Positions 1 to 64,000 of a stretch of DNA of 64,000 nt are shown here, piece by piece. Both the position numbers and the translations under genes were made by a program. This DNA comes from Armatimonadota bacterium. GTDB lineage: Bacteria > Armatimonadota > UBA5829 > DTLH01. The notes under the pieces are model-generated. The model searched no databases, was not told where the DNA came from, and was given only the letters and a program-made list of their open reading frames with translations. Location: positions 1 to 64,000 of the forward strand of contig JBBRAE010000004.1 of the NCBI GenBank assembly GCA_038207085.1. The letters run 5' to 3'. The number at the start of each line of letters is the position of its first letter. Within the stretch, counting starts at the first letter, position 1.

Positions 1-1311
1 AGTCATGTCTTGTCGCCCGTGAGGACGATGGGGAAGCGTTGACAGGGGGAACTCGTAGGCTGGGTATTGAGCCGCGAAATTTCACATCTACTTCAGAGTG
101 CCGACGTCGTGTACATAACGGAAGGCAACATCAGGTGTGTCGATAGCGCGAGACATACCGAACTCTGCGTGGTCGGAGACCCCATGCATGCGAGGAAGCA
201 TCTTGCAGTGAGTGAGAGAGCACATTTCTCACTCGATACGGGAATCGGGATATCCCACAGCCAACCTGTGTAAATGGTAGCATAGGTTCGTGCTGTGAAT
301 CCAAAGGAGCAATACAGCAATGTACGGTTGTGGGAAGTCGGACAGTCCCAGGGTACCTGTGAAGTCCGCGAACAAGGGCACTGACAACAAGGTGTCGGCG
401 GAGCGGATGGAGGGAAGGGGACTGGCCAAGGGGAATGCGCGCGAGCAAAACAGGCTCCGGACACAGAGCCGGGCACGCCTACAAAGCGAGCTTGGGCGTA
501 TACGGCAGATAGCCGAGAGGGATAAAGATGCGAAGTTTACTACGCTCTGGGGAAGTATAAGCCCGCTCGTCACCAACATCTACTTGCACTACGCGCTCGA
601 TATCTGGGCGAGTATCTGGAGAAGAAGCAGCGCAAGAGGCGAAATGCTGATAGTGCGTTTTGCCGACGACGCTGTATTCGGATTCCAGTATAAGTCAGAT
701 GCCGAGAGGTTCCGGGAGGAGTTGAAGAAGCGACTCTCTCGATTCCACCTGGAGCTCAACGCGGAGAAGACGCGCCTGATCGAGTTCGGTCGCCTTGCGG
801 CGACGGATCGAGCAAAGCGTGGGGAGTGCAAGCCGGAGACTTTCGATTTCCTGGGTTTTACGAACATATGCAGTAAGAGCCGGAAAGGAAAGTTCATCGT
901 GCTTCGCCAGACCAGTCGCAAGAAGATGCGGACGAAACTGAAAGAGCTTAGGCTGGAGCTTCGTCGGCGTATGCACGACCCAGTTTGTGAGGTCGGAGTA
1001 GGGCTTCGGAGTGTGCTGATGGGTCACTACCGGTATTATGGTGTGCCCCGCAACAGTGTGGCTATGAGTTCTTTTCGGTATCAGGTTCTCTGGCTATGGC
1101 ATCGCAGTCTGGAGCGACACAGCCAGAAAGCTCGCTGTCGCTGGGACAAGATGAATGTTCTTGCCCAGAGATGGCTTCCCAATCCCAAAATCATGCATCC
1201 ATATCCTGACAAGCGTCTGCGCGTCACTATCTGAGGCAGGAGCCCGGTGCGATAGTCTCGCACGCCGGGATCTGTGCGGGGGCTGGGGGTAACTCCGGTC
1301 CCTACTGCGAC
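1..1311 (+). mobile_element. Group II intron, 3' part (5' end lies outside the window)
   Basis: RT/maturase ORF followed by domain V (gAGCccggtgcgatagtctcgcacgccgggatc, 1240-1272, AGC triad) and a domain VI-like hairpin ending ...ccctactgcgAC at 1311. Confidence 0.9.
320..1234 (+). CDS. ltrA: Group II intron-encoded RT/maturase with in-frame internal deletion (most of RT0-RT4 missing)
   Basis: N-terminal ...KDAKFTTLW joins directly to GSISPLVTNIYLHY; VRFADD, FDFLGF and X domain (LMGHYRYYGVP) are retained; no endonuclease domain. Confidence 0.85.
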   Translation: MYGCGKSDSPRVPVKSANKGTDNKVSAERMEGRGLAKGNAREQNRLRTQSRARLQSELGRIRQIAERDKDAKFTTLWGSISPLVTNIYLHYALDIWASIWRRSSARGEMLIVRFADDAVFGFQYKSDAERFREELKKRLSRFHLELNAEKTRLIEFGRLAATDRAKRGECKPETFDFLGFTNICSKSRKGKFIVLRQTSRKKMRTKLKELRLELRRRMHDPVCEVGVGLRSVLMGHYRYYGVPRNSVAMSSFRYQVLWLWHRSLERHSQKARCRWDKMNVLAQRWLPNPKIMHPYPDKRLRVTI

Positions 1312-1400
1312 CACCCGTGAGTTGAAAAGGGCGGAGGGTTAGCCTCCGCCCTTCGACTCCGTAAGGTTGGTTAGTAACGACCAAGATCGGAGTCGCCTTT

Positions 1401-2675
1401 ATGATACTACGGGAGACAAAAGTGAACATCAGTTATTTCAAGCAGCATGGATTTTCTCAGCGAGAGATTGCTCGAAAGACGGGTAAGCATCGGAAGACCG
1501 TCAAGCGTTATGCCGAGAACCCCGAGCTAATCGGTCAGTTTCGTGCAAAAGTGGAAAGGCCAAGTATTCTGGACGAGTTCCAGCCAACGATCGAGAGTTG
1601 GCTGGAAGACGACAACGATCTTCAGGCGACCAATATCCTCGATAACATCAGAAAGTTGGGCTACTCTGGTGGTTACACAATCGTCAAAGATTTGGTTCGC
1701 GAGATCAAGAAGGACAACAATCGAATCGCCTACATTCGCTTTGAGACCGAACCCGGCAGGCAGGCGCAGGTAGACTTCGGAGACTACATGGTGGTCGAAC
1801 CCGATGGCAGCCTGTCCAAGGTTTACCTGTTTAGCATGATTATGGGTTATTCGCGTGAGCCCTATGGTGAGTTTCTCAAGCGCTGCGACATGACAAGTTT
1901 TCTCGATGTGCACCAGCGAGCGTTCGCCCATTTCAACGGCGTTCCCGCTGAGATTCTTTACGACCGCATGAAGAATGTCTATATTGGCAGACTCGCAGGC
2001 AAGGACAATTTTACGTAGGGGTTGATGACTCTGGCGGATCATTATGGCTTCAGTCCCATGGCGGCACCTGCCTACTGCCCTTGGATGAAGGGAAAAGTGG
2101 AGCGGCCGATGGATTTTATACGGGAGGGATTCTGGAGAGGCTATATATTCACCGGCATTGAGCAGGCAAACCGTGATCTGGCTACGTTCCTGGAGGAGAA
2201 GTCCCATCGTATTCACGGCACAACCAAGGAGAAAGTCTGCGACAGGTTCGAGGCTGAAAAGTCGTTTCTTATGGCTCTGCCTCCGACTCAATGCGATGTG
2301 TCCCAGCGTCTGTATCGCAAGGTTCACAAGGACTGCACGATAAGTGTGGAGGGCTGCCTGTATGAGGTTCCTCACACGCTGGTCGGCAAGAAAATCGTGG
2401 TTCGCCTCAAAGACGGGATCTTGCGAATCTTCGACGGCGACAAGCTGATGGCGACGCGTTCCCAATCGACAGTCAAAGGCGCCCTCGTGAAGCTGCCCGG
2501 CCTTCGTGAGGCGATCCTTGGCGACCGAAAGATGAACGCTCGGAAGTATGACCATCGAAAACGCGGCAAGGGTAAAGCCACGAGGAGTCCCATCAAGGGT
2601 AGGTATGAGGTCGATGTTGAGCGGCGGCCGCTGTCTGTCTACGCTGCGATAGGCGGAGGTGTGGCCTGTGCTTGA
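1401..2675 (+). pseudogene. istA: IS21 transposase IstA interrupted by an in-frame TAG at 2016-2018
   Basis: ORFs 1401-2018 and 2022-2675 share a frame; HTH N-terminus, RFETEPGRQAQVDFG, ILYDRMK and KGKVER DDE motifs. Confidence 0.9.
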
Positions 2676-3450
2676 GCAGCTTGTGATGGAACGACTCACT
2701 GATAACCTGACGCGTCTGAAGCTTTCGAGGCTGTGGGAGAATCTGTCGGATGTCGTGAAAGCCGCCGAAGTCGATTCATGGAGCTATCTGCACCTGCTGG
2801 ACAACCTTTTTGAGGAAGAGGTGGCGGCTCGTGAGCAGAACCGGATCGAAAGCGTGCTCAAAAGCTCTGGCTTACCGTATCTCAAGACCCTCGATGAGTT
2901 CGATTTCGTTTTTCAACCGAGCATCAACCGCCAGCAGATCGTGAACCTGTTCGACCTGGCGTTCGTCGAGCGCAGGGAAAACGTCATCTTCCTGGGACCT
3001 CCGGGGGTCGGCAAGACTCACCTCGCCGTGTCGCTGGCGATAAAGGCGGCGCAGGGCGGTCATACAATCCAGTTCGTAACGATGGCCGATTTAATCTGCA
3101 GACTGCGGGCGGATCGCGAGACGGGCCGTATGAACAGGAGCCGCCGGTGCTGTAAGTCGAGCCTGGTGGTGGTCGACGAGGTCGGCTACACTCCGATTGA
3201 TCGTGATGAGTGCGGTTTATTTTATCAGTTCGTGGCGATGAGATACGAGAAATCGAGCACGATCATCACCTCGAACAAGGCCTTCGACGAGTGGTCGGAA
3301 CTCTTCCACGATCCTGTGATCGTCACGGCGATCCTCGACAGGCTGCTGCACCACAGCGCAGTCGTCAACATCAAGGGCAACAGCTATCGCCTCAAAGGCA
3401 AACTTCCGGCGCCTGCGCCCAGTAAGGTCGAAGGAGAGGTGGTCGACTGA
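2668..3450 (+). CDS. istB: IS21 helper AAA+ ATPase IstB
   Basis: Walker A GPPGVGKT, Walker B VVVDEVG, AILDRLLHH...GNSYRL; GGAGG 8 nt before GTG 2668, overlapping the istA end. Confidence 0.95.
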   Translation: MLEQLVMERLTDNLTRLKLSRLWENLSDVVKAAEVDSWSYLHLLDNLFEEEVAAREQNRIESVLKSSGLPYLKTLDEFDFVFQPSINRQQIVNLFDLAFVERRENVIFLGPPGVGKTHLAVSLAIKAAQGGHTIQFVTMADLICRLRADRETGRMNRSRRCCKSSLVVVDEVGYTPIDRDECGLFYQFVAMRYEKSSTIITSNKAFDEWSELFHDPVIVTAILDRLLHHSAVVNIKGNSYRLKGKLPAPAPSKVEGEVVD

Positions 3451-3767
3451 TGCCCGCGCATAGAAAGTATGCAAGCTCGGCGGCGAAACAGGCGGCGTAC
3501 CGGGCAAGGTGCAATACGCCCCGAAAGCTTTCGGGGGCACCAAGAGCGCCTGCGACCGGGTCCGTATATCATCGATGGGAGGCAATGCGAAAGCAATCCC
3601 TGAGTATCCTCGAACAGATCACCAGCGAGATGGAGGTCTACTCCGACCAACGCCCCGAATCTTGGCAGGACTCAGAGCGCGGAGAGGCATTCACCGAGAC
3701 GATGGAATCGGTGGTGGACATAGCAGATGCACTCAGAGATATCTCACCGAACCCGTCTGAAGCGTAA
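3450..3767 (+). CDS. Hypothetical passenger protein inside IS21 (105 aa)
   Basis: ATG overlaps the istB stop (TGATG) and the ORF lies before the IS right end; basic N-terminus, acidic helical C-terminus. Confidence 0.65.
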   Translation: MPAHRKYASSAAKQAAYRARCNTPRKLSGAPRAPATGSVYHRWEAMRKQSLSILEQITSEMEVYSDQRPESWQDSERGEAFTETMESVVDIADALRDISPNPSEA

Positions 3768-3918
3768 CGCATTACGCTTCAGACCCTCAGATACAATCCA
3801 TGAATGGAGGTGATACAGGAAAATTGTGGCGGCGGGTGGTACACTTTCAGACCGCCATGATTGGTACACTTTCACTCCGCCATTGACACGCAGGATGACT
3901 TCCTTGACACGCAACAGT

Positions 3919-3944
3919 GTAGGGGCGGGCCAACGTGTCCGCCC
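3919..3944 (+). repeat. GTAG-type REP-like hairpin (copy 1)
   Basis: GTAGGGGCGGGCCAAcGTGTCCGCCC; one mismatch to 26015-26040. Confidence 0.7.
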
Positions 3945-3998
3945 GCTCCTTTCCCCCGGTAGAACTATTGGATTTTGCCCAAAGTGAAGAGTTTATGC

Positions 3999-4027
3999 TT
4001 GCATATGGAACCTAAACGCGCTAAAAT
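3999..4027 (+). promoter_or_regulatory. Sigma70-type promoter
   Basis: TTGCAT-17 nt-TAAAAT; predicted start site near 4034. Confidence 0.55.
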
Positions 4028-4033
4028 CGTCTT

Positions 4034-4415
4034 ACTAAGTAGTGGTGCCCCTCTATAGTGCCGCGTTCAACGACCCCGATGGGCTTTCCGACTGATATAG
4101 TTGGCATTGATGATGAATATATGTCAGTAGTGTTGAGGTTCTGTATTAAGTGACCATTTAGTGTTGTTGGCTCTCAAGTTTGTAGGTATGGTAAGGTTTG
4201 ATTGCGGTTGGGCAGTAGGCGGCGTCGTACACGTGGTTTCCCTTGTGGATTCCGCAGAATGCAGGAGTAAGCATCGTGGAGCTTGACTGGCAACGGATGG
4301 CCGCACATCAAGGCGGCGCCGCAGACTGCCCGTTTTGTCGGCCTTGCACGATTGCACTCTTGTAGGCTTGAGCAAGGCCCGTCTGGAAGCGCCTCTTCTG
4401 ACGGGCCGTTTATTT
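4034..4415 (+). ncRNA. Candidate structured RNA (or structured mRNA of a 29-aa ORF at 4276-4365)
   Basis: Nested long-range pairings with many G-U pairs (4173-4186/4359-4372, 4210-4216/4325-4331, 4219-4227/4314-4322), bounded by a promoter and a terminator-like hairpin. Confidence 0.5.
4376..4415 (+). terminator. Terminator-like hairpin
   Basis: GGCCCGTC...GACGGGCC followed by GTTTATTT; may also serve the convergent uvrC. Confidence 0.55.
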
Positions 4416-4426
4416 GGCCCGGCTGC

Positions 4427-6328
4427 CTACGGGTGCAGGTAGGCGAAGACCGCTTCCGCGGCTGACTTGTTCATCGATGGCGCCTGCGCGATCTCCTCAA
4501 GCGTCGCCTCACGGATGCGCTTGAGCGACCCGAAGTGCTTTAGAAGCGCTGTCCTCCGAGCTTTGCCAACCCCCGGAACCTCCATGAGCACCGATTTGGT
4601 CATCGTCTTTGAGCGAAGCTTTCTGTGATACTCCACCGCGAACCGGTGGGCTTCGTCCCGAACCCTCTGCAGGACAAAAAGCGCCTTGGAGCCTCGAAGA
4701 AGCATCCTGGGGTGTCGTTCGTCGGGCTTGTAGATCTCCTCGAACTCTTTGGCGAGCCCGATCAGCGGCGTTTCTTCCCCAAGCTCGCTTGTAACCTCAA
4801 CCGCGACGTTCAACTGCCCGCGCCCGCCGTCTACCATCAATAGGTCTGGAAGCTCCGCGAACTTCTCGCTCTGCCGCAGGCTCCCCGCCAGCCTTCTGGT
4901 GAGCACCTCGCGCATCATCGCGTAGTCGTCGGGCCGTTCGGGGGTGTATTTGATCTTGAAGCGCCGGTAGTCGCTCTTTTTGGGCCTGCCGTTTTCAAAG
5001 ACGACGAGCGAGCCGACCGCTTCTGTCCCCATTATGTTCGAAATATCGTAGCACTCGATTCGCTTCGGCAGCTTCGGCAGGTTAAGCGCGCTTTGGAGTT
5101 CAAGCAGATCACGTTGCGCCGCCTCTTCGTCGGCTTCGACCCTCTTTTGAAGCTGCTCAAGAACGAGCACCGCGTTCTGCCTCGCCATCTCGACCAGTTT
5201 GCGTTTTTCGCCGCGCGACGGGGCGGAAAGCTGCACCTTTGTCCCGCGTTTCTGACGCAGCCAGCTCTCGATGATCCCCATCTCGTCGACCTCACACTGC
5301 AGCAGCACCTCGCGCGGCACGTACGCCGCCGCCTGATAATACTGCTTCACAAACTCCTGCACTGAGACCGCGATGTTCTCTCCGGTCGTCCCTTCGAGCA
5401 CAAAGTGTTCCTGGCCGATCAGCTTTCCTCCCCGGATGAAGAAGAGCTCGGCGATGGCGCTTCCGTTGTCTGTGACAAGCGCTACTACGTCCTGATCGGT
5501 GAGCGCACCGGCGATGACCTTCTGTCGCTCGATGATCTTCTGCACCGCATGCACCTGATCGCGCAGCCTCGCCGCTTTCTCAAATAGCAGCCGCTCGGCA
5601 GCATCCTCCATTTGCGCCTGAAGCTCTTTCAGGAGCGCGTCTTGCCGTCCGTCGAGGAAGAGTATAACGTCCTTGATCGCCTGGCTGTATTCTTCTTCAG
5701 TCACAGCCCCGTTGCAAGGTCCGAGACACTGGCCGATGTGATAGTAGAGGCACGCGCGGCCCTTGGTCGATGCCGGGTCCTTCGCTCCACACGGCACCTT
5801 GAACACCCGACGAATGAGGCGAAGCGTCTCCCGCACCGCGTCGGGGCTTGTGTAGGGCCCAAAATACTTGTCGCCGTTTTTGAAATCGTTGTGGACTTGG
5901 CGCACGAACATCGGGCGCGGCCACCGCTCGGAGGTAGTAACGACGATATAGGGATAGCTCTTGTCGTCCTTCATTCGGACATTGTAGTAGGGCTTGTATT
6001 TCTTGATGAGGTTGGATTCGAGGATTAGCGCCTCAAGCTCGGAGTCGGTGACGATCCACTCGAGGTCGGCGATCTCGTGCACCATCCGCCGCACCTTCTC
6101 AGACACGTCGCGCCCCAGCTTCTGGAAGTAGCTCCGCACCCTGTTCTTAAGCACAACAGCCTTGCCGACGTAGATAACCTCACCGAGTGCGTTCTTCATA
6201 ATATAGCACCCGGGCCGAGTCGGCAGCGCTGAGAGTTTTTCCTTCAGCGTCAAGTAAAAATTGCTTTCTAAGACCCACGAATCAAGCGGGTCGGACGTTT
6301 CTATTACGTCTCTTTTCTCCTCGGTCAT
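4427..6328 (-). CDS. uvrC: Excinuclease ABC subunit C
   Basis: GIY-YIG (PGCYIMK...IYVGKA), UVR domain, IECYDISN, DGGRGQL, RDEAHRFA, C-terminal HhH. Confidence 0.97.
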   Translation of the reverse strand: MTEEKRDVIETSDPLDSWVLESNFYLTLKEKLSALPTRPGCYIMKNALGEVIYVGKAVVLKNRVRSYFQKLGRDVSEKVRRMVHEIADLEWIVTDSELEALILESNLIKKYKPYYNVRMKDDKSYPYIVVTTSERWPRPMFVRQVHNDFKNGDKYFGPYTSPDAVRETLRLIRRVFKVPCGAKDPASTKGRACLYYHIGQCLGPCNGAVTEEEYSQAIKDVILFLDGRQDALLKELQAQMEDAAERLLFEKAARLRDQVHAVQKIIERQKVIAGALTDQDVVALVTDNGSAIAELFFIRGGKLIGQEHFVLEGTTGENIAVSVQEFVKQYYQAAAYVPREVLLQCEVDEMGIIESWLRQKRGTKVQLSAPSRGEKRKLVEMARQNAVLVLEQLQKRVEADEEAAQRDLLELQSALNLPKLPKRIECYDISNIMGTEAVGSLVVFENGRPKKSDYRRFKIKYTPERPDDYAMMREVLTRRLAGSLRQSEKFAELPDLLMVDGGRGQLNVAVEVTSELGEETPLIGLAKEFEEIYKPDERHPRMLLRGSKALFVLQRVRDEAHRFAVEYHRKLRSKTMTKSVLMEVPGVGKARRTALLKHFGSLKRIREATLEEIAQAPSMNKSAAEAVFAYLHP

Positions 6329-6567
6329 TCCTCTCCTCTATAGAGAATTACCCCGTTCTCGCTGCGGGAGGTTCCGTGCATGGTAAACTACCGACTCTGT
6401 CGGGCCGGATCAAATGCCAGCGGGTGATTGGTGCCATCAATTGTTCCAAGCGGCACGCCGGAACTTGCCTTTACGGCCTTTGGTATCGGCAGATCCGTGA
6501 GCTCAGTGGCATTGCGACTGTCCGATGAGAAGCTGTCGGCTGACGGAGCTCTCCTCAGCATCACGTC

Positions 6568-6801
6568 TCACAGATAAGCCTTCAGCTCATCGACTCCAAC
6601 ATTGATGTCCTTGAGTATCTTTCTCGGCAGCCCGCGCCCAAGAGTATTGCCTTCGTGCATCGGCACCGTGGTTCGTCTTCCATCGGGATGAACATAGCGC
6701 ACGTGACTCCCTGCCGATCTGCGGGCAACTGTAAACCCCATCTTCTCCAGAGCCCGAGTAAGTTCGCTCGGGCGGAGAACAGGCAGGTTTTCACCCGTCA
6801 C
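6568..6801 (-). CDS. hicA: HicA-family mRNase toxin
   Basis: 77 aa; LEKMGF...GSHVRYVHPDGRRTTVPMH...KILKD; start overlaps the hicB stop. Confidence 0.9.
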   Translation of the reverse strand: MTGENLPVLRPSELTRALEKMGFTVARRSAGSHVRYVHPDGRRTTVPMHEGNTLGRGLPRKILKDINVGVDELKAYL

Positions 6802-7052
6802 AGGGTCACCTCAACGCTCTTGATGCCTACTACTTCAGGAAAACGCAGATCTATGTCTTTGCCCTCCTCGCGCAGTTCCTCGATGCACATCTCAATGACA
6901 TCGTGGATGTTTACGAGCGCATCTTCAAAGGTGTCTCCTTGAGTGTAACACCCCTGAAGCGCCGGGCACGAAGCAACATACTTGCCGTCCTCGTCGATCT
7001 CCAGCACCACCTGCAGATGGTAGGTATGCTCGGTCTTGTTAATGCTTTTCAT
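6798..7052 (-). CDS. hicB: HicB-family antitoxin (short form, no DNA-binding domain)
   Basis: 84 aa; YVASCPALQGCYTQGDTFEDALVNIHDVI. Confidence 0.9.
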   Translation of the reverse strand: MKSINKTEHTYHLQVVLEIDEDGKYVASCPALQGCYTQGDTFEDALVNIHDVIEMCIEELREEGKDIDLRFPEVVGIKSVEVTL

Positions 7053-7067
7053 ACGGCGACCTTTCTG

Positions 7068-9980
7068 CTAACTCGCAGCCTCAACCTGTTTCTTCTTCTT
7101 CACCGCCCGCTTCTTGCCGTCCTTCTTCCCATTTGACGACTTACACACGACTTCTGACACCCGCTCCCCAAGTATCTCCCTGAGAAACCTTCCCGTGTAC
7201 GACGCTTCGACGGCAGCGATGATCTCCGGTGGCCCTTCGGCTATGATTTCTCCGCCGCCGTCGCCTCCCTCGGGGCCGAGGTCGACTACCCAGTCTGCGG
7301 TCTTGATCACGTCGAGGTTGTGTTCGATCACGAGCACCGTGTTGCCTGTGTCGACCAGCCGCCCGAGGACCTCAAGGAGTTTCTTGATGTCGTGGAAGTG
7401 CAGCCCCGTCGTCGGCTCATCGAGTATATACATCGTTCGACCAGTGCCGCGCTTGGCGAGCTCGGTTGCGAGCTTGACGCGCTGGGCCTCGCCGCCCGAA
7501 AGTGTCGTCGCCGGCTGCCCGAGCTTTACATAGTCGAGCCCCACGTCGTGGATCGTCTGAAGCTTGCGCGTGATCCGCGGGATATGCTTGAAGAACTCCA
7601 GAGCCTGCCCGACGGTCATATTGAGCACGTCGGAGATCGACTTGCCCTTGTACTTCACTTCCAGGGTCTCACGGCTGTAGCGGCGGCCTTTGCAGACCTC
7701 GCAGGGCACGTAGACGTCGGGCAAGAAGTGCATCTCGATCTTGATGATCCCGTCGCCCTTGCATGCTTCGCAGCGGCCTCCCTTGACGTTAAAGCTGAAC
7801 CGCCCCGGCTGATAACCCCTGACTTTCGCTTCGGGAGTCTGGCTGAAGAGGTCGCGGATCAGGTCGAACGTGCCAGTATAGGTCGCAGGGTTGGACCTCG
7901 GTGTGCGCCCGATCGGCGACTGATCGATGTCGATCACCTTGTCGATGTTCTCAAGCCCCGTGATGTCGTCGTGGTTCCCCCAGGCCCGGTGCGTGCCGTG
8001 GAGCGCGTACATCAGTCGAGGGAAAAGCGTCTCCTGAATGAGCGTGCTCTTCCCCGACCCCGACACACCCGTCACGCAGACAAACGTGCCAAGCGGGATC
8101 TTCAGGTCGACTTTCTTTAAGTTGTGCTCACGCGCGCCTTTTAGCTCGATAAACGCGCCGTTCTCACAGCGCCTCTTCTCAGGAATCGGTATCGACTCGA
8201 CGCCCGAGAGATACTGCCCCGTCACCGAGCGAGGGTTCGCCTTGATATCATCAATCGTCCCTTCGGCAACCACATACCCGCCGTGCTCACCCGCCCCAGG
8301 GCCGATGTCGATGATCCAGTCCGATGCGTGCATCGTATCCTCATCGTGCTCGACGACGATGATCGTGTTGCCAAGGTCGCGCAGATGCAGAAGCGTGTCG
8401 ATCAGCTTTCGGTTGTCGCGCTGGTGCAGCCCGATCGAAGGCTCATCGAGAATGTACAACACCCCCATAAGCCCGGAGCCGATCTGGCTCGCCAGCCTGA
8501 TCCGCTGAGCCTCACCGCCAGCAAGTGTCGCCGCCGTCCGGTCAAGCGTCAGATACCCGAGTCCGACGTTTTCAAGGAACCCGAGCCTCACCTTGATCTC
8601 TTTTACAACCTGGTGAGCGATGGTCTGTTCTCGTACGGTCAGGTCGAGCTCCTCGAACCAAGTCTTCGCAGCCGCGACCGACTTGCTCGCGATCTCGCTT
8701 ATGTTCCGCTCGGCGACAGTGACCGCGAGGCTTTCGGGCTTGAGTCTCATCCCTTTGCAGGTGCTGCAGGGGACGGCTGACATGTAGCGTTCGATCTCCT
8801 CTTTGATCATCTCGCTGCCGGTCTCTTTGTAGCGGCGGTCGAGCCAGTTCATGACGCCTTCGAACTTGGTCTCAAACTCCCGCATCCGCCCGTAGCGGTT
8901 CTTGAAGAAGACCGTGACACGTTTGTCGGACCCATAGAGCAGCGCCTTTATCTGCTTGGCCGAAAGCTCTTTGAGCGGAGTCGTAAGCTCAATGTCGTAG
9001 GCCTTCGCGAACCCTTCGAGCATGGACTGGTGGTAATCGCTCGTGGTGCGGGCAAGCGGGATAATCGCCCCATCGGCGATCGACTTTCGCCTGTCGGGGA
9101 TAACCAGGTTCGCATCGAGCCGCGTATGCACCCCAAGCCCATGACACTCAGGGCACGCGCCGTAGGGGCTGTTAAAACTGAAGTTTCTGGGTGCGATCTC
9201 GTCCAGGCTGATACCGCACTCCGAGCACGCGAAGTTCTCCGAGAAGAATAGCTCTTCGCCGTCGACGATATCTATCGCCACGTTGCCGTTCGCGAGTTTC
9301 AGCGACGTCTCAAGCGAGTCCGCGAGCCGCTTTTCGATCTCAGGCTTGACGACGAGCCTGTCCACGACCACTTCGATGGTGTGCTGCTTGTAGCGGTCCA
9401 TCTCGATGTCGTCGGTCACTTCGTACATCTGCCCATCAACCCGCACGCGCACAAACCCCTGCTTGCGGACATCCTCTATCGCCTGCCGGTACTCGCCCTT
9501 GCGTCCTCGGACGATCGGGGCCATCACCTGAATCTTGGTCCCTTCGGGAAGCGCCGTCACCTGGTCGACTATCTGCTCGACGGTCTGCTGAGCGATCTCG
9601 CGGCCGCACTGCGGGCAGTGGGGGAGCCCGATACGCGCAAACATGAGCCTCAGATAGTCGTAAATCTCCGTGACGGTCCCAACGGTTGATCGCGGGTTCC
9701 GCGTAGTCGACTTCTGATCAATCGACACGGCAGGAGACAGCCCGATGATGTCGTCCACGTCGGGTTTGTCCATCTGCCCCAGGAACTGGCGCGCGTAGGA
9801 CGAAAGCGACTCCACATACCGGCGCTGTCCTTCGGCGTAAATCGTATCGAACGCGAGCGACGACTTCCCCGAGCCTGACAGTCCGGTTATGACAACCAGC
9901 TTGTCGCGCGGGATTTCGACGTCGATGTTCTTGAGGTTATGTTGTCTTGCCCCTCGGATGATGATCTTGTCTTGCGTCAT
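7068..9980 (-). CDS. uvrA: Excinuclease ABC subunit A
   Basis: Start reassigned to [18 protein letters not shown] (ATG 9980); two ABC modules ([18 protein letters not shown]) and Zn-finger CxxC pairs. Confidence 0.98.
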
Positions 9981-10096
9981 TTCACACTTCCTGATAGTCG
10001 CCCCAAGCCTGGGGCATCGTAATATTTTACCATTACGGCTCCTCAGGAACAAACAGAGCTTTACTATCGGGTGCGTGTGGGGAATATTGCCTGTTG

Positions 10097-10273
10097 GTCG
10101 GGGGAATCCGTCCCCCCGACCCCGTTCCGCGGACTCTGTCCGCCAACCCAATGTTCGACTATGCTCCATAATTGAGCTTGGGGGAAGATTCCCCTGAAAC
10201 GGCATCCGGGGACAGATTCCCCGGACGAACGACGAAAACATCCATTCTTCATCGAACGCATTTCTCGATGAAG
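10097..10273. repeat. Cluster of related GGGGA...TCCCC hairpins plus one further inverted repeat
   Basis: gtcgggggaatccgtccccccgac, gggggaagattcccc, tccggggacagattccccgga and cttcatcga...tcgatgaag lie between the TPR gene and uvrA. Confidence 0.5.
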
Positions 10274-10305
10274 TCAGTTGTGCCCCGTTTTTGGATCGAG
10301 TTGCC

Positions 10306-10668
10306 TCAGGACGCGGGTGCGACCCTGTGGAGCCCTTCGCTTGCCGGCATGTAGGCCGGGTCCATCTCAGCGGCGATCTGATACTGCGTCGCCGCATCCT
10401 TGGCTCGCCCGACCATCTCGTAGGCTTTGGCGAGGTTGGAGTGCGCCCGTGCGCTATCCTCCTCGGCCAGTGCGTGCTCCAGGGCAGCGACGGTCATAGC
10501 CTTGTCGCCCTGCTTGTGATAAGCCGCCGCCATAATCGTGTAGGCAAGCGCGTTTTCGGGGTAAGCCGCGACCACCCGTTCGAGACACTCAAGACACTCT
10601 TCAACATTCCCTTCGCGAAGCAGTTGCATCGCGACATCCGTGGATGGATGACCTTGAAACTTTGGCAT
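10306..10668 (-). CDS. Small TPR-repeat protein
   Basis: 120 aa of TPR-like helices (AYTIMAAAY..., AHSNLAKAY...DPAY); AAGGAG upstream. Confidence 0.8.
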
Positions 10669-11015
10669 TTCTTAGACACTCCTTCGTAAATGGCGCTTTA
10701 TGCCATTTACGTTCCCATAGTGACGAAGCCCTTGGCGACAGCAGTATACAATACTGCGATAGCTGGCAGTAGCGCACAGTTTGCGCTGCGAGAAGCTTCA
10801 GGCACGATTCCCTGTCAAATGGCAGACCACCATTTGCGTTCCAATCGCGCGAGAGACACCACGCACGATTGCCTGTATTTTTCCCTATAAGCAGTGTTAC
10901 ACGGAAAGGGGGCTTTTGCATACCGTACGGGCGTGATATTTGCGTGAAATGAGGTGGTTAATAGTGGAGAGGGGGCCGTCAGGAGAGATGGTTATCTCCT
11001 GACGGTCTTAGTATT

Positions 11016-12218
11016 TTAGTTATTCTGTCCGCGAAGCGATGCGATCTTGCGGGTCAGCATCGGGACGATCTCAAGGCAGTCACCAACGATTCCGAAGTCC
11101 GCGACCTGGAAGATCGGGGCGTTCGGGTCCTTGTTGATCGCGATGATCGTCTTTGAGCTCGACATACCAGCCAAGTGCTGCACCGCGCCGCTGATTCCGC
11201 AGGCGATGTAGAGCTTGGGGCAGACGGTCTTGCCGGTCTGTCCGACCTGGTGGGAATAGGGGATCCACCCCGCGTCGACAGCCGCGCGGCTTGCGCCGAC
11301 CGCTCCGCCGATCGCTTTCGCAAACGCTTCGATCACCGCGAAGTTGGACGGGTCCTGAACTCCGCGCCCGCCCGATACGATGATGTCGGCGTCGACGATG
11401 TTGACGGTCGACTCAAGCGACTCGATGAACTCAAGAATCTCGGTTCGCGTGCTGAAAAGCGCCTTCTTCGCGGCGACTCGCAAGATTTCAGCAGTCTTGC
11501 CGTCGGTTCGCTTGGCCGAATGTGGGATAACCTTGTGCCTGACGGTCGACATCTGCGGCCTGGTATAGGGGCAGACGATCTCGGCCATGATGTTTCCACC
11601 AAAGGCAGGCCGGGTCTGATGAAGGAGCCCGTCCTCACCGATCTCAAGCCCGGTGCAGTCGGCGGTAAGCCCCGTGTAGAGCTGAACCGCGACGCGTGAC
11701 AGGAACGATCGCCCCGTAGTCGTCGCGCCAGCAAGCACGATCTCAGGCTTCAGTTCCCGGCAGAGGTCGGAAAGCACCCGTGTGTAGCGCTCCGGTTCGT
11801 AATCGACGAGCTCGGGGGCCTCACAAAGGAGCACCTTGTCGACTGGATACTGGGCAAGCTCCGCCGCTGCGGCGTCGAGATCGTTTCCGATGACTACAAC
11901 GCTTAGCTCGCTCTTGGTATCGTCGGCAAGTTTGCGACCGGCTGTGATCAGCTCAAACACGACCGGTGCGATCTCGCCTCTGAACTGCTCGCCAAACACC
12001 CAGACGCCCTTATACTGTGACAGGTCCTCTCTGGGCTGCTTCTCGATATCGATCCTGATCGCCTTGAAGCGGCAGGCTGACACGCACGCTCCGCAGTAAG
12101 TACAGCTGTCGAGCTCGATCGTCGCTAGCTTGTCCTTTACTTCAATGCCGTTCTGCGGGCAGACTTTGGTGCAGAGCGTGCAGCCGTTACATTTTTCCTT
12201 GATGACTTTGATCGACAT
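11016..12218 (-). CDS. etfA: Electron transfer flavoprotein alpha subunit with N-terminal 2x[4Fe-4S] ferredoxin domain
   Basis: CNGCTLCTKVCP and CTYCGACVSAC; GLTADCT, QTRPAFGGN, QVGQTGK, GISGAVQH. Confidence 0.95.
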   Translation of the reverse strand: MSIKVIKEKCNGCTLCTKVCPQNGIEVKDKLATIELDSCTYCGACVSACRFKAIRIDIEKQPREDLSQYKGVWVFGEQFRGEIAPVVFELITAGRKLADDTKSELSVVVIGNDLDAAAAELAQYPVDKVLLCEAPELVDYEPERYTRVLSDLCRELKPEIVLAGATTTGRSFLSRVAVQLYTGLTADCTGLEIGEDGLLHQTRPAFGGNIMAEIVCPYTRPQMSTVRHKVIPHSAKRTDGKTAEILRVAAKKALFSTRTEILEFIESLESTVNIVDADIIVSGGRGVQDPSNFAVIEAFAKAIGGAVGASRAAVDAGWIPYSHQVGQTGKTVCPKLYIACGISGAVQHLAGMSSSKTIIAINKDPNAPIFQVADFGIVGDCLEIVPMLTRKIASLRGQNN

Positions 12219-12219
12219 C

Positions 12220-13017
12220 TTACACGATCTCCATTTCTTTCAGCAGGTCACAGAGCTTGTCGGCAAGCTCGGGGGCCTCACCGGACCACTTCTCGCCGCC
12301 GTCGCGACAAGGGGGGGAGAAGATCTTTATGACCTGGGTCGGCGAACCGATCAGCCCGACCATGTCCGCCACCGCGTCGACATCGGCGGCCTTCCAGACC
12401 TTGACTTCGGCCTTTTTGGCGTTCATCTTGCCTCTGAGACTCGGTGTGCGCGGCTCGTTGATCTCTTTGACGACGGTCAGCACTGCCGGAAGCTTGAGCG
12501 AGAGACGCTCGTAGCCGTTTTCGACGAGCCTTTTGACGACGATCTTCTTGTCGTCGATCTCCTCGATCTGGGCGATGTAGGCGGCCTGCGCGTAATCAAG
12601 ATGCACTGCCATTCCCGGGCCCACCTGGCCCGTGTCGCCGTCAATTGCCTGCATTCCGCAGAACACAAGTGAGGGCTCGAGCTTGGCGCATCCCATAGCA
12701 AGCGCATAGGATGTGCTCCAGGTGTCGGAACCCGCAAAGGCTCTGTCGGAGAGCAGAACCGCGTCATCAGCACCGAGCGCGATCGCCTCGCGAAGCGCGT
12801 TTTCCGCCTGAGGCGGGCCCATAGTCACCACTGTGACCGTAGTCTCCTGGCCTGCCGCGACGAGTCGCTCTTTGACGCGAACGGCCTCTTCAAGCGCATA
12901 CAGATCGAACGGATTTATCTGGGAATCCACCCCTTCCCGGATCAGCGTATGCGTCTCTGGATCGATCTTGACTTCCGAGGTCTGTGGAACCTGCTTTATG
13001 CAAACAGCTATCTTCAA
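12220..13017 (-). CDS. etfB: Electron transfer flavoprotein beta subunit
   Basis: CIKQVP, INPFDLYALE, FAGSDT, QAIDGDTGQVG. Confidence 0.96.
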   Translation of the reverse strand: MKIAVCIKQVPQTSEVKIDPETHTLIREGVDSQINPFDLYALEEAVRVKERLVAAGQETTVTVVTMGPPQAENALREAIALGADDAVLLSDRAFAGSDTWSTSYALAMGCAKLEPSLVFCGMQAIDGDTGQVGPGMAVHLDYAQAAYIAQIEEIDDKKIVVKRLVENGYERLSLKLPAVLTVVKEINEPRTPSLRGKMNAKKAEVKVWKAADVDAVADMVGLIGSPTQVIKIFSPPCRDGGEKWSGEAPELADKLCDLLKEMEIV

Positions 13018-13111
13018 ATCGAAAACTCCTCTGAACTCTGCACTTACTTACAAAGACAACCTCCCCCGGCGATGTGCAGGGGAGGTTGGATGGTTTATTG
13101 CTATGTTTCTC

Positions 13112-14278
13112 TTAGTCCGCGCACTGAGCGGCGGCTGCGATAAGTCCGCGGCCGATCTCTTCGCGCTGGATCTGGTTGGTGCCTTCGTAGATCTGGGTGA
13201 TCTTGGCATCGCGCATATACTTCTCGATCGGGTACTCTCTCATATAGCCGTATCCGCCGAAGACCTGCACCGCGTTGGTGGTGACTTCCATCGCAACGTC
13301 GGAGGCCCAGCACTTGGACATAGCCGAGTACATGGTCGCCTTCTTGGGCTTTGCGCCGTCGATCCATCTCGCGGTCGCATATATGAGCGCTCGGGCGGAC
13401 TCCACCTTCATCGCCATATCGGCGAGCATGAAGCGCAGTCCCTGGTGTGCCGAGATCGGCGCGCCGAACTGCTTTCGCTCGCGGCTGTACTGAACAGCGA
13501 GATCAAGCGCGCCCTGTGCGATTCCAAGGGCCTGAGAGCCGACGCCCGGTCTGGACAGGTCAAAGGTCTTCATCGCTGTAAAGAACCCTGTTCCGCGCTT
13601 GCCGACCATGTTCTCCTTGGGGATGCGGCAGTCCTGGAAGATAAGCTCGCGGGTCGCCGATGCTCGGATACCCATCTTGTCTTCCTTTTTGCCGAAGGTG
13701 AAGCCGGGGGTGTCCTTCTCGACCACGAAGCAGGATACGCCGCGCGGGCCGCGCTTGGGATCGGTCACAGCAAAGACTGTGTAGATCTCGGCTTCCCCGG
13801 CGTTTGTGATCCACTGCTTGGTTCCGTTCAGGATGAAGCTGTCGCCGTCTTCGACCGCGTTGGTCTGGATTCCCGACGCGTCGGACCCTGCGTTTGCCTC
13901 AGTCAGTGCGAACGCGGCAAGCGTCCCTCCGGCGATTCTCGGAAGGTATTTCTGCTTCTGCTCTTCGCTTGCAGAGACCAGGAGCGGCATGGTGCCAAGT
14001 CCCGTAGCTGCAAAGCCGAGGGCAATACCACCGCACGCCTTGGAGAGTTCCTCGGTGACGATGCACATGTTCATAATCGGGGTGCTGTTGCCCATCCCCT
14101 CGTATTTTTCGTCAATGAACACTCGGAAGAGGTCAGCTTCCGCAATAGCCTTGGTTGCCGGCCAGCAAAACTCATTTTTCTCATCATACTCGGCCGCGAG
14201 GGGTCTAACTTTTTTCTCAGCAATATCCCTTGCCACGTCGCGCATGAACTGCTGCTCTTCCGTGAAGAAGTAATCCAT
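13112..14278 (-). CDS. Acyl-CoA dehydrogenase (butyryl-CoA dehydrogenase-like)
   Basis: FALTEANAGSD, NGTKQWITN, QVFGGYGY, ITQIYEGTNQIQR. Confidence 0.95.
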   Translation of the reverse strand: MDYFFTEEQQFMRDVARDIAEKKVRPLAAEYDEKNEFCWPATKAIAEADLFRVFIDEKYEGMGNSTPIMNMCIVTEELSKACGGIALGFAATGLGTMPLLVSASEEQKQKYLPRIAGGTLAAFALTEANAGSDASGIQTNAVEDGDSFILNGTKQWITNAGEAEIYTVFAVTDPKRGPRGVSCFVVEKDTPGFTFGKKEDKMGIRASATRELIFQDCRIPKENMVGKRGTGFFTAMKTFDLSRPGVGSQALGIAQGALDLAVQYSRERKQFGAPISAHQGLRFMLADMAMKVESARALIYATARWIDGAKPKKATMYSAMSKCWASDVAMEVTTNAVQVFGGYGYMREYPIEKYMRDAKITQIYEGTNQIQREEIGRGLIAAAAQCAD

Positions 14279-14425
14279 GTCCGAACAATCCTCCTTAGCG
14301 CACGCTCACGCGGCGCTTAATTATCAATAAGAAATTCACGTAAATATTCCAGGCCAACTCCTTCTATTGTAACCGATGAGCCAGAATACCGTCAAATCTA
14401 GCCTGTGGAAAGGGGGGAGGGGAAC

Positions 14426-14747
14426 AAGTGCAAAATGCAAATTGACGGGATGGGTGGAGGGCGATTGGCCGTACCTCTTGTCGGGAGATAGGTTTCCATC
14501 TTGTTCGATCGTTCGGGAGATTGCTCCCGAATGCAAAGAAGAACGAGGACTTAAGTCCGGGGCAAGGGCTACAGCCGACTGAGCGGGAGCTAAGCTCCCT
14601 TGCTGTTCTTTGCGTGCGCGATACACATCGCACACGATCTGGATCACAGATCCCTCTCTTGCCAACAGGCCTCGGATTGCAAATCCGGGCCAACGTACGC
14701 CCACCAATCTCCCAAATCTCGCCAGTCCCAATTTTGCACTTTGCATT
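14426..14747. repeat. Modular hairpin mosaic repeat, locus 1 (modules A+B+C)
   Basis: Shares A and C with 38989-39266 and the 134-bp B with 45074-45207; imperfect inverted heptad ends. Confidence 0.85.
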
Positions 14748-14833
14748 GCTCCTCCCCAACCTTCGTCCCGTTCACGAAACGATATTTCTGGGCAAAATGT
14801 ACTGTAGACATATCCATAAAGGAGGACCGTTCC

Positions 14834-15190
14834 GTGGGTATTGATGACGAACTGGTGCAGAACGCGGAGTCCACTGTTCGCAGGAGCGAGACGGTGGGTG
14901 AGAGGTGCCTGTACCTTACATATCAGCTTTCAGCGGAGGCGCGGCAGCGGAGTGGGATTGGTGGCACATTTGTGCAGCCGATCAGGTTGCCCCGTCTTGC
15001 GACCGGCATCGAGCTTTCCGGGCCGGGGACGTTTATGACTGAGAAGGGAGAGGTCTACGGCGTGCGCATCGTGTTCAACGAGGTAGGTCGTGATTATCGT
15101 CACAAAAAGACGATCAAACTCCCACATCCGATCGTGAACGTGCAACTCTTGGACCGGGAGCCAAACGACGCTTATCGAGCTGCGGCTTAG
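14834..15190 (+). CDS. Hypothetical protein (118 aa)
   Basis: AAGGAGG 8 nt before GTG 14834; the longer ORF call runs back through the repeat. Confidence 0.65.
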   Translation: MGIDDELVQNAESTVRRSETVGERCLYLTYQLSAEARQRSGIGGTFVQPIRLPRLATGIELSGPGTFMTEKGEVYGVRIVFNEVGRDYRHKKTIKLPHPIVNVQLLDREPNDAYRAAA

Positions 15191-15233
15191 TCTTGTCCGG
15201 GGGAGAGGCGTCTTTCCCCCGGACAAAGAATGC

Positions 15234-15314
15234 TTAGCCCGCTTTATTCGTGAAGCGAATAAAGCTTTCGCTAACAGAGCATTATTCACGCTACTCGTGA
15301 ATAATGCTGGGTAG
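15234..15314 (+). repeat. ~80-bp double-hairpin repeat, copy 1
   Basis: gctttattcg-N5-cgaataaagc plus gcattattcacg-N5-cgtgaataatgc; other copies at 55033-55113 and 56761-56841 (inverted). Confidence 0.85.
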
Positions 15315-15321
15315 AACCGTA

Positions 15322-17571
15322 TCAAGCCGACTGAAGCGACATGATCGACTCTTCGGCTCGTGCGAGTCCTTGTCTAGCCGCCTTGTGACTGCTGTCCAGA
15401 GTTAGCGCCTGCCGGAATGCGAGAACCGCAGCTTCGGTGGCGTGCATCCCGAGGAAGCAGTTTCCGAGCGAGGCGAAATGATCCGGGTCCTCCGGGTTAC
15501 ACTGTATGGCGTTCTGATAGAGGTCGACTGCTTTCTGGTAGTTCCCCATAGCCGCGAGCAGATCGCCTGCTGACACGTAGGCCGGGCCGTAGGTGGGGTT
15601 GCACTCCAGTGCTTTTACGAACATCTCCATCGCATCGCCGACCCTGCCTTCGGAGGCACAGACCAGCCCGATCCCGTGGTGGCCACCAGCAATGTCGGGG
15701 TCGAACTTGAGCGCCTGCCGGAAGTGATCTTCCGCGACGACAAGCTTCCCCTGGGCGACGAAACACTGTCCGAGCTTTGAACGGATATCCGCCGAGTCGC
15801 CACCGAGCTCGATCACCCGTTCAAACTGCTTTCTGGCCTCTGCATAACGCTCCTGACCCAGGTAATACTGTCCCAGAATTACAGCGATGTTTGGGTTGTT
15901 CGACATCGTAAGCTGGACCTTCAGAAGGTGCTTCTCATAGGCCTGCGATCCCCGGGTGTGGTTGAATACCCGAGCAAGAAGCTCCTGGCTTTCCATATCA
16001 TCGGGCTTCATCTCGACCGCTTTTGCGGCGTAACCGTCGGCATGGCGGTAGTCGGTGAGGGCGACGTAGGCCAAGGCTATCGCGGCATAGGCTTTGTACC
16101 CCCATGTGCTTGCGTCACCGACGTAAGAGCCGCTCTGCCCCATCTTGATGGCCGTCTGGAAGTGAACGACCGCCTCTGTGAAGCGTCTCTGCCTGGCAAG
16201 CGTGACCCCGCGAACAAAACTAAGCTGTGGGTGCCGGATTCCCAGCCCGTCGGCCCTTTCGCAGATGGCAATGGTCTGGTTCAGCGCCCCCAACTTGCAT
16301 AAACAAGCGGCGTAGGTGTGATACACCGCCGAGGCATAAAATTCTTCTTTCGGGTCGACGATCTCCGCTGCGCGGCTGAGACACTCTATCGCCTTTTCGG
16401 TTTCCCCTGCGGCAGAGCATGTCTGTCCGAGGTTGTAGAGACAGCGCGCGTCGTCGGGTTTATCGGCGAGGTCGGCTTCAAGCAGCGTGATATAGCGCTC
16501 GTGCTTTCCACGCTCTTTGACGATCTCGGGCTTGTATCCATAATGATGGACAATCGCCTCAAGCTTTTCCACGCGTCCGCCTGCGGCTTTGACTGATGGC
16601 ACGATCGCCTCATGCACCCGCCCTGCGTAGCGGAACTCCGGTCTGTTGCGGAAGAGTCGGCAGGTCCTGTGAGTGCCGTAGTCGGCATTTGGCCCATCGC
16701 TGCTGTAGTTGTAGAAGAGCAGTTCGAAGGCATCGGCATCTGAGTTGATCGCCTTTAAAACAGTGTTGATTGCGCCCCTGTCGAGCCGTTCGTCGGCGTC
16801 AAGCACCAGAATCCACTCGCCGGTGGCCTTGCCGATGGCGAAGTTTTTTGCGTCAGAGAAGCTGTTGTTCCACTTGAACGAATGCACCTCTGCGCCGAGC
16901 GCTCGGGCGATGTCCGTGGTGTGATCGGTCGAGCCTGTGTCGACAACGATCATCTCCGTCGCGACTCCATCCACGCTCTTCAGGCACTCCTCGATGAACC
17001 GTTCCTCGTCCTTTACGATCAAACAAAGCGACAGGGTGGGGTGTTCACCCGGGTTGATCGTTGCTGCGGACGAATGCTTCGCGAGCGCTGAATTGATCCA
17101 GCGCAGTGTCGAATTGATCTCCTCCTGGGTCGGCCCCGACTGAGGTTTGTTCTTTTTCTTTGGCGCGGGCTTGATTGCCTTTGCTTTTGGGCGAAGAGCT
17201 TCGACGATCCGTGCGGCTTCTGCGTTTGTCGGGTCGATCTCAAGCGCCCGGCAGGCGTAACCGGCTGCCTCAAGCGTCCTCCCGTCTCCTGCGAGGAGCT
17301 TCGAGAGTCTGAGGTTAGCCACAAAGCTTTCGGGGTTGACCTTGATCGCGTGATTGTACCAACTGCGCGCCGATTTGCCGTCTCCAAGCCCCTGATAGGC
17401 CGAAGCAATCGCCACAATCATTTCCACGTCGTCTGGAGTACTCTTCAGGGCCACTTCGATATGCGCCGCGGCCTCGATCCATCGCTCTTCTTCGAGCGCC
17501 GCAAGTCCAAGCGCCCGATGATCTAGCTCACTCTTACTATTATCAGCCTGTTTTGCTATTCGCACTGGCAT
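15322..17571 (-). CDS. TPR-flanked family 2 glycosyltransferase
   Basis: LSLCLIVKDEE, VVDTGSTD, WILVLDADE, GRVHE, HYGY core between N- and C-terminal TPR arrays. Confidence 0.92.
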   Translation of the reverse strand: MPVRIAKQADNSKSELDHRALGLAALEEERWIEAAAHIEVALKSTPDDVEMIVAIASAYQGLGDGKSARSWYNHAIKVNPESFVANLRLSKLLAGDGRTLEAAGYACRALEIDPTNAEAARIVEALRPKAKAIKPAPKKKNKPQSGPTQEEINSTLRWINSALAKHSSAATINPGEHPTLSLCLIVKDEERFIEECLKSVDGVATEMIVVDTGSTDHTTDIARALGAEVHSFKWNNSFSDAKNFAIGKATGEWILVLDADERLDRGAINTVLKAINSDADAFELLFYNYSSDGPNADYGTHRTCRLFRNRPEFRYAGRVHEAIVPSVKAAGGRVEKLEAIVHHYGYKPEIVKERGKHERYITLLEADLADKPDDARCLYNLGQTCSAAGETEKAIECLSRAAEIVDPKEEFYASAVYHTYAACLCKLGALNQTIAICERADGLGIRHPQLSFVRGVTLARQRRFTEAVVHFQTAIKMGQSGSYVGDASTWGYKAYAAIALAYVALTDYRHADGYAAKAVEMKPDDMESQELLARVFNHTRGSQAYEKHLLKVQLTMSNNPNIAVILGQYYLGQERYAEARKQFERVIELGGDSADIRSKLGQCFVAQGKLVVAEDHFRQALKFDPDIAGGHHGIGLVCASEGRVGDAMEMFVKALECNPTYGPAYVSAGDLLAAMGNYQKAVDLYQNAIQCNPEDPDHFASLGNCFLGMHATEAAVLAFRQALTLDSSHKAARQGLARAEESIMSLQSA

Positions 17572-17587
17572 TTGTCTACCGTCCTTT

Positions 17588-20500
17588 TTACGCTGCCCTC
17601 AGGCTGCGCCAAATATCTTTCTCAACGCACCGACCCGGATACCCCTGGCGGAGCTTGTCGTCGAGCCGACCACCGGTGAGCACGATCTGCGTCCTATGGT
17701 CGTCGGGAAGTTTATCTGTTATTTCAATATCCGGGACGCGCTCGTCCTCGATCCCAAGCTTGCACAGAAGGTCGCCCACGAGCTCACACGCGCCGTCGGT
17801 GTTTATGTCGCAGAGGCTTCCCGCGTAGAGCTTGAGAAGCGTGCCGTCCTCAGGGGTGTGCGAGCGTGCGTAGTCCTCGATGATTGGGTGCCATGTCCTT
17901 GGGTCAAGCCAGTTTGGCGCGACAAACCACACGCCCTGACTCACTTCAGAGACCGAAGTTGTGGGGTCGATGAAGTGCACTCCGTGGTCGAACTCCGCCC
18001 GCACCAGCTCTGCTATGTCGTAGCTTCCGCTGTAAGCAAGTTCGGTCGGCAGTTCCCACTTCTGCTTAAATACTACCCAGTTGTCGCGTATGAGCTTGTC
18101 CCGGTCTATCTTCTCTCCTGAGAACGTCTGGCTGCCGAAGTGGTGGACAAACACGTCCACTGCAGCGGCGCAGCTGAAGCCCGCGATCTTGGCCCGCAGG
18201 CAGTAGTCGTCGTCTTCGAAGTTGCCGAGTCCGAACCTGGGGTCAAGCCCGCCGATCTCATCGACAAGTGTCCGGTTGATCATCATACAGAACCCCACCA
18301 GCCGCGTCGGGAAAAACGCCTTACCCGCGTAGAGATCAGCGCGGCTCTTTGCAAACTCGTCCAGCCCCTCAAGGCTGGAGAGATTGTAGGATGCCGACTG
18401 CACAAGCTGCATCCCCGCGACCTTGTTGCTCATCGGGCCGACGATGCCGATTCTTGGGGTGCGCTCAGCCTGTTTGATCATCGCGGAAAGCCACCGCGGC
18501 GTCACGACGACGTCGTTGTTCATCAGCACAACGTAGTCACCGGATGCAACGGCCATCCCGCTGTTGTTTCCAGCGGCGTATCCGAGGTTCTTCTCGTGCC
18601 GGACGATTTTCACCGCCTCGCACAGCCCCGAGTGTCGGGCTTTTACCGACTCAAAATATGAAAGCGTGCCATCGACCGAGCCGTTATCAACCAGCACCAG
18701 CTCATAGGGCACGTCGGTGCACCGTTCGATGCTCTCGACGCACCGTTTTGTGTATTCCACCTGGTTACAGGCAAGGATGACGATCGACGCGTTGCGCCCG
18801 CGAGTCTCGCTCATCTCCGAGAAGACTGCGGCCATCTTGGCTTTGACCGCCGCAGGCGACCATTCTTCAACCCGTTCCCGTCCTCCTGCCGAAAGCCTGC
18901 TCCAAAGCTCTGGGTCGGCATAAAGCTCGACCGTAGCCTGCGCGAACTCCTCGGGAGTGTCGACGATAAGCGCATCTTTGCCGTGGGTCAGGCCCATGCC
19001 TTCCGCGCCGACCACGGTCGTGACGACCGGCAGCCCCCAGGCGAGCGCTTCTGAAATCTTGCCTTTGGTCCCCGCGCCGTAGATGATCGGGTTGACGCTG
19101 ATTCGCGCGCTTCGGAGCAGGTCGGCGAGGTCCGGCACGTATCCTGTTACGATTATCCTATCACTTGCAAGCGACTGCACCTCAGGCGGCGGGTTGTTCC
19201 CCGCGATTATAAGCTTCGCATCTGGAAGCTCCGGCGCGATTTTTGGCATTACTTCTTTGCAGAACCAGAGGATCGCGTCGATATTTGGCCCGTGGTTGAA
19301 GTTGCCGACGAAGAGCAAGTCGCGCGTCTCGTCGAAAGATTTGATCTCATCGACCTGCGGCGGGATATGCGCCATCACGTCGATGGGGACGTTCTTGACG
19401 TAACCAGCAATCGCCTGCTTGTCCTGCTCTGTGACGGTCCAAAGCCGCTCTGCCTGCCTGTAGACGGCGAGTTCGAACTTGCGCTTGTCGAACGTATCGC
19501 GCCTGAGCTCATCGCTCTTTTTGCTTTCGGCCTCGCGCAGGTTCCTTAGGAAGTGGAAGTCCTGTGTGTCGACCACCACGCGCGTGTTCGGCGAGTGCTT
19601 GCGGATCATCGTCAGGTAGTGCTCCGCAAGGTGCCAGAAGAAGACTATCGCGATATCGAAGTTGCGCTGAAAAATCGTGTCGTAGGGCACCTGCGGCACC
19701 CCTTCAAGGAGCGCTCCAGCGCCTCTCATCGCCTCTGGGTCGCCTGCGTAGACCTCGACCCCCATCTGTTCGAGTATCGGTACATAGATGTCACGGTACC
19801 TGTCGTTTCGGGCGATAAAGGTGACGTGGTAGTTCAGCTCTTTTAGTATCTTCAGGAAGTTGAATACCTTCTGGCTTCCTGCTGCGCGGTCGAAGAACGG
19901 CAGAAATGCGTCGCAGACAAGGACGCTTCCCACGGTGCCGCGTTCTGCTGCTGCGAGCGCGTTTTTGGGGTCATGCACCTGATGCTTTTCAAGGTCGCAT
20001 GCCCATTTCTCAACAAATTTGGTGTGATTTGTGACCTGGTAGGCTTTGAACCCGGAATTTGTGTCCGTTCCAGACGTCCCACCTTCAAAGTGAACGACGA
20101 CGCTTTTGGGCTGATAGTATACTTTGTAGCCGTGACGCCTCACTTCAAAGCAGAGGTCCGTGTCTTCACAGTATGCTGGGGAGTAGCGGGTGTCGAACCC
20201 TCCGATCTCGTCCCAGAGGTACTTTCGAATCATCAACGACGCGCCCGAGCAGTAGTCGACTTCCCGCACGTAGTTATAGCGAGGGCCCGAAGGGCTTTCG
20301 CCTCGCCCGTAGTTCCAAGCGTTGCCGTCCGAGAATACGAGACACCCTGCCTCCTGGAGCCTCCCGTTCGGGTAGACGAGCTTCGATCCGACCGCACCGC
20401 AGTCGGGGGTGTTCTCAGCAAGTTCGACCATCGAGTCAAGCCAGCCGGGCTGGACCTCGGTATCGTTGTTTAGAAACAGAACATACTTGCCTCGCGCCTC

Positions 20501-23176
20501 ACTTGCTCCCTGGTTGCACGCGCCGACGAAGCCCGTATTCTCGGTGTTAAAGATTGCCCTGGCGCGGCTCCATTTGAGCCCGTTCAAGAACTCTCGTGTG
20601 CCGTCGTTTGAGGCGTTGTCTACGATGATTATCTCATAGGACGGAGTTGGCGTATTCTGCATTATCGCGTCGAGGCAGGACTGCGTCATCGTAAGCCCGT
20701 TATAGACAGGGATTACGATGGAGACCACCGGCTCTTCGGTCTCTCTGCTTAGCCGGTTGTATCCTTCGAGCGCTTCCTGGTTGTTTGGGTCAAGCTCAAG
20801 CGCGCGGGCGAAAAGCTCCGCGGCATCTTGTGTCATGTTCAGGTCTTCATAGATGCCCGCGAGGTTGCGCAGAGCGTCCGGGAACTGCGGGTTGATATCG
20901 ACTGCCCGGCTGATGTGTTCAAGCGCCTTGCGCCGTTCGTGTTTCTGATAATAGAGCACGCCGAGGTCGTTGTGTGCCCTGGCCTCTTCCGGGCACTCCG
21001 CAACTATCTCCTCAAGCCTTGCCACAGCGCCATCGACGTGACCGCGCTCGAGCATCTCAAGCACGCGCCTGATCTCATCCTCGTCATAGATATGGTTCAT
21101 CTTATCACCATCTTTCGGGCGATATGTCCCGACAAACACAAACTGCATCGCAGCGAGTTCTTCGAATTCCTCGTTGGTTACAAAGTGGAGCGCGAGGTTG
21201 CCGTAACGGACAACACGCTCCTCACCTTTTGGGCGAAGGTCAGCTATTTCATCCTTTGAAAGAACAACCAACGGTTTGACCGATCGCACATGCACCCCGG
21301 CTTCGCGCAGCATCTTCTCGCCGTCGCGCCGGGCGAAGAATCTGAGGTGTGTGCGGTCGAGGATACCTTCATCGACGTAGCGCCAGTACCCAAGCTCCAT
21401 CACCTCGCGCATGTGGTAGAAATATCGCACGTTCGGCAGGCTTGTGATCATCGTTCCGCCGGGTTTTAGGAATTTTACGTAGGTCTTGACGATTTTCCAG
21501 GGGTCGCGCAGGTGTTCGAGCACATCGGCAAAGACTATTGCGTCGAACTGACCATCTTCAAAGTCCGGTTCCAAGCTTTCGATGTCGGCGTTGATCACCC
21601 GGTCGATGTGCTTTTCTGCCCAAGTGCTTGCTTCAGTCGAAAGCTCGATCCCGGTCACGTGGCGGTCCGGCCTGTCGCGCTTCAGCATCTGGCCAAGCAT
21701 CCCCGCGCCGCATCCGACGTCGAGAATGTCGATTGCCTCCTCGGGGACCTCTGATATGATCTCGCGGCGCACTTTCCTGAAGTATTCGGGAAGTGCCGAG
21801 AGTCCGATGGGGTAGGCCTCGCTTTTCTCGACTTTTGTGAAGTCACCGCAGGCGATTTTCTCCTCGCAGTGCTTGATTATCTCGTAAAGCCGTTCCTGGG
21901 GTACATTCTTTTCATTGAGATAGAGGCTGTCGTTCTCGCGTCTGAGCTTGATCCATCCCTCGATATCTTTACCGAGGTTGTTTGCAAACATCGCGAGGTA
22001 GCGCAGTCTGCTCCACCTGAACTCCGACCCTCCGACGAAGCCTTCCGCCTCGGCCCAGGCCCAAAGCGGTGTTCCCGGCATCGGGGTAAGTATGGTCACC
22101 TCGTGGCACACAAGCTTCCCTGAGGCATAGTTATCGAGAATGAAATTGTAGGTTTCGAGCACGTCTTCTTCGGTCTCTTCGGGGTGTCCGAGAACGAACC
22201 CGCACGCCGTCGGCAGATCGAACTTCTTGAACATATCGAGCGCGCGCTGGTTTGTTGCAACGCTTGAGCGCTTATCTTTGAGTATCTTCAGAATTCGCTC
22301 GCTGCCGGACTCCGCGCCAAAGCCCGCGCCCGTAAACCCTGCCCAGACAAGCATCCGGCAGAGCTCCTCGTCAACGAGGCTCGCCCTGATCGACCCGGAG
22401 AACCTGATCTGCTTCAGAATCCCGCGCTCGTCGAGGAGCTCGATCATATCTTCCAGGCGTTTTCTGTCCCCGGCGACGAGGTCGTCCCAGAAGGCGATCT
22501 CCCGCATCCCGGGAAACTTGCGCATAATCCCCGCAATCTCGTCGACGACCCGCTCCGCGCTGTGGTAGCGCACGTTGTCCCAGTAGGTCGATGAGGCGCA
22601 GAAGCTGCACTTGAACGGGCATCCGCGGCTGGAAAAAATATACGGCTGCTGGCCGTCTTTCAGTCCAAAGCTTCTATCGGGTATAGGCAGATCGTCAAGA
22701 CAGGCGAGATTCGCCCGCCTGGCGTTAGTGCGCAGTTCGTCGCCGTCGCGGTAGACGATTCCTTCTATCCCCGCGAGTTCACTTGTGCGAACGCGTCCCT
22801 TGTCCACGAGCACCGTGACGATCTCCGAAAACGTGATCTCTCCCTCGCCGATGACGCCGATGTCCGCCGACTCTGGAAGCGTCAGGGGAAACGCCGTAAT
22901 ATGGTGTCCTCCCCAGACTACTATGGGAACTCCCGCCGTCTTTGCCGCGTCTGAGAGCTTGACGCCGTCCTCAAAGTCCTGGGATATACATGTAATCCCG
23001 AGCACGTCGGGCCTATAGGCGATCGCCTCTTCCACGTTTTGGGCGAGGTGAAAATGCAGTTGGTCTGGAAACAGCTTCTCGCAGTAGGCCTTGATATATC
23101 CGAACCCGATAGGCGGGCTCCAGTGTACATCAACTGGGTTGGTGGCCTGTATAAAACAAATCTTCAAGAGACTCAA
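17588..23176 (-). CDS. Multidomain fusion: B12-binding radical SAM + class I methyltransferase + TPR + GT2 + GT4-like + GT2
   Basis: VVWGGHH/GEGE B12 domain, [20 protein letters not shown]...DVLEHL, TPRs, VSIVIPVYN...[18 protein letters not shown]...[19 protein letters not shown]...MNNDV; start uncertain (TTG 23176 with GGAG, or up to 23227). Confidence 0.9.
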
Positions 23177-23372
23177 GATCTTCTTCTCCGCAAACTTCCC
23201 GGCGTCAATGCGCCTGTCCCGGCACAAATACTGGTTTATCTAATTATCGGAAAAAATCTCGTGAGCTTTAGGCAGGATGTGTGGAATATTGGGGAACTAG
23301 GAGTAGGGATGTGGGGATTGAGGGTTGTATTAGCTCCTGGAGTCTGCGGTACGCCGTGAAGTTGGAGGAGCG

Positions 23373-23563
23373 CACCCTTCGAGAGCCTCAGGGTGAGGGG
23401 TTGGCATGGGTGGATGTATGAGAGAGTGTACCGCCACTCTGAGCAGCAAAGCGTCATGCTGAGGCTCTCGAAGCACGAAGGGTGAGCGACCACCATCTCC
23501 CATATTTGATCAATCCAAAACCAATCACGTTGAGGTTCTCGAAACGCGCGCTCCACCCAAAGA
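23373..23563. repeat. REP-like CTTCGAGAGCCTCAG family element, copy 1
   Basis: cacccttcgagagcctcagggtgagggg plus inverted units gtcatgctgaggctctcgaag and tcacgttgaggttctcgaa; homologous to 58347-58489. Confidence 0.75.
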
Positions 23564-23605
23564 GTCGACACAGGCCAATCCCCCGAAGCTAATCCCAGCC
23601 GTGCT

Positions 23606-23929
23606 CTAGTCGTCCTCGAACTTATCCACCCACACCGCCGGGTCCCAATTTTGTCCAGTACTGCACTTGCCGGTGCCGACCTTGCAGTTATACCACGCCG
23701 GTTCGCCCTTCTCCGTAAGTGGCGACGCTTTTTCATGCCCCTTAATGTGCAGAGTAGAGTTTTGCAGCACGATGGCTCGCGTGTGACCGTCCAGATACAC
23801 GCAGTTGATGTGAATGCCGTCGTCCATATTCCCGCGTGTGCGCCGGTCGTGCCAGCCGCAGCCTTCGCAGTGAGGATATTCGAAGTCGTTTATGCTTGTG
23901 TAGCTGGCAGACTGCTTGACTGCCCACAT
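23606..23929 (-). pseudogene. C-terminal remnant of a prepilin-processing-associated H-X9-DG (DUF1559-like) protein
   Basis: INCVYLDGHTR motif; an in-frame TGA lies a few codons upstream and no prepilin N-terminus is present. Confidence 0.45.
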
Positions 23930-24055
23930 TGTTCCACAGAGCAGTGGGAACGGTCAAATCGTGTGCAATAGGCGTAGTGGGTGAGAACAAAGATATATGA
24001 GAATGGCCCGGCAGAAAACTCCGTCGGGCCACGTTACCAGGGACGTCCCCCATGC

Positions 24056-24574
24056 TTACTTAACTCCGAGCTTGGCGAACTCCGCTTTGATCTTGTCGGC
24101 GCTCGTATTGCCCGTAAACACAGCTTTCACAACGCCGGTCTTGTCGATGACATAGAGCGCCGGCACGCCCTCGATTCCGTAGTTTTGGAGGACTTTCATG
24201 CCGCTTTGCGTGCCTGCAAATGCGTTGGGGTAGGTGACTTTATACTCTTTGACGAACCCCTGCGCGTCGCTGATTGCTTCGTCGGCGCTTACGCCTACTA
24301 TGTTGACGCCTTTGCTCTTCAGATCGGTATATACTTGGTTCACAGCCGGGGCTTCATCCTGGCAGTGCGAGCACCAGCTCACCCAGAACACAAGAAGCGT
24401 AGGTTTGGTCGTGTAGTCGGACAGCTTGACATTGCCGCTGCCCGATACGTTGCCGAGAGTGAAGTTGGGAGCCTTCTCACCGACAGCGACTTGCGCGGCA
24501 GCCGGGGAGACAATAAATACAGCCATCATTGACACAGTGAGCACTATGCCCAGGCCAAGTTTTACATATCTCAT
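24056..24574 (-). CDS. Exported TlpA/ResA-like thioredoxin-fold protein
   Basis: Signal peptide; APNFTL, FWVSWCSHC (CxxC), GVPALYVID. Confidence 0.9.
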   Translation of the reverse strand: MRYVKLGLGIVLTVSMMAVFIVSPAAAQVAVGEKAPNFTLGNVSGSGNVKLSDYTTKPTLLVFWVSWCSHCQDEAPAVNQVYTDLKSKGVNIVGVSADEAISDAQGFVKEYKVTYPNAFAGTQSGMKVLQNYGIEGVPALYVIDKTGVVKAVFTGNTSADKIKAEFAKLGVK

Positions 24575-24776
24575 GGCGATTCACCTCAGTTATCCACTTA
24601 GCCCCACTTATTAATCTGTTACCCCCACGTGCCGCGCGCAATGGCAATCTGGCTCAAAGTTTTACGTCAATGTGAAAAGTAGTAACCCATAGGGGTGACT
24701 AACAACAGGTGTGGGTGACAAGCCCGGGCAAGCGTGTTTTCTGCCTTCATTGATTGAACACACTTGAACCAGGAGG

Positions 24777-26003
24777 ATGGAAGTGATATCCGTCATTGCC
24801 CGTGCGCCTACCGCTGAAGAGATCGAACAAGCTGCGCTGGTCGCCAAGACCGCGTTCAACTCACCACAGATCGACCCGTGGCACAGAGCCTACAACTGGC
24901 TCGCCGAGTACAATGGCCTTGAGTGCATCGTCGTAGTCGAGGCAAACGACCAGATCGTTTCGTCGCTCCTTTGCACTCCGGGGCAGGCTGTGTTCGGCGA
25001 CGACCTGGTGCCGATATCTGCAATTGGAGGTGTCGCGACGCTTCCGGGGTATCGCAGATGCGGCTACGGTGAGCTTATGATGCGCGAAGCCGTGCGCGCG
25101 CTCGGACGAAACGCCATCCACGCATCGGTCCTCTGGCCCTCGTTTTACGACTACTACCGCCGCTTCGGCTGGGAAATCGGCTGCGAGCTTCGAAAATACA
25201 CGCTCACATCAGACTTTGCAAGAGAACTCGCAGGTCCCAAGGGCGTTCGACCAGCCCGAAAGAGCGACATCCCCGCGATAAGCGAGCTCGTAAATCGTTT
25301 CGCTCGTCGTCACACCTGCGTAAGCGTCAGGGACGACACCTGGTGGAGAGGCGTTGAGGCGACCCACGGCCTGGTGTTCGACGGCATCGACAACGTAAGA
25401 GAAAGCCGTGGCCCCTGGGTGCACGAGTCGGGCGGACAGGTCGATGCCTTCGCCTTTTGCTCCATCGAAGCGGGACGCGAGCCCGAGCAGTTGATGGTCC
25501 GCGAACTGGTCGCCGACACTCCCCATGCCAGACTCGCCGTTCTATCGCGCTTTGCGGGCGAAGAAAGCCCGAAGGTGATCTCCTTCACCGCCCCGTCCGA
25601 CGACGACTTCGTCCAAGGGCTTGATAATCCGCGCGCAATTATGGTTGAGGTCGAGGCCGGTTTCCAGTTCCGGGTGATCGACCCGCTGCCAGCGCTTGAG
25701 CTGCGAAGCGCCGACCCCGATCTTTCCGGCACACTAGGTTTCGACATCGAAGACCCCGTCCTAGGGCAATCAAGCTTTGACATAGAGATCGATGGCGGCC
25801 GAATAGTTCGCTCCGACAAACGGTCTGAAAAGCGCCTCGCGATGACGATCCAGACCTTCTCACAGCTCTACTGTGGCTACACAAGCGCCAAGGTAGCGTC
25901 AAAACACGGCAAAATCGCCACAGACTCCCGAAAGCCCCTCGACCTCGCAACGCGCCTGCTCTACCGGGCTACTCCGTTCAGGTCGTTCCTTGAACTGGGA
26001 TAG
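24777..26003 (+). CDS. Eis-like GNAT acetyltransferase with C-terminal SCP2-like domain (paralog 1)
   Basis: IGGVATLPGYRRCG, YYRRFGW, ELVAD, FSQLYCGY. Confidence 0.88.
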   Translation: MEVISVIARAPTAEEIEQAALVAKTAFNSPQIDPWHRAYNWLAEYNGLECIVVVEANDQIVSSLLCTPGQAVFGDDLVPISAIGGVATLPGYRRCGYGELMMREAVRALGRNAIHASVLWPSFYDYYRRFGWEIGCELRKYTLTSDFARELAGPKGVRPARKSDIPAISELVNRFARRHTCVSVRDDTWWRGVEATHGLVFDGIDNVRESRGPWVHESGGQVDAFAFCSIEAGREPEQLMVRELVADTPHARLAVLSRFAGEESPKVISFTAPSDDDFVQGLDNPRAIMVEVEAGFQFRVIDPLPALELRSADPDLSGTLGFDIEDPVLGQSSFDIEIDGGRIVRSDKRSEKRLAMTIQTFSQLYCGYTSAKVASKHGKIATDSRKPLDLATRLLYRATPFRSFLELG

Positions 26004-26014
26004 TCACTTTATGC

Positions 26015-26040
26015 GTAGGGGCGGGCCAATGTGTCCGCCC
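26015..26040 (+). repeat. GTAG-type REP-like hairpin (copy 2)
   Basis: GTAGGGGCGGGCCAAtGTGTCCGCCC. Confidence 0.7.
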
Positions 26041-26147
26041 TTCTCCGGGCGACGGACAATTCTCGGCCAACCAGCGCCGCTAACTGCTGACGACCGATAG
26101 CCGAATAGTGTATACTATCGCTAGCGATTCTATCAGGAGAGCAGACA

Positions 26148-27365
26148 GTGAGTGCCGTCATTGCAAGGCCACCGACCGCGAGCGAACTCGACCAAGCCGC
26201 GTACGTCGCCCAGGTAGCGTTCGACACCCCCGAGATCGACAGTTGGGTCAGGTCCCACAACTGGATAGCCGAAAACCACGGCCTCGAGTACATCATGGTA
26301 GTGGAGCAGGACCGCCGCATCGTCGCCTCGCTCATCTGCACGCCTGGTGAGGCCTACTTCGGCGAGGATATCGTGTCGCTCTCTGCCGTGGGCGCGGTTG
26401 CGACGCTTCCCGAGTATAGAAAAGTCGGATGCGCCGCTGCGATGATGCAGGAGGTCGTGCGACTGTTCCTAAGGCGCAACATTCATACCTCGGCGCTGTG
26501 GCCGTTTTCGTATCATTATTACAGGAAGTTCGGCTGGGAGATCGGTGGCGAGCATGTCAGCTACAGCATGACGCGCGAGTTCGCTTCCACGCTCGGCCAC
26601 ACTGGCAGGGTTCGCCCCGCGTGGGAGCGCGATCTGCCTGGGATAAGCATCCTTGTCGCCAGGTTCGCAGAAGCGCGAAACTGCGTCACCGTGCGCACTC
26701 CCGAGTGGTGGAACTGCCTTTCCTCTGTCTACAACATGCGCCTTGACGGTGAGGACGACCTGCGCAAAAGCTGCAGCCCGTGGGTCCACGAAACCAGCGG
26801 AAAGATAGATGGCTACGCGTTTTTCCTCATCGAAGGAGAAGGCGAAAACGAGGTAGTGAAGATAAAAGAGCTGGTAGCCGACACCCGCGAGGCCCGAAAC
26901 GCGCTTCTTTCCAAGTTTGCCGAAGCCGGTGCGCCGAGGATTCACTTTCCAGCGCCCCGCGACGACCAGTTTTTGCAGGAGCTCTCGAACCCCCGCGATG
27001 TCATTGCTGAGATTAGCGGAAGTTTTCAGTTTCGTGTGATAAACCCGCCAGCCGCGCTTGAGATGCGAAGCGTAGACCCGAAAATCTCAGGCAGACTCGG
27101 TTTTTCGATCTCAGACCCCGTGCTTGATCCCTGGGATTTTGACATAGAAGTCGACTCAGGTCGAATATTGATGGGAAATAGCACAGCTAAAGAACGTCTT
27201 ACAATGAATGTGCAGACATTTGCACAGCTCTACAGTGGATATGTGAGCCCGACCAGAGCCGCAGAGCTTGGCCGCCTCAAAGCGACCTCGCAGACCGCGC
27301 TCGATTTCGCGGATTCGATCCTTCAGGGACGAACCCCGTATCGCGCGTGGATGGAGCTTGGCTAG
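26148..27365 (+). CDS. Eis-like GNAT acetyltransferase (paralog 2)
   Basis: VGAVATLPEYRKVG, YYRKFGW, FAQLYSGY; collinear with paralog 1. Confidence 0.88.
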   Translation: MSAVIARPPTASELDQAAYVAQVAFDTPEIDSWVRSHNWIAENHGLEYIMVVEQDRRIVASLICTPGEAYFGEDIVSLSAVGAVATLPEYRKVGCAAAMMQEVVRLFLRRNIHTSALWPFSYHYYRKFGWEIGGEHVSYSMTREFASTLGHTGRVRPAWERDLPGISILVARFAEARNCVTVRTPEWWNCLSSVYNMRLDGEDDLRKSCSPWVHETSGKIDGYAFFLIEGEGENEVVKIKELVADTREARNALLSKFAEAGAPRIHFPAPRDDQFLQELSNPRDVIAEISGSFQFRVINPPAALEMRSVDPKISGRLGFSISDPVLDPWDFDIEVDSGRILMGNSTAKERLTMNVQTFAQLYSGYVSPTRAAELGRLKATSQTALDFADSILQGRTPYRAWMELG

Positions 27366-27387
27366 TCGGACTCTTCAGGAGGTTAAC

Positions 27388-28770
27388 TTGAAATACACTA
27401 CCGCCATTGCGCTTGCCGCGATATTTGTCACAGCGCCTGTCGTCTTGGCAGACGATGTGCAGCCGCTCCCGCCGCCGGTCGAGGCCGCCCCCGCACCTGC
27501 AGCGACCCCGGCGACTGCGCCGGTACCGGCTCCTCCGGTCGAGCAGGTAAAGCCTACGCCCCCGCCTGTTCCCGCTGTCACGCCGGACTCGGAGATATTC
27601 CGCCGCACCCCAAAGATCGACGGCCAGATCGATCCCGGCGAGTGGGACAAGTTCTATTCTTTCGAATATAACGGCGTCCGCGGCACAGCCTACATCGACT
27701 GGGATGATCGCAACCTCTACGTCGCCTCGCGCACGAGCGCCCCAAGCGACCTGTTGATCATCCTCGACGGCGCGGCAGACGGCTGGTTCCACGGCTCGGA
27801 CAACTTCGAGATCACCGCCAAGCGCGCGGTTGGCGACGGGGCTCCGACACTTACCGTAAGCCGCTATCAGAGCAAAGGCAAACCCGGCGCACCCGCGGCC
27901 CCGCTTGTCGCCGCCGAGTCTAGCATGTTCGTCATGAAAGCCGCCTCAGCGCCTGACTCAAATGTCTACGAGATCGCGATACCGATTTCCGCCGTGCCCG
28001 GTCTTGATCTCAAGCTCGACAGGCAGATCGGGCTCAAAGTCGCTGTCGGCGTCGGCAGCCCGGAAGTCACCTGGATTCCCACCGCTCCGTTTGGCGAGGT
28101 GCAGATGGCTTCGTTCGTGTGCGCCAAATCAAACAGCCTTGTCCCGCTTAAGGTGGACGTTGAAGTCCGCGACCCGAGGCTCGTTCCCGGCGACGAACTA
28201 AACGCCAGGATCACCTTTAGAAACACAAGTGAAGTTTACGCCAGGATCGACACCATCATCGTCGGCGGCGAGGGCAAGACCGCAAAGCTTCTCGGCAGCG
28301 AGCTTCTTCGCCTCGATGGCATCGCTCCAGGCAAGTCCTACACCGCGATGTTCAAAAGCGCCCTTGGCAAGACTGCGACGATCGGCAGCGCGGCAATGGG
28401 TGTTGAAGCACGGTGGGGAGAAGAGCGCGTAGCAAGCTCGCTTGTATCGTTTGACGTGGTTTCCGCCTACGAAGTCGGTATCGACTGTTCGGTGCAGGGC
28501 AAGACCGGAGAGCGGCGCGTGATTGTGACTGTGAAGAACAACACCAAAAAGTCCGCCTACGGCAAGGTGAAGCTGAGCCTCCCCGAGGGCTGGCAGGTCC
28601 GCCACTCTGTCGTAGACAAAGAGTTCTTCCTGCGCGACGAGGACGCTTCAACTGAAGTCGTCTACCGCGTAACTCCTCCCGCAGGCGCAAAGGGCCGAGT
28701 TCCCGCGCTTGCCGAGGTACAGATCGGCGGTCAGACGATCTCCGTCTCCGGCGTAGTCGACGCTCAGTAG
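27388..28770 (+). CDS. Secreted protein with Pro/Ala linker, CBM9-like sugar-binding domain and Ig-like domains
   Basis: AGGAGG before TTG 27388; signal peptide; PKIDGQIDPGEW...WDDRNLYV...YEIAIP; LSLPEGW. Confidence 0.7.
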   Translation: MKYTTAIALAAIFVTAPVVLADDVQPLPPPVEAAPAPAATPATAPVPAPPVEQVKPTPPPVPAVTPDSEIFRRTPKIDGQIDPGEWDKFYSFEYNGVRGTAYIDWDDRNLYVASRTSAPSDLLIILDGAADGWFHGSDNFEITAKRAVGDGAPTLTVSRYQSKGKPGAPAAPLVAAESSMFVMKAASAPDSNVYEIAIPISAVPGLDLKLDRQIGLKVAVGVGSPEVTWIPTAPFGEVQMASFVCAKSNSLVPLKVDVEVRDPRLVPGDELNARITFRNTSEVYARIDTIIVGGEGKTAKLLGSELLRLDGIAPGKSYTAMFKSALGKTATIGSAAMGVEARWGEERVASSLVSFDVVSAYEVGIDCSVQGKTGERRVIVTVKNNTKKSAYGKVKLSLPEGWQVRHSVVDKEFFLRDEDASTEVVYRVTPPAGAKGRVPALAEVQIGGQTISVSGVVDAQ

Positions 28771-28785
28771 TAGTACGAGTATATA

Positions 28786-28813
28786 ACGGGCGATCTTCGG
28801 GTCGCCCGTCTTT
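28786..28813 (+). terminator. Terminator-like hairpin
   Basis: ACGGGCGATC-TTCG-GGTCGCCCGT then CTTT. Confidence 0.55.
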
Positions 28814-28850
28814 CCATTCATCACTCCAACCCTCAAAATTCCCCAGCGGT

Positions 28851-28879
28851 TTGTTAATCTATCACACAACGGGTATAAT
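28851..28879 (+). promoter_or_regulatory. Sigma70-type promoter for pepF
   Basis: TTGTTA-17 nt-TATAAT. Confidence 0.6.
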
Positions 28880-28926
28880 TGCGGCATAAGGTTGCTTGGT
28901 ATACGATTATTTACAGGAGAACGACA

Positions 28927-30729
28927 TTGCCCGAAATCACCAACATTTCATGGGACCTTTCGGATCTTTTCTCGGGGATAGACGACCCGAATATTGACGA
29001 GACGCTGGATAACTCTCTTGCTCGCGCCAAACTCTTTGCCGAGCGCTACCGTGGCCGGATCGACAGCCCGAACCTTGAGGCCGGCACGCTTCTTTCGGCC
29101 ATCAAGGAGTATGAAGACCTGGTGGTGGATATATCCAAGGTCGGCAACTACGCGGCGTTGGTTTTCTCTGCCGACACGAGCAAACCAGAGCACGGCGCGC
29201 TCTTGATGCACGTTCAGGAGCGGCAGACCGAGATCTCGCTTTTGCTGATTTTCTTCGATCTCGAGCTTATGGCCGTGCCTTCCGAGGTAATGGACCCCGT
29301 CGCAGCCGACCCCGCGATTGCCAATTACAATCACTTCATCCATTCCATGCGCCTCTTCAGGGAGCACCGCCTTCCCGAGTCCGAGGAAAAGATCCTTGAA
29401 GAGAAGGCAAACACCGGCGCGCGCGCGTGGGACAGGTTCTTTGACGAAGTCGTCTCTGCGATGGAGTTCAAGATCACAATCGAAGGCGAGGAGCGCACCC
29501 TGACCGAGCCCGAGGTGCTCGCCCTTATGCGCGAGCCGAAGCGCGAAACCCGCCGCGCCGCCGCCGAGAGCTTCACCGAAGGCCTGATCAAAAACAGCCG
29601 CGTGCTGACTTTCATCTTCAACACGCTTGTCTTCGACAAATCAATCGACGACCGCCTCCGCCGCTACGAGTATCCCGAGCAGTCCCGCAACATCTCAAAC
29701 GAGCTGGAGAGCACGACCGTCGAGACAGTGATCTCGACCTGCGTCGAGGGTTATCCCCTGGTCGCCCGCTACTACCGCAGCAAGCGCGAGATACTCGGCT
29801 ACGACAAGCTCTATCACTACGACCGCTACGCTCCCCTGTTCGAGAGCAAAGAACATTACGCCTTTGACGATGCCAAAAAGATCGTCCTCGAATCGTTCAA
29901 CCGATTTTCCAGCACGCTTGGTGAGTCGGCATCAAAGTTCTTCGAGCACGGCTGGATCGACGCCGAGCCGAGGAAGGGCAAGCGCGGCGGCGCGTTCTGC
30001 ATGTATGTGACGCCGGACCTGCACCCCTATGTGCTTTTGAGCTATCTGAACCGCAAGGACGACATTATGACGCTCGGCCACGAGCTAGGTCATGGCGTCC
30101 ACGCGTATCTGTCGCGCAATCAGACACTTTTCAACTTCTCAAGCGTCCTCCCCGTAGCCGAGCTCGCGAGCACTTTCGGCGAGATGCTGGTCTTTGAGAG
30201 TTTGGTCGCAAATAGCAATTTGGACGAGAAATTGGCGCTCTACGCCGAGAAGATCGAGGGCGCATTCGCGACGATCTTCCGTCAGGCCTCGATGTACCGC
30301 TTCGAGCAGGAGCTCCACCGCGCCCGCCGCGAGCAGGGCGAGCTGACCAAAGAGACGATCGGCGAGATGTGGCAGCGCAACATCCAGGCGATGTTCGGCG
30401 ACTCGGTCGAGCTCTCCGAGGAGCACGCAAACTGGTGGATGTACATCAACCACTTCATAGGCTCCCCGTTTTACGTCTACGCCTACAGCTTTGGCGAGCT
30501 TTTGGTAATGGCGCTTTACTCGATGTACCTCCGCGAAGGCGAGGAGTTCGTCCCCAAATACATCAACATGCTCAAAACCGGCGGCTCATGCTCCCCGCAG
30601 GAGCTTTTGGGAAGAGTCGGCATCGACATCAACGACCCCGAGTTCTGGCGCGGTGGAATGAAGGTAGTCGAGCAGTTGATAGGAGATTTCGAGAAGGTCT
30701 ACACGGAGTACAAAGCTCAGCGAGGATAG
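28927..30729 (+). CDS. pepF: Oligoendopeptidase F (M3B family)
   Basis: WDLSDLF, GKRGGAFC, HELGH zinc motif, AELASTFGE, FYVYAY; AGGAG before TTG 28927. Confidence 0.93.
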   Translation: MPEITNISWDLSDLFSGIDDPNIDETLDNSLARAKLFAERYRGRIDSPNLEAGTLLSAIKEYEDLVVDISKVGNYAALVFSADTSKPEHGALLMHVQERQTEISLLLIFFDLELMAVPSEVMDPVAADPAIANYNHFIHSMRLFREHRLPESEEKILEEKANTGARAWDRFFDEVVSAMEFKITIEGEERTLTEPEVLALMREPKRETRRAAAESFTEGLIKNSRVLTFIFNTLVFDKSIDDRLRRYEYPEQSRNISNELESTTVETVISTCVEGYPLVARYYRSKREILGYDKLYHYDRYAPLFESKEHYAFDDAKKIVLESFNRFSSTLGESASKFFEHGWIDAEPRKGKRGGAFCMYVTPDLHPYVLLSYLNRKDDIMTLGHELGHGVHAYLSRNQTLFNFSSVLPVAELASTFGEMLVFESLVANSNLDEKLALYAEKIEGAFATIFRQASMYRFEQELHRARREQGELTKETIGEMWQRNIQAMFGDSVELSEEHANWWMYINHFIGSPFYVYAYSFGELLVMALYSMYLREGEEFVPKYINMLKTGGSCSPQELLGRVGIDINDPEFWRGGMKVVEQLIGDFEKVYTEYKAQRG

Positions 30730-30779
30730 TTCATTGTATGATCGCTGGGGAGATTGCCGAAGACGATCTCTCCAGCGAC

Positions 30780-30974
30780 TTATTCAACGTCGTTTCGGTT
30801 TCTGACCTCTGATATGGCGGTCTCCAAGTCTTGTCTGGTGAACCGACGCTCTGACGCTTCTTTGCGTAGTTGCTCGGTAACTGTATCCAGCGTTCTTGGT
30901 GTCGACAATGTCGGGTCTTCTGATGATGCTCGCGCCCGTGAATCTGGCATATCATTTCCCTGCCGTGGTGTCAT
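30780..30974 (-). CDS. Small hypothetical protein coupled to the Bro-N gene
   Basis: 64 aa; ATGA overlap with the Bro-N stop. Confidence 0.4.
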   Translation of the reverse strand: MTPRQGNDMPDSRARASSEDPTLSTPRTLDTVTEQLRKEASERRFTRQDLETAISEVRNRNDVE

Positions 30975-31810
30975 TGCAGCTCTTCCATCGGCTGTTCAGC
31001 CCGCAACTGCTTTGCATTTTGCTCGGTTATCACAGTCTTGCCGGTTTTTGCTTCTATGTCTTTTCTGGCGTTTCCGGCAACTGACCCACCCTGACGGGCA
31101 ACGTTGCGATTGTCGTCAAACGTTTCGGGTTTTTTCTGTCTAGAGATTTCTGTAGTGGAGACCTCTGCGAGCATGTTCAATACAAGCTCCATATTATTCA
31201 TATTGTCCCGAAGGTTCTCTTTTTTGAGACTCTTCAGTTGCTTGTATTCTTTCGTCGAAAGCCCACTCCAGGCTCTGGTAATCTCATCGGTCAGGATTGC
31301 GAACTCCTGTCCCTTTTCGATTCCGCGGTTCTCCCATTCATCGGTCAACTCCTTGCGGATATCGATGCTTTTGAGTCGCTGGTTGATCCACTCCTTGGAA
31401 TAGCCTTTCTTCAGGTATGTTCCCATTGCCCTTTCGAAAGCCTTTTCGGGATCTTCGGTCTCTTCTATGCGTTCGTAGCCTACTCTAGCCAGCCACTGCT
31501 TGAAGGGTTCGGCTTTGGGCGAAGGAATGGACTGGATAAGGCGAAGCAACTGCTCGGTGTCCGCTACGTCGGTAAGGCGCATCTTTCCGTCTTGCGAAGG
31601 CATTTTCAACTGTCCGATTTTTTCGGACAGTTGACTACCTTCTGCTTGGAGCTTTGCCTTTAAGTCGTTCCAGTACTTTCTGGGTCGATCAGTTCCTGTC
31701 AGAACACCAACGACATCCACGACGCTGAAATACCATTTCTCAACATCGGCATTCCAAAGCGCGCGAACTTGCTTCGATTCAAATAGCTTGATTGCGGTTT
31801 CTTTGGTCAT
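30971..31810 (-). CDS. BRO-N domain (antirepressor-like) protein
   Basis: WYFSVVDVV...YWNDLK...RLIQSIPSPKAEPFKQWLA...NLRDNM; AT-richer than neighbours. Confidence 0.88.
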   Translation of the reverse strand: MTKETAIKLFESKQVRALWNADVEKWYFSVVDVVGVLTGTDRPRKYWNDLKAKLQAEGSQLSEKIGQLKMPSQDGKMRLTDVADTEQLLRLIQSIPSPKAEPFKQWLARVGYERIEETEDPEKAFERAMGTYLKKGYSKEWINQRLKSIDIRKELTDEWENRGIEKGQEFAILTDEITRAWSGLSTKEYKQLKSLKKENLRDNMNNMELVLNMLAEVSTTEISRQKKPETFDDNRNVARQGGSVAGNARKDIEAKTGKTVITEQNAKQLRAEQPMEELQ

Positions 31811-31828
31811 AGTTCACCCCCACCTATG

Positions 31829-31942
31829 GATTTTCGGCAGATAGCATTACGGTCAGCCACAAAGTATTTGAGCCGAAAATCTCTCTCGACTTTCGGTCTC
31901 AAAACTGAGTGCATACGCGTTAAGTCATCGCCTGAAAGTCAA
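31829..31942. repeat. 114-bp tandem double-hairpin element, copy 1
   Basis: gattttcggc/gccgaaaatc plus gactttcgg/ctgaaagtc; aligns without gaps to 63033-63146. Confidence 0.75.
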
Positions 31943-31962
31943 TAGATTATACACCCATTGCG

Positions 31963-31992
31963 AAAAGGGTGGCGACCCCCACGCCGCCACCC
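31963..31992 (-). terminator. Intrinsic terminator after nrdJ
   Basis: GGGTGGCG...CGCCACCC stem followed by TTTT on the minus strand. Confidence 0.65.
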
Positions 31993-32029
31993 CAAGCTAA
32001 CAGCTAAACGCTAATAGCCAACAGCTTCC

Positions 32030-34264
32030 CTACCCGCAGCGACTAAACCCGCACAGTCGGCACACCATACACCCACTTTCGTGCTCGATCACGCCGCCGC
32101 AGTCGGGGCAGGCGCCCATTAGGTTGTCGAGCTTGTCGATGGATTTGTGGAGTGTCTCACCGGTCATGCCGTTTTCGTCTTTGGAAGTGAGATAACGCTC
32201 CATAGCGATTCCGATCGCGTCGGCACAGGAGAGGATCGCCCCTCCCGCTCCCCAGCTCGGGCTCGGGCAGCGGATGCCCCGCAGGTGCTTCACAAGCGCG
32301 CGCGGATTAACTCCGGTGCGAAGCGAGATCGACACGAGCCTGCCGATTGCTTCAAGCTGACTCGCCGCGCAGCCTCCGGCCTTGCCCATAGCGGTGAAGA
32401 CCTCGCAGAGCCCCTCTTCGTCCTCGTTGATCGTGACGTAGAGGTTGCCGCAGCCGGTCGATATGCGCTCGGTCGCGCCCCATGTGCGGCTCGGCCTCTG
32501 TCTCGGACCCCGAACAACCGAATCCTTATGAGCGGCTTCGGTCGCCTTCTTGTCGCCTGAGAACGAAAGCACCTGCTCGTCGCGGCTGCCGTAGCGGTAG
32601 ATCGTCACGCCCTTGCAGCCCTCTTTGTAGGCAAGCGTGTAGACCTCGCGCACGTCGTCGTTGGTCGCGGTTTCAGGGAAGTTGACAGTCTTGGAAACCG
32701 CGTTGTCGGTGAATCGCTGGAACGCCGCCTGCATCCTGATGTGCCACACCGGAGGAATATCAAGCGCCGTGCCAAACACACGCTGAACGTCCATCGGCAC
32801 GCTGTCCAGACCCCGGACGCTTCCGCGTGCGGCGATCTCACGCATCAGTTCTTCGCTGTAGAACTCCCGCTCGCGGGCGATCTTCTCGAAGTAGGGGTTG
32901 GCCTCCACAAGCTCGGCCCCGTCCATGACGCGCCGGACGTAGCTGATCGCAAACAGCGGCTCAACGCCGCTTGAGCACGCCGCAATGATCGAAAGCGTCC
33001 CCGTAGGAGCAATGGTCGTAACCGTCGCGTTGCGGACTTTCATGCCCTCGTGGGTGTCGTAGACGCTTCCTTCGAAGTTCGGGAAGACCCCGCGCTCCTC
33101 GGCAAGCTCCGCGCTCATCTTGCGGCCCTCTTCGGAGATGAAGCTCATCACCTCTTCGGCCTTCTGTACGCCTTCTTCGCTGTCGTAGGGAATGCCGAGC
33201 TGAATCAGCATATCGGCAAACCCCATCACGCCAAGCCCGATTTTGCGGTTGCCGCGGGTCATCTGGCTGATCTCGTCGATCGGGTAGCGGTTGACGTCGA
33301 TCACGTTGTCGAGGAACCGCACAGCCCTCCGCACGGTATCGCGGATCAGGTCATAGTTGACGACGAAACGCCCTTCCTCTACCACAATCATCCGTGCGAG
33401 GTTGATAGACCCCAGGTTGCACGACTCGTAAGGCAGAAGCGGCTGCTCCCCGCAGGGGTTGGTCGACTCGATCTCGCCCAGGTGCGGAGTCGGGTTGTCG
33501 CGGTTGATCCGGTCGATGAATATGATCCCCGGCTCACCGTTCGACCACGCCATGTTGACGATCAGGTCAAACACCTTGCGCGCGGAAAGCCCCTTCACCG
33601 TCTCTTTTGTGCGCGGGTTATAAAGATCGTAGTCTTTATCTGCCTCGACCGCTTCCATGAACTTCTCAGTGATTAGCACGGAGATATTGAAGTTGGTCAG
33701 CCGGCTAAGGTCCTTCTTACATGTAATAAAGTCCAAAATATCCGGGTGATCTACCCTTAGGCAGCCCATATTCGCCCCGCGCCTGGTTCCGCCCTGTTTG
33801 ATGGCCTCGGTCGCGGAGTTGAAGACGTCCATAAACGTGATGGGACCGCTTGAGACACCGTTGGTCGACTGCACCACGTCATTTGCCGGGCGAAGCCTGG
33901 AAAAGGCGAACCCGGTTCCGCCGCCGCTTTTGTGAATCAGCGCAGTGTGCTTGATCGTCTCGAATATGCTGTCCATCGAGTCGTCGATCGGCAGCACGAA
34001 GCACGCCGAGAGCTGCCCAAGCTCTCGCCCGGCGTTCATCAGCGTCGGGCTGTTGGGCAGGAACTCGAGTTTGGAGATCATATCGTAGAACTCGCCAGCG
34101 ACAGCCTTTGTGTCGGACTTGGTCCGTCCGTAGGCGCGTTCGGCCTCAGCGATCGATGTCGCGACCCTCTTGAACATATCCTCCGGGCCCTCGACAGTCT
34201 TTCCTTCTTCGTTCTTGCGAAGATACCGTTTTTCCAGCACGGTCAGAGCATTTTGCGTAAGCAT
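32030..34264 (-). CDS. nrdJ: Class II (B12-dependent) ribonucleotide reductase with C-terminal TSCPD-like and Zn-ribbon domains
   Basis: PNSPTLMNAG, LSACFV, STNPCGEQPL, ESCNLGS, TIAPTGT, SKTVN, LSCAD, CPDC...CMVCRLCGFSRC. Confidence 0.96.
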   Translation of the reverse strand: MLTQNALTVLEKRYLRKNEEGKTVEGPEDMFKRVATSIAEAERAYGRTKSDTKAVAGEFYDMISKLEFLPNSPTLMNAGRELGQLSACFVLPIDDSMDSIFETIKHTALIHKSGGGTGFAFSRLRPANDVVQSTNGVSSGPITFMDVFNSATEAIKQGGTRRGANMGCLRVDHPDILDFITCKKDLSRLTNFNISVLITEKFMEAVEADKDYDLYNPRTKETVKGLSARKVFDLIVNMAWSNGEPGIIFIDRINRDNPTPHLGEIESTNPCGEQPLLPYESCNLGSINLARMIVVEEGRFVVNYDLIRDTVRRAVRFLDNVIDVNRYPIDEISQMTRGNRKIGLGVMGFADMLIQLGIPYDSEEGVQKAEEVMSFISEEGRKMSAELAEERGVFPNFEGSVYDTHEGMKVRNATVTTIAPTGTLSIIAACSSGVEPLFAISYVRRVMDGAELVEANPYFEKIAREREFYSEELMREIAARGSVRGLDSVPMDVQRVFGTALDIPPVWHIRMQAAFQRFTDNAVSKTVNFPETATNDDVREVYTLAYKEGCKGVTIYRYGSRDEQVLSFSGDKKATEAAHKDSVVRGPRQRPSRTWGATERISTGCGNLYVTINEDEEGLCEVFTAMGKAGGCAASQLEAIGRLVSISLRTGVNPRALVKHLRGIRCPSPSWGAGGAILSCADAIGIAMERYLTSKDENGMTGETLHKSIDKLDNLMGACPDCGGVIEHESGCMVCRLCGFSRCG

Positions 34265-34293
34265 TACAACTTTCCCTCCATGGCAAATACTGG

Positions 34294-34355
34294 GGGATAG
34301 GGGTTAGGGGATAGAGGCTAGCAATACCAGCCCCTAACCCCCAACCTCCAACCCC
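34294..34355. repeat. Inverted heptamer tandem repeats
   Basis: (gggatag/gggttag)x4 facing (caacccc/taacccc)x4 between nrdR and nrdJ. Confidence 0.6.
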
Positions 34356-34841
34356 TCACTCGGGTTTTCTTATCGATGGGCGACGGCTTTTGCGTCCGCC
34401 CAGAATATCCACAATCTCTTTAAACTGCGTCACGTCCTCGAACTGTCGATAGACCGACGCAAACCGGACAAACGCTACCTGATCGAGCTTTTGCAGCGCA
34501 TTGATGACCATATCCCCGACCTCAGCCGAGCTGATCTCCCGCGGCCCCGAGTCATAGATCGACCGCTCGATATCATCGACGGCAGACTCAAGCACTTCGA
34601 TGCTCACGGGCCGCTTTTCGCAGGCTGTAATCATCCCCCGGAGCACTTTCTGCCTGTCAAACGGCTCGCGTCGCTGGTCTTTTTTTATGACCATGACCTG
34701 CATTTCCTCGATGTGCTCGTATGTCGTAAACCGACGATTGCACCGCAGGCATTCGCGTCGTCTCTTGACCGCTTCGCTGTCGCGCACGCTTCGTGAATCG
34801 AGCACTCTATCTTCAAGATGTCCGCAGTATGGGCACTTCAT
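34356..34841 (-). CDS. nrdR: Transcriptional repressor NrdR
   Basis: MKCPYC...VLDSR...RRRECLRC..RFTTYE, ATP cone, VRFASVYRQF. Confidence 0.98.
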   Translation of the reverse strand: MKCPYCGHLEDRVLDSRSVRDSEAVKRRRECLRCNRRFTTYEHIEEMQVMVIKKDQRREPFDRQKVLRGMITACEKRPVSIEVLESAVDDIERSIYDSGPREISSAEVGDMVINALQKLDQVAFVRFASVYRQFEDVTQFKEIVDILGGRKSRRPSIRKPE

Positions 34842-34856
34842 GATACACCCGCTCTC

Positions 34857-34909
34857 CTACTACATATTGTGTGGCGGTTAAGGATATCACACCATATATA
34901 CCGTGTCAA
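34857..34909 (-). promoter_or_regulatory. nrdR-nrdJ promoter with two NrdR boxes
   Basis: ctaCtAcATaTtGtgt (34857-34872) and acaCcAtATaTaccgt (34889-34904), 32 bp apart; minus-strand TTGACA-17-TATCCT. Confidence 0.75.
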
Positions 34910-35050
34910 GAGGACATATTAACAGATATGGGGAGAATTTCTCCGGTTGATTTTGCCTGTGGATATTGACAATCCCTGGGCGGTCAGATCGCTGGGGGAG
35001 CCAAGAAACACCCCCTTCACAAAACCGCGAAACGCTGCTAAAATGCGGGT

Positions 35051-35893
35051 GTGAGCGATCAATTATCGTCAACGGCAAAGTTGACAGCAAAAATCGATAG
35101 CCAAAAGCACCCGATCATTGAGCTGCTTCGTGACCTGCAGACAGAAAAAGGCAGGGAGGAGTTCGGCCAGTTCTACGTTGAGGGGCCGATGATCGTTCTG
35201 CGCGCGCTTGAATACGGCGTGCGGATCGACTCGATCATCTGCACCGACAAATACGCCGCGTCGCTTAACTCGGGACCTCTTCTTGACGTCGCAAGAGCTG
35301 CAGGCGTGCCCGCCTATGCCGTCACCGAAGGGCTGATGGGAAAGATCATCCCAGCCAAGCCCTCCCCAGGAGTCGTCGCGATAGTCGAGCGCAAACTCCA
35401 CTCACCCGCCGATATCCTCGCCGGAACCAGCCCACTTGTAGTCATGATCGACCGCTGTGAGAACCCCGACAACCTCGGGATGCTGCTGCGGTCGCTTGAC
35501 GCGGCTGGGGTCGACGGTGTGGTGTTGACCGACGACAGTGTGGACCCGTTCTCCAGGCTTTCAGTAAGAGCGTCGCGGGGTTCGGTCCTCAGCCTCAACA
35601 TGTCGGTGGTGGATCAGCCCGAGCACTGGCTTGAGGACGCGAAGCTACGGGGGTTCCAGATAATGGCGACTTCGGCTCATGGCAGCGTGGGGCTTTGGAC
35701 GGTGGACCTAAAGAGGTCGACGATCATCGTGGTTGGAAACGAGCACACCGGCGTTCGCGACAGTATCCGTCAGATGGCCGATATTCTAACGGTTATCCCG
35801 ATGTCCGGCAAGATGGAGTCGCTGAACATAGCCGTTTCCGGCGCGATACTTGCCTACGAAGCCGTTCGCCAGCGCAGCGTTTCCAGTGAATAA
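35051..35893 (+). CDS. TrmH/SpoU-family RNA 2'-O-methyltransferase
   Basis: NPDNLGMLLRS, VGNEHTG, IPMSGKMESLNIAVS. Confidence 0.93.
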   Translation: MSDQLSSTAKLTAKIDSQKHPIIELLRDLQTEKGREEFGQFYVEGPMIVLRALEYGVRIDSIICTDKYAASLNSGPLLDVARAAGVPAYAVTEGLMGKIIPAKPSPGVVAIVERKLHSPADILAGTSPLVVMIDRCENPDNLGMLLRSLDAAGVDGVVLTDDSVDPFSRLSVRASRGSVLSLNMSVVDQPEHWLEDAKLRGFQIMATSAHGSVGLWTVDLKRSTIIVVGNEHTGVRDSIRQMADILTVIPMSGKMESLNIAVSGAILAYEAVRQRSVSSE

Positions 35894-35941
35894 CGCGGGT
35901 TAGCTTCGGCTGCGCCAAGGCGTTTGACGCAGCCGGGAATG

Positions 35942-36424
35942 TCAATCTGCCACTGGTTCGCCGGTGATGCGTTCGCGCGCCATCAGGACGGCCTGTTCCC
36001 GCAGGTAGTCGAGGTGGTCCTCTTCTTCTTCGAGGTTGGTCTCAAACAGACCGCAGACGTCCTCCTGCCCGATCTCCTCGCAGAGTTCGTAGAACATCTC
36101 TTCGGCATCGGCTGACTTGTATTTTGCGAGGATAGTGGCGCGCAGCATATCTATCGGGTCGTCGCTTGTCGTCTCGACGATCTTCATGCACACCTCTTTG
36201 CCGCGCTTTATGCGCTGTTCGGCGTCCGCGGGTCTCCCGATGATCTCCAGCGCGCGCTCCATGTTGCGGACGTGCTGCTGGTCTTCGTCGTGGATATCCT
36301 GAAGCTGTCGCTTCATCCCCGGTTCGAGCTGCCCATCATTTATAAGTTTGTGCTCGGCCTCTATAACCCCATACTCGTTCCCAAGTGTCTCGGCCAGCGT
36401 GGCCGACAGGTAGTTACTATCCAT
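35942..36424 (-). CDS. Ferritin-like (DUF892/YciE-like) protein
   Basis: Four-helix pattern with EDQQH and EEEDH; GGAGG before ATG 36424. Confidence 0.7.
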   Translation of the reverse strand: MDSNYLSATLAETLGNEYGVIEAEHKLINDGQLEPGMKRQLQDIHDEDQQHVRNMERALEIIGRPADAEQRIKRGKEVCMKIVETTSDDPIDMLRATILAKYKSADAEEMFYELCEEIGQEDVCGLFETNLEEEEDHLDYLREQAVLMARERITGEPVAD

Positions 36425-36627
36425 CTCGGTGTTGTCCTCCGTCGGTTTTGCAGCACAGTGTCGATACCCCGAGCAGGGATGAGCCAAACGAGCCTATTGA
36501 CATGCGCGGAAAACGTGTGATCGTGAAGGTGATCGGAGAATAAGCTGTGGGTATCGTTGTACCTCATCATTATCATGGTATAATCAAATATCGGTGTTAT
36601 TGCCGGCAGCTCTTCTGGAGTAGATTT

Positions 36628-38985
36628 ATGAGAATGTTGCTGGCGCTCGCGGCTGTGATAGCTGTTGTGGGCGCGTGTCTTGCCGATCCCCTGATCCGGC
36701 TTCAGAATACGACGTTCGATCCACTTGCCAAAGGCGCAGCGACGCAGAGTGCTGCGGCTCCGTCCGAGCGCGCCTCCGACGGCAAGGGCTACTATATCCT
36801 GCAATTTATGGGGCCGATTATCGACGCCTGGAAGTCCGACGCAGAGGCAGCAGGCGCAGAGCTCCTCGAATACATCCCCGACTTCGCCTTTATCATCCGG
36901 GCCGACAAGTCTGCCGAACCCAAACTGCGCACGCTTTCAAGCGTCCGCTGGCTCGGTGACTACGCGCCCGCTTATCGCATTTCAAAGAAGCTCAAGACCG
37001 ACTCCGAGGACGATGTGGTCATCCGCCTGTTTCCCGGCGTTGACCCCAAAGCCGTGCGCGACAGGGTCGCCAAGGCAGGCGGTGTGATCGAAGACGGGGG
37101 TACCCGCAAAGTCCGCGCAAAGCTGCACGGCAAGCGCCTTTTGGAGATCTCCCGCACCCCCGGAGTCGTCTGGATCGAACCTCGACCAAACTACGTGCTC
37201 TCAAACAGTATGGCGCGGGGCATAATCGGCGCGAACACCGTCTCCCAGTCGCTCGGGATCTACGGTGCGGGTCAAATCGTCGCCATAGCCGACACCGGCC
37301 TTGACACCGGAAGCACCGCCACCCTTTCTGCCGATTTCGCGGGCAGGCTCATCAAGGCCTACGCCCTTGGACGAACCAGCCCCGCCGACTGGAGCGATAC
37401 CAATGGCCACGGCACCCACGTCGCAGGCTCCATCCTCGGGAACGGCTCGCTCTCAGGAAGTGTCCCACTTTCCCAGAACTATGCAAGCTCCTTTGCCGGA
37501 GTAGCTCCTGAGGCCTCTCTTGTGTTTCAGTCGCTCTTGGACAGCAGTGATGGGCTTGGCGGCCTGCCGTCGAACCTGAACGATCTATTCTTGTCGCCCT
37601 ACAACGACGGCGCGCGGGTGCACAGCAACAGCTGGGGGGATAACGAAACCTCCTTAGCTGGCAACTACACCATCGACTCCCGTGAGGTCGATCAGTTTGT
37701 CTTTGCGAACAAAGACATGGTCATCTGCTTCGCCGCCGGGAATACCGGCACCGATCAAAACCCGGCCGACGGCTTTGTCGACCAGGGGAGCATAGAACCA
37801 CCGGGGACCGCGAAGAACTGCATTGCAGTCGGCGCAAGCGAAGGAAACACCACAAACGGCTATCAGGGCACCTGGGGAGCCCAGAACTGGGGGCTCACAA
37901 CAAGCCCGATATCCTCTGACAAAATGTCCAACAACCCGCTTGGGATGGCAGGTTTTAGCTCGCGGGGGCCGACCGACGACGGACGCATCAAGCCCGATAT
38001 CGTCGCTCCCGGCACAAACATCGTCTCCTGCTTCTCGCACGCACCCGGTGCAGGGACTTTTTGGGGTACCTACACAGGTAATTCTAACTACGTATACTCA
38101 GGCGGCACGAGCATGTCTACCCCGATTGTTGCCGGCGCATGCGCCCTTTTGCGCGAGTATTACTTCAACAAAGGAATTACCACTCCGTCCGCCGCTCTGA
38201 TCAAGGCGAGCCTCCTAAACGGCGCTTTTGATATGACCCCGGGCCAGTATCCATTCCCACCCGGCCCCAAGGAGATCACCCGCAGGGCGGACTTTGCGCA
38301 GGGGTGGGGTAGGCTCGACCTGAAGAACACCATCCTGCCTGCCGTTGGACGCTACGTCTACCCGAACGACGTGACGACTGGGCTTTCGACCAACGGGTCG
38401 AGGACTTTTTCCTACTATGTGGCGTCGAGCAGCGAGCCGCTTCGTGTTACGCTTGTGTGGAGCGACTACCAGGGCTCTACAGTCGGCCAAAAGAGGCTTG
38501 TGAACGATCTTGACCTCAAATTGACCACTCCCGGCGGCGTTGTTTACTGGGGAAACGACTTCACATCGGCTGGAACGGGTGACCGAAAGAACAACGTCGA
38601 GGGTATAGACATACTTTCTCCTACTACCGGGCTTTACACTCTGAGCGTGCAGGCGTATAATGTCCCAGAGGGTCCACAGCCGTTCGCGCTTGTTGTGTCG
38701 GGCGCGGTGACTGAATCACAGGCTGTCGCCGTCGGCGCACTATCGGCGGCCAAGGCTCTGCCGGACGGCTCGCTGATCAAACTTTCAGGCAAGACCGTGG
38801 TTGCCGGCACCGATTCGTTTGTAGACAGATTTTATATTGAGGAGTCAGACCGTTCTTCGGGAATCCGCGTGCAATACGGCGCTGGAGGCGGCCCGCTCGT
38901 GCGAGAGGGCGACGTTGTTACGGTTACAGGCACGCTCGCAACTGTGAGCGGGGAAAGGGTTGTCAAAGACCCCATTGTCAATTGA
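36628..38985 (+). CDS. Secreted S8 subtilase (Kp43-like) with C-terminal OB-fold-like domain
   Basis: Signal peptide; triad IADTG / HGTHVAG / GTSMSTP; VTLVWSD...LVNDLDL...NNVE. Confidence 0.93.
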   Translation: MRMLLALAAVIAVVGACLADPLIRLQNTTFDPLAKGAATQSAAAPSERASDGKGYYILQFMGPIIDAWKSDAEAAGAELLEYIPDFAFIIRADKSAEPKLRTLSSVRWLGDYAPAYRISKKLKTDSEDDVVIRLFPGVDPKAVRDRVAKAGGVIEDGGTRKVRAKLHGKRLLEISRTPGVVWIEPRPNYVLSNSMARGIIGANTVSQSLGIYGAGQIVAIADTGLDTGSTATLSADFAGRLIKAYALGRTSPADWSDTNGHGTHVAGSILGNGSLSGSVPLSQNYASSFAGVAPEASLVFQSLLDSSDGLGGLPSNLNDLFLSPYNDGARVHSNSWGDNETSLAGNYTIDSREVDQFVFANKDMVICFAAGNTGTDQNPADGFVDQGSIEPPGTAKNCIAVGASEGNTTNGYQGTWGAQNWGLTTSPISSDKMSNNPLGMAGFSSRGPTDDGRIKPDIVAPGTNIVSCFSHAPGAGTFWGTYTGNSNYVYSGGTSMSTPIVAGACALLREYYFNKGITTPSAALIKASLLNGAFDMTPGQYPFPPGPKEITRRADFAQGWGRLDLKNTILPAVGRYVYPNDVTTGLSTNGSRTFSYYVASSSEPLRVTLVWSDYQGSTVGQKRLVNDLDLKLTTPGGVVYWGNDFTSAGTGDRKNNVEGIDILSPTTGLYTLSVQAYNVPEGPQPFALVVSGAVTESQAVAVGALSAAKALPDGSLIKLSGKTVVAGTDSFVDRFYIEESDRSSGIRVQYGAGGGPLVREGDVVTVTGTLATVSGERVVKDPIVN

Positions 38986-38988
38986 GAC

Positions 38989-39266
38989 AATGCAAATTGC
39001 AAATTGAAAAATGCAAATTGACGGGATAGGTGGAGGGCGATAGGCAGTACTCCAGTTCTTCCGGATCTGTACCAACTGTTCGTCCGGATCTGTGATCCGG
39101 GACGTCTGGGCCGGATAGGCATCTGTGATGCTGGTAGATTGGGCACAGTCGAAAGAACGGGATCACAGATCCCTTGTTTGCCCTTGGGCCCCGGATTGCA
39201 AATCTGGGCCAACGTACGCCCACCAATCTCCCAAATCTCGCCAGTCCCAATTTTGCACTTTGCATT
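38989..39266. repeat. Modular hairpin mosaic repeat, locus 2 (modules A+D+C)
   Basis: A at 39008-39041 and C at 39160-39266 match locus 1; D at 39060-39089 is identical to 45250-45279. Confidence 0.85.
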
Positions 39267-39321
39267 TCCCTCCCGTGTGTGTCATAATAGTTAAAATTGT
39301 ACATTACTATGAAAACTGAAG

Positions 39322-42300
39322 GTGAAGCTATTGGTTGCTAATCGCAGCCGGTATGAGGTTACGGAAGACTGGAGCGCCAGCTGGATCTGGTGCGAGGGCG
39401 AAAGCCATCCCAGAAACTTCCATATTTACGCGCGAAAGGCCTTTAAGCTGGCGAGCAAGCCGGTGTCGGCCCGTATCAGGATCACCGCGGACAGCCGTTA
39501 CAGGTTGTATGTCAACGGGAACTACGTTGGCTGGGGGGCAGCAAACTCCATCACCCGCAGACTGACCTATGATACCTACGATATCACCCCGTTTCTAAAC
39601 AGGGGTAATAACGCCATCGCCGTTATCGCGTATCACCTCGGACACCCGGCATCTAATTACATACCTCGCCGAGCAGCGCTTATCTGCGAAGCTGACATTG
39701 AGCTAAAGAGCGGCGCCGAGAAGATCGTCACCGACGAATCTTGGCGCGTCATACCGGCAGCCGCGTGGACCGATCACGGCAGCCGCGTGGCCCGAAACCT
39801 CGGCTATCAGCAGGTTTACGACGCCGCACTCGACGCCGACGGTTGGAACGAGGCCAAGTTCAACGACTCCAAGTGGCTGGCGCCGCATGTGCTCGGCCAG
39901 CCTCCTATGTCACCGTTCGGCAGGCTTATGCCGCGCGATATCCCACGTGTAGTCGAGCAGAACATACTGCCCGTTGAGATCGTCGGGATGTACGACGCCC
40001 CTCCGATGCCTGCTGAGCTGCTTCCCCCGGACGTGCCGAGGTTTATCTCGCAGTCCGAGCTAAAGCCCATTGAAGCGGGACGGGTAGACAAAAGCGAGCG
40101 CATTCTTGCTGAAGGCGACGACGCGACGATGGTTCGCGTGCCCACTGAGGGTGGCGTCTCGATTATCCTCGACTTTGGCCGACAGGTCTACGGTTCGCTT
40201 GAGATCGCGCTCTCAAAATGCACCAGCGGCATCCTCGACATCGCCTATGATGAGACGATCGACCCCAAAAACGGCATTCGCCCCGACCGAGGCGGCATCC
40301 GCTACACCGACCGCATCATCATCAAGAAGGGCAAACAGGTCTGGAGCAGTTTTGAGCCCAGAGCCTTCCGATACGTGCAGCTCGATTTTAGGGAGTGCGC
40401 GAAGCCTTTTGCTCTGAACCACGTTTTTGTGAGGGATTCGGCGTTCCCGATCGCCCTTATCGGCGCTTTTGAGTCAAGCGATCAGACTCTGAACTATGTA
40501 TGGCAGAACGGGGTCGACTCGGTGCGTCGGGTGCTTATGGAGAGCTATCTCGACTCGCCCTGGCGCGACCGCACGCCGAGCTTTGCAGACGCAGTCGCCG
40601 CGATCAGGCCCGCGTACTCCGCATTTGGCGAGGCCCCTCTTGTAGAGGAACGCCTGCGCCACATAGCCGCCTCCCAGCGCAGAGACGGAGCGCTCCTTGC
40701 GCTTCACCCCAGCGCCGAAAACCGCGTTTTTGTCGATCTTGCGATGCTTTTTGTAATCGCAGTGTGGGACAATTACGTCTGTGGCGGCGACAAGGAGCTC
40801 TTGGCCGACCTGTACCCGACGATTGACCGCTGGCACGGCTGGATCAGCCGGTTCGTCGACGACGACGGCTTGCTTTTTGACGTGCGCGCCGACCTGCTCC
40901 TTGACTGGGGAGGCGTGAACCGCCACGCGGAGATGGCCGGTCTTAGCTGCATGTATCTTGGAGCCCTCGTTGCTATGAAGCAGATGGCAGAGGTGCTTCG
41001 TCGCGACGCCGACGCCGTCGAGTATGACCGCATCGCCGTCTCGCTTCGTGCGGCTATCGACAAGAACTTCTGGAGCGAAAAGCGCGGGCTCTACTCCGAC
41101 ACCCGGATGTATGGCAAGCTCGACGAGCATTTCTCGCGCCAGACCAACATCCTTGCGGCGCGTTTTGACGTGCCGAACCACTATCAGAAGTCGTCAATCC
41201 TCAGGCAGGTGCTCGATGAGCGCGGCCTGCCACAGGTGAACTCACCGATCTTTACCGCGATGCTTGTCGAGACGATGTGCCGCGCGGGTTACGTCGAAGA
41301 GGTCCTCGGATTTATCCGTCAGACCTGGGGGCGTAACGCCGGCGTCTCATCGTCTATTCTTCCGCCGGTCCATCAGCTGCAGGCGTACCTGCTTGGGGCC
41401 GTTCCGACGGGGAACCCGGCAAGGCTTCGCTTTGAGCCCCATATCGCAGACCTCAGGTGGGCCGAAGGGGTCATTCCGACTCCCTCAGGCCCGGTGCGCG
41501 TCCGCTGGAAAGCGGGTATCCGCGGGTTCGCAATGGACGTCGAACTCCCGAACGGTGTGACCGCTGAGATCGTCCCTCCGAGGCATGAGCTTGGGTCGCG
41601 GATAACGGTGGACGGCGCGCAGACCGGCGGCTCGGTGATCGAGCTTGGTCCGGGATTCCACAGCGTGTTGATCTCCAGATCGAGGACGCCAGGCCGCATC
41701 CCCCAGGTGCCTATTGAGGTCGAGATCGTTGAGCTGGTCGAGACGATCCATATCCCGCCAAACCGCGGCGACATCGAGACTGTCGAGCAGATGATCCAGA
41801 TCCTTACCCAGATGGAAAAGGAACATGTCTACGTCATCCCCTCAGATGACGAGGACGAGGGCGTGATAATCCCCGAGGCTCGCCTTGATGAGCCGGAGAG
41901 GAAGTCGCGCAGACGCGGCAGACGCGGTCGTGACAGGCGCGAAGAGCCAGTTCGTGAAACTGAGACCGCCGAAGTCGCTCCGGCGATTGAGACTGAGTTT
42001 ACAGAAGAAATAGAGCCATCTCTGGAGACTGCCACAACCTCCGAAGAGCAGGGCCGCGAGAATCGTCCCAGGCGAAGACGCCGCAGAGGAAGAGGTCGTA
42101 GCGGTTCTCAGCCCTTCGACGGCTCTCAGGATGGCGAGGTCACCGAATCGACCGAAACCACAGAGGCTGTCGAACCTGTCGAGCAGGCCGCAGAGGCCAC
42201 GCAGGAGACTTCCGAACCGGTGGAAGAGTCTTCAGACGAGCGCTCAGACAGCAGGCGTCCAAGACGCCGTCGCCGCAGAAGCCGCAGTGGTCAGGATCAG

Positions 42301-42915
42301 CCCGTTTCTGAATCTCCGACAGATGAAACCGTCGTCGAAGAGCCAGTCGAGGCCGAACGAGTTGCCTCAGAGGAGCCCGAAGCCTCGTCCGATCAGCCTT
42401 CGAGGCGTCCGAGGCGCAGAAGAAGGCGCTCCGGCAGAGGTGGTCAGAACTCCCAGACAGCCGAGACCGTTCAGGCCGAAGCTGCTCCGGAGCCGGTGGA
42501 AGTCGCTCCCGCTCCCGAGCCCGAGCAGACCGAACAGTCCGAGCACCGTTCGAGGTCAAGGTCCCGCTCAAGACGCAGGCGTTCGCCAAGGCCTGTTGAA
42601 GAGCAGCCCGAAGCCGTCGCGCCGGTCGTTGAACCTGCTCCCTCGGAAGCACCGGCAAGGCCCGCGAGACAGCGCACCCGTCGCGCTCCCAAGCCTGCAG
42701 AGGCCACCGAGCAGCCAGCAGCCGAACCGGTCGCAAGCCAGCCGTCAGAGAGCGACAAGGCTCCAAGGCGAAGAACCCGCAGAACTGCGAAACCCGCAGA
42801 GCCTGTCGTGGAACCGTCGTCTGAGCCTGCAGCGTCAGAATCGGCTCCAAAGCCAAGACGACGCAGACCAGCGCGCAAGCCCGCGACCTCCGAAGAAACT
42901 CCTTCGGAGGGCTAA
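39322..42915 (+). CDS. GH78 alpha-L-rhamnosidase-like protein (degenerate active site) fused to a long Arg/Glu-block disordered tail
   Basis: ASWIW, ITADSRYRLYVNG, LDFGRQ, FRYVQL, FW...GLY.D, WAEG.IPTP.G; C-terminal ~410 aa of low complexity. Confidence 0.85.
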   Translation: MKLLVANRSRYEVTEDWSASWIWCEGESHPRNFHIYARKAFKLASKPVSARIRITADSRYRLYVNGNYVGWGAANSITRRLTYDTYDITPFLNRGNNAIAVIAYHLGHPASNYIPRRAALICEADIELKSGAEKIVTDESWRVIPAAAWTDHGSRVARNLGYQQVYDAALDADGWNEAKFNDSKWLAPHVLGQPPMSPFGRLMPRDIPRVVEQNILPVEIVGMYDAPPMPAELLPPDVPRFISQSELKPIEAGRVDKSERILAEGDDATMVRVPTEGGVSIILDFGRQVYGSLEIALSKCTSGILDIAYDETIDPKNGIRPDRGGIRYTDRIIIKKGKQVWSSFEPRAFRYVQLDFRECAKPFALNHVFVRDSAFPIALIGAFESSDQTLNYVWQNGVDSVRRVLMESYLDSPWRDRTPSFADAVAAIRPAYSAFGEAPLVEERLRHIAASQRRDGALLALHPSAENRVFVDLAMLFVIAVWDNYVCGGDKELLADLYPTIDRWHGWISRFVDDDGLLFDVRADLLLDWGGVNRHAEMAGLSCMYLGALVAMKQMAEVLRRDADAVEYDRIAVSLRAAIDKNFWSEKRGLYSDTRMYGKLDEHFSRQTNILAARFDVPNHYQKSSILRQVLDERGLPQVNSPIFTAMLVETMCRAGYVEEVLGFIRQTWGRNAGVSSSILPPVHQLQAYLLGAVPTGNPARLRFEPHIADLRWAEGVIPTPSGPVRVRWKAGIRGFAMDVELPNGVTAEIVPPRHELGSRITVDGAQTGGSVIELGPGFHSVLISRSRTPGRIPQVPIEVEIVELVETIHIPPNRGDIETVEQMIQILTQMEKEHVYVIPSDDEDEGVIIPEARLDEPERKSRRRGRRGRDRREEPVRETETAEVAPAIETEFTEEIEPSLETATTSEEQGRENRPRRRRRRGRGRSGSQPFDGSQDGEVTESTETTEAVEPVEQAAEATQETSEPVEESSDERSDSRRPRRRRRRSRSGQDQPVSESPTDETVVEEPVEAERVASEEPEASSDQPSRRPRRRRRRSGRGGQNSQTAETVQAEAAPEPVEVAPAPEPEQTEQSEHRSRSRSRSRRRRSPRPVEEQPEAVAPVVEPAPSEAPARPARQRTRRAPKPAEATEQPAAEPVASQPSESDKAPRRRTRRTAKPAEPVVEPSSEPAASESAPKPRRRRPARKPATSEETPSEG

Positions 42916-42920
42916 CAGAT

Positions 42921-42957
42921 AAAAAAAGGCCGCCCAACTGAATGGGCGGCCTTTTTT
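42921..42957. terminator. Bidirectional intrinsic terminator
   Basis: AAAAAAAGGCCGCCCA-actgaa-TGGGCGGCCTTTTTT between convergent genes. Confidence 0.9.
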
Positions 42958-42963
42958 GATGGT

Positions 42964-43941
42964 TTAAGCCAGAACCGTTCGAATCCCCGCTATCGCGTCT
43001 TCTACCTGAGGAATCACGAACTCCTCCATCTGCGGGCTGAAGGGTATCGGCGTGTCGGTCGTACAGACCCGCTCTACCGGCGCATCGAGGTAATCAAAGC
43101 ACTCTTTGCCGATCCTCGCCGCGATCTCACCCGCGACTCCAGCGGTAAGATGCCCCTCATCGATCACCACCGCGCGCCCGGTTTTCTTGACCGAGTTGTA
43201 GACCGTCTGCCAGTCCATCGGCACAAGCGTCCTCGGGTCGATCACCTCGCACTCGATCCCCTCTTCGGCAAGCTTTTCGGCTGCGGCCAGGGCCTTGTGC
43301 ACCATATACGAGATCGCGACCACCGTCACGTGTCTGCCTTCGCGCTTGATGTCAGCGACGCCAAAGGGCACTGTGTGTTCGCCTTCTGGCACCGGCCCAC
43401 CCTCGAAGTAGAGCTTTTTGTGCTCGCAGAAGATGACGGGGTTGTCGTCACGAATCGCCGTTTTGAGAAGCCCCTTGCAGTCGGCTGGGTTCGACGGCGC
43501 GACGACGTACAGCCCCGGAGTGTGGACCATCCACGCGTGCGGGCTCTGCGAGTGCTGGGCGGCGGTTGCGCCTCGCGCGCCGATCGTCATACGGAGCACG
43601 AGCGGCGCTATTGCCTTGCCGCCGGACATATATCTTGCTTTAGCGATCTGGTTTACGATCTGGTCCATCGCGACCGCCGCAAAGTCGCCGAACATAAGCT
43701 CCGCGATGGGTCGGCCTCCGACCAAAGCGGCCCCAAGCGCCGCTCCTACGAACCCGGCCTCGGAGATGGGGGTGTCGCGAACGCGCTCGTCGCCAAACTC
43801 CTCCCACATCCCCTTGGTGACGGTGAAAATCCCGCCGTGAGGCCCGACGTCTTCGCCCATCACAAAGACGCGCGAGTCGGCTCGCATCTCCTCGACCAGC
43901 GCCTCTCGGAGCGCCTCGGCTTGCGTCAAGTTCTTAAGCAT
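42964..43941 (-). CDS. 2-oxoacid/acetoin dehydrogenase E1 beta subunit (PdhB/AcoB family)
   Basis: MGEDVG, RVRDTPISE, AQHSQS, EVIDPRTLVP. Confidence 0.93.
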   Translation of the reverse strand: MLKNLTQAEALREALVEEMRADSRVFVMGEDVGPHGGIFTVTKGMWEEFGDERVRDTPISEAGFVGAALGAALVGGRPIAELMFGDFAAVAMDQIVNQIAKARYMSGGKAIAPLVLRMTIGARGATAAQHSQSPHAWMVHTPGLYVVAPSNPADCKGLLKTAIRDDNPVIFCEHKKLYFEGGPVPEGEHTVPFGVADIKREGRHVTVVAISYMVHKALAAAEKLAEEGIECEVIDPRTLVPMDWQTVYNSVKKTGRAVVIDEGHLTAGVAGEIAARIGKECFDYLDAPVERVCTTDTPIPFSPQMEEFVIPQVEDAIAGIRTVLA

Positions 43942-44914
43942 AGAGGTCCTCCAGCGCCCGTTCGGGGGCTGGGAACGGCTGCGCCGCGGCCCATTCCTCG
44001 GCCTCTCTCATCTCAGACTCGACTTCGGCCTGGATACGGGCGTCCTCATCTTCTGTCAAAATTCCATCAGAAATCAGAATCGATCGGCAGAGCTTCACCG
44101 GGCAGCGCTCTTTCCAAGCGTCAAGCTCGCCTTCGGGACGATACCGCGCCGGGTCGCCCGCGTGGTGGCCCATCCACCGGTATGTCTTGCACTCGATCAG
44201 GCTTGGCCCCAGACCCTTTCGAGCCCGTTCGACAGCCCGCTTCGCCGCATCGTAGACGGCTGAAACGTCCATCCCGTCGACTACCTCGCCCGGAATGCCG
44301 TAACCGATCGCTCTGTCCGCGATGTCGACGATCTTCTGATGCCTGTTCTGCCGCACAGAAATCCCATAGAGATTGTTCTCACAGACGAACACGACGGGCA
44401 AATCCCAAAGCGCCGCAAGGTTGATCCCCTCGTGAAACGCCCCCTGGTTGGAGGCCGCGTCCCCAAAGAAACATGCGACAACCGAGTCACCGCCACGCAT
44501 CTTCATCCAAAGTCCCGCGCCCGCCGCGATAGGAATCCCCGCGCCGACGATACCGTTAGCGCCGATGATTCCAAGGGAGAGGTCGGCGATATGCATCGAG
44601 CCGCCCTTGCCCTTGCAATACCCCGCTTCGCGCCCCATAATCTCAGCCATCATAAGCTTCGGGTCGCCGCCCTTTGCAAGCACGTGTCCGTGGCCTCGGT
44701 GGGTGCTGGTGACGTAATCGTCCTCCCGAAGCGCCTCCGTCACGCCGACCGCGACTGCCTCCTGCCCGAGGTAAACGTGCGCAAGCCCCGGCATAAGCGC
44801 CGCAAAATAAACATCGCGCACGCGCTCCTCAAAGACCCGCATGCGGACGAGCTGTCTATACATTGTCAACAGGTGAGTATCCTGTGTAGGTCGAGTTGTA
44901 ACTGCTTTTGCCAT
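43934..44914 (-). CDS. 2-oxoacid/acetoin dehydrogenase E1 alpha subunit (PdhA/AcoA family)
   Basis: GQEAVA, STHRGHGH, GKGGSMH, TPP motif FFGDAA...ENN, KTYRW.GH. Confidence 0.93.
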   Translation of the reverse strand: MAKAVTTRPTQDTHLLTMYRQLVRMRVFEERVRDVYFAALMPGLAHVYLGQEAVAVGVTEALREDDYVTSTHRGHGHVLAKGGDPKLMMAEIMGREAGYCKGKGGSMHIADLSLGIIGANGIVGAGIPIAAGAGLWMKMRGGDSVVACFFGDAASNQGAFHEGINLAALWDLPVVFVCENNLYGISVRQNRHQKIVDIADRAIGYGIPGEVVDGMDVSAVYDAAKRAVERARKGLGPSLIECKTYRWMGHHAGDPARYRPEGELDAWKERCPVKLCRSILISDGILTEDEDARIQAEVESEMREAEEWAAAQPFPAPERALEDLYA

Positions 44915-45073
44915 TCCAAGCTCCTTAGCTTACATGGTCGCTCGAAGCAGCTTTGATGTCAAGGGGTTTGGATAGGGCGAACGCATCTTAGCTGTCGGGC
45001 AGCGCCGAACGCCCGTAGTGGCGGGTCGCCGCGCCCGCTTCGCCGGGACGGCCACTACGTCGGTTGCCCCCAC

Positions 45074-45300
45074 CGATCGTTCGGGAGATTGCTCCCGAAT
45101 GCAAAGAAGAACGAGGACTTAAGTCCGGGGCAAGGGCTACAGCCGACTGAGCGGGAGCTAAGCTCCCTCGCTGTTCTTTGCGTGCGCGATACACATCGCA
45201 CACGATCGGGAGTCGTGAGATAGGTGAAACCGCCATCCCGAGTGCGAAGTCCGGATCTGTACCAACTGTTCGTCCGGATTTGCAATCCGGGCCAACGTAC
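45074..45300. repeat. Modular hairpin mosaic repeat, locus 3 (modules B+D+partial C)
   Basis: 45074-45207 matches 14506-14639 at 133/134 nt; 45250-45279 equals 39060-39089. Confidence 0.85.
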
Positions 45301-45367
45301 AACCACCAACCCCCCAACCCCCAACCCTCGCTAGTCCCCTCTGGACTCTGAACTATTTCGCCTGCCC

Positions 45368-45412
45368 TTGACACAAACCTCCCTCTATCGTAATATGTAA
45401 CCAGGTTACATA
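45368..45412 (+). promoter_or_regulatory. Promoter with overlapping palindromic operator (probable MarR site)
   Basis: TTGACA-17-TAATAT; perfect 9-1-9 palindrome TATGTAACC-A-GGTTACATA at 45394-45412. Confidence 0.75.
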
Positions 45413-45442
45413 ACGCCAATCCCTGGGTATAAACAAGCAGAC

Positions 45443-45979
45443 ATGGATACTGCTCGGTATGTTGAGAAGATAGCGACGCTGTTTGGCAAGATAGTGGCGC
45501 GGATGAGTGTTGACTCGGAGTCCGAGGCGATGGGCCTTACGCCGTCGCAGGTGCAGGGGCTCGCGTATCTGTTTCATCACTGCGAGTCGTCGGTCGGCGA
45601 CATCGCGGCGGGGCTTGGGATGACCCACCCGGCGGCGGTCAAGCTGGTTGACAGACTGAGAAAGAAAGACCTCGCCAGCCGCGTTGAGAGCGTGACCGAC
45701 AGGCGGGTGTCGATTATCGGGCTCACCGAAACCGGCAGACTCGCGGCGGACAGGATTTTAAGCGCACGCACCGAGTCGCTTGCCAGGGCGCTTGGCACGA
45801 TGGATCAAAAACAGCTTGAAGATGTTATGCGGGGGCTCGAAACTCTCCTCGCGGCGACGCTTGCGGACCAGAAAACGGTCGAGTCGGCGTGCCTGCGCTG
45901 TGGGGACGATCACTTCGGCTGCTGCATTATCAATAGAGCTCATCTTGAGCTCACCGGAGCAACGATAGAACACACCTGA
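45443..45979 (+). CDS. MarR-family regulator with Cys-rich C-terminus
   Basis: LTPSQ...IAAGLGMTHPAAVKLVDRL...DRR...LTETG; tail CLRCGDDHFGCC. Confidence 0.88.
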   Translation: MDTARYVEKIATLFGKIVARMSVDSESEAMGLTPSQVQGLAYLFHHCESSVGDIAAGLGMTHPAAVKLVDRLRKKDLASRVESVTDRRVSIIGLTETGRLAADRILSARTESLARALGTMDQKQLEDVMRGLETLLAATLADQKTVESACLRCGDDHFGCCIINRAHLELTGATIEHT

Positions 45980-45992
45980 CAGGGGGCACGAA

Positions 45993-47177
45993 ATGAACAA
46001 CGTAATCTATCTCGACCACGCGGCCACAACGCCGACGGACCCCGAAGTCCTGCAGGCGATGCTGCCGTATTTCACCGACCGCTTTGGAAGCGCGTCGACT
46101 CTGTATTCGATCGGCAAAGAGACCCGCGAGGCCGTCGAAGCCGCACGCGAAGAGGTCGCGCTCCTGATCGGAGCAAGGCCGGATGAGGTCTACTTCACAA
46201 GCGGCGGCACCGAGTCGGACAACTGGGCCGTCACCGGCACAGCCGTCGCAAAGGCCGACAAGGGCAACCATATTATCACGACCAAGATCGAGCACCACGC
46301 GATCCACGAGCCGTGTCACACGCTTGAGAAACACGGCTATGAGGTCACATACATTCCCATCGACAAGGACGGAGTAATCGACCCTGACGACGTGCGAAAA
46401 GCGATCAACGAGCGCACCATTCTGATCTCGGTCATGCACGCAAACAACGAGATCGGGACGATCCAGCCCGTTGAAGAGATCGGTCGCATCGCCCGCGAGC
46501 AGAAGATTCTCTTTCATTCCGACACCGTCCAGAGCGTCGGAAGCATACCCGTCGACGTAAACGCGATCGGCTGCGACATGCTATCGATCTCTGCGCACAA
46601 GCTCTACGGACCAAAGGGTATCGGGGCGATGTATATCCGCAAGGGCACGCGCATCGGCAAGTTCATGCAGGGTGGGGGCCAGGAGTCCAACCGCCGCGCT
46701 GGGACGCACAACGTTCCGGCGATCGTCGGGCTTGGCAGGGCCGCCGAGATCGCTCGAACCAGCATGGACGAGGTCACCCCGAGGATCGTGTCCTACAGAG
46801 ACAAGCTGATCGATGGGATACTCTCAAAGATCCCCGACGTGCGACTGAACGGGCACAGGACTAATCGCCTTCCGAACAACGTCAACGTCTCGTTTGAAGG
46901 AATCGAAGGCGAGTCGATCATCCTGCTCCTGGACATGCACGGCATCTGCGCATCATCGGGCAGCGCCTGCACCTCGGGCTCGCTTGACCCGTCGCATGTG
47001 CTCCTGTCGCTTGGTCTGAAGCACGAGGAGGCCCACGGAAGCCTGCGCCTCACCCTTGGTCGCGAGAACTCGGAGTGGGACGTGAAAAACGTGCTCGAAG
47101 CGCTCCCGGTCATCGTCGAGCGCCTGAGGATGATGTCCCCGCTCTACTCGGCGAAAAGGTCGGGAGTCGGGGTATAA
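45993..47177 (+). CDS. iscS: Cysteine desulfurase (IscS/NifS type)
   Basis: YLDHAATTP, FTSGGTES, SAHKLYGPKG, SSGSACTS. Confidence 0.95.
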   Translation: MNNVIYLDHAATTPTDPEVLQAMLPYFTDRFGSASTLYSIGKETREAVEAAREEVALLIGARPDEVYFTSGGTESDNWAVTGTAVAKADKGNHIITTKIEHHAIHEPCHTLEKHGYEVTYIPIDKDGVIDPDDVRKAINERTILISVMHANNEIGTIQPVEEIGRIAREQKILFHSDTVQSVGSIPVDVNAIGCDMLSISAHKLYGPKGIGAMYIRKGTRIGKFMQGGGQESNRRAGTHNVPAIVGLGRAAEIARTSMDEVTPRIVSYRDKLIDGILSKIPDVRLNGHRTNRLPNNVNVSFEGIEGESIILLLDMHGICASSGSACTSGSLDPSHVLLSLGLKHEEAHGSLRLTLGRENSEWDVKNVLEALPVIVERLRMMSPLYSAKRSGVGV

Positions 47178-47266
47178 CTATTATCAGTGTGTTCTATCAC
47201 TCTGCCCCAGTGGCAGTGTGACGCAGCGGCGGCCGTTCCCCTCCGGCCGCCGCTGCAATTTTAGAC

Positions 47267-49183
47267 CTAACGTTTTCCAGGCGGTATCAGCTGCCCCGAT
47301 TCCTCGATTCCCGGCGGAAGACGCCGCGCCGCTTCGCCGTTCACAGTTCGAGCGAACGACTTGCCGTAGGCGTCAAAGCTCACTAGAACAACTGTGTTGG
47401 GCCGCTTGTCTGCCGCGCTCTCTTTCGACTTTTCCGAGAAAAATTGGGGGCGTTCGATCAGCAGGTCAGGCCTGAGCGCAAGAATCCGTGTGGTGACCAG
47501 GAATATCCGCGGGTCCTGGGCGTTCGCAGTAAAGGAACCGCTGCTGTCCACATATACATAGGAGTCTTTGGGCAGAGATCGAATCAAGGGGACAAGCCCT
47601 TCCACCATCTGCCGCGTCGCTATTCCTGAGCTGCGCCATCCCCGGTTGTAGTTCAGCACCGCTCCGGCGAGTGAAGTCGTGACGATGAGCATTGCGGCGG
47701 GCACTGCGAGCTTTGTCGCCAACTCCTGCGCGCGGGCCACAAGATGGGAGCTTTTTTGGCGAAGCGTCAGACCGTTCTTTAGGAAGTCGGCGGCGAGTAT
47801 CAGTACGAGAAACAGAACAGAACCCTCAAATCTCACCCAACAAGCAAGGAAACCGCAAAGAGCGAGTTTGCAGGTGTTTGCGCCAAACCGATGCTTTCGC
47901 AAGTCGACTGCCACCAGGGCTACCGTCAGAGCTATCGGGACGACCATCGCAACTCGGGTCATGTCGGGCGTCAGACCCAAGTACGGGCTTAATAATTCAG
48001 TCAGCCGAACGGCGAGGCCGGTGAGTATGACGATCCAGGCGGGCTCTGTTTGGCCGAGGCCTTGCTGAGGCAGGACGATGAAGAGCGCCGCAAGCGCCAA
48101 GGCGGCCGCTGTTGGCAGAGTCTCCGTGCCGAGGGAGGCGACGGCGATCACAACCGTGCCCAATATCGCCCACGACGCGAGATCAAGCTTCATCTTTTTG
48201 TCCAGCGCCTTCTGGACTACCGCGGCGAGGCACAGCCCTACGCCTGCGCTTGGTATGTAGCCGTAGCGATCAGCCGGGGGCAGCTTTCCAAGTGCGACTC
48301 CGATGCCGAGAGCCGCTCCGGCAAAGACTAGAAGCCCGGGGCGAACGGTGGGGAACCCCTTCCACATCAGAGCTGCGAATAGCGCAACCGGGGCCATAGT
48401 CCAAGCCTCGAAGACCATCGGCTGGTTCAGTATCGGCGGCATAATTCCCACTGCAAGGCGCATCGCACGGTGGAGCAGACTTAGATCCATAACGAGCTTG
48501 GGGTTGCCAAATCCGCTCGTGCACTGCATCTCAAGCAGGCATATACCGGCCAATCCGAGGCCGAACAACAACAGCGTCGCGCCACTGCGCAGATATGCTC
48601 CCTTTTCACGTTTGGTAACGGCAAACAGAGGCAGAACCGGGATGATAGTGGCGAGGCTTGCCGCCTCCTGTTTGGCGAGGCACGCCGCACCCCAGAGCAT
48701 GAAAGCGACAGGCAACCGAACGGCAAACCGCCACCGGTCGTGTAGCAGCGCCAAGGCCGAAATCAGAGCAAGCATGAGCGCGAGCGGCCCGCAAAGCGCA
48801 GAGATCCAAGAGACCGCGTCGGTGTTTCTTGGGTAGAGCGCGAAGACCATTGCGCCCGCGAGCGCCGCTGCGGTTCCAAAACGCAGTTTTCTGCCGAGTG
48901 CGTACACCATCCCAACGCACGCGAGGTGGAACGCGAGGGTGATCGCGTGTGCGGGGAACGGGTTCGTCCCGAACGTGTCGTAGATATGGTTGAACGTCAG
49001 GATGAACAGCGGGCGATAAAACCAACCGCCAAAGTGCCACGGGGCTCGACCCGGGAGCCCCGCCATCATCAGGTGGCCCCAGTCGTCTGTCTGGTAGTAC
49101 GACTGCAGCGCCGGGAAGTATACGGCGGTGGTGAGAACTATCAGGACGGCGACTGCAAGCGCTGCCTTGTATCTATGCTTCAT
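47267..49183 (-). CDS. Polytopic membrane protein, GT-C-superfamily glycosyltransferase-like
   Basis: TM1 followed by TDDW and YRPL, AKQEA, DRYGYIP, many TM segments. Confidence 0.6.
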   Translation of the reverse strand: MKHRYKAALAVAVLIVLTTAVYFPALQSYYQTDDWGHLMMAGLPGRAPWHFGGWFYRPLFILTFNHIYDTFGTNPFPAHAITLAFHLACVGMVYALGRKLRFGTAAALAGAMVFALYPRNTDAVSWISALCGPLALMLALISALALLHDRWRFAVRLPVAFMLWGAACLAKQEAASLATIIPVLPLFAVTKREKGAYLRSGATLLLFGLGLAGICLLEMQCTSGFGNPKLVMDLSLLHRAMRLAVGIMPPILNQPMVFEAWTMAPVALFAALMWKGFPTVRPGLLVFAGAALGIGVALGKLPPADRYGYIPSAGVGLCLAAVVQKALDKKMKLDLASWAILGTVVIAVASLGTETLPTAAALALAALFIVLPQQGLGQTEPAWIVILTGLAVRLTELLSPYLGLTPDMTRVAMVVPIALTVALVAVDLRKHRFGANTCKLALCGFLACWVRFEGSVLFLVLILAADFLKNGLTLRQKSSHLVARAQELATKLAVPAAMLIVTTSLAGAVLNYNRGWRSSGIATRQMVEGLVPLIRSLPKDSYVYVDSSGSFTANAQDPRIFLVTTRILALRPDLLIERPQFFSEKSKESAADKRPNTVVLVSFDAYGKSFARTVNGEAARRLPPGIEESGQLIPPGKR

Positions 49184-49207
49184 AAAACGTACAGACGCCC
49201 TTCAGAC

Positions 49208-50698
49208 TCAACTATTTCCAAGCAGATAGTTCACAAGCGTCGCCGTGCCAAACCCCGTTGAGCCCTTGGTAGAAAGCGCGGACTCCCGATCGAGCGTCAC
49301 CGGGCCGGCTACGTCTATGTGCGCCCAGGGGGTGCCTTTGATATGGTTCTTGATGAAAAGCGCGCCGATGATCGCGCCGCCCTCGCGGCTTCCCGCGTTT
49401 TTCATGTCGGCGGTCTCGCTTTTCAAGTTGTCGAGATAGTCTGTGTGAAGTGGAAGCTGCCAGAGCTTCTCGCCGTCCTTTGCCCCGGCCTTTATCAGCC
49501 GTTCGACGATCCCCTGATCGCTTCCAAGCACCCCGGCCATCCCCCGGCCAAGGGCGACTACACACGCGCCGGTCAGGGTCGCGACGTCGATGATCTCATC
49601 CACGCCCTCTGATTCTGCGTAGGTGGCGGCGTCGGACAGGATCAGCCTGCCTTCGGCGTCGGTGTTGTCGATCTCGACCGTTTTTCCCGAAAGCGCGCGG
49701 ATTACGTCGCCGACGTGGGTCGCGTTGCCGCCGATCATGTTCTCAGTCGCGGGAACCAGCGCAAGCACGTTGACCTCGGGTTTCAGCTCTCCGACCGCCC
49801 GCATAGCCGCAAGCACCGCCGCCGCGCCTCCCATGTCGTCTTTCATCGCGGCCATCGAGTCTCCAGGTTTCAGGTTAAGCCCGCCTGAGTCAAAGGTGAC
49901 CCCCTTGCCGATTACAGCTATCCTGCGAGTCGCGTTTGGGCTCTTATACTCAAGCCTGATGAACTTCGGCGGCTCGGCGCTTGCCCGCGCTACAGCCGTC
50001 AAAAGTCCCATGCCAAGCTCTGCGATCTCCTCGCGCTCAAAGACTCTGCACTCCATGCCGAACTCCCCTGCGATTGTCCTCGCGGTTTCGGCAAGGTAGC
50101 CCGGTGTGACGACGTTTGCGGGCTCGTTGGTGAGGTCGCGGGCAAAAGAGACCGCGTCGGCGACCGTTTTGCCGATTCTCATCCCAGCTTCGATTGCAGC
50201 GAGCTTGGATTCGTCTTTCTCAATGATCGCGAACTCTTCGACCTCGCGGGTGGGCTTGTCGGTCTTGAGCCTCGTGAACTTGTAGAGCCCGAGAAGTGTT
50301 CCAAGTGTGGTCGCTCTGGAGGCTAACGCAGGGTCAATGCCGCCGATCCCGGCTCCGTGGATGATGCTTGCGACCCGGCGAGCCGACAGGTTGCGGGCAC
50401 GGCGCGCAGCCACGGCTGAGGCTTTTCGTATGGCGTCGGCGTCGAAGGCATCGGCTTTTCCAAGACCGACGATTATGACTCGGGAGGCCCCAATCGCCCC
50501 GCCTGTGGTCAGGTCAAGGGTCTCTCCAAGCTTCCCTTCGAACCCCTCGCGCTCTATAAGCGCAGAGATCGCCCCTCCAAGCGCCTGGTCGACCGCGCCG
50601 GTTGCGCCTCCCGGGCGTTTTACACCCTCGAACAGATTAACTATAAGCACATCACAGAGCGCCTCCGTGACGGAGCCTCGAACGGTCACGACTTGCAT
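49208..50698 (-). CDS. pepA: Leucyl aminopeptidase (M17)
   Basis: GKGVTFDSGG, MKDDMGG, NTDAEGRL, ATLTGAC, WAHIDVAG; GAGGAGG before ATG 50698. Confidence 0.95.
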   Translation of the reverse strand: MQVVTVRGSVTEALCDVLIVNLFEGVKRPGGATGAVDQALGGAISALIEREGFEGKLGETLDLTTGGAIGASRVIIVGLGKADAFDADAIRKASAVAARRARNLSARRVASIIHGAGIGGIDPALASRATTLGTLLGLYKFTRLKTDKPTREVEEFAIIEKDESKLAAIEAGMRIGKTVADAVSFARDLTNEPANVVTPGYLAETARTIAGEFGMECRVFEREEIAELGMGLLTAVARASAEPPKFIRLEYKSPNATRRIAVIGKGVTFDSGGLNLKPGDSMAAMKDDMGGAAAVLAAMRAVGELKPEVNVLALVPATENMIGGNATHVGDVIRALSGKTVEIDNTDAEGRLILSDAATYAESEGVDEIIDVATLTGACVVALGRGMAGVLGSDQGIVERLIKAGAKDGEKLWQLPLHTDYLDNLKSETADMKNAGSREGGAIIGALFIKNHIKGTPWAHIDVAGPVTLDRESALSTKGSTGFGTATLVNYLLGNS

Positions 50699-50862
50699 AC
50701 TTTCCTCCTCATTCACGCACACCGCCTGCTGTTGGGGACGGCCACCTAAATATCTATATACCCGAACTTGCTGGGAAACTCAGCCCATCGTAGTTTAACA
50801 CCGTCGGGCGATTCTGGCAACGTAACAAGGGGTACACTAAGATGATTGGACTGTGAGGACCT

Positions 50863-53091
50863 ATGCGCGTAACAGGAAGCATTCGACGGAAGCTGATACT
50901 GGCGTTTATTGTGGCGTTGATACCGCTCGTCTTGTTGCAGGTTGTCACGTTCATCGGTTGGCGACGTGTGCGAACCGATCAGATCATTACCGGCAGGACG
51001 GACTCGGCCGCCGTCGCCGGGGCTATGCTTGAGGGTTATGTGACCGATGTCTTGAACGAAAACGCCGCTATCGAGGCCGGGCTCCAGCTCGACAGCTCAC
51101 TGATGTCCTCAAGACGCCTGCCGCAGCTGCTTGACTCGGTCAGGTCGCACTATCTCACACTGTCAAGCTACGCCATCGTCAACCCCGAGGGGCGGTTCAT
51201 TGCAAGTTCCCCAAAGGGGGCTTCGACAGCAAGTGTGGCTGACAGGGATTACTTCCGGAGAATCATGTCCGGCGAGCCGTGGGTTGTCTCCGATCTGCTC
51301 ATCAGCCGACTGACGGGAAAGCCTGCGTTTGTCATAGCGAGCCAGTTGCGCGATGCCCGCGGTGTGCTGCGCGGCGCGGTGGTTGCCGTAGTCGATACCC
51401 ACCAACTTCGTAAGATATTCCCAACCCGGTTCACGTCCGGTGAAATTGCGCTCGTGGATCGGTCGGGACGGGTCGTTGTCGACAGCCGTCTTGACAATCT
51501 GTCGTGGCAGGAGCGGAACTGGTCTAATCTCGATCTGGTCCGGCGGGCGCTTGCCGGAGACTCCGCCTGGAGCAAGTCCTATGTTTCTCCAATCTCAGGA
51601 GAGCGTCTGATAGGCAGCTTTGTCTCGGCGCCGATGATCGGCTGGGCTGCTGGGTCGTTTGAAAACTACGGAAAAGCTATGGAGCCGATAAACGCTTGGT
51701 CGACTGTAATATTCATGGGCGCGGCTTCTGCGGAGATAGTCTCGCTCCTTCTGGTGTGGTTCCTCGGGACATACCTGACCCGGCCTATCAGACGGCTGAC
51801 AAGCGCGGTTAAGACGTATTCCAGCGACGGCCTTCTGCTTGCTGTCCGCGTAAGCTCGGGCGATGAGATGGAAGATCTTGCGGCAGCGTTCAACTCACTC
51901 GGACAGCGTATCACAGAGCGAGAAACCCAGCTTCTGGACTTTGCCACGCGCAACGAGCGCCTCGCAGACGCTGCCCAGGCCCGCGCCGCCGAGTTGGAGG
52001 TAGTGATCGAGCGCATCCCAACCGGTGTGGTGATCGTTGACCATCAGGGCAGGGTCGTTCAGAAGAACATCAGGGCCGACCTGCTCTATGGCATGCCGAT
52101 TGCTGTAGGCGAGACACTGAAAGAGCACGTCAAAGGGGTAAGGCTGCTAAACACAAACGGTGAGCCGTATTCGCAGGAGAGCATGCCGATCTCTCGCGCT
52201 ATTATGACCGGGACTCCGGTGATGGACGAAGAGATGATCATCGAGCACGCAGATGGCGGGCGAACTGTTCTGCTCGTAAGCGCCTCACCGATTCGCGACG
52301 ATGAAGGCGAGATCATCGGCGCGGTCGGCGTGTTGCAGGACATTTCCGAGCGCAAACGCATCGAAGAGCGCGAGCGCACAATCGCTGAAGCCCTGCAGGA
52401 CAGCCTTACTCCCAAGATTCCCTCCGAGACCTGCGGTCTCAGGATCGCCGCCAAGTATATCCCGGCGCTTGAGGAGGCCCGCGTCGGCGGGGACTTTGTC
52501 GATGTGTTTGAAATCGCAGAGGACAAGGTGGCGATTGTGATCGGCGACGTGTCCGGCAAAGGGTTGATAGCCGCCCGGATGGTCGCGATGACCAAGTACT
52601 ACGTGCGCGGATATATTTATGAGCACCCCGAGTCTCCGGAATGGGTCATGGACAGGCTGAGCGACGCGCTCCTGATCGATCAGGAGGCTGACAGGTTCAT
52701 CACCGCGTTTACCGGGATCATCGACACCAAACGCATGACCCTCGACTACGCAAGCGGGGGACACGAGCCACCGATCCTGTGGCGGGAGTCCGGTGAGATG
52801 GAGGATCTGATGCCGACCGGGATGGCGATAGGGGTGCTTGACTCGACCTACCTGCGGCGAAGTGTCGAACTGCACCCCGGTGACATGCTTGTGCTCTACA
52901 CCGACGGTGCAACCGAGGCGCGCACAGCGGGCGGCAGAATGTTGGGTTACGACGGACTGAAGTTGATGCTCGCCGGGATGCGAGGCGCGACCGTTCAGGA
53001 GATCGCAGACGCGCTGCAAGCGGGAGTCCACGATTTCGCAGGCGGCAGGTTCACCGACGACTTCACGCTGCTTGTGATCAGGCCTAAATAG
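50863..53091 (+). CDS. Membrane sensor phosphatase: Cache-HAMP-PAS-SpoIIE/PP2C (RsbU-like)
   Basis: Two TMs flanking a Cache domain (DRDYF), HAMP, PAS/PAC (QDISERK), VGGDFVD, GDVSGKG, YTDG, DDFT. Confidence 0.9.
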   Translation: MRVTGSIRRKLILAFIVALIPLVLLQVVTFIGWRRVRTDQIITGRTDSAAVAGAMLEGYVTDVLNENAAIEAGLQLDSSLMSSRRLPQLLDSVRSHYLTLSSYAIVNPEGRFIASSPKGASTASVADRDYFRRIMSGEPWVVSDLLISRLTGKPAFVIASQLRDARGVLRGAVVAVVDTHQLRKIFPTRFTSGEIALVDRSGRVVVDSRLDNLSWQERNWSNLDLVRRALAGDSAWSKSYVSPISGERLIGSFVSAPMIGWAAGSFENYGKAMEPINAWSTVIFMGAASAEIVSLLLVWFLGTYLTRPIRRLTSAVKTYSSDGLLLAVRVSSGDEMEDLAAAFNSLGQRITERETQLLDFATRNERLADAAQARAAELEVVIERIPTGVVIVDHQGRVVQKNIRADLLYGMPIAVGETLKEHVKGVRLLNTNGEPYSQESMPISRAIMTGTPVMDEEMIIEHADGGRTVLLVSASPIRDDEGEIIGAVGVLQDISERKRIEERERTIAEALQDSLTPKIPSETCGLRIAAKYIPALEEARVGGDFVDVFEIAEDKVAIVIGDVSGKGLIAARMVAMTKYYVRGYIYEHPESPEWVMDRLSDALLIDQEADRFITAFTGIIDTKRMTLDYASGGHEPPILWRESGEMEDLMPTGMAIGVLDSTYLRRSVELHPGDMLVLYTDGATEARTAGGRMLGYDGLKLMLAGMRGATVQEIADALQAGVHDFAGGRFTDDFTLLVIRPK

Positions 53092-53097
53092 CAGGCG

Positions 53098-54966
53098 TTA
53101 TTGGTTGTGGGCGGTTCTGCGCCGCTGTTCCAGGTGGACGGCCAGGATCGCGATGTCCGCTGGCGTCACTCCGGGCACGCGGGAGGCCTGTCCCAGGGTG
53201 AGCGGCTTGATGCGTGAGAGCTTATCCATCGCCTCGTGCGAAAGCGCGCGCACGCTCTTAAAGTCGATATCGGTGGGAACGGCTTTGCTTTCGAGCCTCT
53301 TGTGACGTTCGACCTGGGCCTGTTCGCGCTCTATGTAGCCCTGATATTTGATCGAAAGCTCCACCTGCTCGGCTGAGTCGGGCTCAATCCCGCCGTTTGG
53401 GCAGGTCTCAGATATTGCCCGGTACGACACATCAGGTCGCCTGAGCAGCTCTTCAAGGCTTGCAGGCCTTGCAAGCGACTCAAGCCCGAGCCCCTCGATG
53501 ATCTCACTGTCAGAGGGACGAACGAGCGTATCGGCGAGCCTTTTGGTCTCTCGCTCGATCTCCTCGCGCTTGGCGGTGAACGCGCTCCAGCGCAAGTCGC
53601 TTATGAGGCCTGTTTCGCGGCCGACCCCGGTCAGGCGCAGGTCGGCGTTGTCGTGCCGGAGGAGCAGCCTGTGCTCGGCGCGGGAGGTCAGGAGCCTGTA
53701 GGGGTCAAGCACTCCTTTGGTGACGAGGTCGTCGACCATTACGCCGATGTACCCAGCGCTTCTTGGGATCACGACGGGAGCGCGACCCGAAACCTTCATA
53801 GCGGCGTTGATCCCGGCTAGAAGACCCTGCGCGGCGGCTTCTTCATAGCCTGAGGTGCCGTTGATCTGGCCGGCGAAGAAGAGCCCGTGAACGGCTTTTG
53901 TCTCAAGACTCGGCCAAAGCTGGGTGGGCTGCGAGTAATCGTATTCGATCGCGTAACCGGGCCGTATCATATAGGCGTTTTCAAGACCGGGTATGGTTGC
54001 GATAAAAGCTTTCTGCACGTCTTCGGGCATCGATGTCGACATCCCCTGGACGTAGATCGAGTCGGTGTCCCAACCCTCTTGCTCAAGGAACACCTGATGG
54101 CGGGTCCTCTCGGCGAAACGAACTACCTTGTCCTCGATCGACGGGCAGTAGCGCGGGCCGACGCCTTCGATTCGTCCTCCATACATCGCCGAGCGCCCGA
54201 GGTTTTCGCGAATCACATCGTGGGTGCGTTCGTTTGTGTAGGTCAACCAGCAGGATAAGAGCCCTTTTCTTGGCGCTTTTGGAGTCATAAACGAAAACGC
54301 CAGCGGCTCTGTGTCCGAGGGCTGTTCCTCGATGCGCGACAGGTCGATCGTCTTTTTGTCGAGCCTTGGGGTGGTGCCGGTCTTGAGCCTGCCAAGCTCG
54401 ATTCCCGCCGCCCGGAGGCTGTCTGAGAGCCCATTTGACGGCGGCTCGTCGGCTCTTCCGGCGGGAAAACTGTCTTCCCCGATGTGAATCAGCCCGCGCA
54501 GGAACGTCCCAGTGGTGATGATGACCGCTCGCGCTGCAAACTCCTCGCCCTGCCCGGTCCGCACTCCCGCGACGCGCCCGCCCTCTACAATGAGGTCTTC
54601 CACCATCCCCTCGTGTATCGCGAGGTTCTCTTGCGCCTGCATAACCCTGCGCATTTCTTCCCGGTAGAGACGTTTGTCGGCCTGAGCGCGAATGGCTCGA
54701 ACTGCGGGGCCTTTGCCGGTGTTCAGCATCCTGATGTGGGTGTAGGTGGCGTCGGTGTTGATCGCCATCTGCCCGCCGAGCGCATCGATCTCACGCACGA
54801 GGTGCCCCTTGGCAGGCCCACCGATGGAGCAGTTGCAGGGCATCAGGGCGATATTTTCGATATCGGTCGTGACGGCAAGCGTCTTCATCCCAAGCCGCGC
54901 CGCCGCAAGCGCCGCCTCACTCCCCGCGTGTCCAGCGCCAACCACAATTACATCGTAGACTTGCAT
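53098..54966 (-). CDS. mnmG: tRNA uridine 5-carboxymethylaminomethyl modification enzyme
   Basis: [41 protein letters not shown]. Confidence 0.98.
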
Positions 54967-55032
54967 AACGATATATTATAGCACAGGGGGCAGTTCGTTC
55001 TTCACGCTCAAGCTTTGGCGTTTGAGTTCGTT

Positions 55033-55113
55033 TTAGCCCGCTTTATTCGTGACGCGAATAAAGCTTTCGCTAACAGAGCATTATTCACGCCACTCGTGAA
55101 TAATGAGGGTTAG
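55033..55113 (+). repeat. ~80-bp double-hairpin repeat, copy 2
   Basis: Near-identical to 15234-15314; differences lie mainly in loops and ends. Confidence 0.85.
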
Positions 55114-55373
55114 ATGATTTTTGTAATTGGGACAGATTTGGGCTCTGGGAACTCATGCTTCATGATTATAAGACACTAACTTGGGCGAAAACTGGAATCA
55201 TGGGGGAGAACTTATTGTTAAATGTTGTTCACTGGTTGTGATTGAGTGTGGGGTGGCAGGTCTCGGCGTGTCAGGGCGGCGGCGGGGTGGTCTACCGGTG
55301 TAAACTGCTTGACGGAATGCTCTTGACCATGCTATATATATTTTATGCTAAGTCCCTATGATCGGCACTCTCA

Positions 55374-56624
55374 ATGCGCCTGAAGACGCTGCTAAGTGAA
55401 CTGACAATCGACGGGCGCGTGCTTTTTGGCACGCGTGTTCTGCGACTGTTTGCGTACGGCCTGCTCTCGGTCATCCTGGTGCTTTATCTGACCAAGGCGG
55501 GGCTGGGCGAGCGGGCGATTGGGCTTCTCCTCAGTGCGACGCTTGCCGGGGACATCGTCGTGTCTCTCATCATCACGACCCGTGCGGACCGGATCGGGCG
55601 GCGGAAGATGCTTCTGCTGGGTGCTGGTCTGATGATCTTTGCCGGAGCCGTGTTCGCCTCGACTCTGTTTCTGCCGCTTCTCTTTATCGCGGCCTTTGCC
55701 GGGATCATCAGCCCGAGCGGAAACGAGATTGGGCCTTTTCTTTCCATCGAGCAGGCAGCGCTCTCTCACACCCTCCCGGACAAAAAACGCACCAGGGTCT
55801 TTGCGTGGTACCACCTCATAGGCTCGTTCGCTACGGCTCTTGGCGCGCTTGGGGGAGGCGTCATAGCCCAATTGATGCAGTCAAGAGGGGTGCCGGCAGT
55901 GGAGAGCTACAGGGTGCTGGTCTGGGTGTACGCCGGGCTGGGACTGGTTTTGGGGGTGTTGTTTCTTCGGTTGTCCCCACAGGTCGAGGTGACCCCCGCC
56001 GAGCGCCCGACTGATCAGCCGAAGGGAGCAGGCTATCTGGGGCTGCACGAGTCTCGCGGCGTCGTGCTCCGTCTGTCCGCGCTGTTCTCGCTTGATGCGT
56101 TCGCCGGAGGATTTGTCGTCCAAAGCATTGTGGCGTATTGGTTTTACGTGCGCTTCGGGGTATCTCCCGTCGTTTTGGGCAGCGTCTTCTTTGGCGCCAA
56201 TGTTTTGTCGGGTTTTTCCGCGCTCGCCGCGGCGAAGGTGGCGGAGAAGATCGGCCTCATCAACACGATGGTGTTCACCCACATACCCTCAAACGTGCTG
56301 CTGATACTCGTTCCCCTGATGCCTACCCTGCCTCTTGCGATTCTCGTCCTGCTGCTTCGCTTCAGTATTTCGCAGATGGACGTGCCGACTCGTCAGTCCT
56401 ACACCATGTCTGTGGTGACCCCGGAGGAGCGCTCTGCGGCGTCCGGCGTGACGAGCGTGGCGCGCAGCGTCGGGGCAGCGGTCTCGCCCTCCCTGGCTGG
56501 TCTCTTTATAGCGGTGCCGGCCCTGCTGAGCGTGCCGTTTTTCCTCTCTGGCGGGCTGAAGATCGTCTACGATCTGCTGCTGTACCGCAGCTTCAAAGCT
56601 CACGAACCCCGCGATGAGTCCTGA
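55374..56624 (+). CDS. MFS transporter
   Basis: Motif A ADRIGRR; about 12 TM segments. Confidence 0.9.
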   Translation: MRLKTLLSELTIDGRVLFGTRVLRLFAYGLLSVILVLYLTKAGLGERAIGLLLSATLAGDIVVSLIITTRADRIGRRKMLLLGAGLMIFAGAVFASTLFLPLLFIAAFAGIISPSGNEIGPFLSIEQAALSHTLPDKKRTRVFAWYHLIGSFATALGALGGGVIAQLMQSRGVPAVESYRVLVWVYAGLGLVLGVLFLRLSPQVEVTPAERPTDQPKGAGYLGLHESRGVVLRLSALFSLDAFAGGFVVQSIVAYWFYVRFGVSPVVLGSVFFGANVLSGFSALAAAKVAEKIGLINTMVFTHIPSNVLLILVPLMPTLPLAILVLLLRFSISQMDVPTRQSYTMSVVTPEERSAASGVTSVARSVGAAVSPSLAGLFIAVPALLSVPFFLSGGLKIVYDLLLYRSFKAHEPRDES

Positions 56625-56760
56625 AATATGCTCCTCGGACGTGGCGCAGTCAATGCCTGTTTTCATATCATTCCCTTTGTACGGTATACTATCCCTGGTA
56701 GCTTGTGACACTTATGCGGCGGGAGTCGCGTATTAGTATAGGATATGCTGCTATCATCGA

Positions 56761-56841
56761 CTAACCCGCATTATTCACGAATCCCGTGAATAATGCTCTG
56801 TTAGCGAAAGCGTTATTCGTCAAGCGAATAAAGCGGGCTAA
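56761..56841 (-). repeat. ~80-bp double-hairpin repeat, copy 3 (inverted), abutting the ahcY RBS
   Basis: Reverse complement of the 15234/55033 element; AAGGAG follows immediately. Confidence 0.85.
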
Positions 56842-56855
56842 AAGGAGTTTTTGGA

Positions 56856-58271
<1,416 letters not shown>

Positions 58272-58280
58272 AGATAAGTT

Positions 58281-58311
58281 GGGCGGCGGACTCCTTTCCG
58301 CCGCCCTTTTT
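58281..58311 (+). terminator. Intrinsic terminator after ahcY
   Basis: GGGCGGCGGA-ctcctt-TCCGCCGCCC-TTTTT. Confidence 0.85.
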
Positions 58312-58346
58312 ATATCAAGTGGACGCACTCATGTGATTTGTGTAGC

Positions 58347-58489
58347 CACCCTTCGAGAGCCTCAGGGTGAGGGGTTTTGGTTTGGGTGGTGGGGTGAGCA
58401 ATTGTACCGCTAGCCGTAGAATTTCTCAAGGTTGATCAACCTAAAGCCAATCACGTTAAGGCTCTCGAAACGTGCGCTCCACCCAAAGA
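58347..58489. repeat. REP-like CTTCGAGAGCCTCAG family element, copy 2
   Basis: Same 28-nt head as 23373 and homologous tail ccaatcacgtt.agg.tctcgaaacg.gcgctccacccaaaga. Confidence 0.75.
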
Positions 58490-58527
58490 TTCGGCGTCCA
58501 CCCAGGCTATCGCAGCTTTGCCCACTG

Positions 58528-59571
58528 CTAGACCAGAGCAACCCCAGACTTCTTCGATCTTCTCTGGATTCTTCTCCATGCCTTAAATCTGACGCTTGGG
58601 ACGCTTCGGGCGGGGATGCCGATTACTTCGCCGGTTACGGCGTCGGGGAGGGGGAGGCGGCTGATTAGGGCGGCCAGCTTCGCGGGCTCGAGTTCGAGAG
58701 CTTCTGAGACGGCGGGCAGGCCTACTGAGGTGATGATCGACATTACCTGCTCACCGGAGAGGCCGTAGAGTATCGCCTTGCGCTGCTTGGGGGCGAGTTG
58801 TGCGAACTCCTTCCAGAACCATTCCAAAATGTGGTCGAGCCAGCCGGCGTCGGTGATCTGACGTTCTACGTCGGTGCCGGGGTCGACTAGCCAGTCGACG
58901 GGGCTGTCGGTGCTGTCCTCACCCTCGCGCGTGGCGTCGATCGAGAGGGGATCGTTGTCACGGACCGAGGTGAGAGATGCCACGCAGGAGACCAAATCGT
59001 CAATCGGAACAGGAGCGCCGCACCAGTCCAGAATCCGGCAGATGAGCTCGGGGGTGGGGACCTCGGCGGGGTCGCGGTTGTCCAGGGACTTTCGTGCGAA
59101 TGCGCGCTCGTCCTCGGCGATCTCTTTGGCCCTGCCTGCCGCGGACTTCATACGCCCAGCCCAGCCCTCATAACCGCACAAACGCTCCGTGCTTATGTCC
59201 GAGTTCCAGATCGCAAAACCCTTTATGTTGGATTTGCCGGTGAACATGTCCAAAAGCTCGAGCTTCAGGCTATACCAACTCGGGCGTTTGCGGCGGATGG
59301 CGTCGCAGTAACGGTTGTGAACAGCTCGACGCACGAAAGCTTCGAGGTTCTCAATAGAGGTCTCGACTGTGCCGCGCTTGATGGCGTCGACTCGCGTCCA
59401 GATCGCAAGCAGACAGTCCTGCTCGAAATCTTCGAGGTCGCTCGTCTCTCGCTTCATCAGCGATCGCCGCACAAGCCTTCGGATCTCTTCCGAAAGCGGC
59501 TCCATATATGCCTCGCACCGGCCAGCCGGGAGGCTGATATACTTTTCAAGTAAATCTTGTGGGTTGCCCAT
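58528..59571 (-). CDS. ECF-like sigma-70 factor with a long insertion between regions 2 and 4
   Basis: Region 2: DLEDFEQDCLLAIW...LEAFVRRAVHNRYCDAIRR; region 4-like: LAPKQRKAIL...SVPSVRFKAWRRI; ATG 59571 overlaps the CHAT stop. Confidence 0.72.
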   Translation of the reverse strand: MGNPQDLLEKYISLPAGRCEAYMEPLSEEIRRLVRRSLMKRETSDLEDFEQDCLLAIWTRVDAIKRGTVETSIENLEAFVRRAVHNRYCDAIRRKRPSWYSLKLELLDMFTGKSNIKGFAIWNSDISTERLCGYEGWAGRMKSAAGRAKEIAEDERAFARKSLDNRDPAEVPTPELICRILDWCGAPVPIDDLVSCVASLTSVRDNDPLSIDATREGEDSTDSPVDWLVDPGTDVERQITDAGWLDHILEWFWKEFAQLAPKQRKAILYGLSGEQVMSIITSVGLPAVSEALELEPAKLAALISRLPLPDAVTGEVIGIPARSVPSVRFKAWRRIQRRSKKSGVALV

Positions 59572-62500
59572 CAGCGTGGATCGCCATAAAGCGAAAAGCT
59601 CGCCCAATAAAATGGATGAGCATATTCTCCGTTAGCTGATTTTACCATACTTTCTTGCGCAAGTCTAAGTGAGCGCGCTTTTTGTCCGGTTCTTGCCAAT
59701 CCCTGGTAGAACCCGGTCATCAATCGGGTCGAGCCTTTGTCTGATACCTTCCAAAGCCCGCCGACAAACGTGGGGAACCTCGCAAGCCTCGTGAACGCTT
59801 CGGCCACGTGCGTTGTGGTCGTCGCCTCAGCGTCGGTCGAGCCGATTCCATCGCAGGCCGATAATACTGCAAGACGCATGCCGGGGTTGGTTATTCTCAT
59901 AAAGTCGGCAAGACGAATGACGCCCGCGGGACCAAGGGTGATCGACATATTGGCCGGGTCGGGGTCGGTGGCGTGATGGGTGGCGATGTGGACGATCCCC
60001 GAGGCCGAACACTGCTGCACGAACATATCTGTCGTCGCGTTGGTAAACGTCCTGCTGCCGGGGAAGCAGGCGGAGATCGCTCGGGCTTCGGCGGCGGCTC
60101 CGGGAAGCGCGCTGTTCGGGAAGATCGCGACGTTTTCTTTCCTGGGGGAGATCAGCCCGGCCCACGGCGAGACAAGCCTTCCAAAGGTGTTGGCGGTGAT
60201 GTAGCTCGTCGTATAGCTCTGCAAAATGAAGCTGACCGCGCCGGGTTTCCCCTTGACCTCGCGCGGCAGAGCGTGGAACGGGATGCTCGCGAGCTTGTCA
60301 GGGAGTGCAAATACAAGCGACGTGATCTTTTCGGCCGCAAGATCGGCTGCGATCGGCTCAAATAGCGTGTCTTCGATCGCAAACAGCGGCATAAGCATCG
60401 CCGTGACCTTGGGGTCGGTCCAGTTTGTGACCGGTGGAAGCGCCATCCCCGCGCTCACGCTCTTTTCGATATCAATAACCACGCTTCGGAACTCCTGGAC
60501 GTTTTCGATGACCTTGTCACCCGCGCCCGCGATCTTCCAGACCGTCGCCGAGCGCTTTGTCGCAAGCAGGATGAAGACGTCGGTGTCCTCGATTGCGTAG
60601 GAGACGATCGCAAGGTCAGCCGGGAGCTTTGCGCGGTCGGTGAAGATGCTGACTGCGTCGATCACCGGGCCGCCGAGCGTTCTACTGCGCGTCGGGACCG
60701 AGGAAAATGCAGGGACTTTGGCGATGACCGTCGGGTAGCCTACGGCGATCTTCTGAGGCTTGCCAGGCTCCTCGACGGGCGCTTGAGTGTCGGGTGGAAC
60801 GCTGTCCAAGAGCACGATCACGGACTTGTCGTTAGTGGAGCGAAGCCGCGCGGAAAGGTCGCTAAACCAAGTATACTGGTGGGCGGTGCGCAGGCTGCCG
60901 ATCGCCTCGTCCCGACGGGACTCCCGCACCTCAAGGACGACTAGCTGGGTGTAGAGGTCGACCAGTATCGCGGCATGATCGGGCTCAGCGGCGGGGTTGA
61001 CACCCTCTTCGTTCGCCCACTGCTCGATGCGCTGCACCATGCCGGAGAGCATCCCGATCGCTTGAGGGGTCTGATTGCTCGCGGCCGTGACCTGGGCGAG
61101 CTTTGCGACCGAGTTGGCCGCAGCCCACAGGTCGCCGACCTGATCCACGTAGATAGCGGCGGCCTGGCTTAGGTCGTCTGCTGCGCTGGCATGTCTGCCC
61201 AGGGTCATAAGAATCGTCGCCCGTTCGAAGAACAGGTCCGCGCGGGTCCGAAGATCACTCGAAATCTTGGCAACGTCGATCGCTTCCTGCAGCGACTCAA
61301 GCCCGGTGTTCGGGTCGCCTGAGGCTTTGGCGCTTGACTGGATGTCTCGCAGTATCTGGATGGCGATATCAAACCGGCTCGTCTCGCGGGCGATGGTCGC
61401 GGCAAGTGTGCGGGAGACGACTGCGCCGTGGTGGTCGCCGATGGAGTCCTGGTTGTCGGCAAGTCTTCGAAGCACCCGGATGCGGTCATCGGTCAGCTTC
61501 ATCGCCTCGTAGCCTGCGGCTGAGGAGTTCAGCGTGTCGATCGCCAACTGATAGCGTTCAAGAGCGGCGTTTGCGGCGGCGCCGGTTTCAGTCACCCTGA
61601 GCAGCCGAACACGCTCCTCGGTCGGGATCGAGGGCTTGGCGAGCTTCACTGCGGCGTCGACGCCGGTTTGCGCGAGCCTGGAGAGGATTTTCGTGCGCTC
61701 GGTGGTGGCCTGGTTTGCTCTCGGGCCTTGACCTGTCAGGCGGCAGACCTGAGAAAGCGATGCAAGAATGCGCGCGCGCAGAAGCGGGTCATAGGTTTTG
61801 GTGTCGAGTGAGGGCTCCGTAAGGAGGCTTCGGGCCTCGTCGTTTCGGCCGTTGTTGATGCAGAAACCTGCGACCTCCAGAAGCAGCTGCGCGTGTGACT
61901 CATAGCTGCCCCACTTGGTGTTTGCATAGTTGCGGCTGTAGTCGAGTCCTCTGAGCATCTGGGCGAAGGCGCGGTCTTTGCCGAGTTTGTGAAGCGCGAG
62001 GCCTGCGTTCACATACTGACGTCCGCACAGGTCGCCTCTCCCTGCCGCGAGCCACTTTTCGGCCGAATGCACGTAATTATCTCTTGCCGAGTCGTAGCGC
62101 CCGGCTTCTTCGTCGAGTCGTCCGAGGTCCTGGTAGACCCTCGCGAGCTGGGAGCGCATGTCGTAGGCCGAGAGTATAGAGCGGGCCCGTCCGTAGAATA
62201 GCTCGGCGTCGCGGTAGCGTCTGGTGGCGTAGAGGTGGCGTTCACCCAGGCGTGTGTCGACGAACGCGGCGGACACCTCCATGCGCAGGTTGTGGAGCAT
62301 CGACTCGCACGCGAGCAGGTTTTCGATCGACTTTGAAGGGGAGCTTGTCTCGATCCCCTTTGCGGTTCGAAGTTTGTGCCGTGCGTCTGTGATCGCCTTG
62401 ACGGTTTCGTCGTCGGAGTCCGAGGGAAGCGCCTTTGCGCCCCAGGACGCCGGTCCGAGTTCGGAAGCGGCCCAGATGACTGAGCGGTCTGTGCTTGCAG

Positions 62501-62843
62501 AGATAAGCGCGCCGGCGATATCGTCGAGGCGATCGATTCCGGGGTCGAGCTCCCAGGACTCGGCGGCCCATCGGTAAAATATCAGATCGAGCGCGAGTAG
62601 CCTCGACTGCTCGGGGTTTGCTTTGGTGAGCCTGGCGGCTTCCGGTTTGAGGTTTGCAGCCGGGGTGGTAGAAAGCGTCTGCAGGATCGCGGGACCGTCG
62701 ACTGGGGAGGCGTCAGCAAGTGCATGCGCGCAAATTGCGCACACCCACAGGGCCAAGACCAGAACCAGTAACTTTCTTTTCCCCAATGTCCTCGCTGCCG
62801 CTTCCTGAGCACTCGTCACGTTGGGCTCATCTATTCTACGCAC
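59571..62843 (-). CDS. TPR-CHAT (caspase-like) protease with predicted signal peptide
   Basis: KRKLLVLVLALWVCAICAHALA; TPR arrays; LASIPFHAL, VHIATHH, VLSACDG, LWKVSD, HPFYWASF. Confidence 0.9.
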   Translation of the reverse strand: MRRIDEPNVTSAQEAAARTLGKRKLLVLVLALWVCAICAHALADASPVDGPAILQTLSTTPAANLKPEAARLTKANPEQSRLLALDLIFYRWAAESWELDPGIDRLDDIAGALISASTDRSVIWAASELGPASWGAKALPSDSDDETVKAITDARHKLRTAKGIETSSPSKSIENLLACESMLHNLRMEVSAAFVDTRLGERHLYATRRYRDAELFYGRARSILSAYDMRSQLARVYQDLGRLDEEAGRYDSARDNYVHSAEKWLAAGRGDLCGRQYVNAGLALHKLGKDRAFAQMLRGLDYSRNYANTKWGSYESHAQLLLEVAGFCINNGRNDEARSLLTEPSLDTKTYDPLLRARILASLSQVCRLTGQGPRANQATTERTKILSRLAQTGVDAAVKLAKPSIPTEERVRLLRVTETGAAANAALERYQLAIDTLNSSAAGYEAMKLTDDRIRVLRRLADNQDSIGDHHGAVVSRTLAATIARETSRFDIAIQILRDIQSSAKASGDPNTGLESLQEAIDVAKISSDLRTRADLFFERATILMTLGRHASAADDLSQAAAIYVDQVGDLWAAANSVAKLAQVTAASNQTPQAIGMLSGMVQRIEQWANEEGVNPAAEPDHAAILVDLYTQLVVLEVRESRRDEAIGSLRTAHQYTWFSDLSARLRSTNDKSVIVLLDSVPPDTQAPVEEPGKPQKIAVGYPTVIAKVPAFSSVPTRSRTLGGPVIDAVSIFTDRAKLPADLAIVSYAIEDTDVFILLATKRSATVWKIAGAGDKVIENVQEFRSVVIDIEKSVSAGMALPPVTNWTDPKVTAMLMPLFAIEDTLFEPIAADLAAEKITSLVFALPDKLASIPFHALPREVKGKPGAVSFILQSYTTSYITANTFGRLVSPWAGLISPRKENVAIFPNSALPGAAAEARAISACFPGSRTFTNATTDMFVQQCSASGIVHIATHHATDPDPANMSITLGPAGVIRLADFMRITNPGMRLAVLSACDGIGSTDAEATTTTHVAEAFTRLARFPTFVGGLWKVSDKGSTRLMTGFYQGLARTGQKARSLRLAQESMVKSANGEYAHPFYWASFSLYGDPR

Positions 62844-63032
62844 AAGTCAGACTGTTCCGTTACATTATACAGCAAACAGCAGGGTTGGGCGTCCCTTTGC
62901 TGATGGGCCGATTAGACTCTTCTATTATATCTGACGATTGCTCTTGGGGGAAGGTTGCATTTTGAATCGTGACAACACTGTGGACGTGGACGGGCTTTTG
63001 TGCTAATCTTTTGTGTGAATTGCAGACCATGG

Positions 63033-63146
63033 GGTTTTCGGCAGGTGAGTTTGCCGTCAGTCATTCAGATCGAATGCCGAAAACCGAGTTCGACTTTCGG
63101 GTGGAAAACAGCTCGTATATACGTTAAGTCATCTCCCGAAAGTCAA
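63033..63146. repeat. 114-bp tandem double-hairpin element, copy 2
   Basis: ggttttcggca/tgccgaaaacc plus gactttcggg/cccgaaagtc. Confidence 0.75.
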
Positions 63147-63166
63147 AAGGAAAGTGAGCATTCCCT

Positions 63167-64000
63167 ATGAGTGAAGTCTTCTGCCCATCGGCCACGCCTA
63201 TGTTGCCGTCTGAGATCGTTCGCAGGCTCGAAAATGGCGGCCCCGAAGTGGACCGGTATCTGGGGCAGGATATATATGTCAACACCGACCCGGATTATCT
63301 CGCGCGGCAGCGAAGCCGGCTTGCATATACTGTCAAACTGCACATGGAGCGCGTCGGGGACAAGCCTACGATGCTGGTTCGAGCGCCCGGCAGGCTGAAC
63401 GCGTTCCTCGAATACCTCGATATGTGCGCGGGGGACCATATGTCGACTACGATCGACGGAGATATTCTGGTAGCGATCTCCCCTCGCGAAGACGGGGTAC
63501 TGAACGTCTTCAATTCAAGCAAACTCTTTCCCGAAGGCAAGCTGAACGTTGCAAAAGAACTCGCCAAGTTCACCAAAGCCTCATGGGACAAGTATGAAGG
63601 TGAGCTTGAGGACAACTGGGACAACCGCACGCTCGTCTATCCCCATTATGGCAGGGCGCAGGGCAGTTGGCTGAACTATGTGCTGAGCCCGTATCTTCGG
63701 TTCCTGTGGGATAACCCCGGCTTTGACCTGCGGGGCGTAGATATGACATTTGGACCGGCGACTGCGCCATTTAGGGCAGGGACGAGTTCGTCCTCGGCGA
63801 TTGTCGTGTTGTCGTTTCTCGCGATGTACCTGACCAACCGGGACCGGCTGCCAGATTACACCTCGCAGCAGGTGTGCAAACTCCTCGGGGAGGCCGAGTG
63901 GTACGTTGGGACCCACGGCGGGGCGAACGACCAGACGACAATCCTGCGAAACCAGGCGAACAGCGTCGTCTACAACCGCCACTCCTTGCCTGATTTGGAT
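63167..64000 (+). CDS. GHMP-family sugar kinase (galactokinase-like), runs off the window end
   Basis: Not in the ORF track; hand translation from ATG 63167 is open for 278 codons with RAPGRLNAFLEYLD, PFRAGTSSSSA and EWYVGTHGGANDQ. Confidence 0.85.
   Translation, partial: MSEVFCPSATPMLPSEIVRRLENGGPEVDRYLGQDIYVNTDPDYLARQRSRLAYTVKLHMERVGDKPTMLVRAPGRLNAFLEYLDMCAGDHMSTTIDGDILVAISPREDGVLNVFNSSKLFPEGKLNVAKELAKFTKASWDKYEGELEDNWDNRTLVYPHYGRAQGSWLNYVLSPYLRFLWDNPGFDLRGVDMTFGPATAPFRAGTSSSSAIVVLSFLAMYLTNRDRLPDYTSQQVCKLLGEAEWYVGTHGGANDQTTILRNQANSVVYNRHSLPDLD

Follow-up and report, generated by a model that had tools for sequence, protein, structure and literature searches.

A candidate small RNA gene between mobile elements and uvrC in an uncultured Armatimonadota bacterium

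The window, i.e., the 64,000-nucleotide stretch of DNA analysed here, is contig C4 (GenBank JBBRAE010000004.1) of an Armatimonadota assembly that totals 3.35 Mb in 83 contigs. Close to its start, a gap of 540 nt separates a series of mobile elements from the repair gene uvrC, and the remainder of this gap is filled by a unit at positions 3999-4415 that runs from a promoter-like site to a terminator-like hairpin. The first-pass annotation had proposed that this unit specifies a new structured non-coding RNA. The question that the locus raises is whether it is indeed an RNA gene and, if so, from which strand it is read, which part of it matters and whether it belongs to any family of RNAs already described.

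The locus and its transcription signals

The contig opens within a group II intron, the 3' part of which is followed by its reverse-transcriptase frame and, further on, by an IS21-family element and a REP-like repeat (Table 1). By eye, positions ~1240-1299 resemble a domain V/VI hairpin pair, on which Rfam is silent at gathering score; if this reading is right, the intron stops just short of the IS21 element and is uninterrupted by it. In the IS21 element, a stop between positions 2018 and 2022 splits istA into two frames, and istB is intact. An extra frame of 105 aa inside the element (3450-3767) has no Pfam match, and its stop is overlapped by a perfect 13-bp palindromic hairpin (3755-3784) after which no U run occurs. 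The right end carries two 22-nt direct repeats (3837-3858 and 3862-3883) as well as the sequence TTGACACGCA twice (3883-3892 and 3904-3913). In other genomes of the order, related elements have ends that match this one (3780-3889), which was not found elsewhere in the genome to which it belongs. The palindromic 27-nt core of the REP-like repeat (3918-3944), by comparison, recurs at no fewer than 13 other sites in the genome, including window positions 26015-26040.

On the other side of the unit, uvrC lies on the minus strand, ends at 4427 and thus converges with the candidate. In four of five family relatives uvrC is followed by a YhcH-like gene, the contig of the fifth being uninformative, as it stops 220 bases below uvrC; a GNAT-like gene comes next in three of the four relatives with the uvrC-YhcH order. 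In the present genome the YhcH-like gene sits at C1:65032-65475. Because this gene lies on another contig, the region downstream of uvrC is best described as a rearranged synteny break adjoining mobile elements. The G+C content at the locus is low (0.435-0.47 in 4001-4300), and a position at a synteny break among mobile elements, together with low G+C, would suit DNA that was imported or is in decay. The candidate is not, however, a degraded version of the YhcH-like gene found below uvrC in the relatives; that gene is present on contig C1.

The promoter-like site that had been described upstream of the unit is present in the sequence (Table 1) and predicts a transcription start near 4034-4036. 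It matches the two consensus hexamers at 8 of 12 positions (only three of six in the -35 hexamer), and a consensus scanner with a limit of 9 therefore left it unlisted. Matches to the pattern TTG-N20-TAAAAT number two in the window, where 0.10 would be expected and where 1 of 100 shuffles reached a count of two, and 19 in the entire genome; seven of these genomic matches lie outside open frames of at least 100 aa, as against 64 of 1000 random sites. The second match in the window (10024-10052, minus strand) falls within the 5' part of a 1109-aa UvrA-like frame (7068-10397) and may represent chance or an internal promoter. The organism uses the classical sigma-70 consensus, as deduced from the sites TTGnnn-16..18-TAnnnT found at most 120 nt upstream of 32 of the 43 tRNA genes, where the background is 0.049 per 120 nt; these tRNA promoters are mostly of the form TTGACx-17-TATAAT and end 9-25 nt before the tRNA. 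Furthermore, the 6S RNA gene of this genome is preceded by TTGTGA-17-TAAAAT, a site of the same class as that of the candidate; another TTGCAT...TAAAAT site on the same contig, C32, led nowhere. The candidate promoter is thus plausible on its letters, in A+T-rich intergenic DNA that favours such motifs anyway.

At the opposite end of the unit, the hairpin that had been called terminator-like qualifies as an intrinsic terminator on the plus strand: its stem of 13 bp, with one bulge and a folding energy of -21.6 kcal/mol, is followed by GUUUAUUU, and the terminator ends 11 nt before the stop codon of uvrC, which is on the opposite strand. When the same hairpin is read on the minus strand, UUGCUCAA comes next and there is no U run. 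Since the U run exists on the plus side only, the hairpin is built to stop plus-strand transcription. A simple scanner missed this terminator, for which the bulge in the stem may, at a guess, account.

Table 1. Features of the candidate locus and its upstream neighbourhood, with folding statistics relative to shuffled sequences (positions are those of the window)
Feature	Position	Strand	Details
Group II intron, 3' part, cut by contig start	1-182		Rfam RF02005; D1-D4 matches
Reverse-transcriptase frame of group II intron	320-1234
IS21-family element	1401-3889		IstA in two frames, 1401-2018 and 2022-2675; IstB 2659-3450
REP-like repeat, 58 nt	3908-3965		98% identical to C18:138-195
Sigma-70-type promoter-like site, TTGCAT-17-TAAAAT	3999-4027	+	TTGCAT 3999-4004; TAAAAT 4022-4027
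Whole unit	4034-4415	+	z -1.97; 3/100 shuffles as good
Whole unit	4034-4415	-	z -1.43; 7/100 shuffles as good
5' domain	4034-4163	+	z -1.34; 15/200 shuffles as good
Variable G+U-rich 5' part	4034-4195	+	5' domain and 5' arm of outer rod; no coding pattern
Rod	4164-4373	+	z -2.46; 2/200 shuffles as good
Rod	4164-4373	-	z -1.92; 6/200 shuffles as good
Conserved block	4196-4415	+	z -2.56
Conserved body of candidate RNA	4196-4375	+	2 substitutions in X3 (4196-4343), 2 in X2 (4266-4416)
Core	4209-4332	+	z -3.64; 0/200 shuffles as good; MFE -59.2 kcal/mol
Core	4209-4332	-	z -3.58; 0/200 shuffles as good
Core stems	4209-4216/4325-4332; 4219-4228/4313-4322	+	Inverted repeat 4210-4227/4314-4331
Core hairpins	4230-4247; 4250-4281; 4282-4312	+	Loop AGGAGUAA in 4250-4281; loop AACGGAUG in 4282-4312
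29-codon frame	4276-4365	+	GTG 4276 to TAG 4363-4365; AGGAG 4264-4268, 7 nt upstream
Linker between core and terminator	4333-4375	+	UUGCAC twice, 4344-4349 and 4352-4357
Intrinsic terminator	4376-4415	+	Hairpin 4376-4407, then GUUUAUUU

A folded core and an uneven pattern of change

The helices on which the proposed structure was based are real as far as complementarity is concerned: all ten can form, and 69 of their 70 gapless positions pair, 13 of them as G-U. When folding is compared with that of shuffled sequences, however, its significance is modest outside a core of 124 nt (4209-4332), and this core alone stands out, on both strands (Table 1). The proposed folding was thus borne out for the core, proved weak for the unit as a whole and was not upheld for the 5' domain. 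In the minimum-energy fold the apex of the supposed rod consists of three hairpins on an interrupted stem of 18 bp, and hence of a four-way junction and not a continuous rod. Without formation of the outer rod, the linker between core and terminator would be single-stranded. It had also been argued that the many G-U pairs work on the plus strand only; this holds in the outer stems (15 of 68 pairs, versus 4 of 52 pairs on the minus strand) and does not hold in the core (6 versus 4), and the outer stems are G+U-rich, and shuffles absorb most of the strand difference in G-U pairs. Because either strand of the core folds as well as the other, and because the contigs described below carry no strand, it is the promoter and the terminator, and only these, that assign the unit to the plus strand.

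Partial copies of this stretch occur in two public runs, here termed X2 and X3, both from studies other than that of the probable source sample. X3 is a metatranscriptome from another study and another habitat, in which a contig of 293 nt (depth 15.3) aligns with positions 4056-4343 and differs from the window by 24 substitutions, 23 of which are listed, and by one deletion. The changes are distributed unevenly, affecting 21 of 140 positions in 4056-4195 as opposed to 2 of 148 in 4196-4343, with the deletion at 4195 (Fisher p 1.2e-5, or 6e-5 in the worst case, in which the one unlisted substitution is placed in the 4196-4343 part). Just two of the 23 listed substitutions, 4234 T>C and 4288 T>C, lie beyond 4195, and both fit the predicted fold of the core, as 4234 is unpaired and the change at 4288 converts a U-G pair to C-G. 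The 5' domain behaves differently: of four changes at positions predicted to be paired and for which the partner is also covered, three break the pair, and this domain, which evolves fast and whose fold lacks significance, is not supported as proposed. Nor did the outer part of the ~200-nt rod withstand the comparison, its pairing being disrupted by changes at 4170 and 4191 and by the deletion at 4195, unless partners that lie outside the contig compensated.

In X2, a soil DNA run, a 151-nt record that covers 4266-4416 shows two changes, while a record on the end of uvrC (4429-4579) shows eight, a contrast (2 versus 8 changes per 151 nt) with p 0.10 when taken alone. As far as these two copies can tell, the 3' block accumulates changes at a far lower rate than its own 5' half, and apparently also at a lower rate than the adjacent uvrC coding sequence. 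The core changes some ten times more slowly than the 5' half, and its slow change relative to both that half and the coding end of uvrC points to a specific structural role. Such contigs give neither strand nor ends nor RNA level, and RNA libraries can hold DNA; run X3 does not cover uvrC or the insertion sequence from the same organism, an absence that was not counted as evidence.

The X3 contig is non-coding, since all six frames carry stops: once the 23 listed substitutions and the deletion are introduced, at least two stops occur in every frame of the X3 copy, and the window copy of the same stretch has 1 to 9 stops per frame. No homologues were found for a frame of 83 aa. A type I toxin mRNA was also considered, on account of a hydrophobic 41-aa frame at 4161-4286, and rejected, as in the X3 relative the start of this frame (4162) is gone and a frameshift occurs at 4195. 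A small-protein gene with synonymous bias was likewise rejected for the 29-codon frame listed in Table 1. The only change seen within 4276-4365, at 4288, falls in a first codon position and replaces Trp by Arg, which leaves one non-synonymous and no synonymous change, and the 40-aa frame that contains it has no homologue among 5.8 billion protein clusters.

Homologues and known RNA families

The sequence 3999-4415 is single-copy in its genome, as judged by both BLAST and a covariance model, and BLAST matched it in none of 40 relatives. Five other genomes gave BLAST matches, exclusively to the insertion-sequence end (3780-3889) or to the REP-like repeat (3908-3965), and 35 other genomes of the order gave no real match, the two foreign matches of 21 nt having E about 0.05. 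Homologues in the neighbourhood of uvrC, which had been suggested as a source of covariation, were sought by tblastx and blastn in the 1.5 kb below this gene at the loci of 29 relatives, and none was obtained (lowest E values 0.17 and 0.74). A covariance model termed R1, which covers 4191-4347 and was built from one sequence, was searched against 151 genomes from the phylum and 36 from the order and found only itself, plus chance-level hits with E of 0.016 and 0.18; neither of these contains the main stems, and the former overlaps long open frames, so both were dismissed. Searches of plasmids and phages with 3999-4415 were negative, as were a pattern scan of viral contigs and two kinds of metagenome scan, one using a 20-mer and the other a purine/pyrimidine-degenerate pattern. 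A 20-mer scan of a genome collection returned two matches of 21-22 nt, inside unrelated frames in assemblies from Acidobacteriota and Porphyromonadaceae, which were set aside as chance. The candidate is thus probably restricted to the nearest relatives of this uncultured bacterium, as judged from the databases searched here.

With regard to known families, a resemblance to 6S RNA, a highly expressed stable RNA, had been suggested by the ~200-nt rod-like fold, and one to bacterial SRP RNA by short sequence similarities. Neither lead survived comparison with Rfam, in which no family, 6S and SRP included, reached gathering score on the candidate, and in which searches of 1001 and 391 bases with lax filters and E up to 10 returned chance-level hits only. 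The minimum-energy and centroid folds of the candidate show small internal loops and the three-hairpin apex, and differ from 6S RNA in that they have no central bubble, which in 6S RNA is large and mimics an open promoter; the SRP models (RF00169 and RF01854) find no match, domain IV included. Moreover, the genome holds its own copies of both RNAs elsewhere, i.e., a 6S RNA (RF00013) at C32:25773-25962 (70.8 bits) and a small SRP RNA at C7:54514-54613 (71.4 bits). The candidate is neither 6S RNA nor SRP RNA. In the region of the 6S gene (C32:25773-26015), ~25 nt separate the end of the -10 hexamer from the beginning of the Rfam match, and this spacing suggests a processed 5' leader on the 6S RNA. 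ARAGORN detected no tRNA or tmRNA in the candidate.

Comparison with regulatory RNAs is more informative about general architecture. The genome encodes both hfq and csrA, so the usual partners of small RNAs (sRNAs) exist. With Hfq-associated intergenic sRNAs the candidate shares a promoter-to-terminator organization, a U-tailed hairpin and a conserved stretch, predicted to be single-stranded, before the terminator. It differs from them in its length, ~380 nt being long for the class, and in its conserved part, which is a large four-way junction instead of a short seed; it also has no Rfam family and no target complementarity above chance, as complementarity within the genome extends over 14-15 nt at most, no more than chance would give. 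CsrB, RsmY and RsmZ carry many GGA motifs, mostly in hairpin loops, by which they titrate CsrA. The candidate, of a size near that of CsrB, presents GGA in two of its three apical loops (4264 and 4295), yet the motif is not enriched (five in 4247-4415 against 2.96 expected, P 0.15, two of them in loops, and none in 4034-4246), nor is there an Rfam match. In addition, csrA (C10:73340-73495, 85.4 bits) here adjoins fliW, which encodes its protein antagonist. Two FliW-family genes were found, at C7:39559-39909 and C10:72922-73281, and it is only the C10 copy that adjoins csrA. Finally, GadY-type cis-antisense sRNAs overlap a convergent mRNA at its 3' end; the candidate converges on uvrC, ends 11 nt short of its stop and would show full complementarity to any transcript reading through from uvrC, but it does not overlap the uvrC coding frame.

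Competing explanations and significance

The reading that we prefer, with a probability of about one half, is that of a genus-restricted plus-strand sRNA gene, the conserved part of which spans 4196-4415. Of the original proposal, a non-coding promoter-to-terminator unit remains the best account, backed by a homologue in an RNA library and by the conserved 3' block, and what found no support are the 5' domain, the long rod and the likeness to 6S and SRP RNA. Against this reading stands the view that the locus is a non-functional relic or import at a rearrangement junction, in which the hairpin would only shield uvrC from plus-strand transcription out of the insertion sequence or a lost gene, promoter and folds would be chance, and the step in divergence would be a recombination boundary between strains. 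The synteny break downstream of uvrC, the IS21 copy, group II intron and REP-like repeat directly upstream, the low G+C, the weak fold of the whole unit and the lack of any homologue outside near relatives all agree with such an origin. A simple recombination boundary would not, however, predict that the 3' block in X2 is less changed than the end of uvrC, and the homologue that forms a short contig of its own in an RNA library, the z of -3.64 for the core and the rarity in the genome of sites like the promoter are also at odds with it; we regard it as unlikely, though a serious contender. The inverted repeat of the core, together with the REP-like repeat nearby, might alternatively betray a palindromic mobile repeat (MITE- or REPIN-like) whose fold is a by-product, but the sequence is single-copy by BLAST and covariance model, no copy occurs in relatives, and neither terminal repeats nor a target duplication were seen, which makes this explanation scarcely credible.

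The same conserved block could be transcribed from the other side, as a structured 3' UTR of uvrC in which hairpin and core protect the end of the mRNA and a C-rich, G-poor tract (4210-4100) loads Rho. The block sets in directly behind the uvrC stop codon, folding of the core is just as strong on the minus strand (z -3.58), the hairpin is followed by no U run on that strand, and minus-strand positions 4100-4210 contain 30.6% C and 8.1% G, C-rich and G-poor tracts being those that Rho prefers. Yet the U run is on the plus side of the hairpin and the promoter-like site faces the same way, 3' UTRs are rarely more conserved than the neighbouring coding end, and the X3 contig (4056-4343) is not joined to uvrC, a weak point as contigs break for many reasons; on balance a role as uvrC 3' UTR seems rather improbable. 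The plus-strand transcript might, on the other hand, be the mRNA of a 29-residue cysteine-bearing peptide (4276-4365) with its AGGAG exposed in a hairpin loop, or the RNA might serve both roles. The motif is a good Shine-Dalgarno-like one at good spacing, and the frame lies entirely within the conserved block and stops 10 nt before the terminator. Nevertheless, the lack of homologues of the containing 40-aa frame and the non-synonymous nature of the only change do not favour it, as a constraint on coding alone would leave third positions free, and the 80 nt upstream (4196-4275) are just as conserved, with one change, so the chance of a peptide mRNA is slim.

According to the preferred reading of an sRNA gene, transcription would start near 4034 from the sigma-70-type promoter and end at the intrinsic terminator at ~4415. 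The functional part would be the conserved 3' 220 nt, made up of the 124-nt four-way-junction core, a linker of ~40 nt and the terminator hairpin, while the G+U-rich 5' 160 nt evolve fast. We infer that the RNA may be a riboregulator that acts in trans, with conserved exposed loops and linker binding a protein or an mRNA; as the two genes converge, pairing with read-through transcripts of uvrC is another possibility. A far bolder proposal is that it founds a class of structured regulatory RNAs of its own, limited to a single Armatimonadota-like genus but plentiful in the environment, in which a nearly invariant four-way junction shows two GGA-bearing loops ~30 nt apart to a protein partner and which, in its boldest form, titrates CsrA of the FliW type. 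We hold this to be very improbable; if titration of CsrA were true, it would be the first RNA antagonist of CsrA outside Proteobacteria.

A literature search for Armatimonadota and small RNA returned, by title and the beginning of the abstract, no work on sRNAs of the phylum, and we know of no other sRNA candidate with a hint of expression in nature in this poorly studied and mostly uncultured phylum. Should the candidate prove not to be real, what is left is an ordinary junction at which mobile elements meet a repair gene. If it is real, it would give the phylum an sRNA candidate with such a hint of expression. The case also shows that public metatranscriptome contigs can provide a conservation-plus-expression test for orphan RNAs for which covariation analysis is impossible.

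Follow-up and report, generated by a model that had tools for sequence, protein, structure and literature searches.

The window analysed here, a 64,000-nt stretch of an Armatimonadota genome (contig JBBRAE010000004.1, positions 1 to 64,000), encodes a GH78-like protein whose body is fused to a long, predicted disordered tail of alternating basic and acidic blocks. Alignment with relatives shows that the loop carrying the GH78 general-base Glu and two sugar-pocket residues has been lost in this genus through an in-frame deletion. We tentatively favour the explanation that this is an order-wide Armatimonadota cytoplasmic protein in which the GH78 body would serve as a folded hub, possibly sugar-binding or oligomeric, instead of a hydrolase. 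The tail would bind polyanions multivalently, most likely RNA, through its Arg/RGG-like blocks. Electrostatic attraction between its basic blocks and acidic spacers would let it self-associate in the manner of the RNase E CTD in BR-bodies, and the protein would thereby serve an RNA-protein assembly as scaffold or client. The more specific proposal that the tailed protein itself organises a ribonucleoprotein condensate, with its repeatedly eroding active site turned into a sensor of rhamnosides or sugars through which RNA metabolism would be tied to carbohydrate status, is quite improbable in our judgement. It would place an RNase E-style scaffold on a (former) sugar hydrolase, in an order where the RNase G-type enzyme is short and tail-less and is accompanied only by RNase Y and RNase J.

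The open reading frame singled out in the original prediction is a real gene, with an intact frame that is conserved in relatives (Table 1). Its likelier start is the TTG preceded by GAAGG, which matches the length of database entry P0002. Tailed proteins are labeled in databases as ‘family 78 glycoside hydrolase catalytic domain’ or ‘hypothetical protein’. The gene is monocistronic in layout and lies directly downstream of a dispersed repeat: a blastn search of positions 38986-39321 against the whole genome returned 46 HSPs on 21 contigs, with ~30-fold cover of the repeat core, and partial copies are also present at 45250-45317. The hairpin behind the gene is likely a bidirectional terminator, and the Rfam matches, all sub-threshold, fall exclusively on it. 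Only close relatives had neighbours in common when 13 orthologue loci (12-19 kb) were compared, with ORFs picked greedily, so that spurious GC-rich frames may be included. The neighbourhood at these loci is neutral with respect to sugar sensing, RNA binding and condensates, neither supporting nor contradicting them.

Table 1 Features of the tailed GH78-like gene and its flanks (positions in the window)
Feature	Position	Strand	Basis
Dispersed intergenic repeat copy, about 160-210 nt	39055..39270		Just upstream of gene; genome blastn
Promoter-like site TTTGCA-18 nt-CATAAT with TG	39259..39288	+	Consensus scan, 9/12 matches; pattern match only
Tailed GH78-like protein gene	39322..42915	+	ORF; 1197 aa from GTG 39322, 1194 aa from TTG 39331
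Bac_rhamnosid_N beta-sandwich, aa 46-192	39457..39897	+	Pfam E 9e-16; aligns to RhaB residues 5-212
Concanavalin-like GH78 domain (Bac_rhamnosid), aa 280-357	40159..40392	+	Weak Pfam match (21.0 bits, cut-off 22.2); all-beta in model
(alpha/alpha)6 ‘catalytic’ domain, aa 381-700	40462..41421	+	Pfam PF17389, AF2 helices, Foldseek
Degenerate acid motif DSPWRDRTPSFAD	40552..40590	+	RhaB alignment: D567=D, E572=D, W576=S, D579=D
Remnant NAGVSSSILPP at 29-column deletion site	41335..41367	+	RhaB alignment and relatives alignment
GH78 C-terminal beta-sandwich, aa 702-786	41425..41679	+	Pfam PF17390 E 7e-9; strands 701-786 in models
Linker motif IPPNRGDIETVEQMIQILTQMEKEHVYVIP, conserved	41752..41841	+	27/30 positions identical to P0003
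Disordered charge-block tail, aa 838-1197	41833..42912	+	pLDDT, charge segregation, orthologues
Basic block 1, RKSRRRGRRGRDRR	41899..41940	+	5-of-8 R/K rule
Basic block 2, RENRPRRRRRRGRGR	42055..42099	+	5-of-8 R/K rule
Basic block 3, RRPRRRRRRSRS	42253..42288	+	5-of-8 R/K rule
Basic block 4, RRPRRRRRRSGRG	42403..42441	+	5-of-8 R/K rule
Basic block 5, RSRSRSRSRRRRSPR	42547..42591	+	5-of-8 R/K rule
Basic block 6 (weaker), RPARQRTRRAPK	42658..42693	+	Below 5-of-8 threshold
Basic block 7, KAPRRRTRRTAK	42757..42792	+	5-of-8 R/K rule
Terminal basic block KPRRRRPARK	42850..42879	+	Placement near C-terminus kept family-wide
GC-rich hairpin, 15-bp, A and T runs on flanks	42922..42957		Between convergent genes

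The charge-block tail and its possible ligands

The tail had been described as acidic stretches alternating with eight Arg-rich blocks. The alternation is real, whereas the number depends on the threshold: a rule of five R/K residues in eight gives seven blocks, and the weaker RPARQRTRRAPK makes eight. Over aa 835-1197, the stretch used for the computation, the tail is near-neutral, with 71 basic residues against 77 acidic ones, and its net charge per 10 aa swings from +8 to -5. The basic blocks are spaced every 30-50 residues and separated by acidic spacers of Glu, Pro, Thr and Ala. Charge segregation amounts to 0.161 versus 0.060 ± 0.010 in 500 shuffles (z = 10.4), none of which reaches 0.161; the GH78 body scores z = -1.1 on the same measure. 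Disorder is predicted throughout aa 837-1197 (pLDDT < 50, no secondary structure), and the linker helix at aa 818-837 (block pLDDT 68) is the sole predicted helix in the C-terminal third. The linker motif is present in the closer orthologue group and absent from the deeper group. Relatives carry KKPRRRYxRRR or KKKRRTYTRRPRKK as their terminal basic block. Five basic/acidic alternations occur in no other ORF of the genome; the runners-up reach one and lie in spurious frames.

Tandem duplication was rejected as the origin of the blocks, as the DNA holds no tandem repeat beyond two 9-nt arrays. When self-association of the linker helix was modeled with two copies of residues 800-850, the score was 0.01 versus a mark of 0.42, a value that weighs neither for nor against self-association. 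The amphipathic character of this helix raised the idea of a microcompartment cargo, which was discarded because the 100%-complete genome has no BMC shell domain (PF00936). An encapsulin gene is located on another contig and nothing ties encapsulin to the tailed GH78 protein.

The likeness of the tail to those of RNase E, as originally suggested, is supported by the only match outside the family. A phmmer search with the tail against 1.84 billion representatives returned three matches: the protein itself, its orthologue P0009 and P0081 (E 1.2e-5). The latter is an RNase E with S1, RNase_E_G and thioredoxin-like domains; the alignment falls in the C-terminal tail of P0081 and brings three basic blocks into register, and the charge segregation of that tail is similarly marked (z = 9.0 versus 10.4). 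Given the low complexity of the sequence, this match is best read as convergence, not homology. The genome's sole RNase E/G is a separate, short, tail-less protein of 574 aa, and no PF10150 match was found in the tailed GH78 protein. RNase E/G length did not covary with the presence of a tailed GH78, since the RNase E/G frames are uniformly short (~565-590 aa) across the order either way. With RNase Y and RNase J also encoded, the genome does not obviously lack a scaffold.

A serious contender, though an unlikely one, is a functional tail whose ligand is not RNA. It could tether the protein to the nucleoid, ribosomes, polyphosphate or anionic polymers of membrane or envelope, or act as an entropic or solubilising bristle, all without a condensate. 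Arg-rich blocks bind any polyanion, and the last three basic blocks stand in an AKP/KPA-type context, which we take to resemble histone-like DNA-binding tails. This reading also draws on the lack of any conserved neighbourhood link to RNA-metabolism genes at the 13 loci and on the presence of RNase Y, RNase J and RNase G in the genome. RNA as ligand is nevertheless favoured by the fact that the only outside look-alike of the tail is an RNase E tail, and its regular near-neutral block/spacer pattern comes closer to the self-associating design published for RNase E than a simple basic tail for DNA binding would.

The GH78 body and its active site

The GH78 architecture assigned to the N-terminal part is confirmed by four Pfam GH78 domains, three of them above cut-off. 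The Bac_rhamnosid6H match (PF17389; aa 381-595, E 1.3e-27) covers only positions 4-225 of the 339 in the profile, and the Bac_rhamnosid_C match (PF17390) spans aa 702-755. In the AF2 model, the body (aa 1-786) folds confidently (pLDDT 91.2, pTM 0.89), with helices at 388-691 in the (alpha/alpha)6 domain and low confidence in the active-site loops. The top 11 Foldseek matches of the body are all rhamnosidases, and the best PDB match is RhaB (2okx_A, E 3e-53, TMq 0.83). No signal peptide is visible on inspection, in agreement with the original prediction, and N-terminal residue 16 aligns to RhaB residue 5. The protein is probably cytoplasmic.

The segment that normally carries the base was reported as missing, and this holds against 35 relatives: the 29 alignment columns with GATTxWE...CHGWS are gaps in the window protein, and the segment beginning RQTWGR at 41317 lacks the base loop. 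The RhaB alignment jumps from query 671/chain 830 to query 703/chain 890, a region in which the window protein is 28 residues shorter. The pLDDT at the deletion site is 60 in one model, and below 50 for residues 674-677 in another. The deleted loop comprises the base Glu (RhaB Glu841), at least 90% conserved in a 62-sequence alignment, and the His and Trp of CHGW, which presumably line the sugar pocket in GH78. At the seven canonical positions (RhaB D567, E572, W576, D579, E841 and the CHGW H and W), the window protein has D, D, S, D and three gaps; five are non-canonical and two match.

The acid motif had been noted to depart from the typical form as well. It is non-canonical, but the argument for inactivity from this motif is weaker than first put forward: the Glu to Asp change at the RhaB-572 position is not disabling by itself, because the active GH78 Ram2 has Asp at the equivalent position, according to the available part of PMC3663046. 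The same part of this 2013 paper refers to the proposal of Cui et al. that Glu572 acts with Asp567 or Glu841, and calls the identity of the GH78 catalysts unresolved. Since three acidic residues of the motif survive (D411, D416 and D423) and an active GH78 uses Asp at 572, there is room for residual or altered chemistry.

These residues and the Ram2 precedent speak for the view that the protein has remained an enzyme acting on carbohydrates, a glycosidase or some other, whose specificity has changed or whose catalytic base has moved, with a tail that only localises or regulates it. The well-folded model and the constraint on the body are also consistent with this view, as is the use of rhamnose by the genome, which encodes RhaA and two canonical GH78s. 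We consider it quite unlikely, given that a near-invariant base Glu was deleted together with the pocket His and Trp, that Ser occupies the W576 equivalent and that the active-site loops are modeled with low confidence. Moreover, no inner branch of the tailed clade is longer than the stem (0.58 changes per column) from which the window protein and its 82% identical relative P0003 descend.

Family distribution, order of events and constraint

Orthologues (best match E ≤ 1e-100) occur in all five same-family genomes and in 21 of 28 sister-family genomes of one Armatimonadota order, and the matches in 25 genomes outside the order are partial and no better than 2.7e-79. The tailed proteins form one clade (SH-aLRT 99). 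Their tail architecture is maintained, with 3-9 basic blocks and acidic spacers in 36 of 37 rows.

Among the related proteins compared, P0003 has both the deletion and the tail. A pairing of enzyme death with the tail does not hold, however: gaps at the base Glu column are confined to the window protein, P0003 and P0014, whereas the other 27 of 30 tailed rows keep Glu, as do all six outgroup rows. All seven canonical positions are kept in 4/30 tailed rows versus 5/6 tail-less relatives. Because the tail is carried by orthologues that retain every canonical residue, it is older than the catalytic loss and was not acquired by an already dead enzyme. On these alignments, the family is a tailed one, and erosion of the active site has taken place within it repeatedly.

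Selection was assessed at the protein level as a proxy for dN/dS. Between the bodies of the window protein and P0003, differences fall on 53 of 148 variable columns (36%) versus nine of 128 conserved columns (7%; conserved meaning ≥ 95%; chi-square p = 2e-9), and this proxy shows that the body remains under purifying selection after loop loss. Folding needs alone could account for part of the skew. In the tail, basic-block columns are 79% identical to P0003 (80 columns) and spacers 52% (281 columns); by this comparison, the basic blocks and the linker helix are shown to be the conserved tail elements. Two metagenome scans for the DNA of P0003 did not find it and turned up only a 50% relative (L035). 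Among the matches listed for the contig profile scan, most were distant GH78s and three were Armatimonadetes-type rows.

It is very improbable that the gene is a decaying relic without function, kept open by chance in GC-rich DNA. The active site is lost and other frames over the tail are open for ~265 aa too, so that openness of the tail alone is weak evidence. On the other hand, the 1197-codon frame is intact, the independent relative P0003 shares the deletion and tail layout with differences that avoid conserved columns, and orthologues across an order keep the block pattern. An assembly artefact behind the fusion or the deletion, conceivable in a draft of 83 contigs, is practically negligible and misassembly is not the case, since the same fusion is present at 19 of 20 genome loci, which come from different assemblies, and in 17 further database proteins, P0003 has the deletion from another source, a second-sample contig bridges the deletion site (41234-41479) with 0 differences, and an independently built contig, possibly from the source sample, covers 40900-42915 with 0 differences.

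Significance and comparison with known systems

Blocky polyampholyte tails that build RNA-processing droplets in bacteria have so far been studied mainly on RNase E. The tailed GH78 proteins offer a family-wide, order-conserved case in which the fold is that of an unrelated metabolic enzyme and the phylum has hardly been studied by experiment. They also form a natural series with the same tail throughout, in which the active site ranges from fully canonical to cleanly deprived of its loop. Such a series can address whether a tail of this kind brings about RNA binding or condensation regardless of the domain it is joined to, and how an enzyme becomes a non-catalytic scaffold. For annotators, the series is a warning, as tailed proteins carry a GH78 label although only 4/30 rows examined have the full canonical site. 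In the literature accessible without subscription, we found no published description of a tailed GH78 protein and no paper on GH78 pseudoenzymes; searches for Armatimonadetes rhamnosidases and for disordered rhamnosidases yielded only unrelated papers, the latter judged by titles.

A parallel to the body's fate is found in non-catalytic glycosidase homologues such as the GH18 chitinase-like lectins, in which a glycosidase fold has lost a catalytic carboxylate and is kept under selection. Unlike the window protein, these are secreted eukaryotic lectins without charge-block tails. For the body itself, RhaB of Bacillus sp. GL1 (2okx) is the best match in sequence (E 8e-59) as well as in structure. 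Both proteins have the N-terminal beta-sandwich, the (alpha/alpha)6 domain and the C-terminal sandwich, and neither has an N-terminal export extension. They differ in that identity is only ~20%, RhaB residues 213-430 have no counterpart in the window protein, and the latter lacks Glu841 and the His/Trp loop and has Ser at W576 and Asp at Glu572. RhaB, in turn, has no disordered tail.

For the tail, the nearest system is the RNase E CTD, the BR-body scaffold of Caulobacter, which P0081 also represents. Both are disordered, the window protein's tail by prediction, and near-neutral, with basic and acidic blocks comparable in size and charge, and the block sizes and charges given for Caulobacter in the available part of the source (10.1101/272286) fit the window tail. 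The window protein differs in having no RNase E/G catalytic domain, and homology is not detectable beyond the low-complexity match to P0081. A further lead, a resemblance of a few residues, comes from cyanobacterial RNase E, in which the Arg-rich nonapeptide RRRRRRSSA binds PNPase, as stated in the available part of PMC3964918: blocks 2-4 of the window protein likewise have hexa-Arg followed by Ser/Gly.

A GH78 body joined to a charge-block tail

A conserved, monocistronic gene in the window encodes a folded GH78 body that lacks its base loop and continues into a disordered, blocky and near-neutral tail. Its likelier start is a TTG preceded by GAAGG, which gives the 1194-aa form of the database protein entry (coordinates in the table). 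The gene stands alone behind a spacer of 336 nt containing a promoter-like site, and an S8 peptidase gene lies farther upstream. Downstream, a hairpin that is likely a bidirectional terminator, and from which several sub-threshold Rfam leader and sRNA matches stem, is followed by a convergent gene pair for 2-oxoacid dehydrogenase E1 beta and alpha. The promoter-like site falls at the edge of a dispersed intergenic repeat (~160-210 nt, internal CCGGAT...ATCCGG units), which resembles REP or MITE elements.

Features of the window (window positions), of its genome G000 and of the related genome G035 (genome:contig:positions)
Feature	Location	Strand	Details
Tailed GH78 gene	window 39322-42915	+	single open frame, 1197 codons
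Preferred start, TTG	window 39331		
Hairpin	window 42922-42957		perfect, 15 bp, GC-rich, A6 and T6 runs at sides; between tailed GH78 gene and convergent E1-beta gene
Repeat copy, upstream of gene	window 39055-39270		46 HSPs on 21 contigs of the genome, core covered ~30-fold
Repeat copy	window 45250-45317		
Repeat copy	window 14426-14756		
Second-sample contig	window 41234-41479		0 differences
Canonical GH78 paralogue	G000:C19:55821-56879		full six-hairpin profile, 367 bits
Canonical GH78 paralogue	G000:C10:62679-63683		full six-hairpin profile, 331 bits
L-rhamnose isomerase	G000:C11:24825-26066		
RNase E/G homologue	G000:C20:31848-32657 (locus L001, 1129-2853)		574 aa
Encapsulin (Linocin_M18)	G000:C31:17795-18583		
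Orthologue frame L021	G035:C3:384564-386606		693 aa

All four GH78 domains were detected in the gene product (the window protein) with Pfam, and the best solved relative of the body is the alpha-L-rhamnosidase RhaB of Bacillus sp. GL1 (PDB 2okx, E 8e-59). Residues 1-790 were modeled by AlphaFold2 from a 62-sequence alignment with a mean pLDDT of 91.2 and a pTM of 0.89. The best structural matches of this model are rhamnosidases throughout, 2okx_A being the first (TMq 0.83). By homology and predicted fold, the body is GH78.

After the last beta-sandwich, which ends at residue 786, a low-confidence linker leads to the motif IPPNRGDIETVEQMIQILTQMEKEHVYVIP, within which lies the sole helix predicted in the C-terminal third (818-837). 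For the 360 residues after this helix, pLDDT is < 50 and no secondary structure is predicted. The tail (aa 835-1197) comprises 71 basic residues, 65 of them Arg, and 77 acidic ones; it is nearly devoid of aromatic and large aliphatic residues. The original observation of eight Arg-rich blocks alternating with acidic ones holds for the alternation; seven basic blocks satisfy a 5-of-8 R/K rule and the eighth is weaker. The spacers between them span 19-55 residues and have net charges of -4 to -15. Charge segregation in the tail amounts to 0.161 versus 0.060 ± 0.010 in 500 shuffles, none of which reaches 0.161, and the same measure gives z = -1.1 for the GH78 body. The DNA coding for the tail contains no tandem repeat; the blocks are therefore old and diverged. 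The block pattern was found in no other open frame of the 3.35-Mb genome, the next candidates being spurious frames.

P0003, a relative from another source, has a body that is 82% identical. Tail identity to P0003 is 58%, with 79% in basic-block columns and 52% in spacers; 27 of the 30 linker-motif positions are identical, and one entire block-spacer unit was gained or lost between the two. The basic blocks and the linker helix are the constrained parts of the tail.

We tentatively propose that the Arg-rich blocks, several of them in an RG/RGG-like context, would bind RNA or another polyanion multivalently, that the basic blocks of one molecule would attract the acidic spacers of another, causing salt-sensitive self-association, and that the body would act as a folded hub, perhaps still sugar-binding. 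Together with the observed parts, we give this complete mechanism a little under an even chance; the observed parts by themselves we consider highly probable. The same blocks would also suit a tail that binds another polyanion and forms no condensates, which we regard as unlikely but worth serious attention.

The tailed family across the order

The tail is a family-wide feature and is not peculiar to the loop-deleted window protein. A protein database search yielded 18 proteins of 967-1216 aa with body identities of 38-100%, and the open frames of orthologues in related genomes are mostly 1000-1244 aa long. In the 61 related genomes searched, the best match reached E <= 1e-100 in 5/5 same-family and 21/28 sister-family genomes. 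No match was found in either of the two genomes of the third family of the order, and the 25 genomes outside the order gave partial matches only, the best no better than 2.7e-79. Carriers in named records are Armatimonadetes or Armatimonadota MAGs, with no cultured carrier of a tailed GH78 among these records.

The tailed proteins form one clade in a maximum-likelihood tree (SH-aLRT 99). In 36 of 37 rows (a few of which are one protein counted twice), they display 3-9 basic blocks; the acidic spacers are mostly 30-50 residues long, and the last basic block, near the C-terminus, is conserved across the same number of rows. The lone exception is a truncated frame. This frame, L021, stops within the base-loop region and has no tail; truncation or a frameshift could account for it. 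Members of the closer orthologue group have the linker helix motif, which is absent from the deeper group. As further observations, the deeper group (seen in P0016, P0018 and P0019) has an additional Arg-rich N-terminal stretch of ~30-40 residues, and in the closer group a short conserved R-S/R-R motif directly precedes the first domain.

The tail is common to orthologues retaining the base Glu and predates catalytic loss. The better description is an order-wide tailed GH78-like family whose active site is eroding; among the members seen, the window protein is the most degenerate. No published description of such a family was found in the open-access papers and bioRxiv preprints searched.

Active-site erosion and constraint on the body

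PMC3663046 credits Cui et al. with the proposal that the key residues in RhaB are Glu572 with Asp567 or Glu841, and gives the equivalents of Trp576 and Asp579 as conserved. In a HMMER alignment, the window protein has D411, D416, S420 and D423 opposite D567, E572, W576 and D579 of RhaB. The earlier argument from a degenerate acid motif is only partly valid: the Trp is gone, but both flanking Asp are retained and Asp also replaces Glu at position 572 in the active enzyme Ram2 (PMC3663046).

The absence of the base-loop segment was borne out. The RhaB alignment stops at query 671/chain 830 and restarts at query 703/chain 890, a shortening of the window protein by 28 residues at this loop. When aligned with 35 relatives (MAFFT), the window protein has gaps in the 29 columns with GATTxWE...CHGWS, and in the 62-sequence alignment it has a gap at the base-loop Glu, whose conservation there is 90% or more. 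The loop remnant at the deletion site has low model confidence. Of the seven canonical positions (RhaB D567, E572, W576, D579 and E841, together with the CHGW His and Trp), five are non-canonical in the window protein. The initial observation of a GH78-like body, a lost base loop and a charge-block tail is confirmed.

The base Glu is kept in 27/30 tailed rows and lost only in the window protein, P0003 and the orthologue P0014. The three cluster with modest support (SH-aLRT 86), which leaves room for a single deletion event or for two. All seven canonical positions are found in 4/30 tailed rows, orthologues of the P0018 and P0019 type among them, versus 5/6 tail-less relatives. The D579 equivalent is replaced throughout the window's family and the pocket His and Trp in most rows; in other lineages, position 572 is Ser, or Asp preceded by His, Cys or Gly. 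The window protein is the extreme of a family-wide erosion trend, which suggests that the family's retained role is independent of canonical hydrolysis. Residual or altered enzyme activity of the body would be in line with the retained Asp residues and with Ram2; given the missing loop, we consider it improbable. With two canonical GH78 paralogues and an L-rhamnose isomerase encoded elsewhere, the organism probably uses rhamnosides without recourse to the tailed protein.

Differences between the window protein and P0003 fall in 53/148 variable versus 9/128 conserved columns (at least 95% conserved among other tailed proteins; chi-square p = 2e-9). This is a signature of continued purifying selection on the loop-deleted body, although folding needs alone could account for part of it. 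The stem to both proteins measures 0.58 changes per column and the tips 0.13 and 0.09. Such a long stem would fit a burst of change at about the time of the loss and a later return of constraint, or simply gaps in the sampling of relatives. A decaying relic is very improbable, given the bias of the differences towards variable columns. An assembly artefact can be dismissed, because P0003 shares both the deletion and the tail, and because the second-sample contig is identical.

Likeness to RNase E tails

The proposal of a pseudo-glycosidase with an RNase E-type tail survives in part: the base loop is lost and the tail is RNase E-like, but the tail is not specific to the dead enzyme. A phmmer search of 1.84 billion representative proteins with the tail gave three matches, namely itself, one orthologue and P0081 (E 1.2e-5), an RNase E with S1, RNase_E_G and thioredoxin-like domains. 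In P0081, the matching region is the C-terminal tail, with three basic blocks in register over acidic spacers; this tail is as segregated in charge as that of the window protein (z = 9.0). Residues 740-1029 of P0081 hold basic blocks K-P-K-R-G-R-G-R-P-R-K, which we take to resemble AT-hook-type motifs, and acidic and Thr/Ala-rich spacers of ~50 residues. We read the likeness as convergence on a design, not homology.

The only RNase E/G homologue of the genome has no disordered tail. Those of its relatives are single short frames in all 60 genomes with a match, bar five outside the order with frames of ~780-820 aa. RNase Y and RNase J are both encoded in the genome. An encapsulin gene is also present, and a search of the genome turned up no BMC shell protein.

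As described in the excerpted source, the C-terminal domain of Caulobacter RNase E has blocks of 10-30 residues with net charges of +2 to +8 and -2 to -8 per 10 residues, is necessary and sufficient for droplets and localizes diffusely without its positive blocks (10.1101/272286). The window-protein tail fits this published description, and its junction with a pseudo-glycosidase is a new combination of two parts that are each of known kind.
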